Assembly (NCBI GenBank): GCA_963807655.1
Contig: CAWEDF010000031.1
Location: forward strand, 75,055 to 139,054
Direction: 5' to 3'
From: an uncultured Acidobacteriaceae bacterium
GTDB lineage: Bacteria; Acidobacteriota; Terriglobia; Terriglobales; Acidobacteriaceae
DNA length: 64,000 nucleotides
The notes below the pieces were generated by a model that was not told the origin of the DNA, searched no databases, and worked only from the letters and a program-made list of their open reading frames with translations. Below are positions 1 to 64,000 of the stretch, in pieces. The translations under genes were made by a program, and so were the position numbers. How positions within the stretch are numbered: the stretch's first letter is position 1; each line of letters begins with the position of its first letter.

Positions 1-1241
1 CGAACAGTTCTTCCAGTTCCTCCGGCGAAGCGGCCCGAAACACGGGCGCGCGGATAACGCGCACGGCTGATGATTCTTCTTCTTCAAACGCCAACTTCGC
101 CTGCGAGCTCGCTCTACCCAGTGTTACCCCGTGTCCTCTGTGTTGAAGGTTTTCCTCTGCCAGAAGCTGATCCAAAACCAGCCCCCGTTCCCGCAGCGGA
201 CGATCAATCAGCAACTCCCCGCCCGCATAAAGAACGTCGAAAACAAGGTAAGCCACAGGAACCTCCCGCAGCATGCGGTCGCTGACTTTCTTTCGCCCCA
301 GGCGCTGCTGCAACACGCTGAACGGACGCGCCCGCCCCGGCTGCTCCCACGCCACAATCTCGCCATCGAGAATCGCATCCTGCGGCAAGCCCGCCAGCGC
401 CTCGGGCAACTCTGGAAACGACTCGGTGATCTCGTCCCGCGTCCGCGAAAAAAACTTCACTTCGCCGCCCGCAACGTGCGCCTGCGCGCGAATGCCGTCA
501 TACTTTTCTTCCACCGCGGCCTTGGCGAAATAACTCAACCCCTCTTCAGCCGACTCGATGGGACTCGCCAGCATGAATCCCAGCGGATGAAACATTCTCA
601 TCCGCGCCTCGGCCAGCTTGCCCTCGACCGCCAGCCGCAGCGTCTCCCCAATATCCCCCAGCAGCATGTTCGCCCGCTGCACTTCTCCCAATGCCCCGGC
701 CAGCGCGCCGCCATACGCCCGTGCAATCGCCTCTTCCACCAGGCTCTCCTTCAGCCCAATCCGCAAATCGCCGGTCATGATCTTCACCACGTACTTGGCT
801 TCGAGCGGCGTCGCCCGCCCTAGCAAGTCGCCGACCAGCGCAGTCTTCGCCGCTGGCCCGCGCGCCACCGCAATCTCACGAAATACTTTGCCAGCCTCAA
901 GAACGCCTAACCCTTCTCCGGATCTTTCCGGCAGAACCTCCCCGGCCACCGCGCCCAAGTCCCCGTGCTTGCGATAAGCAGCCGTCAGCGCGGCCTGCAT
1001 CCTGCCCGGAAATCTCCGCCACGACACGCCACAAAAGCGAACCGCCCACTTGCAAAGTGGTTTCCTCCCACGCGGGAAACGCCCTGCCGGAGAGAAACAC
1101 CGCCGACAATGCAGCCTCGTCCGTGCCCCGTGATTTAAAGTACCTGGCCACAATCGCCGTCTTCTGCAACTTCTTGGTGGTGGCGGCCACCGCCTCGCAA
1201 GTCTCCGCAAGCCTTCGCATATGGTTCAAGCTACGTTCCAA
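1..1241 (-). pseudogene. ATP-dependent DNA ligase; 3' part runs off the window start; reading frame changes near 990-1000
   Basis: ORF 897..1241 (-) gives a ligase-like N-terminus (KKLQKTAIVARYFKS...WRVVAEISG). My translation of the minus strand of 1..~1000 in another frame continues AALTAAYRKHGDLGAVAGE...VKIMTGDLRIGL...EEKYDGIRAQ (KxDG adenylation motif). A one-base frame change joins the two parts. Confidence 0.75.
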
Positions 1242-1380
1242 GGATAGAAGATAGATGGAGGATAGCTGATAGATCGCCGATCACCGATCTTTGCCGGATA
1301 CCGGCCCGGCTAGACCCTCTGCACCTATTACTTGAGGCATACAGACAGCATAGGAGGACGACCTGCCCTGTGGTAACCTA

Positions 1381-2526
1381 ATGTTTGGCGCTTTCCGCCG
1401 CCTGGAGCATCTAACTACCGTGCGTTCTCTGCGAAATTTCGTGCGTTTCCTCGTGGCCGTGCAGCTCTTGCCCGCGCTTGAAAGTGGCGAAGAAACCCTG
1501 GTCGGCGGACAAGCCGTGCTCGAGGGCGTAATGATGCGCTCCCCGCACGCCTGGGCAATCGCCTGCCGCAAGCCTTCAGGCGAAGTGGTCACCATGAGCG
1601 AACCGCTCGAGCGTCCCTCGGAAAGACATAAATGGATGGCTTGGCCCATCGTCCGCGGAGTAATGACCCTCGGCTACGCCATGACTCTAGGCTACCGGGC
1701 GCTGCGCTTCTCAGCCAACGTCGCCATCGAAGAAGTGATGCAGAGCGACAGCGCCAGCAAGACACATGTGGAGACGGCCGCCTCGACCGTCCCGCAAAGT
1801 GCCCTGAGCTTGCCGAACGGGCGAAGCGAGGCGGAACCTCCCGAACCGCCATCCTCCAGGTCCCAGTCCCGCGAGAAAGCCGCCACCATCAGCGGATGGC
1901 TGGCCGCCGTTAACGTAATCATCTCGCTGGCCTTCTTCATCTTCATGTACAAGTACCTGCCGCTGCTGGCGGCCACGGAACTCAAGAAGGCCAATCCCGC
2001 GCTCGGCGGCCAGATCGTCTTCAACCTGGTCGACGGCGCAATTCGACTGATCCTGTTCCTGCTGTTCATCTGGGGAGTTTCCCTCTTCCCTGACATTCGC
2101 CGCGTCTACCAGTATCACGGCGCCGAACACAAAACCGTCTTCGCCTTCGAGAACGGAGACCCCCTCGAAACTGCCGCGGTGCAGAAGTATTCGACCTTCC
2201 ATCCCCGCTGCGGCACCAGCTTTCTGATGACCGTGATGCTGATCTCGATCGGCTTCTACATGCTGGTTCCGTTCACCACATTCTGGGCGCGCTTTGCGTC
2301 GCGGATCGCGCTGCTGCCGCTGATCGCCGGCGTGTCCTACGAAATCATCCGCTTCGCCGCGAAACATCGCGGCTCGCTCTTCGCCCTAATGACCGCACCC
2401 GGCCTCTGGCTGCAACGCATCACCACGCAGCCCCCGTCCGACGAGATGGCTCAATGCGCCATCACCGCGCTCGACCATGCCATGGTTCTCGAAAAACAAC
2501 AGGGCGGCGAACTGGTGATTGCCTAG
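1381..2526 (+). CDS. DUF1385 (YqhQ-like) membrane protein, commonly found next to prfA/prmC
   Basis: 381-aa ORF with YQYHGAEHKTVFAFENGDPL and HPRCGTSF motifs plus several hydrophobic helices. Lies upstream of prfA. Confidence 0.8.
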   Translation: MFGAFRRLEHLTTVRSLRNFVRFLVAVQLLPALESGEETLVGGQAVLEGVMMRSPHAWAIACRKPSGEVVTMSEPLERPSERHKWMAWPIVRGVMTLGYAMTLGYRALRFSANVAIEEVMQSDSASKTHVETAASTVPQSALSLPNGRSEAEPPEPPSSRSQSREKAATISGWLAAVNVIISLAFFIFMYKYLPLLAATELKKANPALGGQIVFNLVDGAIRLILFLLFIWGVSLFPDIRRVYQYHGAEHKTVFAFENGDPLETAAVQKYSTFHPRCGTSFLMTVMLISIGFYMLVPFTTFWARFASRIALLPLIAGVSYEIIRFAAKHRGSLFALMTAPGLWLQRITTQPPSDEMAQCAITALDHAMVLEKQQGGELVIA

Positions 2527-2546
2527 GGTTCCCACCCTGGGAAACC

Positions 2547-3025
2547 GGTCGTTGGTCGTTTGTCGTTAGTCGTTGGCCTCTCGAGACCTCCAGGGTAGAG
2601 TCTTCTAGAGAGGTACCAATATGTCAGCATCTTTCAAGGATTTGCGCGTCTGGCAGGAAGCGATGAAATTTGCAGTTGAAGTCTATCGAGTAACGGCGCA
2701 GTTTCCCAGGCACGAACTATACGGCCTGAGCCAGCACGTGCGGCGAGCAGCAGTCTCGGTTCCAAGCAATATTGCGGAAGGTAAAGGGCACCGCTCCGAC
2801 GGAGAATTTGGGCGCTTCCTCCTCCACGCGCGAGGATCGCTCTTGGAAGTGCAAACGCAGATTATGATCGCAAACGAATTACAATACCTGAACAGCGAAG
2901 AAGCGCAGCGCGTGCTGGCGAAAGCGGACACCATAGGCCGAAGCCTGAACAGCCTAATCAACTCGATGCGCGAGAAAGCGGCCTGAAGCAAAAGGCCAAC
3001 GACCGACGACTAACGACCAACGACG
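2547..3025. repeat. Inverted 32-nt arms (2547-2578 and 2994-3025) made of GTCGTTG-type tandem units, bracketing the four-helix-bundle ORF
   Basis: Left arm is ggtcgttggtcgtttgtcgttagtcgttggcc. Reverse complement of the right arm is cgtcgttggtcgttagtcgtcggtcgttggcc. About 28 of 32 positions match by hand alignment. Confidence 0.8.
2621..2986 (+). CDS. Four-helix-bundle protein (23S rRNA intervening-sequence protein / Avd-like family)
   Basis: 121 aa with family hallmarks LRVWQEAMKF..., YGLSQHVRRAAVSVPSNIAEG and ARGSLLEVQTQ. Confidence 0.85.
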   Translation: MSASFKDLRVWQEAMKFAVEVYRVTAQFPRHELYGLSQHVRRAAVSVPSNIAEGKGHRSDGEFGRFLLHARGSLLEVQTQIMIANELQYLNSEEAQRVLAKADTIGRSLNSLINSMREKAA

Positions 3026-4105
3026 ATGTTTGAACGTCTAGACCAAATCGAAGCCCGCTACGAAGAGCTGACCGGCGCTCTCGCCTCGCCGGATATCGTC
3101 AACGACTCGGCACGATACCAGAAGACCGCCAAGGCGCACTCGGAAATTGCGCCTATAGTCGAGAAGTATCGCGAATACAAGGACCTGACCCGCGGCATAG
3201 CCGAGAGTAAAGCCATGCTCGCCGAGGAAAGAGATCCCGAGATGCGAGCCTACGCCCAGGAAGAACTCAACCAACTGGAGCCCCGCGTCGCCGCTATCGA
3301 AGAAGAACTCAAAGTCCTGCTCCTGCCCAAAGATCCCAACGACGAGAAGAACGTTATCCTCGAAATCCGCGCCGGAACCGGCGGAGACGAAGCCACACTC
3401 TTCGCCGCCGAAATCTTTCGCATGTACACGCGCTACGCCGAAACTCAGCGCTGGAAGGTCGAAGTGCTCTCCTCTTCGGAGTCGTCGGCCGGCGGTTTGA
3501 AAGAAGTCATCGCCATCATCGAAGGCAACCGCGTCTTCTCTCAACTCAAGTACGAAAGCGGCGTGCACCGCGTGCAGCGCGTGCCCGCCACCGAACAGCA
3601 GGGACGCGTCCACACCTCGGCCGTCACGGTAGCCGTGCTGCCCGAAGCCGAAGACGTGGACATCAAGATCGAAGCCAAAGACCTGCGCATCGACACTTTC
3701 TGCTCCTCCGGTCCCGGCGGCCAGTCGGTGAATACAACGTACTCGGCCGTGCGCATCACGCACATCCCGACGAACACGGTCGTCAGTTGCCAGGACGAGA
3801 AATCGCAGATCAAGAACCGCGAGAAAGGTATGCGCGTCCTGCGTTCCCGCCTTTACGAAATCGAAATGGAAAAGCAGCAGCAGGCGCTGGCCAAGGAGCG
3901 CAAGGCCATGGTGGGCTCCGGCGACCGCAGCGAGAAGATTCGCACCTACAACTTCCCGCAAAACCGCCTCACCGACCACCGCATCGGTTTCACCATCCAC
4001 CAGCTCGAACAGGTGATGGATGGCAAGCTCCAGCCGCTGATCGAAGCTCTCACCACGCACTACCAGGCAGAAAAACTGAAGCAGGAAGCCACCACCGCAG
4101 TTTGA
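3026..4105 (+). CDS. prfA: Peptide chain release factor 1
   Basis: 359 aa with the GGQ motif ([12 protein letters not shown]) and an RF1-type PAT tripeptide ([14 protein letters not shown]). Confidence 0.97.
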
Positions 4106-4160
4106 GGGATCAAGACTGAAAGATTCAAGACGACGGAAAGATCAAGACTGAAAGATTTCA

Positions 4161-4188
4161 ATGTGGAGACAGCCGCCCTCGGCTGTCC
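4161..4188. repeat. REP-like hairpin unit (atgtggagacagccgccctcggctgtcc); its reverse complement recurs inside valS
   Basis: Stem gacagccg/cggctgtc. The exact reverse-complement copy is at 59461-59488. Confidence 0.8.
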
Positions 4189-4328
4189 GCCGGAGCCTGC
4201 CCTGAGTGGCCATGGGCCTTCGGCCCACCAAAAGAAATGAAACTCGCTTGAAAATAATGGATGTGCACGTGGAGTTTCGACAGAGCGAAGTCGAAGGGCG
4301 AAGCCCGGCTCCCAGCCAGGAGAAGAAT

Positions 4329-4814
4329 ATGTCTGACCTGCACTCAACTGTTTCGTCAGTTCTCGCCGATCGCTACACAGCGAACGCCGCCAGGGTTCGA
4401 GAACTAGCCGAGCCTCTCACCAGCACCCAGTTCTGGCAAAAGCCGTTCGCCTACGGAAATAGTTTCGGACACCTCGTGCTTCATCTCACCGGCAACTTAA
4501 ACTACTACATCGGGGCGCAGATCGCGAAGACCGGCTACGTCCGCGACCGCCCGCGCGAATTCAATGACCCAAACCCTCCGTCGAAAGACGAGGCCCTCCA
4601 ACGCTTCAACGAAGCCGTGGACATAGTTCTCAAGACCATCCGCGCGCAATCGCTCGAGGATTGGTCGGCGGAATACTCCGGCGTCGGCACCCCTGCCAAA
4701 ACCCGTCTCGAGATCGCGGTGATTTGCGCTGCTCACATGCAGCACCACATAGGCCAGATGATCTATCTGAACTATGAGTGGCAGAACATGCCCAGAACGG
4801 AAAGAAGTGAGTGA
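4329..4814 (+). CDS. DinB-family (DinB_2-like) protein
   Basis: ORF 4206..4814. I prefer the ATG at 4329, which follows aggag. Sequence includes GNSFGHLVLHLTGNLNYYIG...HMQHHIGQ, a His-rich DinB-like pattern. Confidence 0.7.
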   Translation: MSDLHSTVSSVLADRYTANAARVRELAEPLTSTQFWQKPFAYGNSFGHLVLHLTGNLNYYIGAQIAKTGYVRDRPREFNDPNPPSKDEALQRFNEAVDIVLKTIRAQSLEDWSAEYSGVGTPAKTRLEIAVICAAHMQHHIGQMIYLNYEWQNMPRTERSE

Positions 4815-4947
4815 GCGCCAGCTCTTCTTCGCGCCCTTCGCGGCCTTTCTTCGCGAGCTTAGCGGTTAAAGGCTTTAGGATCCTGCTGTTTCCATCTCTA
4901 TTGGCGCGGGATGACTATCCCGTGTCTGTCTGTGGTGAAATGGTTTT

Positions 4948-5880
4948 GTGCAACTGAAGCCCGCTCTGACTTCCGCCATCGCCCGCTTGACCGCGGACCA
5001 AGTTCCTTCCCCGCGCATGAACGCCGAATTGCTTTTGATGTTCACTCTCGGCTGCGACCGCGCCTACCTCTACGCGCATCCAGAGTACGAACTTACGTCC
5101 GAAGAAAAAGCCCGTTACGATGCCGCTCTCGCCGAGCGCGCGCGGGGCGTTCCAGCGCAGTACATCACCGGCCACCAGGAATTCTGGGGCATGGATCTAA
5201 TCGTCACGCCCGCCGTGCTGATCCCGCGCCCCGAAACCGAGCATGTGATCGAAACCGTTCTCGAACTCACCGTCATCCCAGCCGCGGAGCGGCGTAAGAG
5301 TGCAGCCCGCGGCGTAAGCCGTGGGACTAACGCAGAAAATGAAAAAGCTCCGGAGGAACGAAAGAAGGCAGTTCTGCACATTGGCGACGTCGGCACCGGC
5401 TCTGGCTGCATCGCTCTAGCGCTTGCCAAGGAGCTACCGCAGGCTCAAATTCACGCCACCGACATGTCCGCCGCCGCGCTCGAAGTAGCTCGCGCCAACG
5501 CCGCCCGCCTTCAACTGGAATCCCGTATCCAATTCCGCGAAGCCGACCTGTTTGCGGGCTTCGAGAACGACTCTTTCGACTTCATCGTCTCCAACCCGCC
5601 CTACGTCGGCGAATCAGAAATAGATCAGGTCCAGCTCGAAGTCCGCAAGTTCGAACCACGCAACGCGGTCTTTGCCGGGCGAACAGGAGTCGAAGTGATT
5701 GCGCGCCTCATCCCGCAAGCGCATGCCGCACTCAAGCCCGGCGGCTGGCTGGTCATGGAAATCAGCGGAACGATTGCAGAAGAGGTAAAACGGCTGTTGC
5801 GGGATTGGAGCGACGTTAAGATCACGCCGGATCTGCAATCGATCCCCCGCGTGGTGCAGGCAAGAAAGGAGCGCCACTAA
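4948..5880 (+). CDS. prmC: Release-factor glutamine N5-methyltransferase (HemK/PrmC) with an internal REP-derived insertion
   Basis: GTG start. Motifs DVGTGSGCIALA (AdoMet binding) and IVSNPPYV (NPPY). Confidence 0.9.
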   Translation: MQLKPALTSAIARLTADQVPSPRMNAELLLMFTLGCDRAYLYAHPEYELTSEEKARYDAALAERARGVPAQYITGHQEFWGMDLIVTPAVLIPRPETEHVIETVLELTVIPAAERRKSAARGVSRGTNAENEKAPEERKKAVLHIGDVGTGSGCIALALAKELPQAQIHATDMSAAALEVARANAARLQLESRIQFREADLFAGFENDSFDFIVSNPPYVGESEIDQVQLEVRKFEPRNAVFAGRTGVEVIARLIPQAHAALKPGGWLVMEISGTIAEEVKRLLRDWSDVKITPDLQSIPRVVQARKERH

Positions 5881-5956
5881 GGTCTTGGCGGAGTTTCTTA
5901 GCGACCTTTGCGCAACCTTGGCGTACTTTGCGGTTAGCTTTTGCTTTTCCGCCGAA

Positions 5957-7385
5957 CTAGCGCGGTGCGCCCGCAGGCAGTATCTCTTCCACGTCCACAA
6001 TGCTCGTAGGATACTTGCCGGTGTAGCAGGCCGAGCAATAAGAGGTCTTCTCCCCCTCACCGCAAGCTTTCTTGAGTCCTTCCAGCGAAAGGTAGGCCAG
6101 CGAATCGGCGCGAATGTACTCGCGTATCTCCTCGACCGATTTGTTGGCGGCGATCAGTTGATTTTTCGAAGGCGTGTCTACACCGTAGTAGCAAGGCGAA
6201 ATCGTGGGCGGACACGAGACGCGCATGTGTACTTCCTTAGCCCCGGCACTGCGAATCATGCGCACGATCTTGCGGCTGGTGGTGCCGCGCACAATCGAAT
6301 CGTCAATCAGCACCACGCGCTTGCCTTCCAGCAGTGAACGTACCGGATTCAGCTTCAGCTTCACGCCAAAGTCGCGCACACTCTGGCTGGGTTCGATAAA
6401 CGTGCGCCCCACATAGTGATTGCGAATCAAACCAAAGCGAAACGGAATGCCGCTCTCGGCCGCGTAACCCACCGCTGCGGTTACACCCGAATCCGGCACA
6501 GGGACCACAAGGTCGGCCTCAACGGGAGCTTCGCGCGCCAACTGCCGTCCCAACTCTTCCCGGCTGGTCTGAACGGCACGTCCAAACACCACGCTGTCCG
6601 GGCGCGAAAAGTAAACATGCTCAAAAATGCAACTCGACTGGGGCGCGCCCGTCGCATAAAACCGCGAGCTGATGCCTTCCGGCCCCACCACGATCAACTC
6701 GCCCGGCTTCACGTCGCGCTCGTAAGTAGCGCCAATCAGATCGAAGGCGCAGGTCTCCGAAGCGAAAACGATGGTGTCGCGCGTCTGCCCATCGACTGCC
6801 GGAATGCGTCCCATGGCCAGCGGCCTGAAACCCGCGCGGATCGCGCGCCGCAATGATCCGGTCTGGACTCATCAGTACCAGCGAAAACGCCCCTTCTACT
6901 TGCCGCAGCGCGTCCGCAATTGCCTCGGGCAGAGTGTGTTCCGCCGAAAGCGCGATCAGGTGGACGATCACTTCCGTATCGCTGTTGGTCTGAAAGATCG
7001 ACCCCTGGCGCTCCAACCGGCTGCGAACCTCCATCGCGTTCACCAGATTTCCGTTATGCGCCACCGCAATTGAGCCCTTGTTCGACTGCACCAGAATGGG
7101 CTGCGCGTTCAAGAGCGCCGAATCGCCCGCGGTCGAGTAGCGCGTGTGCCCGATGGCCAGCATACCGCGTATTTTCGACAGCACATCTTCGGTGAAGATG
7201 TCGGCGACCGTCCCCATCGCCTTGTGAACGCGGGAAGTCAGGCCATCGGAGGTAACGATTCCGGCCGACTCCTGCCCGCGATGCTGGAGAGCATGCAATC
7301 CTAAGTAAGCAAGCTTCTCCGCTTCGGGATTCGCGAAGATCGCAACCACACCGCACTCATCGTGAAATTTGTCGGAAGTCAGCAT
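5957..7385 (-). pseudogene. purF: Amidophosphoribosyltransferase, split by a one-base insertion near 6826
   Basis: ORF 6621..7385 has N-terminus MLTSDKFHDECGVVAIF...AARDPRGF. ORF 5957..6853 continues RPLAMGRI...ASETCAFDLIGA...VLIDDSIVRGTT. Removing one base from tttcaggcc restores DPRGFRPL. Confidence 0.9.
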
Positions 7386-7460
7386 TTAGCAATCAGCCTT
7401 TTACAGGTTTCTCCGCGAACTCCGCGCCAGTTCTCCGCGATCCTCCCCGATTCAAGCCTC

Positions 7461-9901
7461 TCAATCTGCCGCTACCAACTCAGGATCAGTCCGCAAAATA
7501 GATTCCAGCGCCGATTCGTAAGTCTGATCCAAATCCGCAACCGCCGCGGACACAACCACTTGCCCATCCAGCGAAATTTTCAGCCGCTCCGGAATCGTCT
7601 CTCCCAGCACGACCGCCGCGATTCCAAATTTCTCTGCTATCTCTTGGATTCGCGAAACGTTAGCCGGGTCGCACGACAGCACGATGCGGCTCGCATCTTC
7701 GCCAAACAGCGTAAACTCCGCGGGAAGCTCGTTCGACACAAAATTCACCCGCGCACCCACGCCCTTCGCAAATGTTTTTTCCGCCAGCGCTACCGCCAAA
7801 CCGCCATCCGAGCAATCATGCACCGAATCCACCAAACTCTGCTGAATCAATTCGACAACGGCCTTCTGCAGTGCGGCTTCCTTCTCCAGATCAAGTTCCG
7901 GAGGATATCCCCACAGCGCTTCCAGAATTTCTTTGGCGTATTCCGACGACCCGAACTCACTTTCCACATCGGTGATATCGGCTGCTTCGCCCGCGCGCAA
8001 TAGCACGATCATGCGTCCGGTCGAGGCGAAATGCATTTTCGCAGTCTTGCGCACGTCATCGAGAATCCCCACAACTCCCAGGACCGGCGTGGGATAAATG
8101 CCCTCGCCCAACGTCTCGTTGTAAAAGCTCACATTGCCGCCGGTGATCGGGATTTCAAGTTCCTCGCAGGCCTTGGTAATGCCATCGATGGTTTGCGAGA
8201 ACTGCCACATGATGTGCGGCTTTTCGGGATTACCGAAGTTGAGGCAATTGGTTGCGCCCACGGGAGTTGCACCGGAACACGCGACTTTGCGCGCGGCCTC
8301 GGCCACAGCATGCATCGCGCCCAACCGCGGATCGAGATAACACCAGCGGCTGTTGCCGTCGAGCGCCATCGCCAGCCCGCGCTGTGGTTGGCCTGGATTC
8401 GGATTCTTGATGCGGATCACGCCCGCATCGCCCGCGCCCGGAGCTTCGACCGTGTTGGTCTGCACCATGTGATCGTATTGCTGCCACACCCAGCGCTTGC
8501 CGCAGATGTTCGGGCTGGCAAGAAGCTGCTGGAGACTCTGAGTGAGGTCGCTCTGGTACGGCATTGAAAGGGCACGGCTTCAGCCGAGCCGTTAGACCCC
8601 GCCAATGATGCGGGCTTTAGCCCCTGAGGTCCGCCGCGCGACGAAAGCTGAATGTGCTCAGGCATCTCGCGCGGCACTGGCGGCTCCCAGCGTGCCAGCG
8701 AACGTTTGTATACGGGCGCATCGTCAGTCAGCGCCTGGTTCGGAATCTCGGCGACGAATTCGCCGTGCTGGAGCACGCGTAACTTGTTGTCGGTCGTAAC
8801 CTTGCCGACTTCGACCGCGTCGAGTCCCCACTTTTCAAAAACCCGGAAGACTTCCTGCTCGCGGCCTTTCTGCGCGACCAGCAGCATGCGTTCCTGGGAC
8901 TCGCTCAGCATGATTTCGTACGCGCTCATGCCGGTTTCGCGCTGCGGCACACGGTCCAGTTCGATCTCGACGCCGACGCCGCCGCGCCCGCCCATCTCGC
9001 AGGTGGAACAGGTGAGTCCCGCCGCACCCATGTCTTGAATGCCAACAATCGCGCCCGTCTGCATCGCTTCGAGGCAGGCTTCGAGTAACAACTTCTCCAG
9101 AAACGGATCGCCGACCTGCACGTTCGGCCGCTTCGCCTCCGACGCCTCGCTGAATTCTTCGCTGGCCATAGTGGCGCCGTGGATGCCGTCGCGTCCCGTC
9201 TTGGCGCCAACATAGATCACCGGGTTGCCTTCACCGGCGGCGCGCGCGTAGAAAATTTCGTCCTTGCGGACCAAGCCCATGGCGAAAGCGTTCACCAGCG
9301 GGTTGCCGGAGTAACACGGCTCGAACTTGGTTTCACCGCCCAGGTTGGGCACGCCGAAGCAGTTGCCGTAGGAAGCTACGCCGCTGACCACGCCTTCGAG
9401 GATGGAGTGGTTGCGGTGGATCTCTGCTTGGGTGGGAACAGGTCCTGTGGAAACAGTCGAGGTGGCTGTCCCTACATGAGCCGTGATTGGGCCGAACCTT
9501 AGCGAGTCCATGACTGCTACTGGCCTTGCGCCCATGGTGAAGATGTCGCGCAAGATTCCTCCGACGCCGGTGGTTGCACCTTGAAACGGTTCGATGAACG
9601 ATGGATGATTGTGCGACTCGATCTTGAAGGCGCAGGCCCAGCCGTCGCCGATGTCGATGATGCCCGCATTTTCTCCCGGCCCCTGCAGCACGCGCCTGCT
9701 CCGCGTAGGCAGGCGCTTCAGGTGCACGCGCGATGACTTATACGAACAGTGCTCGCTCCACATCACGCTGAAGATGCCAAGTTCGGTGAGCGAGGGCTCG
9801 CGCTCGCCGAGAAGTTGCTTGATCTTTTCGTATTCATCGAGGGTAAGGCCGTGCTGCCGGAGGACCTCCGGAGAAATGGCAGGGGTCGTGGAGATGGTCA
9901 T
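7461..9901 (-). pseudogene. purL: Phosphoribosylformylglycinamidine synthase II, in two ORFs separated by a REP-like insertion and a frame change
   Basis: ORF 8417..9901 is the N-terminal part ([23 protein letters not shown]). ORF 7461..8564 is the C-terminal part ([18 protein letters not shown]...). An ~85-nt REP-like segment (8566-8650) lies between them. Confidence 0.88.
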
Positions 9902-9963
9902 GGGGAAGTTCTATTGTCGCATTTAGCAGGACGGCTGGGTAGGGCTTTTATAGCAAGGTGGCT

Positions 9964-10035
9964 GGTCGTTGGTCGTTAGTCCTTCGCCGAACCCTTAGCG
10001 CCGGGTTTGGGCGAACCGTTACCGGCCAACGACTT
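9964..10035. repeat. ORF-less long imperfect hairpin built from GTCGTTG-type units
   Basis: Left arm is gtcgttggtcgttagtccttcgccgaaccc. The reverse complement of gggtttgggcgaaccgttaccggccaacgac aligns to it with mismatches. Confidence 0.55.
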
Positions 10036-10324
10036 AGCGTTTCCAATGACTTATCTGGAAGCTATTGAAAACAAAGCGGCAGAAAATTGAGGGGCCGTTT
10101 CAGATTGCTCGATGTCCTTTGTTTTCTTCGCGCGATTCGTAAGTTGTTGAAAAACGGATTGGAGCCTGCGCGATTCGGCCCGCGCAAACTCGGGTCGAAA
10201 CCACCCGCAGGATGCCTTTGGAGTGCACAGGCGTTGGTTCTGAGAGCGTTCGGCTGTTCCGGTGGGCTCAAAGGTCATCTGGCGAGTGAACGGCGCTTGG
10301 ATAGCTTCTAATGCGAAATTCCTT

Positions 10325-10384
10325 GTAAGTCGTTGAAATTATCTGCAAGTCGTTGATATTATCCAGAAGCTATTGAAACGATTC
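10325..10384 (+). repeat. Three tandem 20-bp direct repeats (iteron-like) upstream of selB
   Basis: Units are gtaagtcgttgaaattatct, gcaagtcgttgatattatcc and agaagctattgaaacgattc. Units 1 and 2 match at 17 of 20; unit 3 is degenerate. Related AAG-YYR-TTGAWA cores lie at 10057-10072 and 10138-10155. Confidence 0.7.
10333..10362 (+). promoter_or_regulatory. Candidate sigma70-type promoter reading toward selB (TTGAAA-N18-TGaTATTAT)
   Basis: -35-like TTGAAA at 10333-10338 and extended -10-like TG-n-TATTAT at 10354-10362. Sequence pattern only. Confidence 0.3.
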
Positions 10385-10604
10385 GGATCCGCTTTGGATG
10401 TAGTCGCGCAAGCTTGTCTTCCGACCCTTTTCTGGAAGGCGTCGTCCCGAAACCCGGCGCAGTTCGCCGGGTGAAGGACTGCCGCACAAGTGACGACAGG
10501 AGAACGCATGAAAAACGGCTGCGCTCGGGATAACGCAACGTTGAATGCGCGACTATGGCTAGTCTGTCCGAGGGTTAGCCTGACTCCGGTAAGATGCAGG
10601 CCAG

Positions 10605-12674
10605 ATGAAATCCATCATCGTAGGGACGTCGGGACACATCGACCACGGCAAGACGGCGCTGGTGAAGGCGCTGACCGGGATCGACGCGGACCGATTGGAG
10701 GAGGAGAAGCGGCGCGGCATCACCATTGACCTCGGCTTCGCGCACATGGACTTGCCCACGCCCACGGGCGAAACCTTGCGCCTGGGCTTCGTGGATGTTC
10801 CCGGGCATGAGCGTTTCATCCGCAACATGCTGGCTGGGGTGGGCGGGATCGACCTGGTGCTGCTGGTGATTGCGGCGGATGAAGCGATCAAGCCGCAGAC
10901 GCGGGAGCATTTTGACATCCTGCAACTTCTTGGGGTACAGCGCGGAATTACAGTTCTGACCAAATCCGATACGGTGGATGCGGAGACGCTCGAGGTGGTG
11001 CGAATGGAGGTGGAAGAGTTTCTGCGCGGGACATTTCTGGATAAACCAGCTTCCATAGTCGCCGTGAGTTCCTTGACGGGCGCGGGATTGGAGGAACTGA
11101 AGCGGGCGATGGTTGCGGCGGCGGCCGGAGTACTGCCGCGGGATTCCCATGCGATCGCACGGCTGCCCATCGACCGCGTTTTCACCATGAAGGGTTTCGG
11201 CACGGTGGTGACGGGAACGCTGGTGGCCGGAACCATTCGCCGCGAAGATGAGATGGAAGTATTTCCGACGGGCCGGCGAGTGCGCGTGCGTGGCGTGCAG
11301 GTGCATGGGCAAACGGCCGAGGCGGCGGTCGCTGGACAACGGACAGCGTTGAACCTGGCGGGCGCGAGCACGGAAGATTTGTCGCGAGGCATGACTCTCG
11401 CGCCTCCGGCTACGTTCACGGTAACCCGGCAGGCGGATGTGCGGTTGCGCCTGTTGTCTTCCGCGCCGCGTCCGCTGAAAGACCGCGCGCGGGTGCATTT
11501 TCATTCCTACACGATGGAGACTGTGGCGGAAGTTGTGTTGCTGCAAGAGAAGGAATTGGATCCCACCCCTTCGGCAAGCTCAGGGCAGGCGTTTGCAAAG
11601 AACGCACGGGTGAAGCATCCGGCGTTGTACGAACGGAAGGAATTGGATCCCACCTTTGCAAAAAACGCAAAGGTGGGGCACCCGGCAAAGAACGCAAAGG
11701 TGGGGCATCCTCCGATTGGGATGAAACAGCTAACTCCGGGCGCAGAGGCGTTGGCACGGTTGAAGCTGCCGGAGGCTGCGCTGCTTCTGCCGGGAGACCG
11801 GTTCATCATCCGGCAATTTTCGCCGGTGGTTACGATTGGAGGCGGAGTTGTGTTGGACGCGGCGCCGATTCCGCGTATGCCGGGGCATGCAGGCTTCCTG
11901 AAGACTCTCGCCGGCGGCGATGCGGAGGTCGTTGTCAGAGCGCGCATAGCCCGGAGGCAGCGTGAGGGAATCTTGATGTCCCGACTGGTTGCCGAGACCG
12001 GGTGGACGAAGAATCTGATCGAAACACAACTGGCTGAGGGGCTGCGGACCGGCAGCGTGGTCCGGGCTGGCGAGTTATTTCTGGATGCGCCCGCGCTGGA
12101 AATATTGAGGTCGCACATCGTGAGCGCGGCCGCAACTTTTCACAAAAACAATCCGCTGGTGGGTGGAATCAGCAAGGAAGAGTTGCGGGCGCAGGTGGAC
12201 GCGATGCCGGAAGTGTTCGAGACGGCCGCGGCCATGCTGCTCCGGGAGAAGAAGCTTGAAGTGGTTGGGGACCTGGTGCGGCTGCCGGGGCACGGTGTCG
12301 AGATGAAGGATGAGGAGGCCGAATCAAAAAAGAAGATCGAGGACGCGTTCGCCACGGCGGGGTTGAAAGTCCCCGCGCTCCAGGAAGTGATTGCGGGGCT
12401 CAAGGTGGACAAAGTACGGGCACAGAAGATTGTGACTTTGCTGCTGCGTGACAAGGCGCTGATCAAGGTTTCCGACGAGTTGGTTTTTCATCGGAGCGCG
12501 CTCGAACAGTTGCGGCGGCAGATGGCGGCTTACAAAACGAAATCCGGGAAGATTGATGTCGCGAGCTTCAAGGAATTGACCGGAGTGACCCGCAAGTATG
12601 CGATTCCGCTGCTGGAGTATCTGGATCGCGAAAGGGTGACAAAACGAGTAGGAGATGTGCGTCAAATTCTTTAG
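10605..12674 (+). CDS. selB: Selenocysteine-specific translation elongation factor, with an in-frame REP-derived insertion
   Basis: 689 aa. N-terminus [51 protein letters not shown] and LTKSD G-motifs, long winged-helix-type C-terminus. Confidence 0.93.
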
Positions 12675-12735
12675 AGTCGCTAACCAGACCCTGCACAACA
12701 AAAACGGCTGGGCTCCACGACTATAATCGCTCGCT

Positions 12736-14157
12736 GTGTTCCTTAAAAAAATGAAGGCGGTTACGAGAACGATCAGTTTCTTCAGAGCTCACAAGCAACT
12801 GAGCATGATATTTGTCTTGTGGGCTATCTTATGCTCTCTCATACTCCTCCCCAATTGGCGCGAGGGGCCCTTCTATCTCCTGTTTTTCTCCACCCTCTTC
12901 TTGATGCTAGTTGCCAGCCAAGTGTTCTGGGTGGTTCGGCTCGTCGACCTTGGGGAACGATTCATCCCCGGGAAGCCGCGCCGTGGCTGGCTTACGGCTA
13001 TTGCGAGCGTTGTCTGCCTGTTCTTCTTCGCGTACAACATCGGCCTCTACATCAGCCCCTGGAAAATCCCGCGGGGCGATTCGACCCACTTGACGCTGCG
13101 CCACGTTCTATTTGAAGCGCCTTTCTGGTGGTGGTTTGTCGGGTCGTGGGCGGGCTTCGGCCTGGTGATGGTTTTCTGGATGGTAGACCGAGCAGGGCGC
13201 GCCGCAGCGTGGGTTTACCGCAAGACGCGCAAGGCTGCGGAAGGCCAAGCCTCTCCCGTGCCTGCTGCGACAGTTCTTGACCCGACCTCGCCAGACCGTC
13301 GCCAGTTTCTCGAGCAGGCCGCCGTGATGGTGGCCGCCGTACCGTTTTTAGCCGCGGCTTACGGGCTTCTATACGAGCGGCTCGACGTGGAAGTCACTCG
13401 CCCGCGCATTGCGCTCGCACGCCTGCCCAAAGGCTTTCAGGGCTTTCGTATCGTGCAGCTTTCCGACTTTCACATCAGCCCCTTCACGACGGCGGACGAG
13501 ATTCGCCGTTGCGTCACAATCGCCGCGGGGTTGAAAGCCGACTTGGTAGTGCTGACCGGCGACTACCTCACTGACGATCCCGAAGCAGAAGAAGAGGTGG
13601 TGCAAGCGCTCGCCGGTCTTCGTGCGCCATCCGGCGTGTTCGGCTGCCTCGGCAACCATGAGATCTATACTGAAACCGAGGATTCCATCACACGACTCTT
13701 TGCTGCAGTTGGGATCCGCATCCTGCGTCAAGAGCGGGTACCCATTCAATCGCACGACGAAGTGCTGAACCTGATCGGTGTTGACTATCAGCAACGGAGA
13801 TTCTCCAGCGATCATGACGGGCATCTGGTTGACCGGTACCTCGAAGGGAGCGAAAAACTGGTGATCCCGGACATGGTCAACATCCTTCTGAGTCACAATC
13901 CCAATAGCTTTGATCGCGCCGCTGAGTTGGGCATCGACTTGACGCTGGCCGGGCACAGCCACGGCGGCCAGTTGGCACTCTCGTTCATCAACCGGGGGCT
14001 CGCCCTTGTGCGTCCGGAGACTCCCTACGTCAGCGGATGGTACGAAAAAACCGACAGCCAGCTGTACGTCAACCGCGGCATCGGAACCACCGGCCCCCCC
14101 ATCCGCCTCGGCGCCCGCCCGGAAATTACGGTGTTGGAATTGGTGCGCGGGGTCTGA
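12736..14157 (+). CDS. Membrane-anchored metallophosphoesterase (calcineurin-like)
   Basis: 473 aa, GTG start, N-terminal hydrophobic helices. Motifs SDFHIS, TGDY, GNHE and GHSHGG. Confidence 0.8.
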   Translation: MFLKKMKAVTRTISFFRAHKQLSMIFVLWAILCSLILLPNWREGPFYLLFFSTLFLMLVASQVFWVVRLVDLGERFIPGKPRRGWLTAIASVVCLFFFAYNIGLYISPWKIPRGDSTHLTLRHVLFEAPFWWWFVGSWAGFGLVMVFWMVDRAGRAAAWVYRKTRKAAEGQASPVPAATVLDPTSPDRRQFLEQAAVMVAAVPFLAAAYGLLYERLDVEVTRPRIALARLPKGFQGFRIVQLSDFHISPFTTADEIRRCVTIAAGLKADLVVLTGDYLTDDPEAEEEVVQALAGLRAPSGVFGCLGNHEIYTETEDSITRLFAAVGIRILRQERVPIQSHDEVLNLIGVDYQQRRFSSDHDGHLVDRYLEGSEKLVIPDMVNILLSHNPNSFDRAAELGIDLTLAGHSHGGQLALSFINRGLALVRPETPYVSGWYEKTDSQLYVNRGIGTTGPPIRLGARPEITVLELVRGV

Positions 14158-14193
14158 GATGCGTGAAGACGAAGACTGTCCAACCCAAATTCT

Positions 14194-14763
14194 TCAGATT
14201 TTCTCTTCCGGGAATTCCAGTTCCAGGCCCAGCGGGTCGGTCACGCGGTTGGTTAGATTGGCTAGACCGGTCAGCATATGGATGTCGACGATCTCGGGTT
14301 CGGAGAAGTGCTTCTTCAGTTCGTCGAAGTCGGTTTCCGTAATTTTCTGTGGGGCTCGCGTCAGCTTCTCGATGTAACTCAGCGCTGCCCGCTCTTTCTC
14401 GCCATAACGCGAGTAGTTCCCTGCCTTGAGCGCGGTCCAGTCTTCGGCGGTTAGCCCGACACGCTTTGACGACGCGGCATGGTGTTGGGCGCAGTAGCGG
14501 CATTCGTTGATTAAGGAGACTCGGAGGTAAATGAGTTCCGACAACTTGCGGTCGAGGGAACGTCCCACGGTGGCGTAGAAGCTTAGAAAATTCTTAAGCA
14601 TCTCCGGACGATGGGCGAGCGCCTTCTGTACGTTGCCGGGTTTGCCGCGAAGCGTGGTGTCGTAAATCTCGCGCACCGCGGGAGGCGCGGATTCCGGGGC
14701 GATCAAGCTGATGCGTGCCATCGAATTCTCCGAGATCGTGATTGGCGGTTTCTTAGCCTTCAT
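14194..14763 (-). CDS. AhpD-like / carboxymuconolactone decarboxylase family protein
   Basis: 189 aa with a CxxC-H core (INECRYCAQHH). Confidence 0.78.
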   Translation of the reverse strand: MKAKKPPITISENSMARISLIAPESAPPAVREIYDTTLRGKPGNVQKALAHRPEMLKNFLSFYATVGRSLDRKLSELIYLRVSLINECRYCAQHHAASSKRVGLTAEDWTALKAGNYSRYGEKERAALSYIEKLTRAPQKITETDFDELKKHFSEPEIVDIHMLTGLANLTNRVTDPLGLELEFPEEKI

Positions 14764-14935
14764 GATCGCAGATTAGCTGGCCTTGTGCAGGCGAGAGCAA
14801 GCGCTCAAGAAGAGAATGCCGCTGGCCGATAGTACCGAGTAGGGGTCTAGTGACCAGCAAGCGCGCGTCTTTTACATCACACAATTGCCGGAAAGAAGAA
14901 AAACATGGAGGAATGAAAGAACCCGGACAGCAAAA

Positions 14936-14954
14936 CCACGCCGATTGAGCGTGG
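14936..14954 (-). terminator. Possible intrinsic terminator downstream of the 15089..15559 gene
   Basis: On the minus strand, ccacgc-tcaatcg-gcgtgg is followed by tttt. It lies about 135 nt past the stop codon. Confidence 0.3.
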
Positions 14955-15088
14955 TCGTGCTGGTTACTTGCGGATTAGGTGTACGAGGTGGTGGATAACC
15001 TCATAAACCTCATGGCAGAACTTCATTGACCCGAAGATTGCCAGCAACGCTTCAGCAACGCGCAGGGTGTGTTCCATGGGTCACCGCC

Positions 15089-15559
15089 TTACGCCGTCAC
15101 TGCTTCAGGGGCAGCAGCTTTCGGTGCAGGTGCTGTAGCCTTCTTTGCTTCCCGTTCGTTCTGCTTGGCCAGCAGCTTATCGCCTTCAAGAGCCGCCGCG
15201 AACGCTTTCGGGTAGCTTTTGATCGCTGGCAGCACGATCCCACCAGAAGCGCCAATCTGGATGATAGGCCACTCCGTGCTGATCAGCAGGTTGATGTACT
15301 TGCCATCCTGGACCAACATCTCCGGCTTCACTTCGATCTGCCGCTGTTCCCGTAGAGCAACCGTCAGCTTCTCGATAGTCTGCGTCTGCTTGCTAGGCTG
15401 TGCCGGTGCCGCTGCTACTGCCGCTGGTGCGGGTGTGGCCGCTGGCTTAGTGCTCTTTGCTTCCGGCTTTGGCTGTTCGGCTACTGCTGGCTGGCCTGCC
15501 TGTGCGGTAGTCTTCTTGGCGCGTTCGGCTGCTGCTTTCTGTGCTTTAGTCTGACTCAT
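15089..15559 (-). CDS. Hypothetical protein: Ala/Pro/Lys-rich N-terminal half, ~90-aa globular C-terminal half
   Basis: 156-aa ORF. I recognise no family. It borders a strongly AT-rich intergenic patch. Confidence 0.5.
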   Translation of the reverse strand: MSQTKAQKAAAERAKKTTAQAGQPAVAEQPKPEAKSTKPAATPAPAAVAAAPAQPSKQTQTIEKLTVALREQRQIEVKPEMLVQDGKYINLLISTEWPIIQIGASGGIVLPAIKSYPKAFAAALEGDKLLAKQNEREAKKATAPAPKAAAPEAVTA

Positions 15560-15784
15560 GTTAGTTACCTTCCTTCCGTAGAGTTGAGTTACTGTAGGTT
15601 ACTCGGCATGGTAGCCATGTAACTTATACTTATAATAAATACCTCTCCCCACTAGCTCCTACCGATATCTATTACTTGGCTGTGAATATCTCAAGGTTTA
15701 TGAATAGATTACTCACTGGGTTACGCTGCTTATGAAAGATATTCACAGCAGTTAGAGGATGAATCAATACGTATAGAATCAAAG

Positions 15785-16252
15785 TTGGGTTGCCGAGCGC
15801 CGGGCTCTGCCGTGAGAACGTTGGCGTTGGTTGCTCTATTGGCCTGCGCGGGGACATCGTCAAGCTACGTGCCCGGGGAGTCTGATTCCGACGTGGGAGC
15901 GAAGATTCTTGCGATGGAGCATGTGTGGGGCCATGCCTACGTGAGCAAGGACCCAAAGGCGCTGGAGAGGATTCTTGACGACGCATTTGTCAACGTGGAC
16001 TCGGACGGCATATTGCAGACCGAGGCGGAAGTGTTGGCGGAGGTGAGGGCATCCACGGTACTGCAGTTCTTGACGGAGTCGATGGTGGTGCATTTGCATG
16101 GCAACACGGCGATCGTTACCGGCATTTTTCTGATCAAGGGAATGGAGCACGGGAAGCCGTATGCGCAACGCGAGCGTTTCGTGGACACTTGGCTTTGCAA
16201 GGACGGCCAGTGGGTCTCGATTGCAGGCCTGGTAACGCGGATAGGGCAGTGA
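15785..16252 (+). CDS. Secreted DUF4440 / SnoaL-like (NTF2 fold) protein
   Basis: 155 aa with a signal-like N-terminus, then EHVWGHAYVSKDPKALERILDDAF...RFVDTWLCKDGQWV. Confidence 0.7.
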   Translation: MGCRAPGSAVRTLALVALLACAGTSSSYVPGESDSDVGAKILAMEHVWGHAYVSKDPKALERILDDAFVNVDSDGILQTEAEVLAEVRASTVLQFLTESMVVHLHGNTAIVTGIFLIKGMEHGKPYAQRERFVDTWLCKDGQWVSIAGLVTRIGQ

Positions 16253-16308
16253 CGCCGGGTGAGTCTCTCTCTTCTTGCAGCCGAGGTCGACGACAGCGGA
16301 CAAGCCTT

Positions 16309-16752
16309 ATGAGAACGATGGGATGGTTGCTGGTTCTGGTGTGCGCGACGTCGCTGCTGGGTTGGACCCAGGAGGCTGCCAGCAGCGACGCGGCCACCGC
16401 AGTTCGAACTCTGGAGCACGAGTGGGTTTAGGCGCAATCGCATAATGACAACCGTGCTCTGGACCTGATTTTCGATAATGCACTGGTGTACATCGAATAT
16501 GGCCGGCTGGTAAGCAAGGGAGATTACCTGTTAAGAATAAGGTCGGCAAAGCCACAGCTGCAGCAAATCGTAATGGAGCCCATGACGGTGCGCACGTTTG
16601 GAAGCACCGCCATCGTGATTGGCAGCTATCGTGAAACGACTGTGAAAGACGGGAAGCCCTTGCTGAAGCGTTGGCGCTTTGTCGATACTTGGGTGTTCGT
16701 GCAGGGGCATTGGATGCTGGTAGCGGCGGGAGCCGCACCTCTGTTGAAGTAG
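16309..16752 (+). pseudogene. DUF4440 paralogue interrupted by an in-frame TAG at 16429-16431
   Basis: ATG at 16309 gives MRTMGWLLVLV...LEHEWV, then TAG, then AQSHNDNRALDLIFDNALVYIEYG... in the same frame through ORF 16486..16752. Collinear with the upstream paralogue. Confidence 0.7.
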
Positions 16753-16823
16753 TGGGAGGTTCTACTCTCCAAGTCACGCCGATCCGGTCACGCAGATCGG
16801 TTCCTGATGTATTCTCCTTCTTG

Positions 16824-17303
16824 ATGCTCCTGATTCGCCCTGCGACGGTTGATGATGTGACGCTTCTGCGGACTTTGATCCGCGAACTGGCGACGTTTGA
16901 GCACGAACTGGAATTTTGCGTGATCGAAGAGGCAGACCTGGCGCGGGATGGGTTTGGGGCGTATCCCAGGTTTCGCGCGCTGATTGCGGAGTGGGACGCG
17001 CAGCCGGCGGGATACGCTCTCTTCTTTGGCTACTACTCGACGTGGACAGGCCGGGGACTCTTCCTGGAGGACCTTTTCGTGCGGGAGCAGTTTCGCGGCA
17101 GAGGAATCGGGAAGGCGTTGCTGGCTTCGGTGGCGCGCGTTGCGGTGAAGGAGAATTGCCAGGGAGTACAGTGGGAAGTACTGGACTGGAATGAGAAGGC
17201 GATTGAACTCTACAAGTCTTTGGGAGCTAAGTTCCGCGACCAATGGCGGCCAATGATGGTGACGGACGACGCCCTGCGGAGATTGGCGGAGAAGGCACCG
17301 TGA
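16824..17303 (+). CDS. GNAT-family N-acetyltransferase
   Basis: From the ATG at 16824: MLLIRPATVDDV...QFRGRGIGKALL (acetyl-CoA binding motif). Confidence 0.8.
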   Translation: MLLIRPATVDDVTLLRTLIRELATFEHELEFCVIEEADLARDGFGAYPRFRALIAEWDAQPAGYALFFGYYSTWTGRGLFLEDLFVREQFRGRGIGKALLASVARVAVKENCQGVQWEVLDWNEKAIELYKSLGAKFRDQWRPMMVTDDALRRLAEKAP

Positions 17304-18742
17304 GCGCTCACGTTCGCATTATTGGAGCGGGGCTGGCGGGGTCGGAAGCGGCGTGGCAGTGTGCGCGGCGGGGCGTGCAGGTGGACCTGTTTGAGATGCG
17401 GCCGGTGCGGTCGACGCCGGCGCACCAGACGGCGGACTTTGCCGAGCTGGTGTGCTCGAATTCGCTGAAGTCGGACAGCGAGAATACGGCGCCGTGGTTG
17501 CTGAAGGAAGAAATGAGGCGGGCGGGATCGCTGTTGTTGCAGATTGCCCGGGAGTGTGCGGTTCCAGCGGGGCATGCGCTGGCCGTAGACCGAGTGACGT
17601 TTGCGGCGAAGGTAACGGAGGCGATTTCGCAGGAACCGCTGATTACGGTGCGTCGGGAAGAGGTGACTTCCATTGAGGAATCGGGCGGCCAGATTACCAT
17701 CATTGCTACTGGGCCTTTGACTTCTGAGGCGCTGGCGGGGGAGATTGCGCGGCTGAGTTCCGCTACCTCAGCGGCTGAAGCTGATTCCTTGAATGAGGCT
17801 GATACCGCAGCGCTGGAAGCGCTGCGCCACCCAAAATCAAATAACCCGCAAGAGGCCGAGAGCAGCGGTCCGCATTTGTATTTTTACGATTCGATCAGTC
17901 CGATTGTGGAGGCGGATTCGATTGACATGTCGCGCGTGTATCTGGCGGCGCGCTATGACAAGGGGTCGGCGGATTACATCAACTGTCCAATGACGCGGGA
18001 AGATTATGACCGGTTCTACGACGCGCTGCTGGCGGCGCAATCGGTGGAGGAGCGCGATTGGGAGAAGTTGAACTACTTTGAGAGCTGCCTGCCCATTGAG
18101 GAGATCGCGCGGCGGGGACGCGATACGCTGCGCTTCGGGCCGATGAAGCCGGTGGGGTTGAAGGATCCGAGCACCGGACGAATGCCGTATGCGGTGGTGC
18201 AGTTGCGGCAGGAAAATCTGCGGGCGGATTCCTACAACCTGGTGGGATTCCAGAATCATCTGAAGTTTGGCGAGCAGGCGCGCGTGTTGCGGCTGATTCC
18301 GGGGCTCGAGAATGCGCGCTTCCTGCGCTACGGACAGATTCATCGCAATACCTACATCAATGGGCCGGCGTTGCTGCGGGAGACGCTGCAGATGAAAGCG
18401 CATCCCCGGGTTCTGTTTGCCGGGCAGATTTGCGGCGTAGAAGGCTATGTGGAATCGATTGCAACCGGGCTGATGGCCGGCGTGCACGCCGCGTCGCTGG
18501 CGCTAGGCGGCGAGCCTGTGCCGCCGCCACGAGCTTCCGCGTTTGGATCGCTGACGCATTATGTGACCCACGCGGACGCGAAAAACTTTCAGCCGGCAAA
18601 CATCACGTTTGATCTCTTGCCGGCACTGGAAAAGAAGATTCGCGACCGGAAGGAGCGGCACCGGTTGCAGTGCGAGCTGGCGCTGGCGCAATTCGACGCG
18701 TGGATGGAACTCGGGGCAGCGCTTACGGCGGGTAGACCTTGA
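17300..18742 (+). CDS. trmFO: Methylenetetrahydrofolate--tRNA-(uracil-5)-methyltransferase
   Basis: GTG at 17300 overlaps the upstream stop codon (GTGA). N-terminus VRIIGAGLAGSEAAWQ (FAD fold), then FAGQICGVEGYVES. Confidence 0.9.
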   Translation: MSAHVRIIGAGLAGSEAAWQCARRGVQVDLFEMRPVRSTPAHQTADFAELVCSNSLKSDSENTAPWLLKEEMRRAGSLLLQIARECAVPAGHALAVDRVTFAAKVTEAISQEPLITVRREEVTSIEESGGQITIIATGPLTSEALAGEIARLSSATSAAEADSLNEADTAALEALRHPKSNNPQEAESSGPHLYFYDSISPIVEADSIDMSRVYLAARYDKGSADYINCPMTREDYDRFYDALLAAQSVEERDWEKLNYFESCLPIEEIARRGRDTLRFGPMKPVGLKDPSTGRMPYAVVQLRQENLRADSYNLVGFQNHLKFGEQARVLRLIPGLENARFLRYGQIHRNTYINGPALLRETLQMKAHPRVLFAGQICGVEGYVESIATGLMAGVHAASLALGGEPVPPPRASAFGSLTHYVTHADAKNFQPANITFDLLPALEKKIRDRKERHRLQCELALAQFDAWMELGAALTAGRP

Positions 18743-18784
18743 ATCGCTGAGGACACTGAGAACGGCCGCGGTGAGCGCGCAGTC

Positions 18785-19264
18785 ATGGCATCTGCAGCAC
18801 ATCTTGAGGTTCGTATGGCCGGGCCGGAAGACGCGCCGGTTATTGTCGCGGTGCTGCACGCATCGTTCGTGGAGTTCAAGTTTCTTTACACGGAAGGTGG
18901 CTTCGCGGCGACCGCTCTTGGCCCGGAGCAGGTGCTCATCCGCATGCGCGAGGGGCCGGTTTGGGTGGCGCTGCGCGAGGGCGCGGTGATGGGCACGGTG
19001 GCTGCCGTAGTAAGAGACGAGTCCGTCTATGTTCGCGGCATGGCGGTCCTGCCGGAGGCGCGGGGTTCGGGTGCGGGCGCAAGACTGCTGCGGCAAGTCG
19101 AGGACTGGACGCGCGGCCAGGGTATGACCCGGCTATTTCTTAGTACGACGCCGTTCCTCGATTCCGCCATCCGTTTATACGAAAGATCCGGCTTCCGGCG
19201 GATGGACGACGGTCTGCACGATCTCTTTGGTACGCCGTTGTTTATCATGGAGAAGACCCTCTGA
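18785..19264 (+). CDS. GNAT-family N-acetyltransferase
   Basis: 159 aa with VLPEARGSGAGARLL (acetyl-CoA motif). Confidence 0.8.
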   Translation: MASAAHLEVRMAGPEDAPVIVAVLHASFVEFKFLYTEGGFAATALGPEQVLIRMREGPVWVALREGAVMGTVAAVVRDESVYVRGMAVLPEARGSGAGARLLRQVEDWTRGQGMTRLFLSTTPFLDSAIRLYERSGFRRMDDGLHDLFGTPLFIMEKTL

Positions 19265-19371
19265 TCCGCAATTTTCCTGCAACATTGGGCTTCCTCGGTG
19301 CGTATCACTAACTAGCCGCCGCCGCAGGCTTACGTTCCCTGCCCGGTCGCGTCCAACCACCTTGAAGCGCT

Positions 19372-20625
19372 ATGACCCTGCGGGATCTTTTCCATGATGG
19401 CTGCGGACGCTGTGGGCGCATAAGCTGCGGGCGTTTCTCACCATGTTCGGCATCGCCTGGGGGATCGTCTCGATTGTGCTGATGGTGGCGGCGGGCGAGG
19501 GCCTGCGCAAAGGCCAGGAAGAGCAGGCCAGAAATCTGGGCAAAGACGTGATGATTGTCTTCCACGGCCGCACCAGCCTGCAGGCCGGCGGAACCCACGC
19601 CGGGCGCCAGGTGCACTGGGAAGACGAAGATTTCCGGTAGTGCAGGCGGAGACTCCCGATTGCCAATACGCTATTCCTGAACTGGAGCAGGAAACGGTGC
19701 GTGCGCACAGCAACTTCAACAATGCCGCGCTCACGGTGACCGGATCGTATCCGCAGTTTGCCGACATTCGCAGTCTCGACGTGGGTCAGGGACGCTTCTA
19801 TGACTGGGACGACATGCGCGAGGCCGGCGGGTGGCGTTTCTGGGGTCGGATGCGGCGAAGCAATTGTTCCCCGGCCGCAATCCGGTGGGCGAAAACATCT
19901 ACCTGAATGATTTCCCCTACATCGTGATCGGCGTGATGGCGAAGAAGAAACAGGATTCCAGCTATGACGGCTGGGACGTCAACAAGATTTTCGTTCCGTT
20001 TGCCGCGATGCGGCGCGACTTTCCCGACAAGCCGCCAGGGACCTCAACACGTTCGATCAATTGCTGGTGACGCCGAAGTCGGTGGAGCAGCACGAAGCCT
20101 GCAAACACGAAGTGCGCGTGGCGCTGGCGCGCATGCACCACTTCGATCCCGCGCGACAAGGAAGCTTGTCCCATCTGGGACACGGTGCAGGAAGCGCAGG
20201 CTTTCAAGACCATGACGGACGGCATGAAATATTTCCTGGGCGCGGTGGGAATGGTGACGCTGTTGCTGGGCGGCATCGGGGTGATGAACGTGATGCTGGT
20301 GGCGGTGCGCGAGCGGACACGGGAAATCGGCGTGCGCAAGGCGCTGGGCGCGCCCGCGGCAACGATCCTGCGGCAGTTCTTCGTCGAGGCCTGATCATCG
20401 CGTTGTTGAGCGGAGCGATTGGGCTGGGCGTTGCCTTCGGCTTTTGCGCGCTGGTGAATCTGCTTCCCATGCCGGATTTTTTTGCCGGACTGATGCCGAC
20501 TGGACGTCGGGACTGGTCGCCGCCGGATTGCTGGGAACAATTGCGGTGGCGCGGCGCTGTATCCGGCGCGGCAGGCGGCGTCGATCGATCCCATTGAAGC
20601 TCTGCGGTATGAGGCGGGCGGGTAG
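19372..20625 (+). pseudogene. MacB/FtsX-type ABC permease, about 8 frame changes
   Basis: Hand-stitching ORF pieces across three frames gives a collinear permease: LRAFLTMFGIAWGIVSIVLMVAAGEG...VAFLGSDAAKQLFPGRNPVGE...[43 protein letters not shown]...SIDPIEALRYEAGG. Confidence 0.8.
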
Positions 20626-20626
20626 G

Positions 20627-20719
20627 AAATTGAGCGATTGGGTGAATGTGCCATTGGGCGATTGAAACCGCTGCGGGTTTTTCAATCGACAATCACACAA
20701 TCGCTCAATCACTCAATTT
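20627..20719. repeat. Long imperfect hairpin of CAATC/GATTG-type 7-nt units between the two permease genes
   Basis: Left arm is aaattgagcgattgggtgaatgtgccattgggcgattgaaa. The right arm reverse complement, aaattgagtgattgagcgattgtgtgattgtcgattgaa, aligns to it. Confidence 0.65.
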
Positions 20720-20726
20720 GGTTTCT

Positions 20727-21969
20727 ATGATGATTGAGATCATCCTCGAAGCCTGGATCGCGCTGAAGCGCAACCGCACGCGCAGCCTGCTCACCATGCT
20801 CGGCATCGTGTGGGGGATTGCGACGTGACGCTGCTGATCGCCTATGGCAGCGGCTTCCGCAGCGTGCTGGTGCACGGCTTCGACGCGTTCGGCAAGAGCG
20901 TGGTGATTGCTGGCCGCAGCAAACCAGCGAGCAGCCGGGCGGACAGCGCGCCGGGAAGAAAGTCGTCATCGAGCAGGCGACGTGACCTGGTGAAGGCCAC
21001 CGCGCCGCTGGTGAAACATGCGTGCCGGGAAACCGTGCGGCGTCCGGGGATTGCCTATGGCGACCGCATGGTGAAAACGGCGCCGTGCGCGGCGTTTGTC
21101 CCGAGTACGGCGAGATGCGCAACGAAGTGCCGGCGAAGGCCGCTGGCTCGATTCCAGCGACGAGCTGGAGCGCCGGCGCGTGATCTTTCTCGGCGGCCGG
21201 GTGAAGGACCAACTTCTTCAGCGGGCGCCCCGCCGTCGGCGAAACCGTACTGTGAGCGGCGTGCGCTTTACCGTGGTCGGCGTGATGGAGCGCAAGATGC
21301 AGCTCACCAATTATTTCACCAGCGACGATGAGTCGTCGTGTATTCCCTACTCGACCGCGGGCGATCTGTGGAACACGCGCTACCCGCAGTGATGGTGTTT
21401 ACGCCAATAGCGCCGCAGTTTGAAAAGAAAGCGAAGGCGCAGGTGCTGGCGGCGGTCGCGACACGCCAGGGCTTTTCGCCGACTGATGCGAAAGCCATCC
21501 AGATGTTCGGGCGCGAGGAATTCCGTCCGGTGATCGACGGGCTGACCATCGGACTGCAAGTGCTGCTGATTTCATCGGCGCGCTGACGCTCGGCATCGGC
21601 GGCGTCGGCGTGATGAACATCATGCTGGTCTCGGTGGACGAGCGCATCCGCGAGATCGGCCTGCGGCGCGCGCTGGGCGCGCGCAAGTGGCATATCGGTT
21701 CAGTTCCTGGCTGAGACTATGCTGATCATGCTGCTGGGCGGCGTCATCGGCATGCTTTTCTTATCTCTCGCATGGCGGTTCGCACGCTGCCGATGCTGGG
21801 GCCGCTGTTCGAAGACAATTCCGGCAAGGGCGACATTCATTTGCGTATTTCCGCGCTGGCGGTGATGGGCTCGAGCGCCGTGTTGCTGGTGGTGGGCGTG
21901 ATCAGCGGTATGGTGCCGGCGCTGCGGGCATCGAAGCTGGATCCGGTGGAAGCGCTGAGGTACGAGTAA
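20727..21969 (+). pseudogene. Second MacB/FtsX-type ABC permease, 10 or more frame changes
   Basis: Collinear pieces in three frames: [120 protein letters not shown]. Confidence 0.8.
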
Positions 21970-22081
21970 AACCTGACCCATGCCTCGTTCTCGTTCTGAC
22001 TTGCGCCCGCCGAATTAGTTTGATCCCCGGCGGCATTCGCAGTACCTTTTCTGCTGGGTAATTTGCAGTTCGAGGTGCACT

Positions 22082-23192
22082 TTGCCATTTTCCGCCGTTG
22101 ACGCAATCGCTCCCGCCTTTGAGCACACCAGGCGGCAACTGCTGCAGCCCTTCCGCTTTGGCCAGTGGATTCGCCTCGCTTTCGTCGGATTGCTGGCCGG
22201 CGAACTCAGTTCCGGCGGCGGATGCAATGTGCCCAGCCCGTCCAGCTTCAACATTCCGAAACATCCCGGCACGCAGCATTTCCTGGCGCCCGGCTTCGGC
22301 GGGTATCGATCCCATGCTTTACGCAGGATTGATAGCGACCCTGGTCATCGCCGGGTTTGTGTTGTGGATCGTGCTGACCTACATCAGCAGCGTCATGCGT
22401 TTTATATTGTTCGATAGTGTGGTGGCGAAGCAGTGCCACATTCGCCAGAATTGGAGCCAGCGGCAAGCGCCCGGTTGGCGTTATTTCCTCTGGAAGTTGG
22501 CGTACACGCTGGTGACCCTAGGCGTGCTCGTCGTCCTGGTGGGCATCCCGGCGGCCTTCGCCTTCGCCGTCGGATGGTTCAATGATCCCAAGCAACATCT
22601 CCTCCCTCTGATACTCATCGGCATCGCCCTGTTCTTCGTCATCGCCATCTTTGTGATTGCCATGGCCGTGATTTACGTGCTGACCAAAGACTTCGTCGTG
22701 CCGCAAATGGCACTCGACAATATTGGCGCGATGGAAGGCTGGCGGCGGCTTTGGCCAATGATGCAGGCCGAGAAGGGTGGCTACGCGGCCTACGTGGGAA
22801 TGAAAATCGTGCTGGCCATTGGAGCGGGCATCGTTCTCGGCATTGTGGGAATCCTTCTCGGTCTGATTATTTTGATTCCAGTGGCGGGAGTGGTTATTGC
22901 TGCCGTGATGGCCGCCAAGGCGGCGGGCGTGGGCTGGACCGTTGGCACAATCACTCTGGCCGTGGTGGCAGGGTGTATGTTGCTGGCTGTTTTCTTCTTT
23001 ATGTCTGCATTAATCGCAGTTCCCGCGATTGTGTTCTTTCCAGCGTATTCGATCTATTTCTTCGCCGCACGCTATCCAGCGCTTGGCACCGCGCTCTATC
23101 CTGTACCGCCCGCTCCGCAGATTTCACCGGCCACAGGCCCGCCTCCGTATGAGCCGCCGCCCTTGCCACCAACTCCGGCGCCGATCGGATAA
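22082..23192 (+). pseudogene. Polytopic membrane protein of unknown function with a Pro-rich tail; probable frame change near 22300
   Basis: ORF 22082.. begins plausibly (MPFSAVDAIAPAFEHTRRQLLQPFRFGQWIRLAFVGLLAGE). The long ORF 22098..23192 only looks protein-like from about GIDPMLYAGLIATLVIAGF onward. Confidence 0.5.
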
Positions 23193-23205
23193 ACTCCGGT
23201 AATTA

Positions 23206-24030
23206 CTAGGGAGAATCTTTGGCCTTGTTATTCCGCCGGTGCGGCCATGAGAATCGCCGGCCGATGATGCATTTCACGATCAGGTGATCGGTGGAGCGGG
23301 TGGTGCCGACGCCGACTCCGAAATTGAACTCCCACTGCGGGCCGAAGTCGACGTCGATCGAGGGGAAGAATTGTTGCTGCTGATCTTTGAGAGCGTCGAA
23401 GCCGGTGAGTGAACCGTAGGAGGCGTAGTATTCCAGCCCGCCCGCGATCTTCTTCGTGAAATCGTAGCTGACCTTGGCGTTGGGCGAAAACGTTAACCCC
23501 TGATTCACGCCGGGCCCGTGCCAGGAGCGGTCGAGCGCGGGATTGAAGGCCAGATACCACGGGCCAATCTTCTTGTCGATGATGGGGCGAATTTCCCACG
23601 TCCAGGTGTCGGGAGAAAAAGCGGCGCGCTGGTAGCCGATCTCATTCGAAAGGCTCACCCCCACGGGCCAATGCCATTTTTCCGGGACCCGTACGCGCGG
23701 ACGGATGTGGTCGCCCACCCATTGCCATCCGCCGTCAGACTGAATGCTGGTGAAAACGTAAAAACCAACTTCGGCCCAGTCGTTGATTCCCTGTGTGATC
23801 TCGAGAGTTTCATGCTCGGCGTGGTTCGAGGGGAGAACTCCGTCTTCGACAGTCTTGCTGCCCTCGACCGTGAAGTTAGAGTGGATTTCAAACATGGTCG
23901 AGCGGGGAACGACCGTGTCCGCGCCGTAGACCTGAATCTCGTAGTTATCCTGCGCTTGGGCAAGCGGAGTCAGGGCCGAGAAGAGCGAGAAAAGAAGCGC
24001 GAGGATTGCCGAGCGAGCGAGACAGGTCAT
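23206..24030 (-). CDS. Putative outer-membrane beta-barrel protein with signal peptide
   Basis: I prefer the ATG at 24030: MTCLARSAILALLFSLFSALTPLAQAQ, followed by alternating aromatic/polar strands. The upstream part of ORF 23206..24288 is REP sequence. Confidence 0.6.
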   Translation of the reverse strand: MTCLARSAILALLFSLFSALTPLAQAQDNYEIQVYGADTVVPRSTMFEIHSNFTVEGSKTVEDGVLPSNHAEHETLEITQGINDWAEVGFYVFTSIQSDGGWQWVGDHIRPRVRVPEKWHWPVGVSLSNEIGYQRAAFSPDTWTWEIRPIIDKKIGPWYLAFNPALDRSWHGPGVNQGLTFSPNAKVSYDFTKKIAGGLEYYASYGSLTGFDALKDQQQQFFPSIDVDFGPQWEFNFGVGVGTTRSTDHLIVKCIIGRRFSWPHRRNNKAKDSP

Positions 24031-24112
24031 TATAAGGTTCAGGCCGCCCTGATCCGCTGCGCGACCGTGTTTCCATGATGCACGGTGGGGGCGAAGATAA
24101 GCAACCGAATGA

Positions 24113-24220
24113 GTCATTCCGAGCGAAGCGAGGAACCTGATGTCGCTGGCGCCCGGCAAACAGCGGATTCCTCGTCGCTTCGCTCCTCGGAAGGACAAGA
24201 CGGGGGAGCCTCGGAATGAC
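24113..24220. repeat. REP-like inverted-repeat element (gtcattccgagcgaagcgaggaa type)
   Basis: gtcattccgagcgaagcgaggaa pairs with ttcctcgtcgcttcgctcctcggaagg. A further cctcggaatgac follows. Confidence 0.75.
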
Positions 24221-24303
24221 CGGGGGAACTCTCGCGCCGCCCGAGGTGTCTGATGTTGCAGACACGCGCGTGCCAAAGAGAAAGACAACCGGAGGAGCTT
24301 TCT

Positions 24304-24798
24304 ATGTCGTTCTCCATGTCAGGAAATGGGGCAGGCCGAGGTGCGCGCGGCCCCGAGATCAACGTCACCCCGCTGATCGACGTGCTGCTGACTCTGATCA
24401 TTGTGTTTATGGTCGTAGTGTCAATGGACAAGGACCAGGGGGAAACGGCGCAGATTCCGCAGCCGGACCAGAAACAGACGCAGAATATCTCCCAGCCACG
24501 CACGGTCGTGATCCAGGTGGTGTGGACGAAGGAGAATCAGCCGCCGACGGTGAAGATCAATCAGGATGAAGTGCGGTGGGAAGACCTGGAGACGCGGCTG
24601 GCGGAAATTTACTTGAAGCGTGCGGAGAAAGTGGTCTTCGTGCGCGGCGATGCCGACGTCGACTTCCAGTACGTCGCCGAGGTGATTGACGTGGCGCATC
24701 ACGCCGGCGTGGAGCGCGTGGGGCTGCTGACTATGGATCGGGAGGTGGCCGGGAATGAGCGGAACACTAGAACTAACTCTTCAGAGCGTCTAGGATAG
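24304..24798 (+). CDS. exbD: ExbD/TolR-family biopolymer transport protein
   Basis: ATG at 24304 follows ggaggag. Contains EINVTPLIDVLLTLIIVFMVV, a typical ExbD TM segment. Confidence 0.8.
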   Translation: MSFSMSGNGAGRGARGPEINVTPLIDVLLTLIIVFMVVVSMDKDQGETAQIPQPDQKQTQNISQPRTVVIQVVWTKENQPPTVKINQDEVRWEDLETRLAEIYLKRAEKVVFVRGDADVDFQYVAEVIDVAHHAGVERVGLLTMDREVAGNERNTRTNSSERLG

Positions 24799-24815
24799 GT
24801 GAGGGCGGGGTTACG

Positions 24816-25409
24816 ATGCACCGAAACGCAATTGTTCTCTTGGTTCTTGTTGCGAGCGTAACGTTGTCGGCTCAGGAGCCCTATTTTCCGAAGGACGCGC
24901 TTAGTGACAATCCTCGCAGCGATCTATTTCGGTCGGACTGGTATTCCAAAGACCTTAAGGCACTGCAGGAACCTTCCTTATTGCAGTTCGCGAAGAATCA
25001 ATCGTTGGAGTCGTATAGGTTTGTTTGGCTACGTACGTTCCATCATCCTGTAGTCGTGCGTCTTGACCTCGCGTCTGATGGCACAGGACAACTCACGACG
25101 AAAGTGTCGAGTGGTGCAGGTGGGTACGATCCTGGCCATATTGTCGAAAACAAGTCCCGACCCGTGACGCGCGAGGAGGCGGAAAAGTTCTTGGCCAGAG
25201 TGAAACAGGAGCAATTCTGGGAGTTGCCGAGCCGTGAGACTCCAGCTACCGTGGGCTGCGACGGTTCCCAGTGGATTATCGAAGGGGTGACGGGCGGGAA
25301 ATATCACGTGATTGATCGGTGGACACCCCGTAAAGGACCGGTTCGTGACCTCGGCCTTGTCTTTCTGAAGCTAGCGCAGATGAAGATTCCAAGAGACGAA
25401 CTCTACTAA
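24816..25409 (+). CDS. Hypothetical secreted protein
   Basis: 197 aa with signal-like N-terminus MHRNAIVLLVLVASVTLSAQ. No family recognised. Confidence 0.5.
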   Translation: MHRNAIVLLVLVASVTLSAQEPYFPKDALSDNPRSDLFRSDWYSKDLKALQEPSLLQFAKNQSLESYRFVWLRTFHHPVVVRLDLASDGTGQLTTKVSSGAGGYDPGHIVENKSRPVTREEAEKFLARVKQEQFWELPSRETPATVGCDGSQWIIEGVTGGKYHVIDRWTPRKGPVRDLGLVFLKLAQMKIPRDELY

Positions 25410-25461
25410 AAGCTCCAGTTAGCGTATCCTCGTCCCAAGAGCCGTTGGCTGAGAGAGATTC

Positions 25462-26955
25462 CTAATTCCTCGCCCTATTCTTAATCCAAATCGGCGTCCC
25501 CAAAAAACCGAAGGCCTTCCGGATCTGATTCTCCAAAAAGCGCTGGTAGGAGAAGTGCAGCTTCACGGCGCGGTTGGTGAAGAGCACGAACGTAGGCGGG
25601 GCGACCGAGGCTTGCGTCATGTAGAGAATCTTCACACGCGAGCGCATGGGGACGGAGGCGCGCTCAAAGTCCACGGTTTCGATGAAGCGGTTTATGGCCG
25701 ACGTGGGGATGCGCTTGCGGCGCTCGGTGGCCACTTGTTCGAGCAGCGGGAAGATTCTCTCCGTGCCTTTGCCGGTGTGGGCCGAGATGAAGACGATGGG
25801 CGCGTAGTTCAGGAATTTCAGATCGTGGCGCAGGCGCTCTTCGTAGGCGTCGCGGTCGCCGGGCCGCTTGCTTTCCCGCATGCGCATGGCTTTCGACGGC
25901 CTGCCGGGTTTCAGCGTGCCGCCGGTGACCAGATCCCATTTGTTCACGACGATGATTATCGAACGTCCGCTCTCGTGGGCGTAGCCGGCGATTGCGGCGT
26001 CGAGCTGGCTGACGCCTTCGGCAGCGTCAATCACCAGCAGCGCGATGTCGGCGCCTTCGAGATGTTTGCGCGCCATCACGACGGAAAGTTTTTCCGCCAT
26101 CAGGTGAGTCTTGCCTTTGCGGCGAATGCCGGCAGTGTCGATGAAGCGGAAGCGGCGGCCATCGCGCTCAATGATTTCGTCGACGGCGTCGCGCGTGGTA
26201 CCGGGAATCGGCGAGACGATGGCGCGGTCGGAGGCCGTCAGGCAATTCAACAGCGTTGACTTGCCAACGTTCGGATGTCCGATGATGGCGACCTTGGTTT
26301 CGTAGACGGGAGAATCGTCGTCGGTCCCTTCGCCCGGCTCAGGGCGAGCTAAGGACGGTCGTTGGTCGTGGGTCGTTGGCAATTCAGCACGGTCTTCATC
26401 GGCAGTCTCGGGCGGCAAGACCTTAAACACAGCGTCCAGCAGATCATCGATGCCACGGCCGTGTTCGGCGGAGATGGGAAACATCTTATTGATCCCAAGT
26501 CGATGGAACTCGTCCACGATCCGCGCCTGCTTTTCCGTGTCGGCTTTGTTGACCGCGAGAAAGAGCGGACGTCCGGTCTTGCGCAGCAGGCGGACGAGTT
26601 CAAGATCCGGCCCGGCGACTTCCGACCGGCCATCCACGACCATGACAATGGCGGCGGCTTCATCAAATGCGACCCGGGCCTGACGGAAGATTTCCGATGG
26701 AATGAAATCCTTGTCTTCCGGAATGATGCCGCCGGTGTCGATGATGCGGAGGGGGCGGCCGCACCACTCCGCATCGCCGTACAGTCGGTCGCGCGTGATG
26801 CCGGGCTCGTCGCCGACAATGGCGCGGCGCGAGCCGACGATGCGATTGAACAGCGTGGACTTGCCTACGTTGGGCCGGCCGACGATGGCAAGCGTCGGAA
26901 CGCCGGCAGCGGTGGTGGCGAGAGTGCTGGTCGAGTTGTAGGTGGGCTGGGTCAA
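25462..26955 (-). CDS. der: Ribosome-associated GTPase Der/EngA (start uncertain; longest ORF reaches 27063)
   Basis: Two G domains: IVGRPNVGKSTLFNR...DTGG and IIGHPNVGKSTLLN...DTAG. The KH-like C-terminus ends IRKAFGFLGTPIWIKNR. Confidence 0.9.
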   Translation of the reverse strand: MTQPTYNSTSTLATTAAGVPTLAIVGRPNVGKSTLFNRIVGSRRAIVGDEPGITRDRLYGDAEWCGRPLRIIDTGGIIPEDKDFIPSEIFRQARVAFDEAAAIVMVVDGRSEVAGPDLELVRLLRKTGRPLFLAVNKADTEKQARIVDEFHRLGINKMFPISAEHGRGIDDLLDAVFKVLPPETADEDRAELPTTHDQRPSLARPEPGEGTDDDSPVYETKVAIIGHPNVGKSTLLNCLTASDRAIVSPIPGTTRDAVDEIIERDGRRFRFIDTAGIRRKGKTHLMAEKLSVVMARKHLEGADIALLVIDAAEGVSQLDAAIAGYAHESGRSIIIVVNKWDLVTGGTLKPGRPSKAMRMRESKRPGDRDAYEERLRHDLKFLNYAPIVFISAHTGKGTERIFPLLEQVATERRKRIPTSAINRFIETVDFERASVPMRSRVKILYMTQASVAPPTFVLFTNRAVKLHFSYQRFLENQIRKAFGFLGTPIWIKNRARN

Positions 26956-27007
26956 AATGAGTGGCAACCAGTGCTGATCGCTGCGAACCCTTATTATAGA
27001 GACTCCC

Positions 27008-29125
27008 GTGGCTTTAGGTTCCCAACCCGTCTCTCCTGCAACCCCGAGCCGCCCTGCTCCCAAGGGAAAAGACGCTTCGGGCGTCCCTTATTCAACCCTT
27101 CATCAATTCTTCGCGCCGGGCGGAGTGCTGGCGCACACGCATCCCGCATATGAATTTCGCCGCGGGCAGTTGCAGATGGCGCAGGCGGTCGAGCAGGCGC
27201 TCGAAGAAAAGCGTCACCTGATTGTGGAAGCCGGGACAGGCACCGGAAAAACGCTGGCATACCTGATGCCGGTGATCCGCTCGGGCAAACGGGTAATCAT
27301 CTCGACTGGCACAAAGAATCTTCAGGAACAACTTTTCTACAAAGACATCCCATTTCTCGAGCAGGCTCTGTTTGGCGAGGCGGCTTCCGGCGGCGAAAGT
27401 TCGCGACGGCTCTCCGTCTGTTACATGAAAGGCCGCAACAATTATTTGTGCCGCAAGAAGCTTTACGACCTTACCGATCAGCCGGTGCTGAGCGGGTTGG
27501 AAGAGATTGAGCAATATCGCGCGATTGCCGCGTGGGAGAAGACGACCGCGACCGGCGACCGCGCGGAACTGGCCGAACTTCCCGAGACCAGCGCGCTCTG
27601 GCCCAAGCTGGACGCGCGCTCCGAGGCGTGTATCGGGCAGAAGTGCAAGGAGTGGGAGCGCTGCTTCATCACCGAAATGCGCCGGCGCGGGATGGAGAGT
27701 GACATCATTATCGTCAACCATCATCTGTTTTTCGCCGATCTCGCCATCAAACTGCAGGCCGAGGGCGCACCCGATGCGGGGATTCTTCCCGAGGCTGCAG
27801 CGGTAATTTTCGACGAAGCGCACGAACTGGAAGATGTGGCGGGAAACTACTTCGGAATCTCGGTGAGCAATCTGCGAGCGGAAAATCTGGCGCGCGACGT
27901 CGAAGCGTCGCTGCAGCATAACCACATGCTTTCCGCGTCGCTTTCGGGAGCGCTGGGAAGTTTGCGGGAGCGGTCGCAATTCTTTTTCTCGCTGTTGCCG
28001 CCGGGAGAGGGTCGCTTCGCGTTCGACACACGGCGAGAGTTTCTCGAAGAAAACGGCGATGAGTTCCTCGCGCTCAATCAGGCGCTGACCCGGCTGGCGG
28101 GCGAACTGGAAGGCCTCCCGCAGAAACCGGAGGAAGTGTTCAACTTCGTGCGGCGGGCGCAGGAACTTCAGGTGCAACTCGCGTTCGCCATGGAGTCGGA
28201 CGATCGCAATACCGTGTTCTGGATCGAGCGGCGAAGCGGGCGAATCAATTCGCCACAGAGACACCGAGGCGCAGAGAAAACCGGGGAAGCGTCTCAAGGC
28301 TTTCGTGGTGGCAGGGAGAACGTCTTCCTCCAGGCTACGCCGATCGATGTGGGCCCCATCCTGCGCGAATGCCTGTGGTCGAAGCTTGAGTGTGCGGTCC
28401 TCACTTCGGCTACCCTCGCCGTTGGCGGAGGCTTCGAGTACATCCGGCAGCGCCTCGGCTTGGAGCACACGCGCGAGTCGGTGCTGCCTTCGCACTTCGA
28501 CTACGAAAATCAGGCGTTGTTTTATGTGCCCCCCGATCTACCCGATGCCCGCACGCCTCAGTTTACGGCGCTGGCGGCGGAGCGCATTCGCAGGCTGCTG
28601 GAGATTACGCACGGCCGCGCCTTCGTGCTCTTCACCAGCTATGCGCAAATGAACGATGTCTACCAGCGACTGCTGGGCGAGTTAGCGTTCCCCATGCTGC
28701 GGCAGGGCGACGCGCCGAAGAGTGCCCTGCTCGAGGAGTTTCGGCTGACGCCAAACGCCGTGCTGTTTGCCACTTCGTCGTTCTGGCAGGGCGTGGACGT
28801 ACAGGGCGAACAGTTGAGTTGCGTGATCATCGACCGCCTGCCATTTGCCGTGCCAAGCGATCCGGTCGTAGCAGCTAGAGTAAAGGCGATTGATGCTGAC
28901 GGCGGCAACGCGTTCTTTAAATATCAGGTGCCGGCGGCGGTAATCACGCTGAAACAAGGCTTCGGACGGCTCATCCGCTCCCTGCACGACCGCGGACTGC
29001 TGGTGCTGCTCGACAACCGCATCCTCAAGAAGCAGTACGGGCGAGTGTTCATCGAGAGCCTGCCAAACTACAAGAAGACTACCGACATGCGGGTGGTGGA
29101 AGAGTTTTTCGGCGTAGCCAATTGA
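27008..29125 (+). CDS. DinG/Rad3-family ATP-dependent DNA helicase (Fe-S type) with a REP-derived in-frame insertion
   Basis: 705 aa with AGTGTGKTLAY (Walker A), FDEAHELED (DEAH), four Cys in the 4Fe-4S-like region, and FWQGVDV in the C-terminal helicase domain. Confidence 0.85.
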   Translation: MALGSQPVSPATPSRPAPKGKDASGVPYSTLHQFFAPGGVLAHTHPAYEFRRGQLQMAQAVEQALEEKRHLIVEAGTGTGKTLAYLMPVIRSGKRVIISTGTKNLQEQLFYKDIPFLEQALFGEAASGGESSRRLSVCYMKGRNNYLCRKKLYDLTDQPVLSGLEEIEQYRAIAAWEKTTATGDRAELAELPETSALWPKLDARSEACIGQKCKEWERCFITEMRRRGMESDIIIVNHHLFFADLAIKLQAEGAPDAGILPEAAAVIFDEAHELEDVAGNYFGISVSNLRAENLARDVEASLQHNHMLSASLSGALGSLRERSQFFFSLLPPGEGRFAFDTRREFLEENGDEFLALNQALTRLAGELEGLPQKPEEVFNFVRRAQELQVQLAFAMESDDRNTVFWIERRSGRINSPQRHRGAEKTGEASQGFRGGRENVFLQATPIDVGPILRECLWSKLECAVLTSATLAVGGGFEYIRQRLGLEHTRESVLPSHFDYENQALFYVPPDLPDARTPQFTALAAERIRRLLEITHGRAFVLFTSYAQMNDVYQRLLGELAFPMLRQGDAPKSALLEEFRLTPNAVLFATSSFWQGVDVQGEQLSCVIIDRLPFAVPSDPVVAARVKAIDADGGNAFFKYQVPAAVITLKQGFGRLIRSLHDRGLLVLLDNRILKKQYGRVFIESLPNYKKTTDMRVVEEFFGVAN

Positions 29126-29150
29126 AAGAGGTGCCGTGCTCGACAGCCTT

Positions 29151-29543
29151 TCAATGCAGCAGTCGCATCCCAGTCCCGGCTGCTGCCTTCCGATCGAAGG
29201 TGACTGTGTGTTCGCAGTTAACCGGGTGGCCGCAGCGCTCGATCAAACAATCAGCGAAGTCGGCGCGGCTGCCGCGGATCATCCGTAATGCCTGCGAGAC
29301 GATTTCAGCCCGCTCAAGGACCAGTTCCTCGCTGCGCAACAGCGTCTCCAGGACCTGTTCAATTTCTTTCTTCGTGAAGCGGTACAGGGATTCCAACAAC
29401 CAAACCAGTTCTGGACCCAGTAGCGAGGCGGATGGTCAGATTGTAAACTAGCCTGCGGTCGAAATCTGAGCCGCCGGAGGCTGGTCAACGAAAGAAGTGA
29501 ACAGGTAAGCCAACTTTGGAACGAGGAGGCAGTCAAGCCGCAT
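29151..29543 (-). pseudogene. Relic PIN-domain (VapC-like) toxin gene with two in-frame stops
   Basis: A single frame reads MRLDCLLVPKLAYLF...STAG-TAG-FTI-TGA-PSASLLGPELVWLLESLYRFTKKEIEQVL...ADFADCLIE...TVTFDRKAAAGTGMRLL. Stops are at 29448-29450 and 29436-29438. Confidence 0.6.
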
Positions 29544-29624
29544 TCCGCCCCAGCCGCGTTACAATAAAGGTTTCGCGATGAAACGCGGTCCAGCCTGTAT
29601 TCACGTGGGGCCGCTGAGGGATGC

Positions 29625-30002
29625 ATGTTTGAAGTAACGGTTGACGATACGTTCGCGGCGGGACATTACCTGCGCAACTACAAAGGCAAGTGCGAAAATC
29701 CGCACGGCCATAACTACAAGATCCGCGTGACGCTGGCCGGAGCGGAGCTGGACAAGGCCGGTCTGCTGCTCGATTTCAAGGATCTGCGTGAGGTGATGAA
29801 GCACGTCATCGAGCGCCTCGATCATCAGATGATCAATGACATTGAGCCGTTTACGGTGATCAACCCGTCTGCAGAAAATCTGGCAAAGTATTTTTATGAC
29901 GAATCGAACGCACGGCTGAAGAGCGTGACCAACGGCCGCGTACGGGTTAAGAACGTAACGGTTTACGAGACGGATACAACTACCGCGACATACAGTGAAT
30001 AG
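29625..30002 (+). CDS. queD: 6-carboxy-5,6,7,8-tetrahydropterin synthase
   Basis: 125 aa with FAAGHYLRNYKGKCENPHGHNY (PTPS/QueD zinc and catalytic motif). Confidence 0.9.
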   Translation: MFEVTVDDTFAAGHYLRNYKGKCENPHGHNYKIRVTLAGAELDKAGLLLDFKDLREVMKHVIERLDHQMINDIEPFTVINPSAENLAKYFYDESNARLKSVTNGRVRVKNVTVYETDTTTATYSE

Positions 30003-30008
30003 TCAGGT

Positions 30009-30463
30009 GCCAGCCGCCAGTTGCCAGTTGCCGGTAGTACGATGACGGGAAGGGATCAAGATGGGACGATCCTACAAAGACTTGGTGGCTTGGCAGAAAT
30101 CGATGGGTCTGGTCACAACCACTTACCGCGCCACTGCGGGATTTCCGAGAGATGAATTATTCGGACTCACATCACAGCTTCGTCGCGCCGCCGTCTCGAT
30201 TCCGAGTAATATCGCCGAGGGTCAGGGCCGCCTCTCCGAGAAGGAATTCCGATTTTTTCTGGGACAAGCCAGAGGCTCCCTGATGGAAGTTGAACCTCAG
30301 CTGCAGATTGCCGAAAATCTTGGCTATTTGCAAAAAGAACAAACGAGTTCACTGTTGCAATCGTGCGCTGAAGTAGGGCGAATTCTGAACGGTCTACTGG
30401 CATCGGTTTCGAGCCAGGTTGAATCGTAAGACTGGAAACTGGAAGCTGGCGGCTGGCAACTGG
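30009..30463. repeat. Inverted ~30-nt arms (30009-30034 and 30430-30463) of CCAGTTG-type units bracketing the second four-helix-bundle ORF
   Basis: Left arm is gccagccgccagttgccagttgccgg. The reverse complement of the right arm, ccagttgccagccgccagcttccagtttccagtc, shares the gccagccgccag core plus flanking units. Confidence 0.75.
30061..30429 (+). CDS. Four-helix-bundle protein (Avd-like / 23S rRNA IVS protein family), second copy
   Basis: 122 aa with YKDLVAWQKSM..., FGLTSQLRRAAVSIPSNIAEG and ARGSLMEVE. Confidence 0.85.
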   Translation: MGRSYKDLVAWQKSMGLVTTTYRATAGFPRDELFGLTSQLRRAAVSIPSNIAEGQGRLSEKEFRFFLGQARGSLMEVEPQLQIAENLGYLQKEQTSSLLQSCAEVGRILNGLLASVSSQVES

Positions 30464-30467
30464 TTAA

Positions 30468-31152
30468 ATGCAGATCACCGAAATCTATAAATCGCTGCAG
30501 GGAGAGTCGACGCATGCTAGGTTTGCCGTGCGTCTTTGTCCGGCTGACCGGATGTAATCTGCGCTGCTCCTGGTGCGACAGCGAGTATACGTTTCAGGGC
30601 GGGCGCAAAATGACTTCCGAAGAAGTCTGGGACGAGGTGATGCGGCTTAGCCCTAACGGCGGCCTGGTCGAGATCACCGGCGGCGAGCCCATGCTGCAGG
30701 AGCGCGAACTGGTTCCGCTGATGCGGCAGTTGCTCGAGGCCGGCTATCGAGTGCTGCTGGAGACCAGCGGAGAGCGGCCCCTGGAGCGGGTTCCCGCCGG
30801 AGTCATCAAGATCGTGGACGTGAAGTGTCCAGATTCGGGGGAGGCCTACACCTTTCACCTCGAGAATCTGGAAGCCCTGACCACGCACGATGAAGTCAAG
30901 TTCGTGCTGAGCGGACGCGCGGACTATGAATTTGCCCGGGATTTCACCCACCGGCATCGTCTGGCCGAGCGCGTGAATGCGGTACTATTCTCGCCGGCGT
31001 TTCGCAAAGATGCCTCCGGAGCGCGGGATAGTTCGCACTGCCTGCTCGATCCCCAGGAATTAGCCGAGTGGATGCTCGCCGATGACGTTCCGGCGCGCCT
31101 GGGATTGCAATTGCACAAATTTGTCTGGGACCCGGCGCTGAGGGGCGTTTAA
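30468..31152 (+). pseudogene. queE: 7-carboxy-7-deazaguanine synthase (radical SAM), one-base insertion near 30519
   Basis: The ATG at 30468 gives MQITEIYKSLQGESTHA, then the frame breaks. ORF 30514..31152 continues GLPCVFVRLTGCNLRCSWCD. Deleting a30519 joins them. Confidence 0.85.
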
Positions 31153-31153
31153 A

Positions 31154-31248
31154 CCAATTGTTGATTGTTGATTGATGATTGATGATTGGAAACCCTTCCG
31201 CAGTCCGGCTCTTTCAATCAACAATCAGCAATCAACAATCATCAATTG
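31154..31248. repeat. ORF-less long hairpin of NTGATTG 7-nt units between queE and queC
   Basis: Left arm is caattgttgattgttgattgatgattgatgattg. The reverse complement of the right arm is caattgatgattgttgattgctgattgttgattg. About 30 of 34 positions match. Confidence 0.75.
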
Positions 31249-31260
31249 CCTTTGACAGAG

Positions 31261-31968
31261 ATGCCCCATCCAACCAAGTCCCGCGCCGTCGTCCTGCTCA
31301 GCGGAGGAATGGATTCCTGCGTATGCGCAGCACTCGCGGCCCGCGACCATACTGCCGCGGCGCTGCACGTCAGTTATGGACAGCGCACCGAAGACCGCGA
31401 GCGGCAAGCTTTCATCGCAATCTGCCACCGCCTGAACATTCAGGATAAGCTCTTAGTGCGCAACGAGGCGCTGCGCGCCATCGGCGGCTCTGCCCTGACC
31501 GACGAAAATATTCCCGTGCCCAGCGGCGAGGCACTTGGCAACGCCATTGGCCGCGACATTCCGGTAACCTATGTGCCCTTTCGCAACGCCCATTTCCTGG
31601 CCGCCGCGGTAAGCTGGGCCGAAGTGGTGGGGGCCGAGAAAGTCTATATCGGCGCCGTAGAGCAGGACAGTTCCGGCTATCCCGATTGCCGGCCGGCGTA
31701 TTATGAAGCGTTCAACCGGGTGATCAAGGCGGGGACGAAAGAGGGAACCATCGAAATCATCACCCCGCTCATTCGCCTTCGCAAAGCCGAAATTGTGCGG
31801 CTGGGCCTTGAATTAGGCGCGCCATTCGATTTAACTTGGTCATGCTACAGCCGCCAGGATCGGGCGTGCGGCGTCTGTGATAGCTGCGGGTTGCGGCTGC
31901 GGGCCTTTGCCGCTGCGGGAGCCAGGGACCCGATTCCGTATGCCGAGAAAGAAATTGTTGAATTGTGA
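31261..31968 (+). CDS. queC: 7-cyano-7-deazaguanine synthase
   Basis: From the ATG at 31261: AVVLLSGGMDSCV (PP-loop), then a C-terminal Cys cluster CYSRQDRACGVCDSC. Confidence 0.9.
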   Translation: MPHPTKSRAVVLLSGGMDSCVCAALAARDHTAAALHVSYGQRTEDRERQAFIAICHRLNIQDKLLVRNEALRAIGGSALTDENIPVPSGEALGNAIGRDIPVTYVPFRNAHFLAAAVSWAEVVGAEKVYIGAVEQDSSGYPDCRPAYYEAFNRVIKAGTKEGTIEIITPLIRLRKAEIVRLGLELGAPFDLTWSCYSRQDRACGVCDSCGLRLRAFAAAGARDPIPYAEKEIVEL

Positions 31969-32061
31969 TGGTTGACTGAAATGGAAAAGGGACTCGCGCA
32001 CGTTTTTCAATCAACCATCAGAAATCAATCAATCAGCACTGTTTTCCGCCGGGAGGCCGCC

Positions 32062-33225
32062 ATGAAAAAGCATTTCGCAGTGTTCGTGTTCGTTCTCTTA
32101 ATGCTGGGACTGTGTGTGCCCCCGGTTTTCTCGCAGGCTTCGGGAACGGTCAAGGGCGTATGCAAGGACTCACAAGGCAACCCCATCGTGGATGGAATCG
32201 TCGTATTCGCGAATCAGGATACTGGCCAGAAATACACTCTCAAGACCAACAAGAAGGGCGAGTATTTTTCGCTGGGCATCGCAACCGGCAATTACAAGGT
32301 CTCGCTCTACAAAAATGCCGACGATGTCAAAGCTGATAAGGACTTGTTCCACGCCAACGGATTTCACGTGCAACTGGACGAGAATGTCCTGGATTTCGAT
32401 CTAAAAAAGGAAGCGGAAAAAACTGCCCAGGGCCAGGGCTTGAGCCAGGAACAAATCAAGCAGATGCAGGAGGCGCAGGAAAAGCAAAAGAAGGAAGTCA
32501 ACACCATTAAAACTTTGAACGAAAAGATCGTTGCGGCGAACACCGCGATGAAGGCTGGAGACCCCGATACCGCGGTCGCTACCCTGACCGAAGCCTCGCA
32601 GATGGATGCGACGCGCGACGTAATCTGGGCGCAACTCGCCGACGCCTACCGCGGTTCGGCGTTGAAGAAGACGGATTCCGCGGAGAAGTCGAAGCGCCTG
32701 CAGGAAGCTGTAGCCGATTATCAGAAGGCCATTGAAATCAAGCAGAAAAACATGGAGGCCGCCGCCAAGAAGGATCCCGAGGATAACAAACGCCTTGCCT
32801 CGTATTACAACAACATGGGCGAGGCCAACGGCAAGGCCGGCAAGATCGACGATGCCGTGAAGGCCTACAACCAGGCGGCGCAGGTGAATCCTGAAGGCGC
32901 CGCAGGCTATTACTACAACGCCGGCGCGGTGTTGACCAATGCCGGCAAAGGCGACGACGCGATCGCGGCCTTCGACAAATCCATCGCAGCCGATCCCAAT
33001 AAAGCGGACGCCTATTACCAGAAGGGCGTCAACCTGATTGGCAAGGCCACCCTGCAAGGCGATAAGATGGTCGCGCCCCCGGGCACAGCCGAGGCCTTCC
33101 AGAAGTATCTTGAACTCGCGCCTACCGGCCCCAATGCCGACGTAGCCAAGCAGATGCTGGCCAGCATCGGTGCTCCCGTGGAAACCAGCCTTGGTACGAA
33201 AAAGAAAGCCGCCCCCAAAAAATAA
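32062..33225 (+). CDS. Secreted protein: carboxypeptidase-regulatory-like domain followed by TPR repeats
   Basis: ATG at 32062 follows gggagg. Signal peptide, then GTVKGVCKDSQGNPIVDGIVVF...GNYKVSLY, then TPR-like AxxYYxKG repeats. Confidence 0.7.
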   Translation: MKKHFAVFVFVLLMLGLCVPPVFSQASGTVKGVCKDSQGNPIVDGIVVFANQDTGQKYTLKTNKKGEYFSLGIATGNYKVSLYKNADDVKADKDLFHANGFHVQLDENVLDFDLKKEAEKTAQGQGLSQEQIKQMQEAQEKQKKEVNTIKTLNEKIVAANTAMKAGDPDTAVATLTEASQMDATRDVIWAQLADAYRGSALKKTDSAEKSKRLQEAVADYQKAIEIKQKNMEAAAKKDPEDNKRLASYYNNMGEANGKAGKIDDAVKAYNQAAQVNPEGAAGYYYNAGAVLTNAGKGDDAIAAFDKSIAADPNKADAYYQKGVNLIGKATLQGDKMVAPPGTAEAFQKYLELAPTGPNADVAKQMLASIGAPVETSLGTKKKAAPKK

Positions 33226-33250
33226 GTTCCAGACGTTTCGAGTACGAGGG

Positions 33251-33383
33251 TTCGTATCAGGGCACGCCTTCAGGTGTGCCGGAAGCGGTCGCCATTGGTT
33301 GCGCCTTCAGGCGCTGTCGGGGGCTGAAGCCCATTCTCTCTTCGAAATCAATTCGCATGGCTGAAGCCATGCCCTGATACGAA
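33251..33383. repeat. Composite REP element: terminal inverted repeat ttcgtatcagggc/gccctgatacgaa enclosing four GGCTTCAGCC-type hairpins
   Basis: Internal hairpins are ggcacgccttcaggtgtgcc, gcgccttcaggcgc, gggctgaagccc and gcatggctgaagccatgc. Confidence 0.8.
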
Positions 33384-33616
33384 TCTCCCAAATCAAGGAT
33401 GACAAGCTACCCAAACGAAATAAAGTTTCGGGAAGGGGAGCCAGCAAGATTCTGACGCTACGGGACCGCCCGATCCCACGTTACTAACGACCATGTCCTA
33501 TCTGTCCCTACGTCTCTTCCGCCAGCGCGGTAAAGTGTAGGTATCGGCTAAACTCCTTGGACTGTCCCTACTGTGGTGCGTGCAATTCCCTAAGGGTAAC
33601 GACGATTGAGGATGGA

Positions 33617-34762
33617 ATGGCATCTCCTGGCAGCGCCGCAATTTCAGTTTCTTTGGAAGGTTATTCCGGTAGCGGCAAAGTGGCGACGCCCGCTTTGCTG
33701 GGCGCGATGTTGCGCGCCGCCGACCAAATCAGCGATCTCGTCTTTTCTCCCGGCCGCCCTCCCCAGGTGCAGGTTCACGGCCAGCTTATTCCTGTTGAGG
33801 TGGCGGGATTGGCCGCGCTCACCCCCGATAACACGCGCCAGATTGCCGTCGATCTGATTGGCGAGAACAAGCAGGCCATCGCCACCCTGCGCGAGCACGG
33901 CTCCTGCGACATTTCGTTCGGCCTGGCGGGCATCGCGCGCTTTCGTGTCAACGTCTTCATCCAGCGTGGCAGTTGCGCGGTCGTGATGCGCGTGATTCCC
34001 ACCGGCATCCCCGACTTTGCTTCGCTCCGTTTGCCCTCGCACCTCGCCGATATAGCCAGCCTGCGCGATGGAATCGTGCTGGTCACCGGGCCCGCCGGAT
34101 CCGGCAAGTCCTCCACCCTGGCCGTGCTGCTCGATTGCATCAATCGCGAGCGCAACTACCACATCATCACCATTGAAGATCCCATCGAGTTTCTGCACAA
34201 CCATAAAAGCTCAACCGTTCATCAGCGCGAACTGCATAGCGACACTCCCAGCTTCGCTCACGCTCTGCGCGCCGCGCTGCGGCAGGCGCCAAAAGTCATT
34301 CTGGTCGGCGAGATGCGCGACCGCGAAACTATCGAGAGCGTCCTGGAAGCGGCCGAAACCGGCCACCTGGTGCTTTCCAGCCTGAACACCATGGATGCAC
34401 CCAAGACCGTCGATCGCATCGTCAGTTCGTTCTCGCCTGGGGAGCAACAAAGTGTCCGCGAGCGTTTCGCCAAATCATTCCGCTACATCCTGTGCCAGCG
34501 CCTCTTGCCCAAGGCCGATCGCAGCGGCCGTATTCCAGTCGCCGAAATCCTAAAAGCCAATGCGCGCACCAGGGAGTGCGTCGAAAAAGGCGAGCGCGAC
34601 GGCAGGACCCTGCTCGACGCCATGAAGGCCGGCGCGTCTGAAGGCATGCAACACTTCGACGGCGAAATCGCCCAACTGGTCCGCGACCGCGTAGTGGATC
34701 TCGAAACCGGCCTGTCTTACGCCAGCAATCCCACGGTGCTGGGGCAGGAACTGGCTCGATAA
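33617..34762 (+). CDS. pilT: Type IV pilus retraction ATPase (PilT/PilU family)
   Basis: GPAGSGKSST (Walker A), ITIEDPIEF, ILVGEMRD. I prefer the ATG at 33617. Confidence 0.85.
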   Translation: MASPGSAAISVSLEGYSGSGKVATPALLGAMLRAADQISDLVFSPGRPPQVQVHGQLIPVEVAGLAALTPDNTRQIAVDLIGENKQAIATLREHGSCDISFGLAGIARFRVNVFIQRGSCAVVMRVIPTGIPDFASLRLPSHLADIASLRDGIVLVTGPAGSGKSSTLAVLLDCINRERNYHIITIEDPIEFLHNHKSSTVHQRELHSDTPSFAHALRAALRQAPKVILVGEMRDRETIESVLEAAETGHLVLSSLNTMDAPKTVDRIVSSFSPGEQQSVRERFAKSFRYILCQRLLPKADRSGRIPVAEILKANARTRECVEKGERDGRTLLDAMKAGASEGMQHFDGEIAQLVRDRVVDLETGLSYASNPTVLGQELAR

Positions 34763-34787
34763 AAAAGCGCCGTCTGCTTTTCATTTT

Positions 34788-35357
34788 TCACCATCGCTCG
34801 TCTGCGGCAGAAATTCCCAAGTCCACCAAACTAGCAAAGGATGGAACCATCTTCTGCAGTCTCTGCGTTATGAACGACCGTTCCTTGCCCAGAGCTGCCG
34901 CTTGGGAGTCGAGCTTCTCCAAGGCCGACTCGGGAGCGAGATGGAACTGCCGCACCAGGAATCGGTCCGGAGTGTGGCAAGAAACGCCATAATGTCGAAT
35001 GCATTCAAGCGGGAAATGCCTCATGTTGAAGGTAACGATGGCGTCGGCCGAGCCAGAAATAGCCGCAGCCACGACGTGCCGATCGTTGGGATCGGGAATG
35101 CAAGTGATGGCCTCGGCTAGATCGATGGGGACGTTTACTTCAGCATCGGGAAAGGCGCTTCGCATCGAGTGAAGCCGCCGCTGTCGCTGGAACGGTGTTC
35201 GCTTTAATTTTTTTTCCAGGGCATCGCCGACCTCAAACAGAATTTGTTCGCTCCAAAGAGGACGATAACTGGCAGGCTCTTCAGCGAAACGAAGTAGCGT
35301 ATCGCACAGAGGCATGGGAACCAACACACATGCATCCAGGACCACGGTGTAATTCAT
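34788..35357 (-). CDS. PIN-domain toxin (type II TA)
   Basis: 189 aa with N-terminal VVLDACVLV and a later acidic D (DPNDRHV). A 4-nt ATGA overlap joins it to the upstream HTH gene. Confidence 0.75.
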   Translation of the reverse strand: MNYTVVLDACVLVPMPLCDTLLRFAEEPASYRPLWSEQILFEVGDALEKKLKRTPFQRQRRLHSMRSAFPDAEVNVPIDLAEAITCIPDPNDRHVVAAAISGSADAIVTFNMRHFPLECIRHYGVSCHTPDRFLVRQFHLAPESALEKLDSQAAALGKERSFITQRLQKMVPSFASLVDLGISAADERW

Positions 35358-35869
35358 TGTCCTGCGCTGAAATCATCTGGCACCTGGTCATAGATGCCTT
35401 CCTCGTATTCCGCTCGGGCCAGATCGTCTAAAGTCTTGCGGCGAGAAAGATCGCGCTTCATCTTGTACGCCAGGACATCACGCGCGTACATACGCCGGTG
35501 CGTGCCCACCATGTGGAAAGGGATTTCGCCTTTTTCCAGGAGTCGAACCAGGAACTGCCTCGACATCCCAAGAATCTTGCTGGCCTCGATGGTAGTGAAC
35601 TCGTGGCGGTTTTGCAGCAGGGTGACCGGTCGACCCGCCCGCAGATCCGCCAGTATCCGAAGCAAGAACGAGTAAAGGTTGTTGGGCAGAATTTCCGCTC
35701 TACCATCTGGCCCAACGAGCTTCGCTTCCACCTCGCGCAGCTTCGAGTAGGTCTCGACCAACTCCCTTTGTTCCTTCAGAAAAATATCCAGCGTCGGCCT
35801 TTCGCCGCTTTGCCCCATCGGAACCCGCCTTCGCTCGAAAGCTAGAACTGGGTGAATTGTAGCAGTCAA
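35354..35869 (-). CDS. Excisionase-type helix-turn-helix DNA-binding protein, putative antitoxin
   Basis: 171 aa. TTIEASKILGMSRQFLVRLLEKGEIPFHMVGTHRR resembles an HTH_17/MerR-like excisionase domain. Overlaps the PIN gene. Confidence 0.7.
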   Translation of the reverse strand: MTATIHPVLAFERRRVPMGQSGERPTLDIFLKEQRELVETYSKLREVEAKLVGPDGRAEILPNNLYSFLLRILADLRAGRPVTLLQNRHEFTTIEASKILGMSRQFLVRLLEKGEIPFHMVGTHRRMYARDVLAYKMKRDLSRRKTLDDLARAEYEEGIYDQVPDDFSAGQ

Positions 35870-35933
35870 GTGCTATATATGCAACCATATGATTGCATTC
35901 CTAGCTTTCGGAAGGGACGCGCTTGCCGAATTC

Positions 35934-38590
35934 TCAGGGAAAATCAACATCCAGCGCGTAGATGTCTTGCGTACTCATGTCACGAACGTAAAGCCGGGAG
36001 TCGTCGGGGGCCTGGCCGCTCCACGATCCCCAGAATCCGAGATAGCGGCGCAGACCCGCCAAACCGAAGAGGTCCTCGGGACGGTTATCCCCAACCTTAA
36101 TGCGGTGGCACTTGGGATTCTCCACACCGAAGTTGTCGAAGTAGACGTAGCGGCTGTCCGATGACCAATACGGATAGTTCACGCTGGCTTCCGTGTGCCA
36201 CTCCGACCACTTCTGCGTGCGGAAATCATATAGCATGAGCTTATGCGAGCCCTCGACACTGACGGCGGCCAGGTAACGGCCGTCGGGAGACCAGCGCGGG
36301 GAAAACAGGCCTTTGGAACCGGGAAAGGTGGAAGTCTGGCGGGTCTTCATATCCACCAGCTGAATGTCCTTGGTTACGGTGTTCATGGCGGAAAGCCGTC
36401 CGAAAGCAAGCTGGGTGCCATCCGGAGACCATGTAGCGTCTATTTCCCCGACGTTTTCCGGCAATAGCTCCTGAGGGGAGCCGCCTTGCGCGGAAACCAG
36501 AAAGATCTTATATGGCTTTCCGGGTTGGCCGGAGATATAAGCGATTTGGCTTCCGTCGGGCGACCAGACTGGAAGCGAAGCTATCGAAGGCGGATAGCTA
36601 AGCTGCAGCCGTTCGCTGCCGTCCACACGGCTGCGCCACAGCGTTCCGTCGGGAATCGTGGCGTACGCGGCCCACTTGCCGTCGCGCAAGAAGGCGACAT
36701 CGGTCGCCGAAATTCCCCCCAGGAACGGAACAAATTGTTTCGCTGCAGGGTCGTAGCGTACGAGTTCCCCGCGCTGCTGCGTACCCTGCACAAATAGCTT
36801 GCGGCCATTGATATCCGGCAGAGCCGTAAAGTACAGGAGCGGGCCAGTCGTCAGTCGGGTGGGCGTCGCGGAAGCTTTGCGGAAAATGCTGGCGGAGTCC
36901 GCGAGAGCAAAGATGTCACCGGTTGACGGGCCGGCTTGACGGTGCCGCTTTCGAAGAGGTAGTGCCGCCCGTCCGCGGTCCAGCGGCCACAGCATTCCGT
37001 CGGTGGGGTGTGCCATCCTTTTAGCAGTTGATGCAGATTGGATCCGTCGGCGCGAACTTCCCACAATGAGTTGATGTTCGCCTGGTCCAGAACCGAAAAC
37101 CGAATGCGGCTTCCGTCGGGAGAAAAACTGGCAGCATAGGCGTAACCTGGCGCCGACACCAGAAGGTGCGCGGCACTCCCATCGGCGTTCGCCAGGTACA
37201 GATCGGATCCCTCGATAAACAGGAGCTGCCGCCCATCGGGCGACCATGTGCCTTCGCGGGCCGCGATGTCACCTAGCCGGCGAGGCGAACCCGTGGGCAA
37301 GGGCAAAAGCCAGAGGGGTACTACTCTGCTGCCCGTGCCCACGTTTGTACTGACTAGCAGTTGGGAATGGTCAGGCGAGATGTCATGGATCGTCATGCTC
37401 TTGATCGGCGCCGGAATTGCGGAACTCTCGCCGCCAGTCGTGGAAACCTGAGCCAAAACCAGACCCTCGGGACGGACTTGGGTGACATAGATACGCGTGC
37501 CATCCGTCAGCATGTTTCCAAACATGGGGAAACCGTCATGCGTGATCTGGGTGATTCCCGTGACCTTGGGCGGGCTTGGTGGAAGGAAAAACCAGATCAG
37601 GGCCGCTACTACTAACAGCACTGCCGTCGCAACCGCCCCCCAGATCCAGCGACGTTTATTTCCTGGAGACGGGGTGGCGGGCGCAACCGCGACGCTCACT
37701 CTGTCCGACGTGCTATCCCGCTTCAGCCGCTTCAAGTCGGCGCGGATTTCTGCAGCACTCTGATAACGGATCTCGCGGTCCTTCTCCAGAGCCTTGTCGA
37801 TGATATGTTCAAGCCCCGGCGGAAGATCGGGGTTGAGGCGCAGCGGTGGCGCGGGTTCCTTGTGGAGGATGGAATCGAAAACCGCGGCCGTGGTATCTCC
37901 GCGAAAGGGCAGGGTTCCGGTCGCCATCTCGTACAACACGGTGCCGAAAGAAAACACATCAGTGCGGGCGTCAAGCTCCTTGCCGAGCGTCTGCTCCGGT
38001 GACATGTAAGCCACAGTCCCCAGAGTGCTGCCGGCACTGGTTAGGTGCGGATTGTCGGCACTAGCGATGGTAGCCCCGTCCGGAGTGGCACTCGCTCGTG
38101 TTTTCGCCAATCCAAAATCGAGAATCTTGGCGTGTCCGCGCTCGGTCACGAACAGGTTCGCGGGCTTGATGTCACGGTGAACGATTCCCTTGGCATGGGC
38201 CGCATCGAGAGCATCGGCAATTTCGATCGCAATATCCAGCAAGCGGTCCAACTCAAGGCGCGGGCCCACAATCAGATCCCGGAGAGTCTTGCCTTCCAGA
38301 TACTCCATCACCAGAAAGAGGCGGCTCTCGTGCTCGCCAATTTCGTAAATCGTGCAGATGTTCGGATGATTCAGAGCCGAAGAAGCGCGAGCCTCACGCC
38401 GAAATCGCTCCAGCGCCTCCTCATCGTTCGCCAGGGCATCCGGGAGAAACTTGAGCGCGACAAAACGGTTGAGCTGGATGTCCTCGGCCTTGTAGACCAC
38501 ACCCATCCCGCCACCGCCGATTTTGCTCAGAACACGATAGTGGGAAACCGTCTGGCCAAGAATGGAAGGGGAATCAGGCACGCCGCACAT
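35934..38590 (-). pseudogene. Ser/Thr protein kinase with TM segment and TolB-like beta-propeller tail; frame change near 36920-36950
   Basis: ORF 36851..38590 has [19 protein letters not shown] and DFGLAK, then WSPDG repeats. ORF 35934..37247 continues the WSPDG/TolB-like repeats in another frame. Confidence 0.85.
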
Positions 38591-38672
38591 CTTAGCAGAC
38601 TGTCACGGCCATCGCGGCCAAAAGCGGCAGGTGAGTTTCTGCGGCTGCGCTTCCTTCCGCTATCATCTCCAC

Positions 38673-39917
38673 ATGCCCTCACCGCAATCCCTAGTCCTAA
38701 CCTTCGAAGACGCCCGCCGTGCCGTGGAGGAACACGCGTCGACCGTCGCTCCAGGAGCAGAAGAAACCGTAAACCTGCTCCAAGCTGCCGGGCGAGTGCT
38801 GGCAGAGCCCATCACCGCCGACCGCGACATCCCTCCCTTCCCGCGATCCACGCGCGACGGCTACGCCGTGCGCGCCGCCGATCTGACGAAACTTCCCATC
38901 AAGCTGAAGGTAATCGGAGAAATCAAAGCGGGACCGAGTCAAGTCTCATCCACATTGAATCGCGGCCAAGCATATTCCATCATGACCGGCGCCCCAGTGC
39001 CGCCAGGCGCGGACGCCCTCGTAATGGTCGAATACACCACGCCTCAAGGAGACTCTGTCGAAATAACAAACGCCGTCGCGCCGGGTGAAAACATCGTCGC
39101 TCAGGGAGCCGAGGCCAAAGGCGGCACGCTCCTGCTCGACCGGGGCACGCGGCTCAACGAAGCCGCCATCGCACTCGCGGCCTCGGTCGGAAAGTCGAAA
39201 CTGCAAGTGTTCGTTCGTCCGCGCATAGCCGTGCTTACCACAGGCGATGAGATCGTCGACGTCGATGTAGAGATTAGTCCGACGCAGATTCGCAACTCCA
39301 ACACCTATTCGCTGGCGGTCCAGATTGAGAGGGCCGGCGGCGAACCCGTGCTCTTGCCCATTGCTCCCGACGAGCCGCGCCGTCTGCGGCAACTGATCGA
39401 AGAAGGCCTGCGATCCGACCTGCTGATCATGACCGGCGGCGTCTCCATGGGACGCTACGACCTGGTAGAGCAGGTGCTAGCCGACTTGCAAGCCGAGTTC
39501 TTTTTCACAGGAGCAAAGATCCAGCCCGGAAGGCCCGTAGTATTCGGCCGAGTCCAAAACAAAAACTCACACAAATACTTCTTCGGTCTCCCCGGCAACC
39601 CCCTCTCGACCATGGTCACCTTCGAGCTGTTTGCCAGGCCCATCCTCGAAGCGTTGTCGGGATCGCCCCCGCGCCCCCTCACCTTCGTATATGCCCGCCT
39701 GAAATCGGACATTCACACCAAGACGGGACTGACAAGATTCCTGCCAGCAATACTTTCCGGCAAGCATGAAGACTCCCACGCAGAACTTGTCCCGTGGCAG
39801 GGATCGGGCGACGTCGCGGCCCGCTCACGAGCGAATTGCTACATCGTCATCCCTCCCGATGCCGAACACGTCCTGGCAGGCGAATGGATAGCCGTGATGC
39901 TGCCGCCTCCCATGTAA
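38673..39917 (+). CDS. moeA: Molybdopterin molybdenumtransferase
   Basis: From the ATG at 38673: PPFPRSTRDGYAV, MTGAPVP, TGGVSMG. Confidence 0.9.
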   Translation: MPSPQSLVLTFEDARRAVEEHASTVAPGAEETVNLLQAAGRVLAEPITADRDIPPFPRSTRDGYAVRAADLTKLPIKLKVIGEIKAGPSQVSSTLNRGQAYSIMTGAPVPPGADALVMVEYTTPQGDSVEITNAVAPGENIVAQGAEAKGGTLLLDRGTRLNEAAIALAASVGKSKLQVFVRPRIAVLTTGDEIVDVDVEISPTQIRNSNTYSLAVQIERAGGEPVLLPIAPDEPRRLRQLIEEGLRSDLLIMTGGVSMGRYDLVEQVLADLQAEFFFTGAKIQPGRPVVFGRVQNKNSHKYFFGLPGNPLSTMVTFELFARPILEALSGSPPRPLTFVYARLKSDIHTKTGLTRFLPAILSGKHEDSHAELVPWQGSGDVAARSRANCYIVIPPDAEHVLAGEWIAVMLPPPM

Positions 39918-39931
39918 GATAGAACTTCTGC

Positions 39932-40405
39932 ATGGCGAAGAAGCTCTCCCACTACGACGCAGTAGGCCGCGCCCGCATGGTCGATGTCTCCGGCAAAGCC
40001 GCCACCCGGCGCGAGGCCCGAGCCAGCGCCTTCGTACTCATGCCGCCGGCAGTCCTGAAGGCGCTCCCGAAAAATCCCAAAGGCGATCCTCTCGAAGTAG
40101 CCCGCCTCGCCGGAATCATGGCCGCCAAGCGCACCTCGGAATTGATCCCCATGTGCCACGCCCTGCCCCTCTCCCACGTTGATGTCGAGATGAGCCTATG
40201 CGAGAATGGCGTCGCGATCACTACCAGAGTAGCCACCACCGCAGAAACAGGAGTCGAAATGGAGGCCCTGGTAGCAGCAGGAATTTCCGCCCTCACGATT
40301 TATGACATGCTGAAGGGGATGGATAAGGGGATTGAGATTCGGAAAATTGTCTTGGAACGTAAGAGTGGCGGCAAGAGTGGAGAGTACCGGCGGGTGAAGA
40401 AGTAA
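39932..40405 (+). CDS. moaC: Cyclic pyranopterin monophosphate synthase
   Basis: 157 aa with MVDVSGKAATRREARA and TSELIPMCHALPL. Confidence 0.92.
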   Translation: MAKKLSHYDAVGRARMVDVSGKAATRREARASAFVLMPPAVLKALPKNPKGDPLEVARLAGIMAAKRTSELIPMCHALPLSHVDVEMSLCENGVAITTRVATTAETGVEMEALVAAGISALTIYDMLKGMDKGIEIRKIVLERKSGGKSGEYRRVKK

Positions 40406-40425
40406 CGTGCATTCCGATTGATTCC

Positions 40426-41280
40426 ATGGCGAACGACGTCAAGCTGCTCCTTGTCGATGACAACCCAATGGTACTGGGGATGTTGCAGCATGCGCTGGCT
40501 CCGTTTGCGCGGGTTGTGGCTGCCGGCGATGCGGCTGACGCTTTGCTTAAGGCTGTTGACGATCCTCCGGAGCTGGTGGTTTGCGATTACCGGATGCCGG
40601 GAATGGATGGGCGGCAATTGGTGGAGAAGCTGAAAAGCCGGCCGGCTACGGCTAATTTTTCCGCGATCCTGCTGGCTAGCCGGGCGGACATTGATGAGCG
40701 TCTATCTCCGCAGGATGCGGCCGACGACTATATTGCCAAGCCCTTCTTTCTGAAAGAAGCTACGCGGCGTATCAAGCGCACGGTGGATCGCATTGCGCTT
40801 GAGAAGATGGCCAAGACCGCTCCCTCTGACGGCGTGGTGCGCGGGAATCTTTCGCAGATGAATGTGATTGACCTGATGCAGTCGCTTGAAATGGGGCGCA
40901 AGAGCTGCCAGCTCAAGCTCAACAACGAAGGCGAAAAGTGCGAAGTCTTTTTTGTTGAGGGACAGGTCAAGCACGCTACTTACGGATCTTTGTCGGGGGA
41001 TGAGGCAGTCTTTAAGGTGCTGCGCTGGACCGGCGGCAACTTCGAACTTAACTTCGAGGGCAAGACGGATCAGGAAACCACCAAGCTCAACACCCAGGGT
41101 CTGCTGATGGAGGGGTTGAGACTGCTCGACGAATCGCAGCGCGATGCCGGCGCGGAGGCGCCTGAAGAGAGCGCTGAGAGCGCCAGTGCGAGTGCCGGAG
41201 CCGAGTCTGGTGTGAACACTGGCAGTGCCTCCGGCGGCGGCCGGACGGAAGAGGAAGAAGATGTCCTCCTCGACAACTGA
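40426..41280 (+). CDS. Response regulator receiver domain fused to a DUF4388 (PATAN-like) domain
   Basis: LLVDDNPMV...VVCDYRMPGMDG (REC domain), then GNLSQMNVIDLMQSLEMGRKSCQL...GDEAVFKVLRW. Confidence 0.8.
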   Translation: MANDVKLLLVDDNPMVLGMLQHALAPFARVVAAGDAADALLKAVDDPPELVVCDYRMPGMDGRQLVEKLKSRPATANFSAILLASRADIDERLSPQDAADDYIAKPFFLKEATRRIKRTVDRIALEKMAKTAPSDGVVRGNLSQMNVIDLMQSLEMGRKSCQLKLNNEGEKCEVFFVEGQVKHATYGSLSGDEAVFKVLRWTGGNFELNFEGKTDQETTKLNTQGLLMEGLRLLDESQRDAGAEAPEESAESASASAGAESGVNTGSASGGGRTEEEEDVLLDN

Positions 41281-41764
41281 GGGCTCCGTTGTTTTTACTG
41301 CCGCTGTGGTTACGGTCAGCGATTCCTGCTCTCGGGGGGAACGAGAGGATCTCTCGGGGCCGGCAGTTGTCGAGGTACTGAAGAGGTCCGGGTTTCACGT
41401 CGTCCATACGCAGATCGTGCAGGACGACTCCATGCAGATTCAGAATGCGCTCGTTCATCTGGCTCTCGAAGTGCGCTTCATCGTCACCACGGGTGGGACG
41501 GGGATTGCGCCGCGCGATGTTACTCCGGAGGCGACTGCGGCGATTTGCGATCGTCTGATTGACGGCGTGGGTGAGCGCATGCGGCTTGAAGGCGCTAAGA
41601 AAACTTCGTTTGCAGCCTTGAGCCGGGGAGTTTGCGGGGTGCGGGAGAAAACTCTGATTCTGAATCTGCCGGGTAGTCCCGGCGGGGCGGTGGAATCTTT
41701 GGAGGCTGTGCTGGGGTTGATTCCTCATGCGTTGAATTTGCTGGAGGGGAAGACGGAGCACTAG
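41261..41764 (+). CDS. mogA: Molybdenum cofactor biosynthesis protein MogA/MoaB family
   Basis: The ATG at 41261 overlaps the end of the response-regulator gene. Contains VTVSDSCSRGEREDLSGP and TTGGTGIAPRDVTPEAT. Confidence 0.85.
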   Translation: MSSSTTEGSVVFTAAVVTVSDSCSRGEREDLSGPAVVEVLKRSGFHVVHTQIVQDDSMQIQNALVHLALEVRFIVTTGGTGIAPRDVTPEATAAICDRLIDGVGERMRLEGAKKTSFAALSRGVCGVREKTLILNLPGSPGGAVESLEAVLGLIPHALNLLEGKTEH

Positions 41765-41791
41765 CGACAGGGGACGACTTCGAAGTCGAAT

Positions 41792-41824
41792 CCCCACTTC
41801 TCGCAAAGAACGCGAGAAATGGGG
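41792..41824. repeat. REP-like hairpin ccccacttctcgc-aaagaac-gcgagaaatgggg
   Basis: Same architecture as the cccacctttgc-aaaaaac-gcaaaggtggg units inserted in selB. Confidence 0.75.
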
Positions 41825-41896
41825 CTCCCGGCACTTGAGATTATAAATCTGTTGCGGGGCGGGCGGAGTCGGGCTGGGCGGCCGGGTTCTGGCGTT

Positions 41897-41941
41897 ATGT
41901 TCCGACTGGAACATAGTGCGCGAATGTTCCAACTGGAACAT
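41897..41941. promoter_or_regulatory. Two 18-bp palindromes, ATGTTCC-N4-GGAACAT (41897-41914 and 41924-41941); parS-like protein-binding-site candidates
   Basis: Sequences are atgttccgactggaacat and atgttccaactggaacat, centres 27 bp apart. A further GGAACAC half-site lies at 41957-41963. Confidence 0.5.
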
Positions 41942-42257
41942 AACTCACATTTTACCGGAACACTGTGGAAATCTCGGAAAACCACCTTAAAGCTATAGTT
42001 GGGGGGCGGCAAGTGGCTGGGAGGGTGGGGTTTAGGGAAAGGGTCGCAAAACGCGGCTAAAAGGACACAGGGCGAAGGAAAAGCGGGCAACATCGCCCTT
42101 GGTGCTGGCAATCGGCGGGGGTGAGTGCCAATTACATGGACTTGCGGGGTGTAGGGACGTCCCGTCTGTCCGTCCCCGGACTCGGATTTTCGAAAACTCC
42201 GACGGCCAGACACTTGACGCGACGAGTGCCAGTTTGGGACCGGTTGCCGGAGCTGCT

Positions 42258-43352
42258 TTAGCTCATTACGAAGTGGCAGTCGACCTCTAACAGGCACCCG
42301 AGGGACCCCGGGCTGAAGGATCGGGTCTGGCGGTTCCTTATTTCGCTGGTTCTCGAAGAAACTAGTTGCACCTTCCTGCCAGATTTAGCGGACATATCGC
42401 GCAGGCATTTGCGAATCTCCTCTGGGGATTGTCGTCGGCTTCCGATTCGCAGGACGAGGTGCGCGTTCTTTTCAAGAACTGCGCCAAGGGAGCGCCACAT
42501 ATCCCCTATGAAAGACCAGTATTTCTCCTCTCGGGTATGCCTGTCGTCGCCGCCGAGCCGGCTTCTGGTCGGAAAAGGGGGACCTCCCAAGAACCACAAG
42601 CGCAGCCACTGATCCTCCTCGAAGTTTGTCACGTCCAAGTAAGGCGGGGATGTTACGACACACCGTACCGCCAGCTCGCGCATATCCATGAGGTAGGGCA
42701 GCTTCCTCATATCAGAGTGGAATACGAGAGAGTGAGCGTTTGGTAGCGGGCTAATGTATCGATAGTCAGTCCTGTTACGGACGACGTCAAAGACGTCGCG
42801 GTTTGGCGGGTGCCAGTTACGGTTCCTCCAGAAGCGGACCGAGTAATCGGGTTTGGTGCTGATTGTTCTGGGCATCTGATTGGACAAGTAAGCTGGACTT
42901 GTTCGCGACTCGCCATGCAGAGAACCCAGGACCAAGGCGGCGATCATTGCGTCGATCTTCGACGTGCGCCAGCGTAGACGTTCGCGGAGAAAAACCAGTT
43001 GGGATAAGGTTTTCGTTGAGAACGCCCACTTGAAAAATAGAGGAAGACTCTTCCAGGTAGCGTTGACATCAGTCTCCCGGCATTCGTCCTCGAGTTGCCG
43101 AAGTCGACGCTGTAACGTCTTGTATTGTGGAGGGTTCGTTTTTGCGAGCGTGAGGCAGTAGGCTACGTCGTTTGTATCGGAGGAAATTGCCTGCCTGTTC
43201 AAGAGCACCGCGGACAGCGCTGTCGTGCCCCGGCCGCTGAACGGATCCAGGACATACTCACCTGGAAGCGTGAGTCGTTCGATCCACTTTTCAGCGAACT
43301 GTTCGGGAAACATAGCGAAATAAGGACAGAGCGAGTGGAACCTGTTTCTCAT
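42258..43352 (-). CDS. DNA methyltransferase (N6-adenine or N4-cytosine; AdoMet motif precedes the SPPY motif)
   Basis: From the ATG at 43352, which forms an ATGA overlap with the upstream stop: FPEQFAEKWIERLTLPGEYVLDPFSGRGTT, then about 190 aa later VVTSPPYLDV. Confidence 0.8.
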   Translation of the reverse strand: MRNRFHSLCPYFAMFPEQFAEKWIERLTLPGEYVLDPFSGRGTTALSAVLLNRQAISSDTNDVAYCLTLAKTNPPQYKTLQRRLRQLEDECRETDVNATWKSLPLFFKWAFSTKTLSQLVFLRERLRWRTSKIDAMIAALVLGSLHGESRTSPAYLSNQMPRTISTKPDYSVRFWRNRNWHPPNRDVFDVVRNRTDYRYISPLPNAHSLVFHSDMRKLPYLMDMRELAVRCVVTSPPYLDVTNFEEDQWLRLWFLGGPPFPTRSRLGGDDRHTREEKYWSFIGDMWRSLGAVLEKNAHLVLRIGSRRQSPEEIRKCLRDMSAKSGRKVQLVSSRTSEIRNRQTRSFSPGSLGCLLEVDCHFVMS

Positions 43353-44316
43353 TTTTTGGGGGTACGTTTTCGCTGTCGTTGAATTGCTGCGCGGACCCAA
43401 GCCCTGCACTGCGAAAGTACTTCGGGTCGAATCGCATTCCCGTATTGGGTGATTCTGCACCTATCGAACAAAATTCCCGCTCGGTCGGTATGGGAAGACC
43501 ACTGGCTTCTCTCTACCCTCGACGGGATCATGTAAAGCTTGACGGGTTCGACCATGAACGGCTGCCGCATATATTCTCTCGAAAATTTCGCGGGCTGGAG
43601 CCTGTCAAGATGTTCCTTCCAATTCACTCCGGTCTTGCATTGAGCGAAACCGATTAGGTTGCCAGGTCTACCATCATTGAACTTTCTCCAACTCACCAGG
43701 TCTAACTTGCCGTCGCCACCGCCTGGTGGTTTGGCGTCCTTTTTCCATCCCGCTCCTTCGCCCACATGCTCGCACAGTTTTTCTATGTTCTCCCTAAATG
43801 CGTGCGCGGTACTTTTCTTTTTGCAGCGGTGCCGAAAACAAAACTACCCGAGTGCGGGCCACTTGCGGCCCAGAAGCTAGCGAGAACATCACCACAGAGC
43901 ATCTCGAAAACCTTGGTCGGATCAATCGATTCCAGCACTCTTGCCTTCGATTCCATACTCATTCGTGATATGAGTAAAAGGAACCAGTAAAGACAGGCAA
44001 CGTTGGAGGTTGAGCGAAACGGATATCTGATTTCTAACGCGGTCTTGGTCTGATTAAGAACGAAGGGGTACGAGTTGGTTGCGTTTTGACGTTGGCCGCA
44101 GACGGCAATCCTATCTTCCAATTCTAGGAATGCATCTGACGCCATTGTCTCGGCCCTTTCGTCGGCAATCTTGCTTGCTCTCGTGAGTTCCCGCTTCAGA
44201 TCCTCTCGCGAGATTTTACCGTCGGCCTTGAAGAGGCAGTTTATCTCAACCCAATCGGCGGCGTTCACGCGGAAATCGTCGGTGCTTGGGTGTGGGGATA
44301 AAAGGGGGCTACTCAT
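43349..44316 (-). pseudogene. Putative restriction-type nuclease (unknown N-domain plus Mrr-like PD-(D/E)xK C-domain), split at an A5 tract
   Basis: ORF 43783..44316 and ORF 43349..43765 join into about 322 aa if A5 (43818-43822) is read as A6: ...FGTAAKKKSTAHAFRENIEKLCEHVGEGAGW...GGGDGKLDLVSWRKF...LIGFAQCKTG. Confidence 0.55.
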
Positions 44317-45562
44317 TGTTTCCGGCCGCCGCTGTCGCTCGGTCGTTGCGCTTGCGCTTCAGTCTCATCGCATCCACGAGTTCACCAGCTAATTGCTCTA
44401 TCGTTAGCGCGACCTTGAGGGCATCGGAATCATCGCTAGAATAACCAGTCGGAAGAGTGCCATATGCCCTTTGGAGAGCGGCTTTCGCTTGTTGAAGCGA
44501 TTGAACGAATATCTTCTCGTCGCCGAGGCTGATATCGAGCGCAACATACAGGGGTAACCCGTCCCTTAGGGCCCTGATCCCATCTTCGGACTGGAGCACT
44601 CTGTCGAGATTCTTCAGGTCTGGGTTCTGGGACTTGATTAAGGACGGCTTGCCCGCTCGCTCGCCGTAAAGCCACGTCATTAGCTGGCCGAGGTTTGAAA
44701 CCCTTCTTGTGGGCACGGGGTTTTTTAGCGTTGCACCCTTTTGCTCAAGACCTAGGAACGATCGAATCCCCGGATAATCCATGCCCGTGTAGATGTAGTT
44801 AAAGTGGAACTTTGACTTCGCAATATTCGCCCGAGAGAACACCTTGGATCTTTCGGCCTCCTCCACGATCATCAGGCCGCGGTACATCCTTTGGACGAGC
44901 GAAGTGTAATCGCCAAGTTGTGCCGCTATCTGGTCCAGTGGTACGCCGTATTCATTGTGGACATGAGCGACATACTGCGCCTTTGCATAAGAGCCCCAAG
45001 GCGCCGGGCCATTCACGTGCTTGAACCCAAGGTAGCGCCAAGCTTCCTTTCTTGTCGTCACTATAACTGGCAAGGTTCGCAGCTCTTTTGCCGCCTCAGC
45101 CGAGATCCTCGGCAGGTCGGTTGCCCGTAGTCTCTCCCTGAGCGTTCCGTCAAGTAGCAGCTTGACTGCTGCCAAACGGCGGTTGCCCTCGATAACTGTG
45201 AACTTGCCGTCTTTACCCCTCTCTACGAACAGTGGCTCATGTTCAAAATACCCATTGTGCGCAATTGAGGCAGCGACCTCTTCGACAGCCATCTCCTTCC
45301 AGAGCTGCTTTAGCAAATCGGACTGACTGGTTTCCGGGCTGAGCCCGAACTCGGCGAGCCGCGGGTTCGAGCTGTCAAAACGCAGATCCTCGATCTTGGC
45401 TCGTTCGTAGACTCCTGTCGGAGGGGAGGCTGCAGGGCGGTCTTGTTGTCGAGCGTAGGCATTTTGCGTAAGCGTACTCAATTCTGCAGCTGGTTGCAAC
45501 GAATTCGGTAGCCGATGGAAGGGTGCGAGGTCTGGTGCCGTCCCTGCGGGACTCGGTCCCAT
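44309..45562 (-). CDS. ParB/Srx N-terminal-domain protein with HTH-like middle domain
   Basis: 417 aa. PLFVERGKDGKFTVIEGNRRLAAVKLL resembles ParB box II (GERRxRAA). GVPLDQIAAQLGDYTSLVQRMYRGL looks like an HTH. An 8-nt overlap joins it to the next gene. Confidence 0.65.
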   Translation of the reverse strand: MGPSPAGTAPDLAPFHRLPNSLQPAAELSTLTQNAYARQQDRPAASPPTGVYERAKIEDLRFDSSNPRLAEFGLSPETSQSDLLKQLWKEMAVEEVAASIAHNGYFEHEPLFVERGKDGKFTVIEGNRRLAAVKLLLDGTLRERLRATDLPRISAEAAKELRTLPVIVTTRKEAWRYLGFKHVNGPAPWGSYAKAQYVAHVHNEYGVPLDQIAAQLGDYTSLVQRMYRGLMIVEEAERSKVFSRANIAKSKFHFNYIYTGMDYPGIRSFLGLEQKGATLKNPVPTRRVSNLGQLMTWLYGERAGKPSLIKSQNPDLKNLDRVLQSEDGIRALRDGLPLYVALDISLGDEKIFVQSLQQAKAALQRAYGTLPTGYSSDDSDALKVALTIEQLAGELVDAMRLKRKRNDRATAAAGNNE

Positions 45563-45587
45563 TTCTTGCGGCTGGCCTAGAGCTTAC

Positions 45588-45761
45588 GTCCTTTCGGCAA
45601 GCTCAGGGCAGGCTCTGGTCTATTGTCTGCCGCCCCTCCGGGGCTGGAGTTGGGTGGTTTCGGGCCGCATCTTTCCCTGGGATTCGGCTTTACGCGGCAA
45701 ATACAAAAAAGCAGGTCCCTCCACTCCGCTCGCTTTCGCTCCGCGTCGGTCGGGATGACAG
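45588..45761. repeat. Cluster of REP-like units, including a 21-mer shared with the selB insertion and a gtcgggatgaca-type unit
   Basis: ttcggcaagctcagggcaggc at 45593-45613 is identical to 11570-11590. ctccgctcgctttcgctccgcgtcggtcgggatgaca lies at 45725-45761. Confidence 0.75.
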
Positions 45762-45802
45762 AGTTTTGTGTGGGATTGGCTCAAGACACGCGGGAGCTTG
45801 AA

Positions 45803-46117
45803 TCAGGCCTGGAATTCGCCGGCTTCGGGGAAGCGGAGTTTGCACTTGGCCAGGTTGAGGGCCAGGAGTTCTTCGATCTTGGTTTCTTCGCAGTTGCGGG
45901 ACATGGCTAGTTCGCTTACCAGCAAGTAGCGGGCGCGTTCGAGCATCTTCTTTTCGCGGAAGGACAGGGGCCATGCGCACCGGCTCCCTGTTTGAGGTCG
46001 CCAGTGTCCTTAAGAGCCTGATCGCCCTCCACCAGTGCAAAAAATTCTCGACTTCCTCTCCATCGCCGAAAACCTCACCACCGCCGACTGGAAAGACCGC
46101 TTCAAAGAAAACTCCGA
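45803..46117 (-). pseudogene. Scrambled remnant of carD: a direct copy of the 3' ~170 nt, then two internal blocks each in inverted orientation
   Basis: 45803-45972 aligns to 47654-47823 with about 7 mismatches. 45971-46036 matches the reverse complement of 47824-47892. 46037-46117 matches the reverse complement of 47893-47972. Confidence 0.85.
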
Positions 46118-46220
46118 CTCCCGTCTGTCCACGGATTCCAGGATTTGCCGCCACTCGTACGTATTTGCAAAACAACCCATTTGCCAGCAGTGAGCATCCG
46201 TTTACGCGTTTGGAGCCTAA

Positions 46221-46760
46221 ATGAGTAAGAACAATGGAATGGCCAATCCGTTCCGCCTCAAGCCTTTCGATTCCTCAGACAAGCGACTCCTTCGGGTGGT
46301 TATTGAAACTCCGAAGGGTAGCCGAAACAAGTTTGCTTTCAATCCCGATGACCAGATTTTCGAACTGAAGAAGGTGCTGCCCGCCGGCATGGCATTCCCT
46401 TATGACTTTGGATTCGTCCCGTCAACGAAAGCCGATGATGGCGATCCCGTAGATGTGCTGGTGCTGATGGACGAACCTGCATTCCCCGGATGTCTGCTCA
46501 CATGCAGACCCATCGGTGTTATCCAAGGGGACCAAGGCGACAACAAACGAAGAGTACGAAATGACCGAATTGTTGCAGTTGAAAAGGATGCGCACAGTTG
46601 GGCCGACATCAAAACTGTCAACGATCTCGGAAAGCAATTCGTTCGGGAACTGGAAGAATTCTTTGTGGACTACCACAAGCTATCGGGCGAACAGTATCGT
46701 GTGCTGGGGGTGAAGGGGCGGGATCCAGCCAGAAAGCTCGTGAAATCAGGAATGCGATGA
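46221..46760 (+). CDS. ppa: Inorganic pyrophosphatase (family I)
   Basis: 179 aa with VIETPKGSRNKFAF, FPYDFGFVPSTKADDGDPVDVLVL. Confidence 0.92.
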   Translation: MSKNNGMANPFRLKPFDSSDKRLLRVVIETPKGSRNKFAFNPDDQIFELKKVLPAGMAFPYDFGFVPSTKADDGDPVDVLVLMDEPAFPGCLLTCRPIGVIQGDQGDNKRRVRNDRIVAVEKDAHSWADIKTVNDLGKQFVRELEEFFVDYHKLSGEQYRVLGVKGRDPARKLVKSGMR

Positions 46761-46764
46761 ACAA

Positions 46765-47118
46765 GTGGGTGGTATGACGCAGATTCTAATTCGATTTCTT
46801 ATCGGCGGACTGGTTGTTTCTGCCTTCGCGGTCGTAGGCGATCTCTTAAAACCGAAGAGTTTCGCCGGGCTGTTTGGGGCAGCGCCTTCTGTCGCGCTTG
46901 CCACTTTGGGGCTGACTGTCGCAACCGAGGGTGCGGCTTACGCTGCAACTGAGGCTCGCTCGATGATGGCAGGGGCAATCGCTTTCTTCGCTTATGCTTC
47001 GTTCGTGAGCTGGGTATTAATGCGTTACAAACCAAAGGCCCTCTGGGTCACGATTTGTTCGATTCCTGTCTGGATCGGGGTAGCGTTCGGGATATGGGAA
47101 GTAGGGCTGAAGCAGTGA
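46765..47118 (+). CDS. DUF3147-family small membrane protein
   Basis: 117 aa, four hydrophobic segments, IRFLIGGLVVSAFAVVGD. Confidence 0.65.
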   Translation: MGGMTQILIRFLIGGLVVSAFAVVGDLLKPKSFAGLFGAAPSVALATLGLTVATEGAAYAATEARSMMAGAIAFFAYASFVSWVLMRYKPKALWVTICSIPVWIGVAFGIWEVGLKQ

Positions 47119-47544
47119 ATGGCAATGAGAATCCAAATTGATGTCTCCGCTTTCAGGAAAACAAAGTGGTACGAATATGCCGTCCGATTCGTCTTCGGAG
47201 GACTAATCACTGCTGTCGCGGGAATTATCGCCAAGAAGTTCGGCGCTGGCATTGGCGGCTTGTTCTTGGCCTTTCCGGCAATCCTCCCCGCAAGCGCAAC
47301 CCTAATAGAAAAACATGAAACGGAGAAGAAACAATCATATGGGCTCGAAGGAACGAAACGCGGAAGAAGTGCAGCCAGTGTTGATGCGGCCGGGTCGTCG
47401 ATTGGCAGCTTGGGATTACTGGTTTTTGCGGTGCTCGTTTGGCAGTTCATAGCCAGACACGGTACTGGGGTAGTCCTAGCCGGCGCTACGCTGGCATGGC
47501 TGACGGTTTCAGTGCTGGTCTGGCATGTTCGCAAACGAGCCTAA
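47119..47544 (+). CDS. DUF3147-family small membrane protein (second copy)
   Basis: 141 aa with VRFVFGGLITAVAG...GGLFLAFPAILPAS. It abuts the previous gene. Confidence 0.6.
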   Translation: MAMRIQIDVSAFRKTKWYEYAVRFVFGGLITAVAGIIAKKFGAGIGGLFLAFPAILPASATLIEKHETEKKQSYGLEGTKRGRSAASVDAAGSSIGSLGLLVFAVLVWQFIARHGTGVVLAGATLAWLTVSVLVWHVRKRA

Positions 47545-47652
47545 TCCAAAAAAGAACGGGCCGGCGCAATTAATGACTACTTCAGGGTCTTGACCTTCTT
47601 CGCACACAGCCATCCACTATTCTTGGAGGCTCCCCGCAAGCTGGTCGCCAGC

Positions 47653-48198
47653 TCAGGCCTGGAATTCGCTGGCTTCGGGGAAGCGGAGTTTGCACTTGGC
47701 GAGGTTGAGGGCCAGGAGTTCTTCGATCTTGGTTTCTTCGCAGTTGCGGGACATGGCTAGTTCGCTGACCAGGAGGTAGCGGGCGCGTTCCAGCATCTTT
47801 TTTTCGCGGAAGGACAGGGGCTTGGCCTGGTGGAGGGCGATCAGGCTCTTGAGGACACTGGCGACCTCGAACAAGGAGCCGGTGCGCATGCGGTCGGAGT
47901 TTTCTTTGAAGCGGTCTTTCCAGTCGGCGGTGGTGAGGTTTTCGGCGATGGAGAGGAAGTCGAGAATCTTCTGCACCTCGCCGTTGCGGACTACCCGGCG
48001 AATGCCCACGCTGCCTACGTTGTTGCAGGGCACCATGACCTTGAGACTGCTGGCCTTGATGTTGAGGAGATAGAACTTTTCCACCGTGGCGCCGATGGAG
48101 CGGCTGCTGATTTGTTCGATTACGCCCACACCGTGGTTGGGATAGACGACCTTGTCGCCTATGTGGAAATTCAGATCTACACCATTCATAAAAAGCAC
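47653..48198 (-). CDS. carD: CarD/CdnL-family RNA-polymerase-binding transcription regulator
   Basis: FHIGDKVVYPNHGVGVIEQI...KFYLLNI (TRCF-RID-like N-domain). The start may be the ATG at 48189. Confidence 0.9.
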   Translation of the reverse strand: MLFMNGVDLNFHIGDKVVYPNHGVGVIEQISSRSIGATVEKFYLLNIKASSLKVMVPCNNVGSVGIRRVVRNGEVQKILDFLSIAENLTTADWKDRFKENSDRMRTGSLFEVASVLKSLIALHQAKPLSFREKKMLERARYLLVSELAMSRNCEETKIEELLALNLAKCKLRFPEASEFQA

Positions 48199-48419
48199 CT
48201 GGGCAGGCGAGGGACAGTGGGGGAAGAAGCGTTATCTTTACTGTAAGATACTATTCCGAAATGGGACTAAAAGCAAGGAAGGTCCCTGGTTCCAGCCGCC
48301 CCGGGGAAGCGATAACGGGAGCTCGCTAGCTTGTAAATTATTGTTGTCAGATCGTTTAGGCCTGCCGAAAGGCTGATTAGGCCGGGAACCCGGCGAGCCA
48401 CTTCGCTTATAATCGCGGT

Positions 48420-48872
48420 GTGAGCTTTGCGCAGAGCAAGCGAGACCGGCGGGCCGGGCGCGTTCTCGGGCTGGACGTGGGGTCGAGAAGGATTGGGGTC
48501 GCGGTGTCGGATCCTCTGGGGATTACCGCCCAAGGGTTGGAGACCCTACAGAGGCGGAACAAACGGCAGGACATGGCGGCGCTGGAGCGGGTGATTCTGG
48601 ATTACGCGGTGCGGGAGATCGTGGTCGGTCTGCCGCTGCGGATGAGTGGCGCGGGAGGGACGCAATCGGAAAAGATGCAGGAGTTCGCGGAGGAGTTGCG
48701 GAAGCGCTTCCGGCTGCCAGTGCATTTGTGGGATGAGCGGCTGACCTCGGCGGAAGCGAATCGGCTGTTGCGGGAGACGGAGTTGTCGATTGAGAAGCGG
48801 GCGAAGGCGGTGGATCGAATGGCGGCGGTGCTGATTTTGCAGGGGTGGATGGAAGGGCGTCGGCCCCGGTAG
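48420..48872 (+). CDS. ruvX: YqgF-family putative pre-16S rRNA nuclease / Holliday-junction-resolvase-like protein
   Basis: 150 aa with VLGLDVGSRRIGVAVSDP and WDERLTSAEA. Confidence 0.9.
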   Translation: MSFAQSKRDRRAGRVLGLDVGSRRIGVAVSDPLGITAQGLETLQRRNKRQDMAALERVILDYAVREIVVGLPLRMSGAGGTQSEKMQEFAEELRKRFRLPVHLWDERLTSAEANRLLRETELSIEKRAKAVDRMAAVLILQGWMEGRRPR

Positions 48873-48901
48873 AGGGGCTTCCGGAAAACGGGAGCCGCTC
48901 A

Positions 48902-51850
48902 CTATTTTAGCTTTTCGTACTCCGCCTTGGCTTGCTTCAGGATGGGGATGTCAGGGTCGGCGTCTTTCCAGAGGGCGAAGAAATCCTGGTAAGCAGCTTT
49001 GGCTCTGGCAGTGTCGCCGGTGAGCGTGTAGGCGCGCGCGAGTTGAAGATGGGCCAAAGCGCCGATGGGCTCGTTTGTCACGACGCCGGGATTGTCGATA
49101 ATTTTCTGGAACTCCGCCGCCGCTTCCGGCCCCTTGTGACCCATCAGATATGCCTGGCCCCGGATGTATGCTGGGTACACTTGCAAATAAATCGTCTGGG
49201 CTGGGGTGCCGAGTTCATACGCAGATGCAGCCTCAAGCAGTGCAATCGCCTTGGATGCGTCGCCCTTACTGAGCGCGATTTGGCCGTGAATCTCAGGCAG
49301 GTAATTGAACTGCACGATCGTGTCGAGCGGGAAGTGCTTTGCCAGATCGGCAGCAATTGTCTCTGCATGCCGGACATCGCCCGCAAATGCATAGGCGAGC
49401 GCCGCGGCAGCCTGTATGTCCCGATTGGTTGAGACCGCGAGTGCCGCCGCCGTCCCTTGCTTTGCTTCTGTAGAGTTGCCGAAGAGTGATTCTCGGAGCG
49501 CCGCATCGATTAGGTATCCGGCGGCTGTCTCTTTCTCGTCCGCACGTAACGCGGAGGAGGCAGCCCGTCGGGAAAGTTCACGCGCTTTCTTCAACTGTCC
49601 TGAATAGCCTGCCGTCAGGCCCTCAAGATAAAGTAGGACATCTTCGACTCCCGGCTTTCCGGTTGCCCACGCCGCTTCACGGTTCATGCTCGATTCATCG
49701 TGCTCCAGGAAGGCTACTTGGTAGAGGTTAAGGTGGTTCAAATAAGAATCCTGATGACGTGCCTGGGCCTCGGCGACGGTCGCTTTCGCTTGACTGAGTT
49801 GGTTCAAACTCAAGTAGGTTCCAACCACGGCGGCATAGCCAATGGCGCTCGGGTCCAGGCTGAATGCTCTTTGCGCCTCCGGCAGAGTCTTATCGTACTG
49901 ACCTATCTGACCGTACATGTAGCCCAAGTCTGTAGGGGGAACAGTGTCCAGAGGATAGGTTTCGGCCCAAAGCCGGTAAGTCTTGGCGGCTTTGTCCAAT
50001 TCCCCTGTAACAAAGTGATAATAGTGAGAAGTAATGTAAAACCTCTCTCGCTCACCCACCCGGTCGCGCAACTCGTAGGCCTTGACTTCGCTTTCGGCGC
50101 CCAAGGCGGCTTGGCCCAAATTGCCATAATCGAGGCCCAGTGCTGAATAGGCCATGGCGAACTTGGGGTCGAGGCTGATGGCGCGCTGGAACAAGGCAAT
50201 CGCGGCCGCCGGATCATACTTCTCGACGTGCGCCCTTTGCCCCAGCGTGTAAGCTTGCAGCGCTTCCAGCGAGGAAGTGGTTGCCTGCTCCAGTGGTGTG
50301 TCGAATTTCTGGACGGACGCCAGAGATTCGCCGAGTTTGCCGCGGAGCTCAGAGGCCGCTTTGGCCAGCGTCTCCAGAACGTGTTGTTTGTCACTGGCCG
50401 TCACCTGCTCTTGCGCCAGTGTTTCTCCGGTGCGGCAGTTGGAAGCCGTCAAGCCAAGAACGTATTGTGGAGCGAGGCTGGCAATCGTGCCATCAATCAC
50501 GGCTTTGGCGTTGACGCGCTGGCAGAGTTGCCGGGCGAGGTCTTTTGTGAGGCGCGTGCCGGCGGACTGCTCCATCTGCTTCAGCGTATCGGCGATGCGC
50601 TGGTCCGATACCAGATTCAAGAATGGCGACTGCTCAAGCTGGACTGCCAGCCCTTGCCGGAGCGTTCCATCAAAAACCGGATCGCCGGTGGTGTTGGCGA
50701 AGTCGGCTAACACAATGGTGTCCTTTTCCGTGAGTGGAGGCGCCCGGCGAGACCGCCAGAACAAGGTGCCCAGGATAACCGCCGCCAACAAGACGAGCGC
50801 CGGAATCAGAATCTTGCTCCGCGGACGGGGCGCCGCCAGAATTTGATCGGAGCGCGGCATCGTCTTTTTTTCCGGCGTTGCTGGAGCAGCCGGCATTTTG
50901 GATGGCTCTGGCGGCGCCGCGATCTTAGCCGCTATTTCGGTCCGACGTGATTCTGTATCTCTTTTCAGCCGCTGCAGGTCGGTGCGAATTTCCGCGGCGC
51001 TCTGGTAGCGCAGAGTGCGATCTTTCTCAACTGCTTTGTCGATGGCTCGTTCAAGATCAGCCGGCACTTCGGGGTTCAAGCGAACGGGCGCTACGGCAGC
51101 TTTGTGCAAAATGGCATCGAAGATCGCGCCGGCAGTTTCACCGGTGAAGGGGAGGTTCCCGGTTGCCATCTCGTACAGCACGACACCAAAAGAGAACAAA
51201 TCCGTGCGGGGATCGAGTTCTTTGCCTAATACCTGCTCCGGGGACATGTAGGCGACGGTGCCGATGGCCGTTCCGGGAGAAGTGAGATGTTGCTCGTCGA
51301 CGGATCCGGACTGGGTGCCAGCCGCTGCGATTTTGCTGGAGGAACTTGCTGCCAAGGTGATCTTGGCCAGGCCGAAATCGAGAATCTTGGCATAGCCGCG
51401 GTCGGTGACAAAAAGATTAGCCGGTTTGATGTCGCGATGCACAATACCTTTGGCGTGGGCTGCATCGAGTGCATCCGCAATCTGAATGGCCAGCGAGAGA
51501 ATCGTTTCAGTCTCCATCGGACGCGCGCCAATACGATGTTTCAGCGTCATCCCGTCCAGAAATTCCATGGCGATGAAGGCCTGACCATTCGCCTCGCCAA
51601 TATCGTGAATAGTGCAGATGTTGGGATGGTTGAGGGCGGAGGCAGCCCTGGCTTCCCGATGGAATCGTTCCAGGACCTGGCGATCATGGGCAACCTCCGG
51701 GGGGAGGAACTTGAGGGCCACAAAGCGGTCGAGCCGGGTGTCCTGCGCTTTGTAGACAACACCCATGCCGCCGCCGCCAAGCTTCTCGATAATGCGGTAA
51801 TGCGAGATGGTTGTGCCGATCAAAGGCCTTTGCCCGCCCCAAGGTCGCAA
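48902..51850 (-). CDS. Ser/Thr protein kinase with TM segment and long TPR-repeat C-terminal region
   Basis: 982 aa with [19 protein letters not shown] and DFGLAK, then many TPR-like AxxYxxLG repeats. Confidence 0.9.
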
Positions 51851-51963
51851 TCTTAGTAATGCTGATCCGGTAAGTCAATGTCGGGCGATTATTCCCGCAC
51901 ACGCCAACAGCCTGCGTACGAAGCGCTTTCGTCAAGTTCTTATTGCCCGCGCACCGCACGCCG

Positions 51964-52174
51964 GCAGGAGTTAGCGGAGGAGTTGCGGAAGCGCTTCCGG
52001 CTGCCAGTACACCTCTGGGATGAACGGCTGACCTCGGCGGAAGCGAACCGGCTGTTGCGGGAGACGGAGTTGTCGATCGAAAAGCGGGCGAAGGCCGTGG
52101 ACCGCATGGCGGCAGTTTTGATCTTGCAGGGGTGGATGGAGGGGCGGGAAGGCGGTCGTTTCGTTGGTCGTTAG
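51964..52174 (+). pseudogene. Duplicate of the ruvX 3' end (codes ELAEELRKRFRLPVHLWDERLTSAEANRLL...ILQGWMEG)
   Basis: Aligns to 48683-48860 with about 18 differences. By my codon alignment, 17 of them are synonymous in the ruvX frame. Confidence 0.85.
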
Positions 52175-52204
52175 TCGTTAGTCCTGCGTCGTTCGTCGTT
52201 CGTC
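52154..52204. repeat. Tract of degenerate GTCGTT(N) tandem units
   Basis: ggtcgtttcgttggtcgttagtcgttagtcctgcgtcgttcgtcgttcgtc. Same unit family as at 2547, 9964 and 26357. Confidence 0.8.
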
Positions 52205-52223
52205 AACCCAGAACCCAGCCACT

Positions 52224-53427
52224 TCAGATCTTCAGGAAGATTTTCTTGCGGTCCATGAGCCAGATGGGGACGAGGCAGAGCAGGACGAAGCACAGGGAGA
52301 ACAGGAGCGAGGCGAAGCTAGCGCTTCCCAGCGGGGCGAAGAAACGCTGGAAGATGTACTCGTGTGTGTTCAGGGTCTCGCCGTGCAGCGGTGCGCTGAA
52401 GAAGTCGAGCAGTTCCGAGAACAGCCCGCGATGGTATAGACCACGATTGAGTTTCTGCCAAAGATGAGGAAGGGCCGTGTCCAGGCCCCGCGCCAGCGTT
52501 TGATGTCGGTGGCCCAATAGCAGAGGGCAAGGCAAACCAGGGCAAAGCCGGCGGCGAAGAGCACGTAGGAACTGGTCCAGAGTTTCTTGTTGATGGGGAA
52601 CCATATCCCCCAGATTTCACCAAGAACCAGACCTGCGACGCCGAAGATTAGCATGCCGAGGGCTTTGGATTGCGGGCTGCGTTTGGAGCGCAGCCATTCT
52701 CCGGTGAAGACTCCCAGCAGAGCGGTTCCGATTGAAGGCAATGTGCTGAGGAGCCCTTCAGGATCGCGGGTGATCTCATAGAGACGGGTGCTGCCCCAGA
52801 GCAGAAACTTGCGATCCAGATAAGCCGCGAGATTGGCGTCGGGGTGAAGGAGTGGTATGTCGCGGCCGGGAACTCCGAAGCCGGGCACTGGAACGAAGCG
52901 CATCAGGATCCAATAGCCGACGAGCAATGCGGCAACCACCAGGGCACGGGCTTTAGGCCGGACATAAAGGAAAAGGATTGACGCGACCAAATAGCAGATG
53001 CCGATGCGTTGCAGCACGCCGGGAATGCGCAGCCCGCGCGATGATGAGGCCAAAATCGAGGAGGAATTTAAGGCTAACCCAATAGGCGAAGATCGTGATA
53101 GCGCGGCGGAAGGTATGGCGCAAGAGTAAGGCGCGGGAATCGCCTCCGGCCAAGCCTCGATTGGAAGGAGAAGACCAGCGAGACTCCGACGATGAAGAGG
53201 AAGAACGGGAATATGAGGTCGGTGGGAGTCCAGCCGTTCCACTCGGCGTGTTCCAGCGGCCAATAGGCGTGCTCGTTGCCGGGATTGTTGACCAGGATCA
53301 TAGCGGCGATGGTGACGCCGCGGAATAAATCGAGAGAGGTAAGGCGATCGGAGGGGGCGGTCACCGGGGACTTTACGGGTGCCACCGAGGTTTCGTAGGC
53401 GGATGTGGCCATGATGGAAAACAGCAA
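52224..53427 (-). pseudogene. Acyltransferase-like membrane protein (DUF1624/DUF5009, heparan-alpha-glucosaminide N-acetyltransferase-like), at least 3 frame changes
   Basis: Pieces lie in three frames: [23 protein letters not shown]...[16 protein letters not shown]; [21 protein letters not shown]; GVLQRIGICYLVASI...KKLWTSSYVLFAAGF; FSELLDFFSAPLHG... Confidence 0.7.
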
Positions 53428-53451
53428 GGATTGTACACCTAGGCGGTCTCG

Positions 53452-54443
53452 CTATTGTCCGCGCACCGCGCGGCGGAAGGCGGTGACATTGCTGTTGTGT
53501 TCTTCGAGGGTGCGGGCGAAGCGGTGGTGGCCCTGGGCGTCGGCGACGAAGTAGTAGTAGTCGCTCTGTGCGGGGTGCATGGCGGCTTCCAGAGCGCTCT
53601 TGCCGGGATTGCCGATGGGGCTGGGTGGAAGTCCCGGGTGCCTGTAGGTGTTGTAGGGGGAATCGAAGCGCATGTCGTCGTGATGCAGCGCGCCGGTGTA
53701 TGTTCCTGCCAGGAGTTCCGCGTAAATGATGCTGGGATCGGCGTCGAGTGCGATGTTTTTCGCCAGGCGGTTGTAGTATACGCTGGCGACTATGGGACGT
53801 TCTTCGGCAACCGCCGTTTCCTTCTCGACAATGGACGCCATAGTCACGGTTCGCTCGATGTCGGTTGCACCAGGCGCCGCAATCAATCCAATCTGGTGCG
53901 CGACCTGGCGAAACTGTTTGACCATGGCTGCGGCCATGTCTTGCATGGTCTGCATGCGGCTGAATTGGTAGGTATCGGGGAAGAGGTAGCCTTCGAGAGA
54001 AGGCGCGCTGGGAGCGAGGTCGGCGATGAGCGCGGTATCAGACTGCGCGACTTTCAGGAAATTTTCCGCAGGGCCGAGGCCGGCAGCTTCGACGGCGCGG
54101 GCGACGTCGAACATCGTGAAGCCTTCGGGAACGACTACGGTATGAAAGTAAACGTCGCCGCGGGCCAGGCGCTTCTGCACGTCGATGAGGTTGGCGGGCT
54201 TTCGAACAGATATTCTCCGGCCTGGAGCGGGCGGCGGTGGATGTAGTGCCAGAGGATGAAACCTTGCTCGCTGCGAATGACTCCGGCGGACTTGAGTTCG
54301 GAGGCGATGCGGCGCGTGGAATATCCCGGGCGCAGCATCACGAAAGTCTTCGCCGGAGGTTCGGTGGGTATCAGCAGTGCCCAGGCGAACCAGCCCGCGC
54401 AGGCAAACGCCGCAATCACGATGAGCCAGAAGATCTTGCGCAC
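53452..54443 (-). pseudogene. mltG: Endolytic murein transglycosylase (YceG family), frame change near 54195
   Basis: ORF 54135..54443 has an N-terminal TM segment and ...LQAGEYLFES. ORF 53452..54180 continues ...VQKRLARGDVYFHTVVVPEGFT...ASIVEKET...YNTYRHPGLPP. Confidence 0.85.
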
Positions 54444-54703
54444 TATGTCGACAGTTTAGAGGATGAGGGAGAGCGTGCGTAGCTGACTTTAGTAAGATTC
54501 TGGGTTCAACGCTGGGGATACATCAAAATCTTAGAACCCGGAGAGCGCTAAGAACCGCCGCGGAGGGCGTGGAGGGCTGGGGGGCCTTCCGGCGGGCTTC
54601 GAGTTTTCTGAGAATTGAGGCGCTGGCGGATGTGGTACCTGTTTGTTTTGCACCCTTTGCCGCGCTGTATACTCAAATCTTCTGGGAGTCACTCTAATAC
54701 TTC

Positions 54704-55645
54704 ATGAGACGTAGCTCGCCTTTTTGGGTCCTGACTTTGCTTCTTGCGGTGCTGCCTACGACTGGCTGCCTGTTTCGTACGCGGCCCGTGGAGGAAACGT
54801 ACTCGAAGGCACCTCTTCGGGAATCGACGCAATCGGGATTGATCGACGGCATCGACCAGCAGGCGGCGAAGATCCGATCGCTGCAAGCTACTGTGGATAT
54901 TGATACTTCCGTGGGCGGCGCGAAGAAAGGCCATGTCACCGACTACAAGGAGATTCGCGGCTACGTGCTGGCGCGGAAGCCCGCCATGCTGCACATGATT
55001 GGGCTGCTCCCGATCGTGCGGACCACGGCTTTCGACATGGTGAGCGACGGCCAGGAGTTTAAACTGTGGATTCCTCCGAAGAACCGGTTTGTTATGGGGC
55101 GGAACGACGTGGAGACGCGGAACGCCGACCAACCCATGGAAAGCATCCGGCCGCAGGATATTTATGACGCGCTTCTGATCCAGCCCATCGATCCCGAGCA
55201 CGAGATTGCCGTTCTGGAAAATGGAGAAGAAATTCTGCATGACGCCAAGGGGCATCGCGTACTGCAGGAGGACTACGAACTGATCGTCATCCGCAAAAAG
55301 GGCCCGAATGAGGGCATGCTGTCACGCAAGATTGTACTCAGCCGCACCGATCTGCTGCCGCATCGCCAGTACATCTATGACGATCAGGGCAAACTGATGA
55401 CCGATGCCCGCTACGCGAAGTACAAGGACTATGACGGCGTCAGCTTTCCCTCGCGTATCGAGATTTTCCGGCCGCAGGAGGAATACGACATCACCCTGAA
55501 TATGCTGAAGGTGGAAATGAACAAGGCGCTGCGCGACGATCAGTTTGCCCTGGAGCAGCCACCGGGCGCGGAAGTGGTGCATCTGGATCATCCGCAGTCG
55601 AGCGCGGTCGGGCCGCGGCCGGCGGGCGCCAACAGCAAACGTTAG
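54704..55645 (+). CDS. Lipoprotein, possibly LolA/LolB-like (outer-membrane lipoprotein-sorting fold)
   Basis: Lipobox LPTTGC after a signal peptide. Function is inferred only from general resemblance and from the adjacent FtsX-type permease. Confidence 0.55.
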   Translation: MRRSSPFWVLTLLLAVLPTTGCLFRTRPVEETYSKAPLRESTQSGLIDGIDQQAAKIRSLQATVDIDTSVGGAKKGHVTDYKEIRGYVLARKPAMLHMIGLLPIVRTTAFDMVSDGQEFKLWIPPKNRFVMGRNDVETRNADQPMESIRPQDIYDALLIQPIDPEHEIAVLENGEEILHDAKGHRVLQEDYELIVIRKKGPNEGMLSRKIVLSRTDLLPHRQYIYDDQGKLMTDARYAKYKDYDGVSFPSRIEIFRPQEEYDITLNMLKVEMNKALRDDQFALEQPPGAEVVHLDHPQSSAVGPRPAGANSKR

Positions 55646-55687
55646 CGGCGACTGCGTCATGCGGTTGAGTTCCGCTTTCCCAACCCT

Positions 55688-56794
55688 ATGATGAACAAAA
55701 TGGTTGTCGCGAATCTGGTACACCGGCCGATTCGTTCGCTGATCAGCATTGTCGCGGTGGCGCTGGAAGTTGCTTTGATTCTACTGATCGCCGGCTTGTC
55801 CTATGGCATCATGAACGACTCCAGGAACCGGACTGCCGGTATCGGCGCAGATGTGATTGTGCAGCCGCCGGGGTCGTCGAATCTGGCCGGCATCAGCAGC
55901 GCTCCTGTTCCTATCAAGGTCGGCGATATTCTGCGTAAATTGCCTCACGTTAGGGTGGTGAGTCCGGTAGTTTGGCAGCTCTCTACCGCGGGTGCACTGG
56001 AAGTGATTGACGGAATCGATCTGCCCAGCTTCGAGGCCTTGGGCGGACCTTTCCAGTATGTTCACGGTGGACCGTTCCAGGGGCCGAACGACATTCTGGT
56101 GGATGACTTCATCGCGCGCCAGAAGCACGTGAAGGTCGGTGACATAATGGAGGTCCTGAATCACGAGTTTCGCGTGAGTGGGATTGTGGAGAATGGCCGA
56201 GGAGCGCGGAAGTTTCTACCGCTGGCCTCGATGCAGGATCTGATTGGGGCGAAGGACAAGGCATCAGTCTTTTACGTGAAGCTCGACGACCCAGCTCACG
56301 CCGGCGAAGTGGTGAACGAAGTAAAGAGTCAGCCGGGTATGGAGAAGTATTCTGTTCAATCGACCGAAGAGTATCTGAGCATGATGACGCCGAGCCACCT
56401 GCCCGGCTTCCGTCCATTTATTGGCGTAGTGATTGGCGTGAGCGTGATCATCGGCTTTCTCGTGATCTTCCAATCGATGTATGCGGCGGTGATGGAGCGC
56501 ACGCGCGAGATCGGAATCCTGAAAGCGATGGGCGCGTCGAAGGGCTATATCGTAAATGCGATTTTGCGCGAGACGGGATTGCTGGCCGTGTTCGGCATCC
56601 TGCTCGGGATCGGGTTCAGCTTCGCGGCGAGCTGGGCCATCCGGCACCGCTTTCCGCTGGTGCAAGTGGTAGTAACGGGTGATTGGGTTCTGCGTTCCAT
56701 GTTGGTGGCCGTGCTCGGGGCTGTTGCAGGTGCGCTGTATCCGGCATTCAAGGCGGCGCGGAAGGATCCGATTGAGGCGCTGGCGTACGAGTGA
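55688..56794 (+). CDS. ABC transporter permease (FtsX/MacB/LolCE type), intact
   Basis: 368 aa with RSLISIVAVALEVALILL, AVMERTREIGILKAMGA and KDPIEALAYE. Confidence 0.85.
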   Translation: MMNKMVVANLVHRPIRSLISIVAVALEVALILLIAGLSYGIMNDSRNRTAGIGADVIVQPPGSSNLAGISSAPVPIKVGDILRKLPHVRVVSPVVWQLSTAGALEVIDGIDLPSFEALGGPFQYVHGGPFQGPNDILVDDFIARQKHVKVGDIMEVLNHEFRVSGIVENGRGARKFLPLASMQDLIGAKDKASVFYVKLDDPAHAGEVVNEVKSQPGMEKYSVQSTEEYLSMMTPSHLPGFRPFIGVVIGVSVIIGFLVIFQSMYAAVMERTREIGILKAMGASKGYIVNAILRETGLLAVFGILLGIGFSFAASWAIRHRFPLVQVVVTGDWVLRSMLVAVLGAVAGALYPAFKAARKDPIEALAYE

Positions 56795-56851
56795 GAGCAG
56801 CTTAGCAGTTAGCATTAGCCAGTTACCGTTTCGTGCGCGCCCGTTTTTATC

Positions 56852-57391
56852 TCATTCCTCCGACTCTGGTTTCGATTCCAGTCCTGCTCGCTTTAGCAGC
56901 CTTCGCAATCCGGTCTCTCCGGCGGCTCCCCGTTGTTCGGCGGCAATGTTGCCCTCGCGGTCGATCAACACGTAGATGGGATAGCTCTGGGCGTTGTACA
57001 TGGCGGCGAGGTTGGTATCTTTCGTGAGGACAATGGGAACGGACCGCGGGTGCTCGGCAAGGTATTTCTTCACCTTCTGATCGGGCTCGAGGACGTCGAC
57101 GGCCAACACAATCAGGCCTTGGTCAGAGAATTCTTTTGCGATGTCATCCACCAGCGAGGCTTCGCCTTCGCAGAACTTGCACCAGGTGGTCCAGAACTCA
57201 AACAAGACGATCTTGCCCTTGACCGAGGCATTGTTGAACTGGTCGCCAGCCGTCGTCTTCGCCCGAAAGCGAGGCGCGGGCTGGCCGGTTTCATCGCCGG
57301 CGAAAGCGCAGAGAGTGATTATCGCGAGCGCGACCGGTACGAGGCGGCGGAGGACAATCGTTGGCGCTGCCATGGGGCGGAATATTATCAC
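56852..57391 (-). CDS. TlpA-like thiol-disulfide oxidoreductase (thioredoxin fold)
   Basis: 179 aa, signal or anchor segment, FEFWTTWCKFCEGE (CxxC). Confidence 0.8.
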   Translation of the reverse strand: MIIFRPMAAPTIVLRRLVPVALAIITLCAFAGDETGQPAPRFRAKTTAGDQFNNASVKGKIVLFEFWTTWCKFCEGEASLVDDIAKEFSDQGLIVLAVDVLEPDQKVKKYLAEHPRSVPIVLTKDTNLAAMYNAQSYPIYVLIDREGNIAAEQRGAAGETGLRRLLKRAGLESKPESEE

Positions 57392-57425
57392 GACTACGCG
57401 AAAGGCCGTTAGACATTACTGTGCC

Positions 57426-57479
57426 CTTGATCCGTTTGACTTGATCCGTTTGACCCTTCTTTTCTCGCGCCTGTAAGAT
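57426..57479 (+). promoter_or_regulatory. Perfect 14-nt tandem duplication (cttgatccgtttga x2) overlapping a candidate promoter TTGACC-N18-TAAGAT for valS
   Basis: Repeat units at 57426-57439 and 57440-57453. -35-like at 57450-57455 and -10-like at 57474-57479. Pattern only. Confidence 0.3.
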
Positions 57480-57593
57480 CAAAAGCAGCACTCAGACATT
57501 CAGGCACTCAGGCTAACCCAGATCAGCCCGGAAGAACACAGTGCTTCTGAGTGGCGGATTGCTGACTGCTGATTGCTGACTGCTGATTTCCCC

Positions 57594-60365
57594 ATGCCGC
57601 ACGAATTGTCCAAATCCTACGAACCGGGCGCGATTGAGACGCGCTGGGCCGAGTACTGGATCAAAGAGAAGCTGTTCTCCGTGCCCACGCCGCCCGAGGG
57701 CGAGACGCGTCCGGTATTCACGCTGCTGTTGCCGCCGCCGAATGTCACCGGGCAGCTGCATATGGGGCACATGTTCGGCCAGACGCAGATGGACATCATT
57801 GTGCGCTGGCATCGCATGCGCGGCTTCATCACCCTGTGGCTGCCGGGCACGGACCACGCCGGCATCGCCACGCAGATGATGGTGGAGCGAGACGTGGCGA
57901 AAGAAGGCAAAAAACGCCTAGACCTGGGCCGCGAGAAATTCATCGAGCGGGTGTGGGACTGGAAGAAACATTATGGTGGCGCGATTCTCACTCAGATGAA
58001 GCGGCTGGGAGCGTCGGTCGACTGGGATCGCGAGTACTTCACCATGGACGAAAATCTTTCGCGCGCGGTGCGCGAGGTGTTCGTCCGCCTGTATGAAGAA
58101 GGGCTGATATATCGCGGGAAGTACATCGTCAACTGGTGTCCGCGCTGCGAGACGGCGATCTCCGACCTCGAAGTGAAGCACGAAGAGGTAGCCGGAAAGT
58201 TGTGGGAGATTCGCTATCCAATCATCGGCACGGACGAATTTATTACTGTCGCAACCACGCGTCCGGAGACGATGCTGGGCGACACGGCCGTTGCAGTAAA
58301 CGAAAGAGACGAGCGCTACACGCATCTGCATGGCAAGCATGTTTTGCTGCCACTGATGAATCGCGAGATCGCGATCATTACCGACGAACTGGCGCAGCCG
58401 GAATTCGGCACGGGCGCGGTGAAGGTAACGCCGGCGCATGATCCCAACGATTTTCAGGCGGGCAAGCGGAATAATCTTCCGCAGATCGATGTAATGGATG
58501 AGCACGCGCACATGAACGCGAATGCGGGCGCGTATGCGGGACTCGACCGCTACGAAGCGCGCAAGCGTGTGCTGGCGGATTTGCAGGAGCAGGGATTTCT
58601 GGTAGGCGAAAAAGATCACACGCTTGCCCTCGGCAAGTGCGACCGTTGCGGGACCGTGGTCGAGCCGCGGCTTTCCGAGCAGTGGTTCATCAAGATTCAG
58701 CCGCTGGCGCAGAAGGCGATCGAGGCCGTCGAGAGCGGCGAGATCACGATCGTCCCGGAGAATTACAAACAGATTTATCTGAACTGGATGAACAATATCT
58801 ACGACTGGTGCATCTCGCGCCAGTTGTGGTGGGGACATCGCATTCCGGCGTGGACTTGCGACGGCTGCAAAGATTTTATCGTAGCGCGTGAAGCTCCGGT
58901 GCAGTGTCCGAAGTGCGGCGGCAAGAAGCTGGAGCAGGTTTCCGACGTGCTCGACACCTGGTTTTCGTCCGGGCTGCTTCCGTTCACGACCCTGGGTTGG
59001 CCGGAGAAGACGCGCGACCAGGCGGTTTTCTATCCGACCACGCTGCTGATCACAGCGTACGAGATTCTTTTCTTCTGGGTGGCGCGCATGATTATGTTCG
59101 GCTGCCACTTCATGCAGGGGCACGAACAGGATCCGGCGATCAAGCAAGCCAGCGGCTGGGGTGACAAGAAAAATGACAGCGTGCCCTTCCGGCAGGTTTA
59201 CATTCACACGCTGGTGCGCGACGCCGAGCGGCAGAAGATGTCGAAGACCAAAGGCAATGTGCTCGATCCGCTGGATATTATTCAGCGCTTTGGCACGGAT
59301 GCGACCCGCTTCACTCTGGCGGCTATGGCTGCACCCGGAACTGACATCGCCTTCAACGAAAGCCGCACTGAGGGTTATCGCGCCTTCGCGAATAAAATCT
59401 GGAATGCCGCGCGGTTTATGTTCATGAATGTGGACAGAGTCGAGCCCGGCCTGCGGCCCGGGACAGCCGAGGGCGGCTGTCTCCACATGTGTGTTGCCGG
59501 GTTCAAGACTTCAGCATTAGAAGACCGCTGGATTCGTTCCCGTTTCAACCGCGTCACTACGGAGGTGAACGCTGCGCTTGAGACCTACCGCTTCCATGAA
59601 GCCGCGAACCTCATCTACGATTTCTTCTGGGGCGAGTTCTGCGACTGGTACCTGGAGCTGATCAAGCCACGTCTGAACTTCGAAGAGGGCGCGGACACGA
59701 CCCAGGCCCGCATCGCCTGCGCGAATTTGGTCAACTTGTTCGACGCCGCGTTGCGCCTGCTGCATCCGGTGATGCCGTTTATTACCGAAGAAATCTGGCA
59801 GGCGATGTATGAAGGCAAGGCGCCGGTGAAATCGATTGCGCTGGCGCCGTATCCGCGGGCGGATCAGACGCAGGTTGATTTGTCAGCCGAGACAGAGATG
59901 GCGATCCTTCAAGACTTGATCGTGAACGTGAGGAATGTGCGGGCGGAATTGAAAGTCGAGCCTAAGGTGAAAGTTCCGATCGAGGTGTTTGCGAATGAAC
60001 CAGCGATTCGCGCGATGATTGAGCAAAATCGCGGCGCGGTCGAGCGCTTGGCAAACGTGGAGAAGATCACCTTTGTGAACGGTTCCCTGTCCAAACAGGC
60101 TGGCGCGCGGAGCACTGCTCGTTTCGATCTTCATGTGATCTACGAGAGGAAGATCGACGTTGCCGCCGAGCGCGACAGGTTGACGAAAGAACTGGAGAAG
60201 GTCGAAAAGGAGTTCGCAAATAATCAGCGGCAGTTAGGCAACGAGCAGTTCCTGGCGAAGGCTCCGGAAAAGATTGTGGAGGGCTTACGCCGGCGCGAGC
60301 AGGAACTCATCAGTCTGCGTGAGAAGATAAAGAGCCAGTTGGAGGAGTTGAACGGAAGTAATTAG
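57594..60365 (+). CDS. valS: Valine--tRNA ligase, with a REP unit inserted in frame
   Basis: From the ATG at 57594: PPPNVTGQLHMGH (HIGH), KMSKTKGN (KMSKS), C-terminal coiled coil. Confidence 0.97.
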   Translation: MPHELSKSYEPGAIETRWAEYWIKEKLFSVPTPPEGETRPVFTLLLPPPNVTGQLHMGHMFGQTQMDIIVRWHRMRGFITLWLPGTDHAGIATQMMVERDVAKEGKKRLDLGREKFIERVWDWKKHYGGAILTQMKRLGASVDWDREYFTMDENLSRAVREVFVRLYEEGLIYRGKYIVNWCPRCETAISDLEVKHEEVAGKLWEIRYPIIGTDEFITVATTRPETMLGDTAVAVNERDERYTHLHGKHVLLPLMNREIAIITDELAQPEFGTGAVKVTPAHDPNDFQAGKRNNLPQIDVMDEHAHMNANAGAYAGLDRYEARKRVLADLQEQGFLVGEKDHTLALGKCDRCGTVVEPRLSEQWFIKIQPLAQKAIEAVESGEITIVPENYKQIYLNWMNNIYDWCISRQLWWGHRIPAWTCDGCKDFIVAREAPVQCPKCGGKKLEQVSDVLDTWFSSGLLPFTTLGWPEKTRDQAVFYPTTLLITAYEILFFWVARMIMFGCHFMQGHEQDPAIKQASGWGDKKNDSVPFRQVYIHTLVRDAERQKMSKTKGNVLDPLDIIQRFGTDATRFTLAAMAAPGTDIAFNESRTEGYRAFANKIWNAARFMFMNVDRVEPGLRPGTAEGGCLHMCVAGFKTSALEDRWIRSRFNRVTTEVNAALETYRFHEAANLIYDFFWGEFCDWYLELIKPRLNFEEGADTTQARIACANLVNLFDAALRLLHPVMPFITEEIWQAMYEGKAPVKSIALAPYPRADQTQVDLSAETEMAILQDLIVNVRNVRAELKVEPKVKVPIEVFANEPAIRAMIEQNRGAVERLANVEKITFVNGSLSKQAGARSTARFDLHVIYERKIDVAAERDRLTKELEKVEKEFANNQRQLGNEQFLAKAPEKIVEGLRRREQELISLREKIKSQLEELNGSN

Positions 60366-60410
60366 TGGTTGAAAACTAGCCACTGATCACTGGCCACTGA
60401 CCACTGTTTT

Positions 60411-61289
60411 ATGGACTTTAACAGCCGACGCATCACCGCGATACTGGAGAACGCGCTGCTCGAAGACCGGGCGACGCGCGATGCGACCAGCTATGCCTGC
60501 ATCGATCCTAATCAGCGGGCTTCGGCCACGATTCTTGCCAAGCAAGATTGCATTCTCGCCGGTATCGGCTGCGTGAGCCGCATTCTCGATGTGTATGCCG
60601 CGCTCGACGGCGCCGTGACTTCGCATTACGAGGTCACCACGCACCCCGAAATCTTTGACGGCGTGCGCCTGCACAAAGGTCAATCGGTCGCGGTGATCCG
60701 GCACAACGCGCGGGTGATTCTTTCGTGCGAGCGCGTGATCCTGAACTTCCTGCAGCGCATGAGCGGAATCGCCACGCTGACCCGCAAGTTTGTGGACGCC
60801 GTCTCCGGCACCAAGACGCGCATTCTCGATACCCGCAAGACCGCGCCCGGACTGCGATTGATCGACAAGTACGCAGTGCGCTGCGGCGGCGGACAGAATC
60901 ACCGCCTCGACCTTTCCGACGGAGTCCTGATCAAGAACAACCACATCGCTCTGGCCGGGGGAATCGGGCCCGTGCTGGAGCGCGCCGTACGCAACCGGCG
61001 CGGCTCGCAGCCGATCGAGGTGGAAGTGCGCACTCTGGCCGAACTGGAAGACGCGCTGGCCTTCGGCGCGGAAGTAATCCTGATGGATAACATGTCTCCC
61101 GAGGAAGTACACGGCGCGGTGGAGCGCTGTGCTCAACTGGATCGCCCCGTCCTGCTGGAATGCTCCGGTGGCATCCGGCTGGAGAATGTTCGCGCCTATG
61201 CCGACACGGGCGTGGATTATATTTCAGTCGGTCTGCTGACTCACTCGCCGCAAGCGGTGGACATGAGCCTGCGGGTTATGCCGATGTAA
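60411..61289 (+). CDS. nadC: Nicotinate-nucleotide diphosphorylase (carboxylating)
   Basis: 292 aa with ILDTRKTAPGLR, KYAVRCGGGQNHR and IKNNH. Confidence 0.93.
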   Translation: MDFNSRRITAILENALLEDRATRDATSYACIDPNQRASATILAKQDCILAGIGCVSRILDVYAALDGAVTSHYEVTTHPEIFDGVRLHKGQSVAVIRHNARVILSCERVILNFLQRMSGIATLTRKFVDAVSGTKTRILDTRKTAPGLRLIDKYAVRCGGGQNHRLDLSDGVLIKNNHIALAGGIGPVLERAVRNRRGSQPIEVEVRTLAELEDALAFGAEVILMDNMSPEEVHGAVERCAQLDRPVLLECSGGIRLENVRAYADTGVDYISVGLLTHSPQAVDMSLRVMPM

Positions 61290-61308
61290 CCTGCGTGGCA
61301 GATGGTTT

Positions 61309-62415
61309 GTGATTTTCCTTTCTCTCCCGCATAATCACCGCATCAAGAAAACGAGCACAACTCGAAGCCTCCGTCTTTCGCGGACGAGGCCTGCGCTGAG
61401 TTCGCCGAGGGGGGCGTCCCCGCACGAACAGCCGACGGACATTCGCCTCGGCCGCATCGTGCGCCTGTTGATGGATCACGCGACGGTCGTAGTGAGTGGA
61501 ACCAAAATCGCAGAGGAAATTTCCTCGAACCGCACGGAAGTCTGGCGTATGATCCAGCAGTTGCGCGGCCTGGGCGTGGATGTGGCGGGGCATCCGGCGA
61601 CGGGATATCAGCTAAAGGCGGTACCGGATCTTCTGCTGCCGGAAATTCTTGGGCCGCTGCTTCGTGGGACCATGTTCTACCATCAGCTTCATCACTTCTA
61701 CAAGATTGACTCAACAAACACGGCGGCCATGGCCGCCGCCGCGGGGGGCATTGTCGAAGGCAGCGTGTTTTTTGCGGAAGAGCAAACTGCCGGACGCGGC
61801 CGCGGAGAGAATTCCTGGGAGTCAGAGCGCTCGGCAGGCATCTATTGCTCGGTCGTGTTGCGGCCGGCGCTGGCGCCATCGGACGCGCTGGCACTCTCGC
61901 TCGCGGCCGGATTGGCGGTGCGTGCGGCCCTGGCGCAGGTGGAGGCGCGCGTCAGCGTCGACCTGAAGTGGCCCAACGATGTGCTCATCCAGGGAAGAAA
62001 GATCTCCGGCATTCTCACCGAGATGCACGCTGAAGTCACCCGCGTCCGCCACATCGTGGTGGGAATGGGAATCAACGTAAACCAGAAAAGCTTTCCAAAA
62101 GAGATCGAGAGCGAGGCCACGTCGCTGTGCATGGAAACGGGCAGTGAATGCTCGCGCGTTGAGGTTGCCGCCGCTTTGCTAAAATCGCTTGACCGGGAAT
62201 ATCGCGCGCTGGTCGAAAAGCCGGACGCGCGAGAGTCGATTCTGCGCCGCTTTGCAGAACAGTCCTCGTGGGTGCGAGGGAAACAAGTCCGTGTCGAAGA
62301 TAGTGGCTCCATAATCGAAGGAACCACCGAAGGCCTGGATGAGCGCGGATTCCTGCAAGTGCGGACTGGGCAGGGGCTGCAGAGAGTTTTGAGCGGAACG
62401 GTGAGAGCGAAGTGA
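61309..62415 (+). CDS. birA: Bifunctional biotin operon repressor / biotin-[acetyl-CoA-carboxylase] ligase (start uncertain)
   Basis: HTH region VSGTKIAEEISSNRTEVWRMIQQLRGLGVDV, then TAGRGRGENSWES and LKWPNDVL. Confidence 0.85.
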   Translation: MIFLSLPHNHRIKKTSTTRSLRLSRTRPALSSPRGASPHEQPTDIRLGRIVRLLMDHATVVVSGTKIAEEISSNRTEVWRMIQQLRGLGVDVAGHPATGYQLKAVPDLLLPEILGPLLRGTMFYHQLHHFYKIDSTNTAAMAAAAGGIVEGSVFFAEEQTAGRGRGENSWESERSAGIYCSVVLRPALAPSDALALSLAAGLAVRAALAQVEARVSVDLKWPNDVLIQGRKISGILTEMHAEVTRVRHIVVGMGINVNQKSFPKEIESEATSLCMETGSECSRVEVAAALLKSLDREYRALVEKPDARESILRRFAEQSSWVRGKQVRVEDSGSIIEGTTEGLDERGFLQVRTGQGLQRVLSGTVRAK

Positions 62416-62492
62416 AGCAGCATTCAGTCCCTCAGCACTCGGCATTTAGCCAGCGCGAGTCATGAATGCATGCTGATTCCGGCGGATCAATC

Positions 62493-63410
62493 ATGCTCCT
62501 AGTCCTCGATGTCGGCAACACGAACACGGTGCTGGGAGTTTTCTCCCGCGCTGAGAAGCCGCATCCCGGCGGCGACTCCGATGACGCTCCACGTTATGAG
62601 CGTCTCGTGGCCCACTGGCGCGTTGCGACCAGGCAAGGCAGCACCGTCGACGAATATGGCGTTCTGTTCCGCAATCTATTTTCGATGGCCAGTCTGGAGG
62701 CGTCGGGTATTCGCGGCATCGTGATTTCATCGGTGGTACCGCCGCTCGATCCCGTGCTGCGGCAGGTGTGTGAGCGATACTTCAATTCCAAACCACTCTT
62801 GATCGAGCCCGGTGTGAAAACGGGCATGCCCGTGCATTATGACAATCCCGCCGAAGTGGGCGCGGACCGCATTGTGAATGCCGTCGCCGCGTTTGAAAAG
62901 TTCGGCGGTCCATGCATAGTCGTCGACTTCGGCACCGCGACCACGTTTGACTGCGTTTCCGCGAAAGGCGAGTATCTGGGCGGAGTGATCTGCCCCGGCA
63001 TCGGCATTTCGGCCGACGCGCTTTTTCAGCGTACCGCGCGCCTGCCTCGAGTCGAGATCCGCAAACCCGCCCGCGTGATCGGCACCAACACCGTCGGCAG
63101 TCTCCAGTCGGGGCTTTACTACGGCTATCTCGGCCTAGTCGATGGCATTCTCGAACTCCTGTTGGAGGAATTGGGTAAAGAGACCCATGTGATCGCCACC
63201 GGCGGCCTCGGCCCCATGATTGGAACGGGATCGAAGTACATCAAAACTGTGGATGATCTTCTAACCCTCGAAGGCCTGCGCATCATCTGGGAGCGAAATG
63301 TGGCGGCGCGGCCAGGGCTCGCGCCCAAAACCGCTGCGGCTTCCTCCAAGGCCCCGCCCCAAGCGAAGAACAGCGGCGCAGAGCGGGCCACTCCACGTTC
63401 CCCCCGCTGA
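62493..63410 (+). CDS. coaX: Type III pantothenate kinase
   Basis: From the ATG at 62493: MLLVLDVGNTNTVLGVF, GADRIVNAVAA, VDFGTATTFD. Confidence 0.9.
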   Translation: MLLVLDVGNTNTVLGVFSRAEKPHPGGDSDDAPRYERLVAHWRVATRQGSTVDEYGVLFRNLFSMASLEASGIRGIVISSVVPPLDPVLRQVCERYFNSKPLLIEPGVKTGMPVHYDNPAEVGADRIVNAVAAFEKFGGPCIVVDFGTATTFDCVSAKGEYLGGVICPGIGISADALFQRTARLPRVEIRKPARVIGTNTVGSLQSGLYYGYLGLVDGILELLLEELGKETHVIATGGLGPMIGTGSKYIKTVDDLLTLEGLRIIWERNVAARPGLAPKTAAASSKAPPQAKNSGAERATPRSPR

Positions 63411-63776
63411 GCCTGCCGTGGAAAATTACTTCAACAAGTCTGTTTGGGGCGTAAGTAGCAATAGATTCAAGCAGTTTGAGCGGGTTAAATCGGTGTCATT
63501 CGGAGTTGATTTACTAGAGGTGTGCGCCAACTGTGCGCCATTGACAGTGCAGTTCAGCCACAGTCGCCCGCAGCGAGCCACCCCAGCCTCACCTCTGCGG
63601 TCTAAACCTCCCAACGCCCTTTGTGGCCAACCCAGCGTGCCTCTGCCAGCGCCACCCGACCCAGCAACCTCTCGCCAGAACAGGCTCTTTTGTCGGTAGG
63701 CGAACAAAAGGCGAATCTGCTAGACTCAAGCCGTAACCTCGCGCAAATTTGCGTGAGGTCGCCCTTTAGTGTGCCC

Positions 63777-63962
63777 ATGGATGAGGGTCGAAAGCGCGTG
63801 CTCGGGATCATGGCAGCCATTCTGGCGAGTTTGCACATGCAGACGGCTGACGATCTGTTCGGAGCTCCGATGGGAAGTCCCCGGAGTGACAAGCTGATCG
63901 CCGCTTCAGTCCAATGGGCAGAGGAAATCATGCGGAAGATTGATAATGTGTTCTCGGGGTGA
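63777..63962 (+). CDS. Small hypothetical protein (61 aa)
   Basis: Inner ATG of ORF 63621..63962. Preceded by a 24-bp palindrome. No family recognised. Confidence 0.3.
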   Translation: MDEGRKRVLGIMAAILASLHMQTADDLFGAPMGSPRSDKLIAASVQWAEEIMRKIDNVFSG

Positions 63963-64000
63963 GGCAATGCGCCGTGCACAAACCTTGGTTTGAAAGCTCT

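Follow-up and report, generated by a model that had tools for sequence, protein, structure and literature searches.

A candidate three-component restriction-modification-like module built around a ParB-like protein in an uncultured Acidobacteriaceae bacterium

A compact minus-strand operon in an uncultured Acidobacteriaceae bacterium appears, on balance, to encode a three-component, restriction-modification-like defence system, of which this copy has a broken nuclease gene. Within the window—the whole stretch of 64,000 nucleotides that was analysed—the operon comprises gene 1 (44309..45562, the longest ORF, 417 aa), whose product resembles ParB, Noc and KorB; gene 2 (43349..44316), a disrupted gene for a putative nuclease, delimited by its ORFs and their translation; and gene 3 (42258..43352, 364 aa), a DNA methyltransferase gene. 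The start codon of gene 2 is the ATG at 44316, and the gene is split into a first ORF of 177 aa (43783..44316) and a second of 138 aa (43349..43765). The relatives of gene 1 measure about 384 aa (about 370–390 aa) as against 417 aa here, so residues 1 to 30–45 are doubtful and translation may really begin somewhere downstream of 45562. The sequence-only reading had described overlapping genes, and both overlaps were found: the gene 1 stop and the gene 2 start share ATGAGTAG (44309..44316), and the gene 2 stop and the gene 3 start share ATGA (43349..43352). Each motif it had named was also located, namely TVIEGNRRLAAVKLL, GDGKLDLV...FAQCKTG, and DPFSGRGTT upstream of TSPPY. Its impression of AT-richness relative to the flanks holds as well, the operon having a GC content of 54.2% compared with 58.4 ± 1.6% in 3.3-kb windows, which places it in the bottom 1% of the 64-kb stretch. 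About 160 nt 3′ of gene 3, a match to the terminator consensus marks a terminator-like hairpin followed by a T-run (42085..42098, minus strand).

Gene 1 immediately precedes gene 2 in every one of 78 genome loci, spread over Acidobacteriota, Planctomycetota, Chloroflexota, Bacteroidota, Verrucomicrobiota and others, and the pairing recurred (4/4) when gene 1 homologues served as the starting point. Tight junctions are the rule among these relatives, beyond chance: the gap between gene 1 and gene 2 has a median of −1 nt and does not exceed 30 nt in 63 of 68 loci. A methylase of the SPPY or D12/Dam-like kind is adjacent in 72 of the 78 loci; the other six, two of which are cut by contig ends, show none beside the pair. 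The lack of conserved neighbourhood that the earlier reading had named as its refutation was therefore not observed. Three methylase families accompany the pair—SPPY N6_N4 enzymes downstream, D12/Dam-like DPPY enzymes upstream, and C5 enzymes in phages—and in some loci the methylase gene lies upstream of gene 1 and gene 2 or on the other strand. The methylase is therefore interchangeable among three unrelated families, and the conserved core is the gene 1/gene 2 pair. Restriction-modification systems typically show such swapping of methylase types beside partners that stay the same. Together with the presence of phage copies in a defence hotspot (see below), the invariant pairing and the frequent methylase support the restriction-type interpretation. 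One locus is embedded in a defence island, with HsdR, PIN and HicB as neighbours. The module resembles classical type II restriction-modification in that an exchangeable methylase sits beside a putative PD-(D/E)xK-type nuclease in tightly linked genes; it differs by its obligate ParB-type third component. Literature searches returned no named system with the gene 1/gene 2/methylase trio.

Gene 1 begins with a ParB domain in which the motifs D63xxNPR68 and EGNRR125-129 are invariant; this N-terminal part is followed by GFKHVNG179-185, a helix-turn-helix (HTH) at about residues 190–238 and a helical C-terminal domain (240–417). The Pfam ParB_N match is weak (E 0.011), while PHROG 3694, of unknown function, spans the full length (3e-66); a profile match to Helicobacter pylori Spo0J reaches E 5e-4. 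Among PADLOC models, PDC-M38A scores 5e-17 and PD-Lambda-5_A 4e-18, the latter on the N-terminal part only (residues ~53–216). An AF2 model (mean pLDDT 86.6) was compared with the PDB by Foldseek, and the top 27 matches are all CTP-type ParB, Noc or KorB proteins (E down to 4.6e-6), with about 250 aligned columns covering the N-domain and the HTH at E 5e-6 to 9e-4 and a probability of 1.0 for ParB of M. xanthus, C. crescentus, B. subtilis and T. thermophilus. The initial description of gene 1 as ParB-like with an HTH is borne out by these matches, and the model suggests a protein with the fold of CTP-binding clamps such as ParB, Noc and KorB. Like these, gene 1 keeps the arginines of box I (NPR) and box II (GNRR). 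The canonical motifs QPR, GERR and ENLQR are, however, replaced by NPR, GNRR and GFKHVNG (box III), and the hydrolysis residues Q52 and E93 of M. xanthus ParB correspond to invariant Asn66 and Asn127. Gene 1 further departs from ParB, Noc and KorB in having no ParA or known parS, a different C-terminal domain, and a putative nuclease and a methylase as partners.

The all-helical C-terminal domain has no PDB match by Foldseek. A HEPN identity for it was ruled out by the absence of a conserved Arg or His: in 47 sequences, residues 240–417 contain no invariant or near-invariant Arg or His, and no Rx4-6H motif. Gene 1 is better conserved than gene 2 and gene 3, and within it conservation peaks in the HTH, whose pairwise identity of 61–67% is equal within and between methylase types; this speaks against the HTH reading a variable target sequence. 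A search for a specificity subunit by per-domain identity within versus between methylase types gave small differences that are confounded with taxonomy. The question whether gene 1 is a DndB or GmrS/DUF262 protein was answered in the negative, membership of GmrSD or DndB being ruled out on motif (EGNRR) and fold, and neither a DUF262 nor a DndB profile match being present in Pfam, NCBIfam or PADLOC. GmrSD/BrxU, DndB and SspE likewise place a ParB/Srx-superfamily domain in modification-linked defence, some as a split pair with a nuclease, but they carry DGQQR or DGQHR and HNH (DUF1524) nucleases, whereas gene 1 has EGNRR plus an HTH and resembles canonical ParB. Systems of these types target modified DNA and have no cognate methylase.

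Repaired gene 2 encodes 322 aa and aligns end to end with relatives of 320–330 aa. Its N-terminal domain is winged-helix-like, and its C-terminal part holds an Mrr-like core, GDGxLD…QCK, with the residues E138, D202, D206 and Q226-x-K228, plus D285-R-C-R288. Its secondary structure runs alpha-beta-beta-beta-alpha-beta, with E138, D202/D206 and Q226-x-K228 positioned as in Mrr-type nucleases. Across 130 diverse members, D202, D206 and Q226 are invariant, as an active site would show; the lysine of Q-x-K is not universal, being replaced in some relatives, phage ones included, to give QCA, QCT or QCG. The AF2 model (mean pLDDT 90.9) yields weak Foldseek matches to the PD-(D/E)xK domains of Can2, Card1 and VC1899 in the PDB (best E 0.03) and to viral proteins annotated as restriction endonuclease or Mrr (best E 0.003). 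Gene 2 falls in PHROGs 14650 and 3984, both of unknown function, and has no family in Pfam, NCBIfam or PADLOC; in the PDB, neither its sequence nor its profile found more than chance matches. A Pfam scan of 37 aligned relatives found nothing beyond a single match to Mrr_cat (1/37, E 0.11). The notion of an Mrr-like protein thus stands as regards the motif and, weakly, a compatible predicted fold, but not as regards a significant Mrr_cat match. From these weak but consistent signals, gene 2 is a putative nuclease of PD-(D/E)xK-type fold. Its likeness to the type IV enzyme Mrr, a winged helix plus a GDGxxD...QxK core, is at the level of motif and architecture only, and it lies below any restriction-enzyme or Mrr_cat profile, unlike type II enzymes or Mrr. 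Mrr itself is a stand-alone enzyme for methylated DNA, with no cognate methylase.

The partial loss of the Q-x-K lysine and the winged-helix-like N-domain leave room for a reversal of roles, in which gene 2 would be a DNA-recognition or modification-sensing subunit and the ParB/Srx domain of gene 1 the catalytic NTPase or nuclease, in line with proposals made for plasmid ParB nucleases, GmrS and Osa. ParB/Srx nucleases or NTPases are indeed known in conflict systems (PMC10853773, PMC12839542). We regard this reversal as decidedly improbable, since gene 1 is structurally nearest to the clamp-type proteins ParB, Noc and KorB rather than to DUF262/GmrS—SspE, the sole ParB/Srx defence protein in the Foldseek list, comes at E 0.87—and since the invariance of the three core residues of gene 2 argues for catalysis there.

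In gene 3, motif I (DPFSGRGTT, residues 36–44) precedes motif IV (TSPPY), an order circularly permuted relative to beta-class enzymes. The Pfam N6_N4_Mtase match (9e-17) bears out its earlier assignment as a DNA methyltransferase, and PADLOC MTase_II matches at 2e-30 (among the best 25 of 58 matches listed). The best PDB sequence matches are TTHA0409 and N4-cytosine methyltransferases, with the segment order swapped, and SPPY is kept in 27 of 27 orthologues. By sequence, gene 3 is an SPPY DNA methyltransferase, probably of the N4-cytosine type. For the D12 methylases found elsewhere beside the pair, GATC as a common target proved not supportable, their best solved relative being the adenine methylase 7m6b and not Dam.

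The disruption of gene 2 is a deletion of 1 nt in GC-AAAAAG-AAAA (43816..43824, minus strand), recognized by alignment with an intact allele (GCGAAAAAGAAAAC) from locus L097. That allele, P0508, is about 94% identical and came from a cluster look-up; a pattern scan of the JGI collection gave no match to an intact allele. It reads GCG AAA AAG AAA ACT where the window has GC- AAA AAG AAA AGT, and one A added at ~43818–43823 restores the 322-aa frame, with AAKKKS in the repaired translation corresponding to AAKKKT in P0508. The repair at the A-run suggested from the sequence was thus right, the product matching full-length relatives. Programmed −1 frameshifting was judged unlikely because intact relatives need no shift; moreover, A AAA AGA does not fit the X XXY YYZ pattern of slippery heptamers. 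The identical split occurs in an ENA contig (L079) and in a Logan contig. Comparison with an intact relative gives dN/dS values of 0.038 (gene 1), 0.055 (gene 2) and 0.115 (gene 3), so that all three genes are under purifying selection, which is strong on the gene 1/gene 2 pair. The frameshift is therefore either very recent or a sequencing or assembly error. If real, it means that the restriction arm may be off in this copy, with the methylase and the ParB-like protein remaining.

Several features indicate a mobile origin. A block without a single substitution (41343..47736, no strand assigned), which includes, besides the operon, ppa, a pair of DUF3147 genes and a scrambled remnant of carD, is common to the window and a contig of a diverged strain; its left edge is where that contig ends. 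The block was probably exchanged recently, and its identity with the diverged strain together with the low GC content points to mobility. Relatives also occur on phages and on a plasmid. The P2-like phages Wphi, vB_EcoM-12474III and Pseudomonas D14A carry gene 1 and gene 2 homologues beside a C5 methylase, and in the two coliphages, Wphi and vB_EcoM-12474III, the trio lies between the portal gene Q and gene A. This interval is P2 defence hotspot 1, whose cargo consists of defence genes (PMC9519451). The Wphi cluster orf98-orf96-mth and its P2-like equivalents (PHROGs 3694, 3984 and 14650) share with the module overlapping genes and an adjacent methylase, with 27–30% identity to gene 1 (E to 3e-32) and 24% identity to gene 2 (E 7e-12; hhalign probability 96%). 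They differ in their methylase, a C5-cytosine enzyme encoded on the opposite strand, and in their gene 2 homologue, where QCG or QCA takes the place of QCK. The literature searched contains no published function for the Wphi cluster.

Such mobility would also suit a maintenance, partition or addiction module, in which the ParB-like protein binds a mobile element and the methylase and nuclease enforce its retention. Partition of the ParABS type was ruled out by the absence of ParA, as had been supposed at the outset: no ParA-type Walker A motif KGGxGK[ST] occurs within the window, and no ParA-like neighbour cluster recurs in the 78 loci. Most of these loci are chromosomal with unrelated flanks; the phage copies occupy a hotspot for defence cargo, and post-segregational killing is normal for restriction-modification anyway. 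A role in maintenance is accordingly very remote.

The nearest named system is PD-lambda-5, an experimentally validated prophage defence system of a ParB/HEPN protein and a methyltransferase, which was cloned in an mrr-deleted host and described as 'RM+Abi'-like (Vassallo et al. 2022; PMC9519451). It replaces GmrSD, initially offered as the closest analogy. The ParB-type N-domain of gene 1 matches all the PD-Lambda-5_A models (24; best E 4.4e-18), both systems have a DNA methylase next to them and lie in a prophage or other mobile context, and at one locus (L071) a PD-Lambda-5_A-like gene lies directly upstream of the methylase/gene 1/gene 2 trio. Several differences nevertheless exist. The alignment breaks off near position 175 of profiles given as 440–500 or 428–613 positions long, and the ParB N-domain alone is common. 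PD-lambda-5 consists of two genes with HEPN fused to ParB, while in the module gene 2 is an obligate third gene (78/78 loci) and the putative effector is a separate PD-(D/E)xK-like protein for which PADLOC has no model. A mechanism for PD-lambda-5 was not found described in the literature searched.

A restriction-modification-like cycle can be proposed from these data. Gene 3 would mark host DNA, probably as N4-methylcytosine, and the methylation would protect it. The products of gene 1 and gene 2, made in fixed proportion from overlapping genes, would form a complex constituting the restriction arm. In this complex, gene 1 would bind DNA via its ParB-type HTH, and its N-domain pocket, in which the phosphate-binding arginines are kept and the hydrolysis residues are both Asn, would bind a nucleotide. 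Gated by the nucleotide, the pocket may serve as a switch or clamp; it would keep the complex on unmarked DNA, or let it slide there, and would license gene 2, which would cut the DNA. The clamp-and-license step taken by itself is put forward tentatively, as a possibility with the balance against it. Still more doubtful is the idea that the pair represents a new class of restriction enzyme, in which a ParB-type nucleotide-gated clamp is loaded onto unmethylated DNA, slides along it and delivers or activates the nuclease. On this idea, one-dimensional diffusion of a CTP-type switch would stand in for what ATP drives in type I and type III enzymes, namely translocation or sliding, and the Asn substitutions at the hydrolysis site would produce a long-lived clamp.

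Alternatively, gene 2 and gene 3 might constitute an ordinary two-component type II system with gene 1 as a mere transcriptional controller—a large analogue of a C protein that, in the manner of the repressor KorB, would delay the nuclease after transfer. KorB, a CTP-dependent repressor of the ParB family, is among the best structural matches to gene 1, which heads the operon and whose HTH is strongly conserved whatever the methylase type. A protein of 370–390 aa with a conserved C-terminal domain of 180 residues, however, far exceeds the needs of a controller, and gene 1 is the most conserved component and stays coupled to gene 2 in every locus, including those whose methylase gene is found upstream or on the opposite strand. 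Furthermore, PD-lambda-5 fuses the same N-domain to an effector domain and not to a regulator. A purely regulatory gene 1 is thus unlikely, and participation in the restriction arm remains the preferred reading.

The gene 1 and gene 2 families are large, with at least 3,972 clusters at 90% identity and about 2,280 clusters at 50% identity, respectively, and they extend over many phyla and phages with no assigned function. As PADLOC-DB 2.0.0 holds no model for gene 2 or its relatives, a PADLOC-based tool would probably miss the trio. The Wphi and P2-type versions sit in phages of E. coli, which makes the hypothesis directly testable. Among the known CTP switches of the ParB family, ParB segregates chromosomes, Noc acts in nucleoid occlusion and KorB represses at long range. 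A partnership with a nuclease in self/non-self discrimination would be a new job for this switch, and it would help explain PD-lambda-5.

The constant element of this module is a pair of adjacent genes, accompanied by a methylase whose family can be exchanged. A neighbourhood scan with the gene 2 (nuclease-like) profile, limited to one genome per species, yielded 78 loci from Acidobacteriota, Planctomycetota, Chloroflexota, Bacteroidota, Verrucomicrobiota, Gemmatimonadota, Spirochaetota, and other phyla. Gene 1, encoding the ParB-like protein, lay directly upstream of gene 2 in all 78, with a median junction gap of -1 nt. Clustering of the flanking ORFs at these loci returned only two further recurrent neighbours, both methylases: an enzyme of the gene 3 type, located downstream in about 29 loci and upstream on the opposite strand in two more, and a D12/Dam-like DPPY enzyme that directly precedes gene 1 in about 39. 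One or the other was present in 72 of the 78 loci, and two of the six loci lacking both are cut by contig ends. Searches begun from gene 1 homologues led to the same trio in four out of four cases, one of them within a defence island containing HsdR, PIN, HicB, and an AAA_13 ATPase. The check on neighbour co-occurrence named in the sequence-only reading thereby yields no refutation; the pair is the conserved core, and the methylase beside it is interchangeable.

Within the window, gene 1 (44309..45562, minus strand) terminates at a TAG at 44309-44311, and gene 2 starts on the same strand with the ATG at 44316, giving an 8-nt overlap, ATGAGTAG. The TGA of gene 2 (43349-43351) and the ATG of gene 3 (43350-43352) share an ATGA, and gene 3, also on the minus strand, ends at 42258. 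The ORF coordinates thus agree with the earlier description of three minus-strand genes with overlapping stops and starts, and all motifs quoted at that time are found in the operon. Its DNA is indeed AT-richer than its surroundings, the GC content of 54.2% falling in the lowest 1% of equal-sized windows (58.4 ± 1.6%). The flanking genes are of the housekeeping type—molybdopterin genes to the left and those for pyrophosphatase, DUF3147, carD, and ruvX to the right. The window has no tRNA gene, and none of the ORFs listed between 38 and 50 kb resembles an integrase. Farther out, the region is bracketed by two paralogous genes for Ser/Thr protein kinases (36851..38590 and 48902..51850, both on the minus strand). 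In parts, their N-terminal kinase domains come close to identity; in one gene this domain is joined to a beta-propeller-like region, in the other to a TPR-like one.

Comparison with L079 (ENA ERZ25039506 contig_39477) revealed zero substitutions across 41343-47736, a block of at least 6.4 kb whose left coordinate is the limit of the comparison, set by the end of the L079 contig, and not a boundary. Besides the operon, the block contains ppa, two DUF3147 genes, and a remnant of carD. Divergence from L079 rises to about 14% directly to its right, in the segment 47737-50301 (carD, ruvX, kinase). This juxtaposition indicates, from the alignment, a recent horizontal exchange or recombination of the operon block between related Acidobacteriota-like strains, the breakpoint falling within carD. 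An incomplete, scrambled duplicate of the 3′ portion of the carD-like gene (47653..48198, minus strand; compared segment 47653-47976) lies at 45803-46118, a short way upstream of gene 1. It consists of 169 directly oriented nt (96% identity) and then segments of 69 and 84 nt, each inverted in place (93% and 98%). It may represent a rearrangement or insertion remnant, or a mis-assembly.

Gene 2 is interrupted as read, its ORFs spanning 43783..44316 (177 aa) and, in a different frame, 43349..43765 (138 aa), both on the minus strand. Insertion of one A into the run GCAAAAAGAAAAG restores a product of 322 aa, which aligns over its full length with metagenomic proteins of 320-330 aa (identity at most 80% among the representatives listed). 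An intact 322-aa allele, P0508 on the JGI contig L097, is about 94% identical to the repaired protein and has GCG AAA AAG AAA ACT against GC- AAA AAG AAA AGT in the window. The lesion thus amounts to the loss of one base at about 43823, and the A5-to-A6 repair suggested previously yields AAKKK as in this relative. Gene-by-gene dN/dS values for the window versus L097 were 0.038 for gene 1, 0.055 for gene 2 as a whole (0.043 upstream and 0.065 downstream of the lesion), and 0.115 for gene 3, low values implying that gene 2 was strongly constrained until very recently. The identical split occurs in L079 and in one Logan contig; L079, being free of substitutions relative to the window across 41343-47736, does not constitute an independent lineage for this block. 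The only differences between the two within that interval are four single-base indels, at 46799, 46781, 46246, and 42164. None is inside a long homopolymer, one removes the last base, C, of a GATC that L079 has, and together they look like assembly indel errors, i.e., noise that calls for caution with frameshifts in these assemblies. The frameshift is probably a real, recent mutation; a systematic sequencing error is a less probable explanation that nevertheless carries appreciable weight. Split or truncated versions of genes 1, 2, or 3 were also seen in six related loci (L001, L005, L014, L044, L060, and L078, all except L005 being MAGs with "MFD" isolate names), which may reflect decay of the system or assembly indel errors.

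The repaired gene 2 product matches no Pfam, NCBIfam, or PADLOC family, and neither do 37 relatives scanned singly. The family is nonetheless large: an exhaustive profile search recovered 2,280 clusters (50% identity) at E ≤1e-3 and 409 at E ≤1e-30, and the best 150 clusters listed are nearly all stand-alone proteins of ~300-350 aa, plus shorter fragments. In a confident predicted model (mean pLDDT 90.9), the N-terminal half appears winged-helix-like and the C-terminal half follows the alpha-beta-beta-beta-alpha-beta order of PD-(D/E)xK nucleases. E138 is placed on a helix, D202 and D206 (GDGxLD) precede the second strand, and Q226-C-K228 ends the third, an arrangement which we take to be the Mrr-type catalytic-domain pattern. 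Seven residues, D202, D206, Q226, R69, Y110, R286, and R288, do not vary across 130 diverse members, and conservation of E138 reaches 96%. At K228 a minority, the phage versions among them, have A, T, or G instead. The best Foldseek matches in the PDB were the nuclease-bearing VC1899, Can2, Card1, and Cdn1 (E 0.03-0.3, probability ≤0.72), and in a viral library 7 of the 22 top matches were annotated "Restriction endonuclease" or "Mrr domain" (E from 0.003). The resemblance to Mrr lies in motif residues and predicted layout; family profiles do not match and the Foldseek E-values are weak. With weak to moderate support, gene 2 probably encodes a nuclease of Mrr-like layout.

Gene 1 was correctly recognized as ParB-like. 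Its match to Pfam ParB_N is weak (E 0.011) and its family profile matches Helicobacter pylori Spo0J (E 5e-4), but the top 27 PDB matches of its AlphaFold model (mean pLDDT 86.6) by Foldseek are all CTP-dependent clamps—ParB, Noc, and KorB, including the ParB proteins of M. xanthus, C. crescentus, B. subtilis, and T. thermophilus—over ~250 columns covering the N-domain and HTH (E 4.6e-6 to 9e-4). The protein is not of the DUF262/GmrS or DndB type. That KorB is among the best matches speaks for a rival reading, in which gene 1 would be a controller resembling KorB or a C protein. Family-invariant motifs comprise D63xxNPR68, EGNRR125-129, GFKHVNG179-185, W189, QxGD215-218, and SQNP311-314. The M. 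xanthus ParB hydrolysis mutants Q52A and E93A fall in QPR and GERR, as judged from PDB titles and alignment. Gene 1 has Asn at both positions, N66 by motif register and the invariant N127, and retains Arg68, Arg128, and Arg129. Nucleotide binding by the N-domain is therefore plausible and ParB-like hydrolysis doubtful, as far as residue identity can tell. In a second rival reading, gene 1 would be the catalytic ParB/Srx enzyme. The C-terminal 180 residues are helical and conserved, and no structural match was found for them. They contain no conserved Arg or His, which rules out a catalytic HEPN domain.

That gene 3 encodes a DNA methyltransferase is confirmed by matches to N6_N4_Mtase (9e-17) and PADLOC MTase_II (2e-30). 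Motif I lies ~220 residues ahead of motif IV, PDB alignments show the segment order to be swapped relative to beta-class enzymes, the best PDB matches are N4-cytosine enzymes, and all 27 orthologues contain SPPY.

A third methylase family accompanies the pair in phages. By tblastn, gene 1 relatives were detected in the P2-like phages Wphi (gp98), vB_EcoM-12474, L-413C, HQ103, and Pseudomonas D14A, with 27-30% identity across 69-83% of the protein (E 2e-21 to 3e-32). In these phages it is followed directly by a homologue of gene 2 (Wphi gp96, E 7e-12; hhalign probability 96% for that of 12474III), and PHROGs labels both protein types "unknown function". The nuclease-like proteins of Wphi, 12474III, and D14A carry QCG or QCA in place of QCK. 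In Wphi, vB_EcoM-12474III, and D14A the pair adjoins a C5-cytosine methylase, which in the case of Wphi scores 1e-61 against Pfam DNA_methylase. In the two coliphages, Wphi and vB_EcoM-12474III, the cluster occupies the interval from portal gene Q to replication gene A, the region described as P2 defence hotspot 1 (Vassallo et al., PMC9519451). Vibrio phage ValB1MD-2 carries a shorter ParB-like gene and a hypothetical gene, followed by a DNA adenine methylase.

Restriction and modification arms leave the signature seen here, a constant pair with a methylase drawn from any of three unrelated families, as well as a defence-hotspot location, mobility, and purifying selection; we therefore propose a three-component restriction-modification-like system. 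A third rival reading takes the trio to be a maintenance module. Beyond gene content and fold, we infer that the methylase would mark self DNA, that the ParB-like protein would engage unmarked DNA via its HTH and nucleotide-gated N-domain, and that it would thereby license the gene 2 nuclease. Within gene 1, conservation peaks in the box III/HTH segment (61-67% pairwise identity, within and between methylase types), which counts against gene 1 as the sequence reader. The gene 2 N-domain is the most variable (28-35%), and gene 2 would be the better candidate if a variable target is read.

The sequence-only reading stands in its main lines but not in its choice of GmrSD as nearest analogy, since PD-lambda-5 and the P2-phage trios are closer. 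In PADLOC, the gene 1 N-domain matches all PD-Lambda-5_A models and the candidate PDC-M38A; there is no PADLOC model for the nuclease-like protein. PD-lambda-5, listed as "ParB/HEPN, methyltransferase", confers broad protection, required an mrr-deleted host for cloning, and was termed a compacted "RM+Abi" system (PMC9519451). What it has in common with the present module is the ParB N-domain and the methylase. In contrast to its fused HEPN, however, the present module employs another C-terminal domain and a separate nuclease-like protein. In Olivibacter sp. CPCC 100613, a 507-aa PD-Lambda-5_A-like ParB protein (L071:2356-3879) is encoded immediately upstream of a D12 methylase/gene 1/gene 2 trio, so that two different ParB-type proteins flank one methylase. 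The module is outside every named system tested, and it is rated as a probable restriction-modification-like defence with a ParB-superfamily component.
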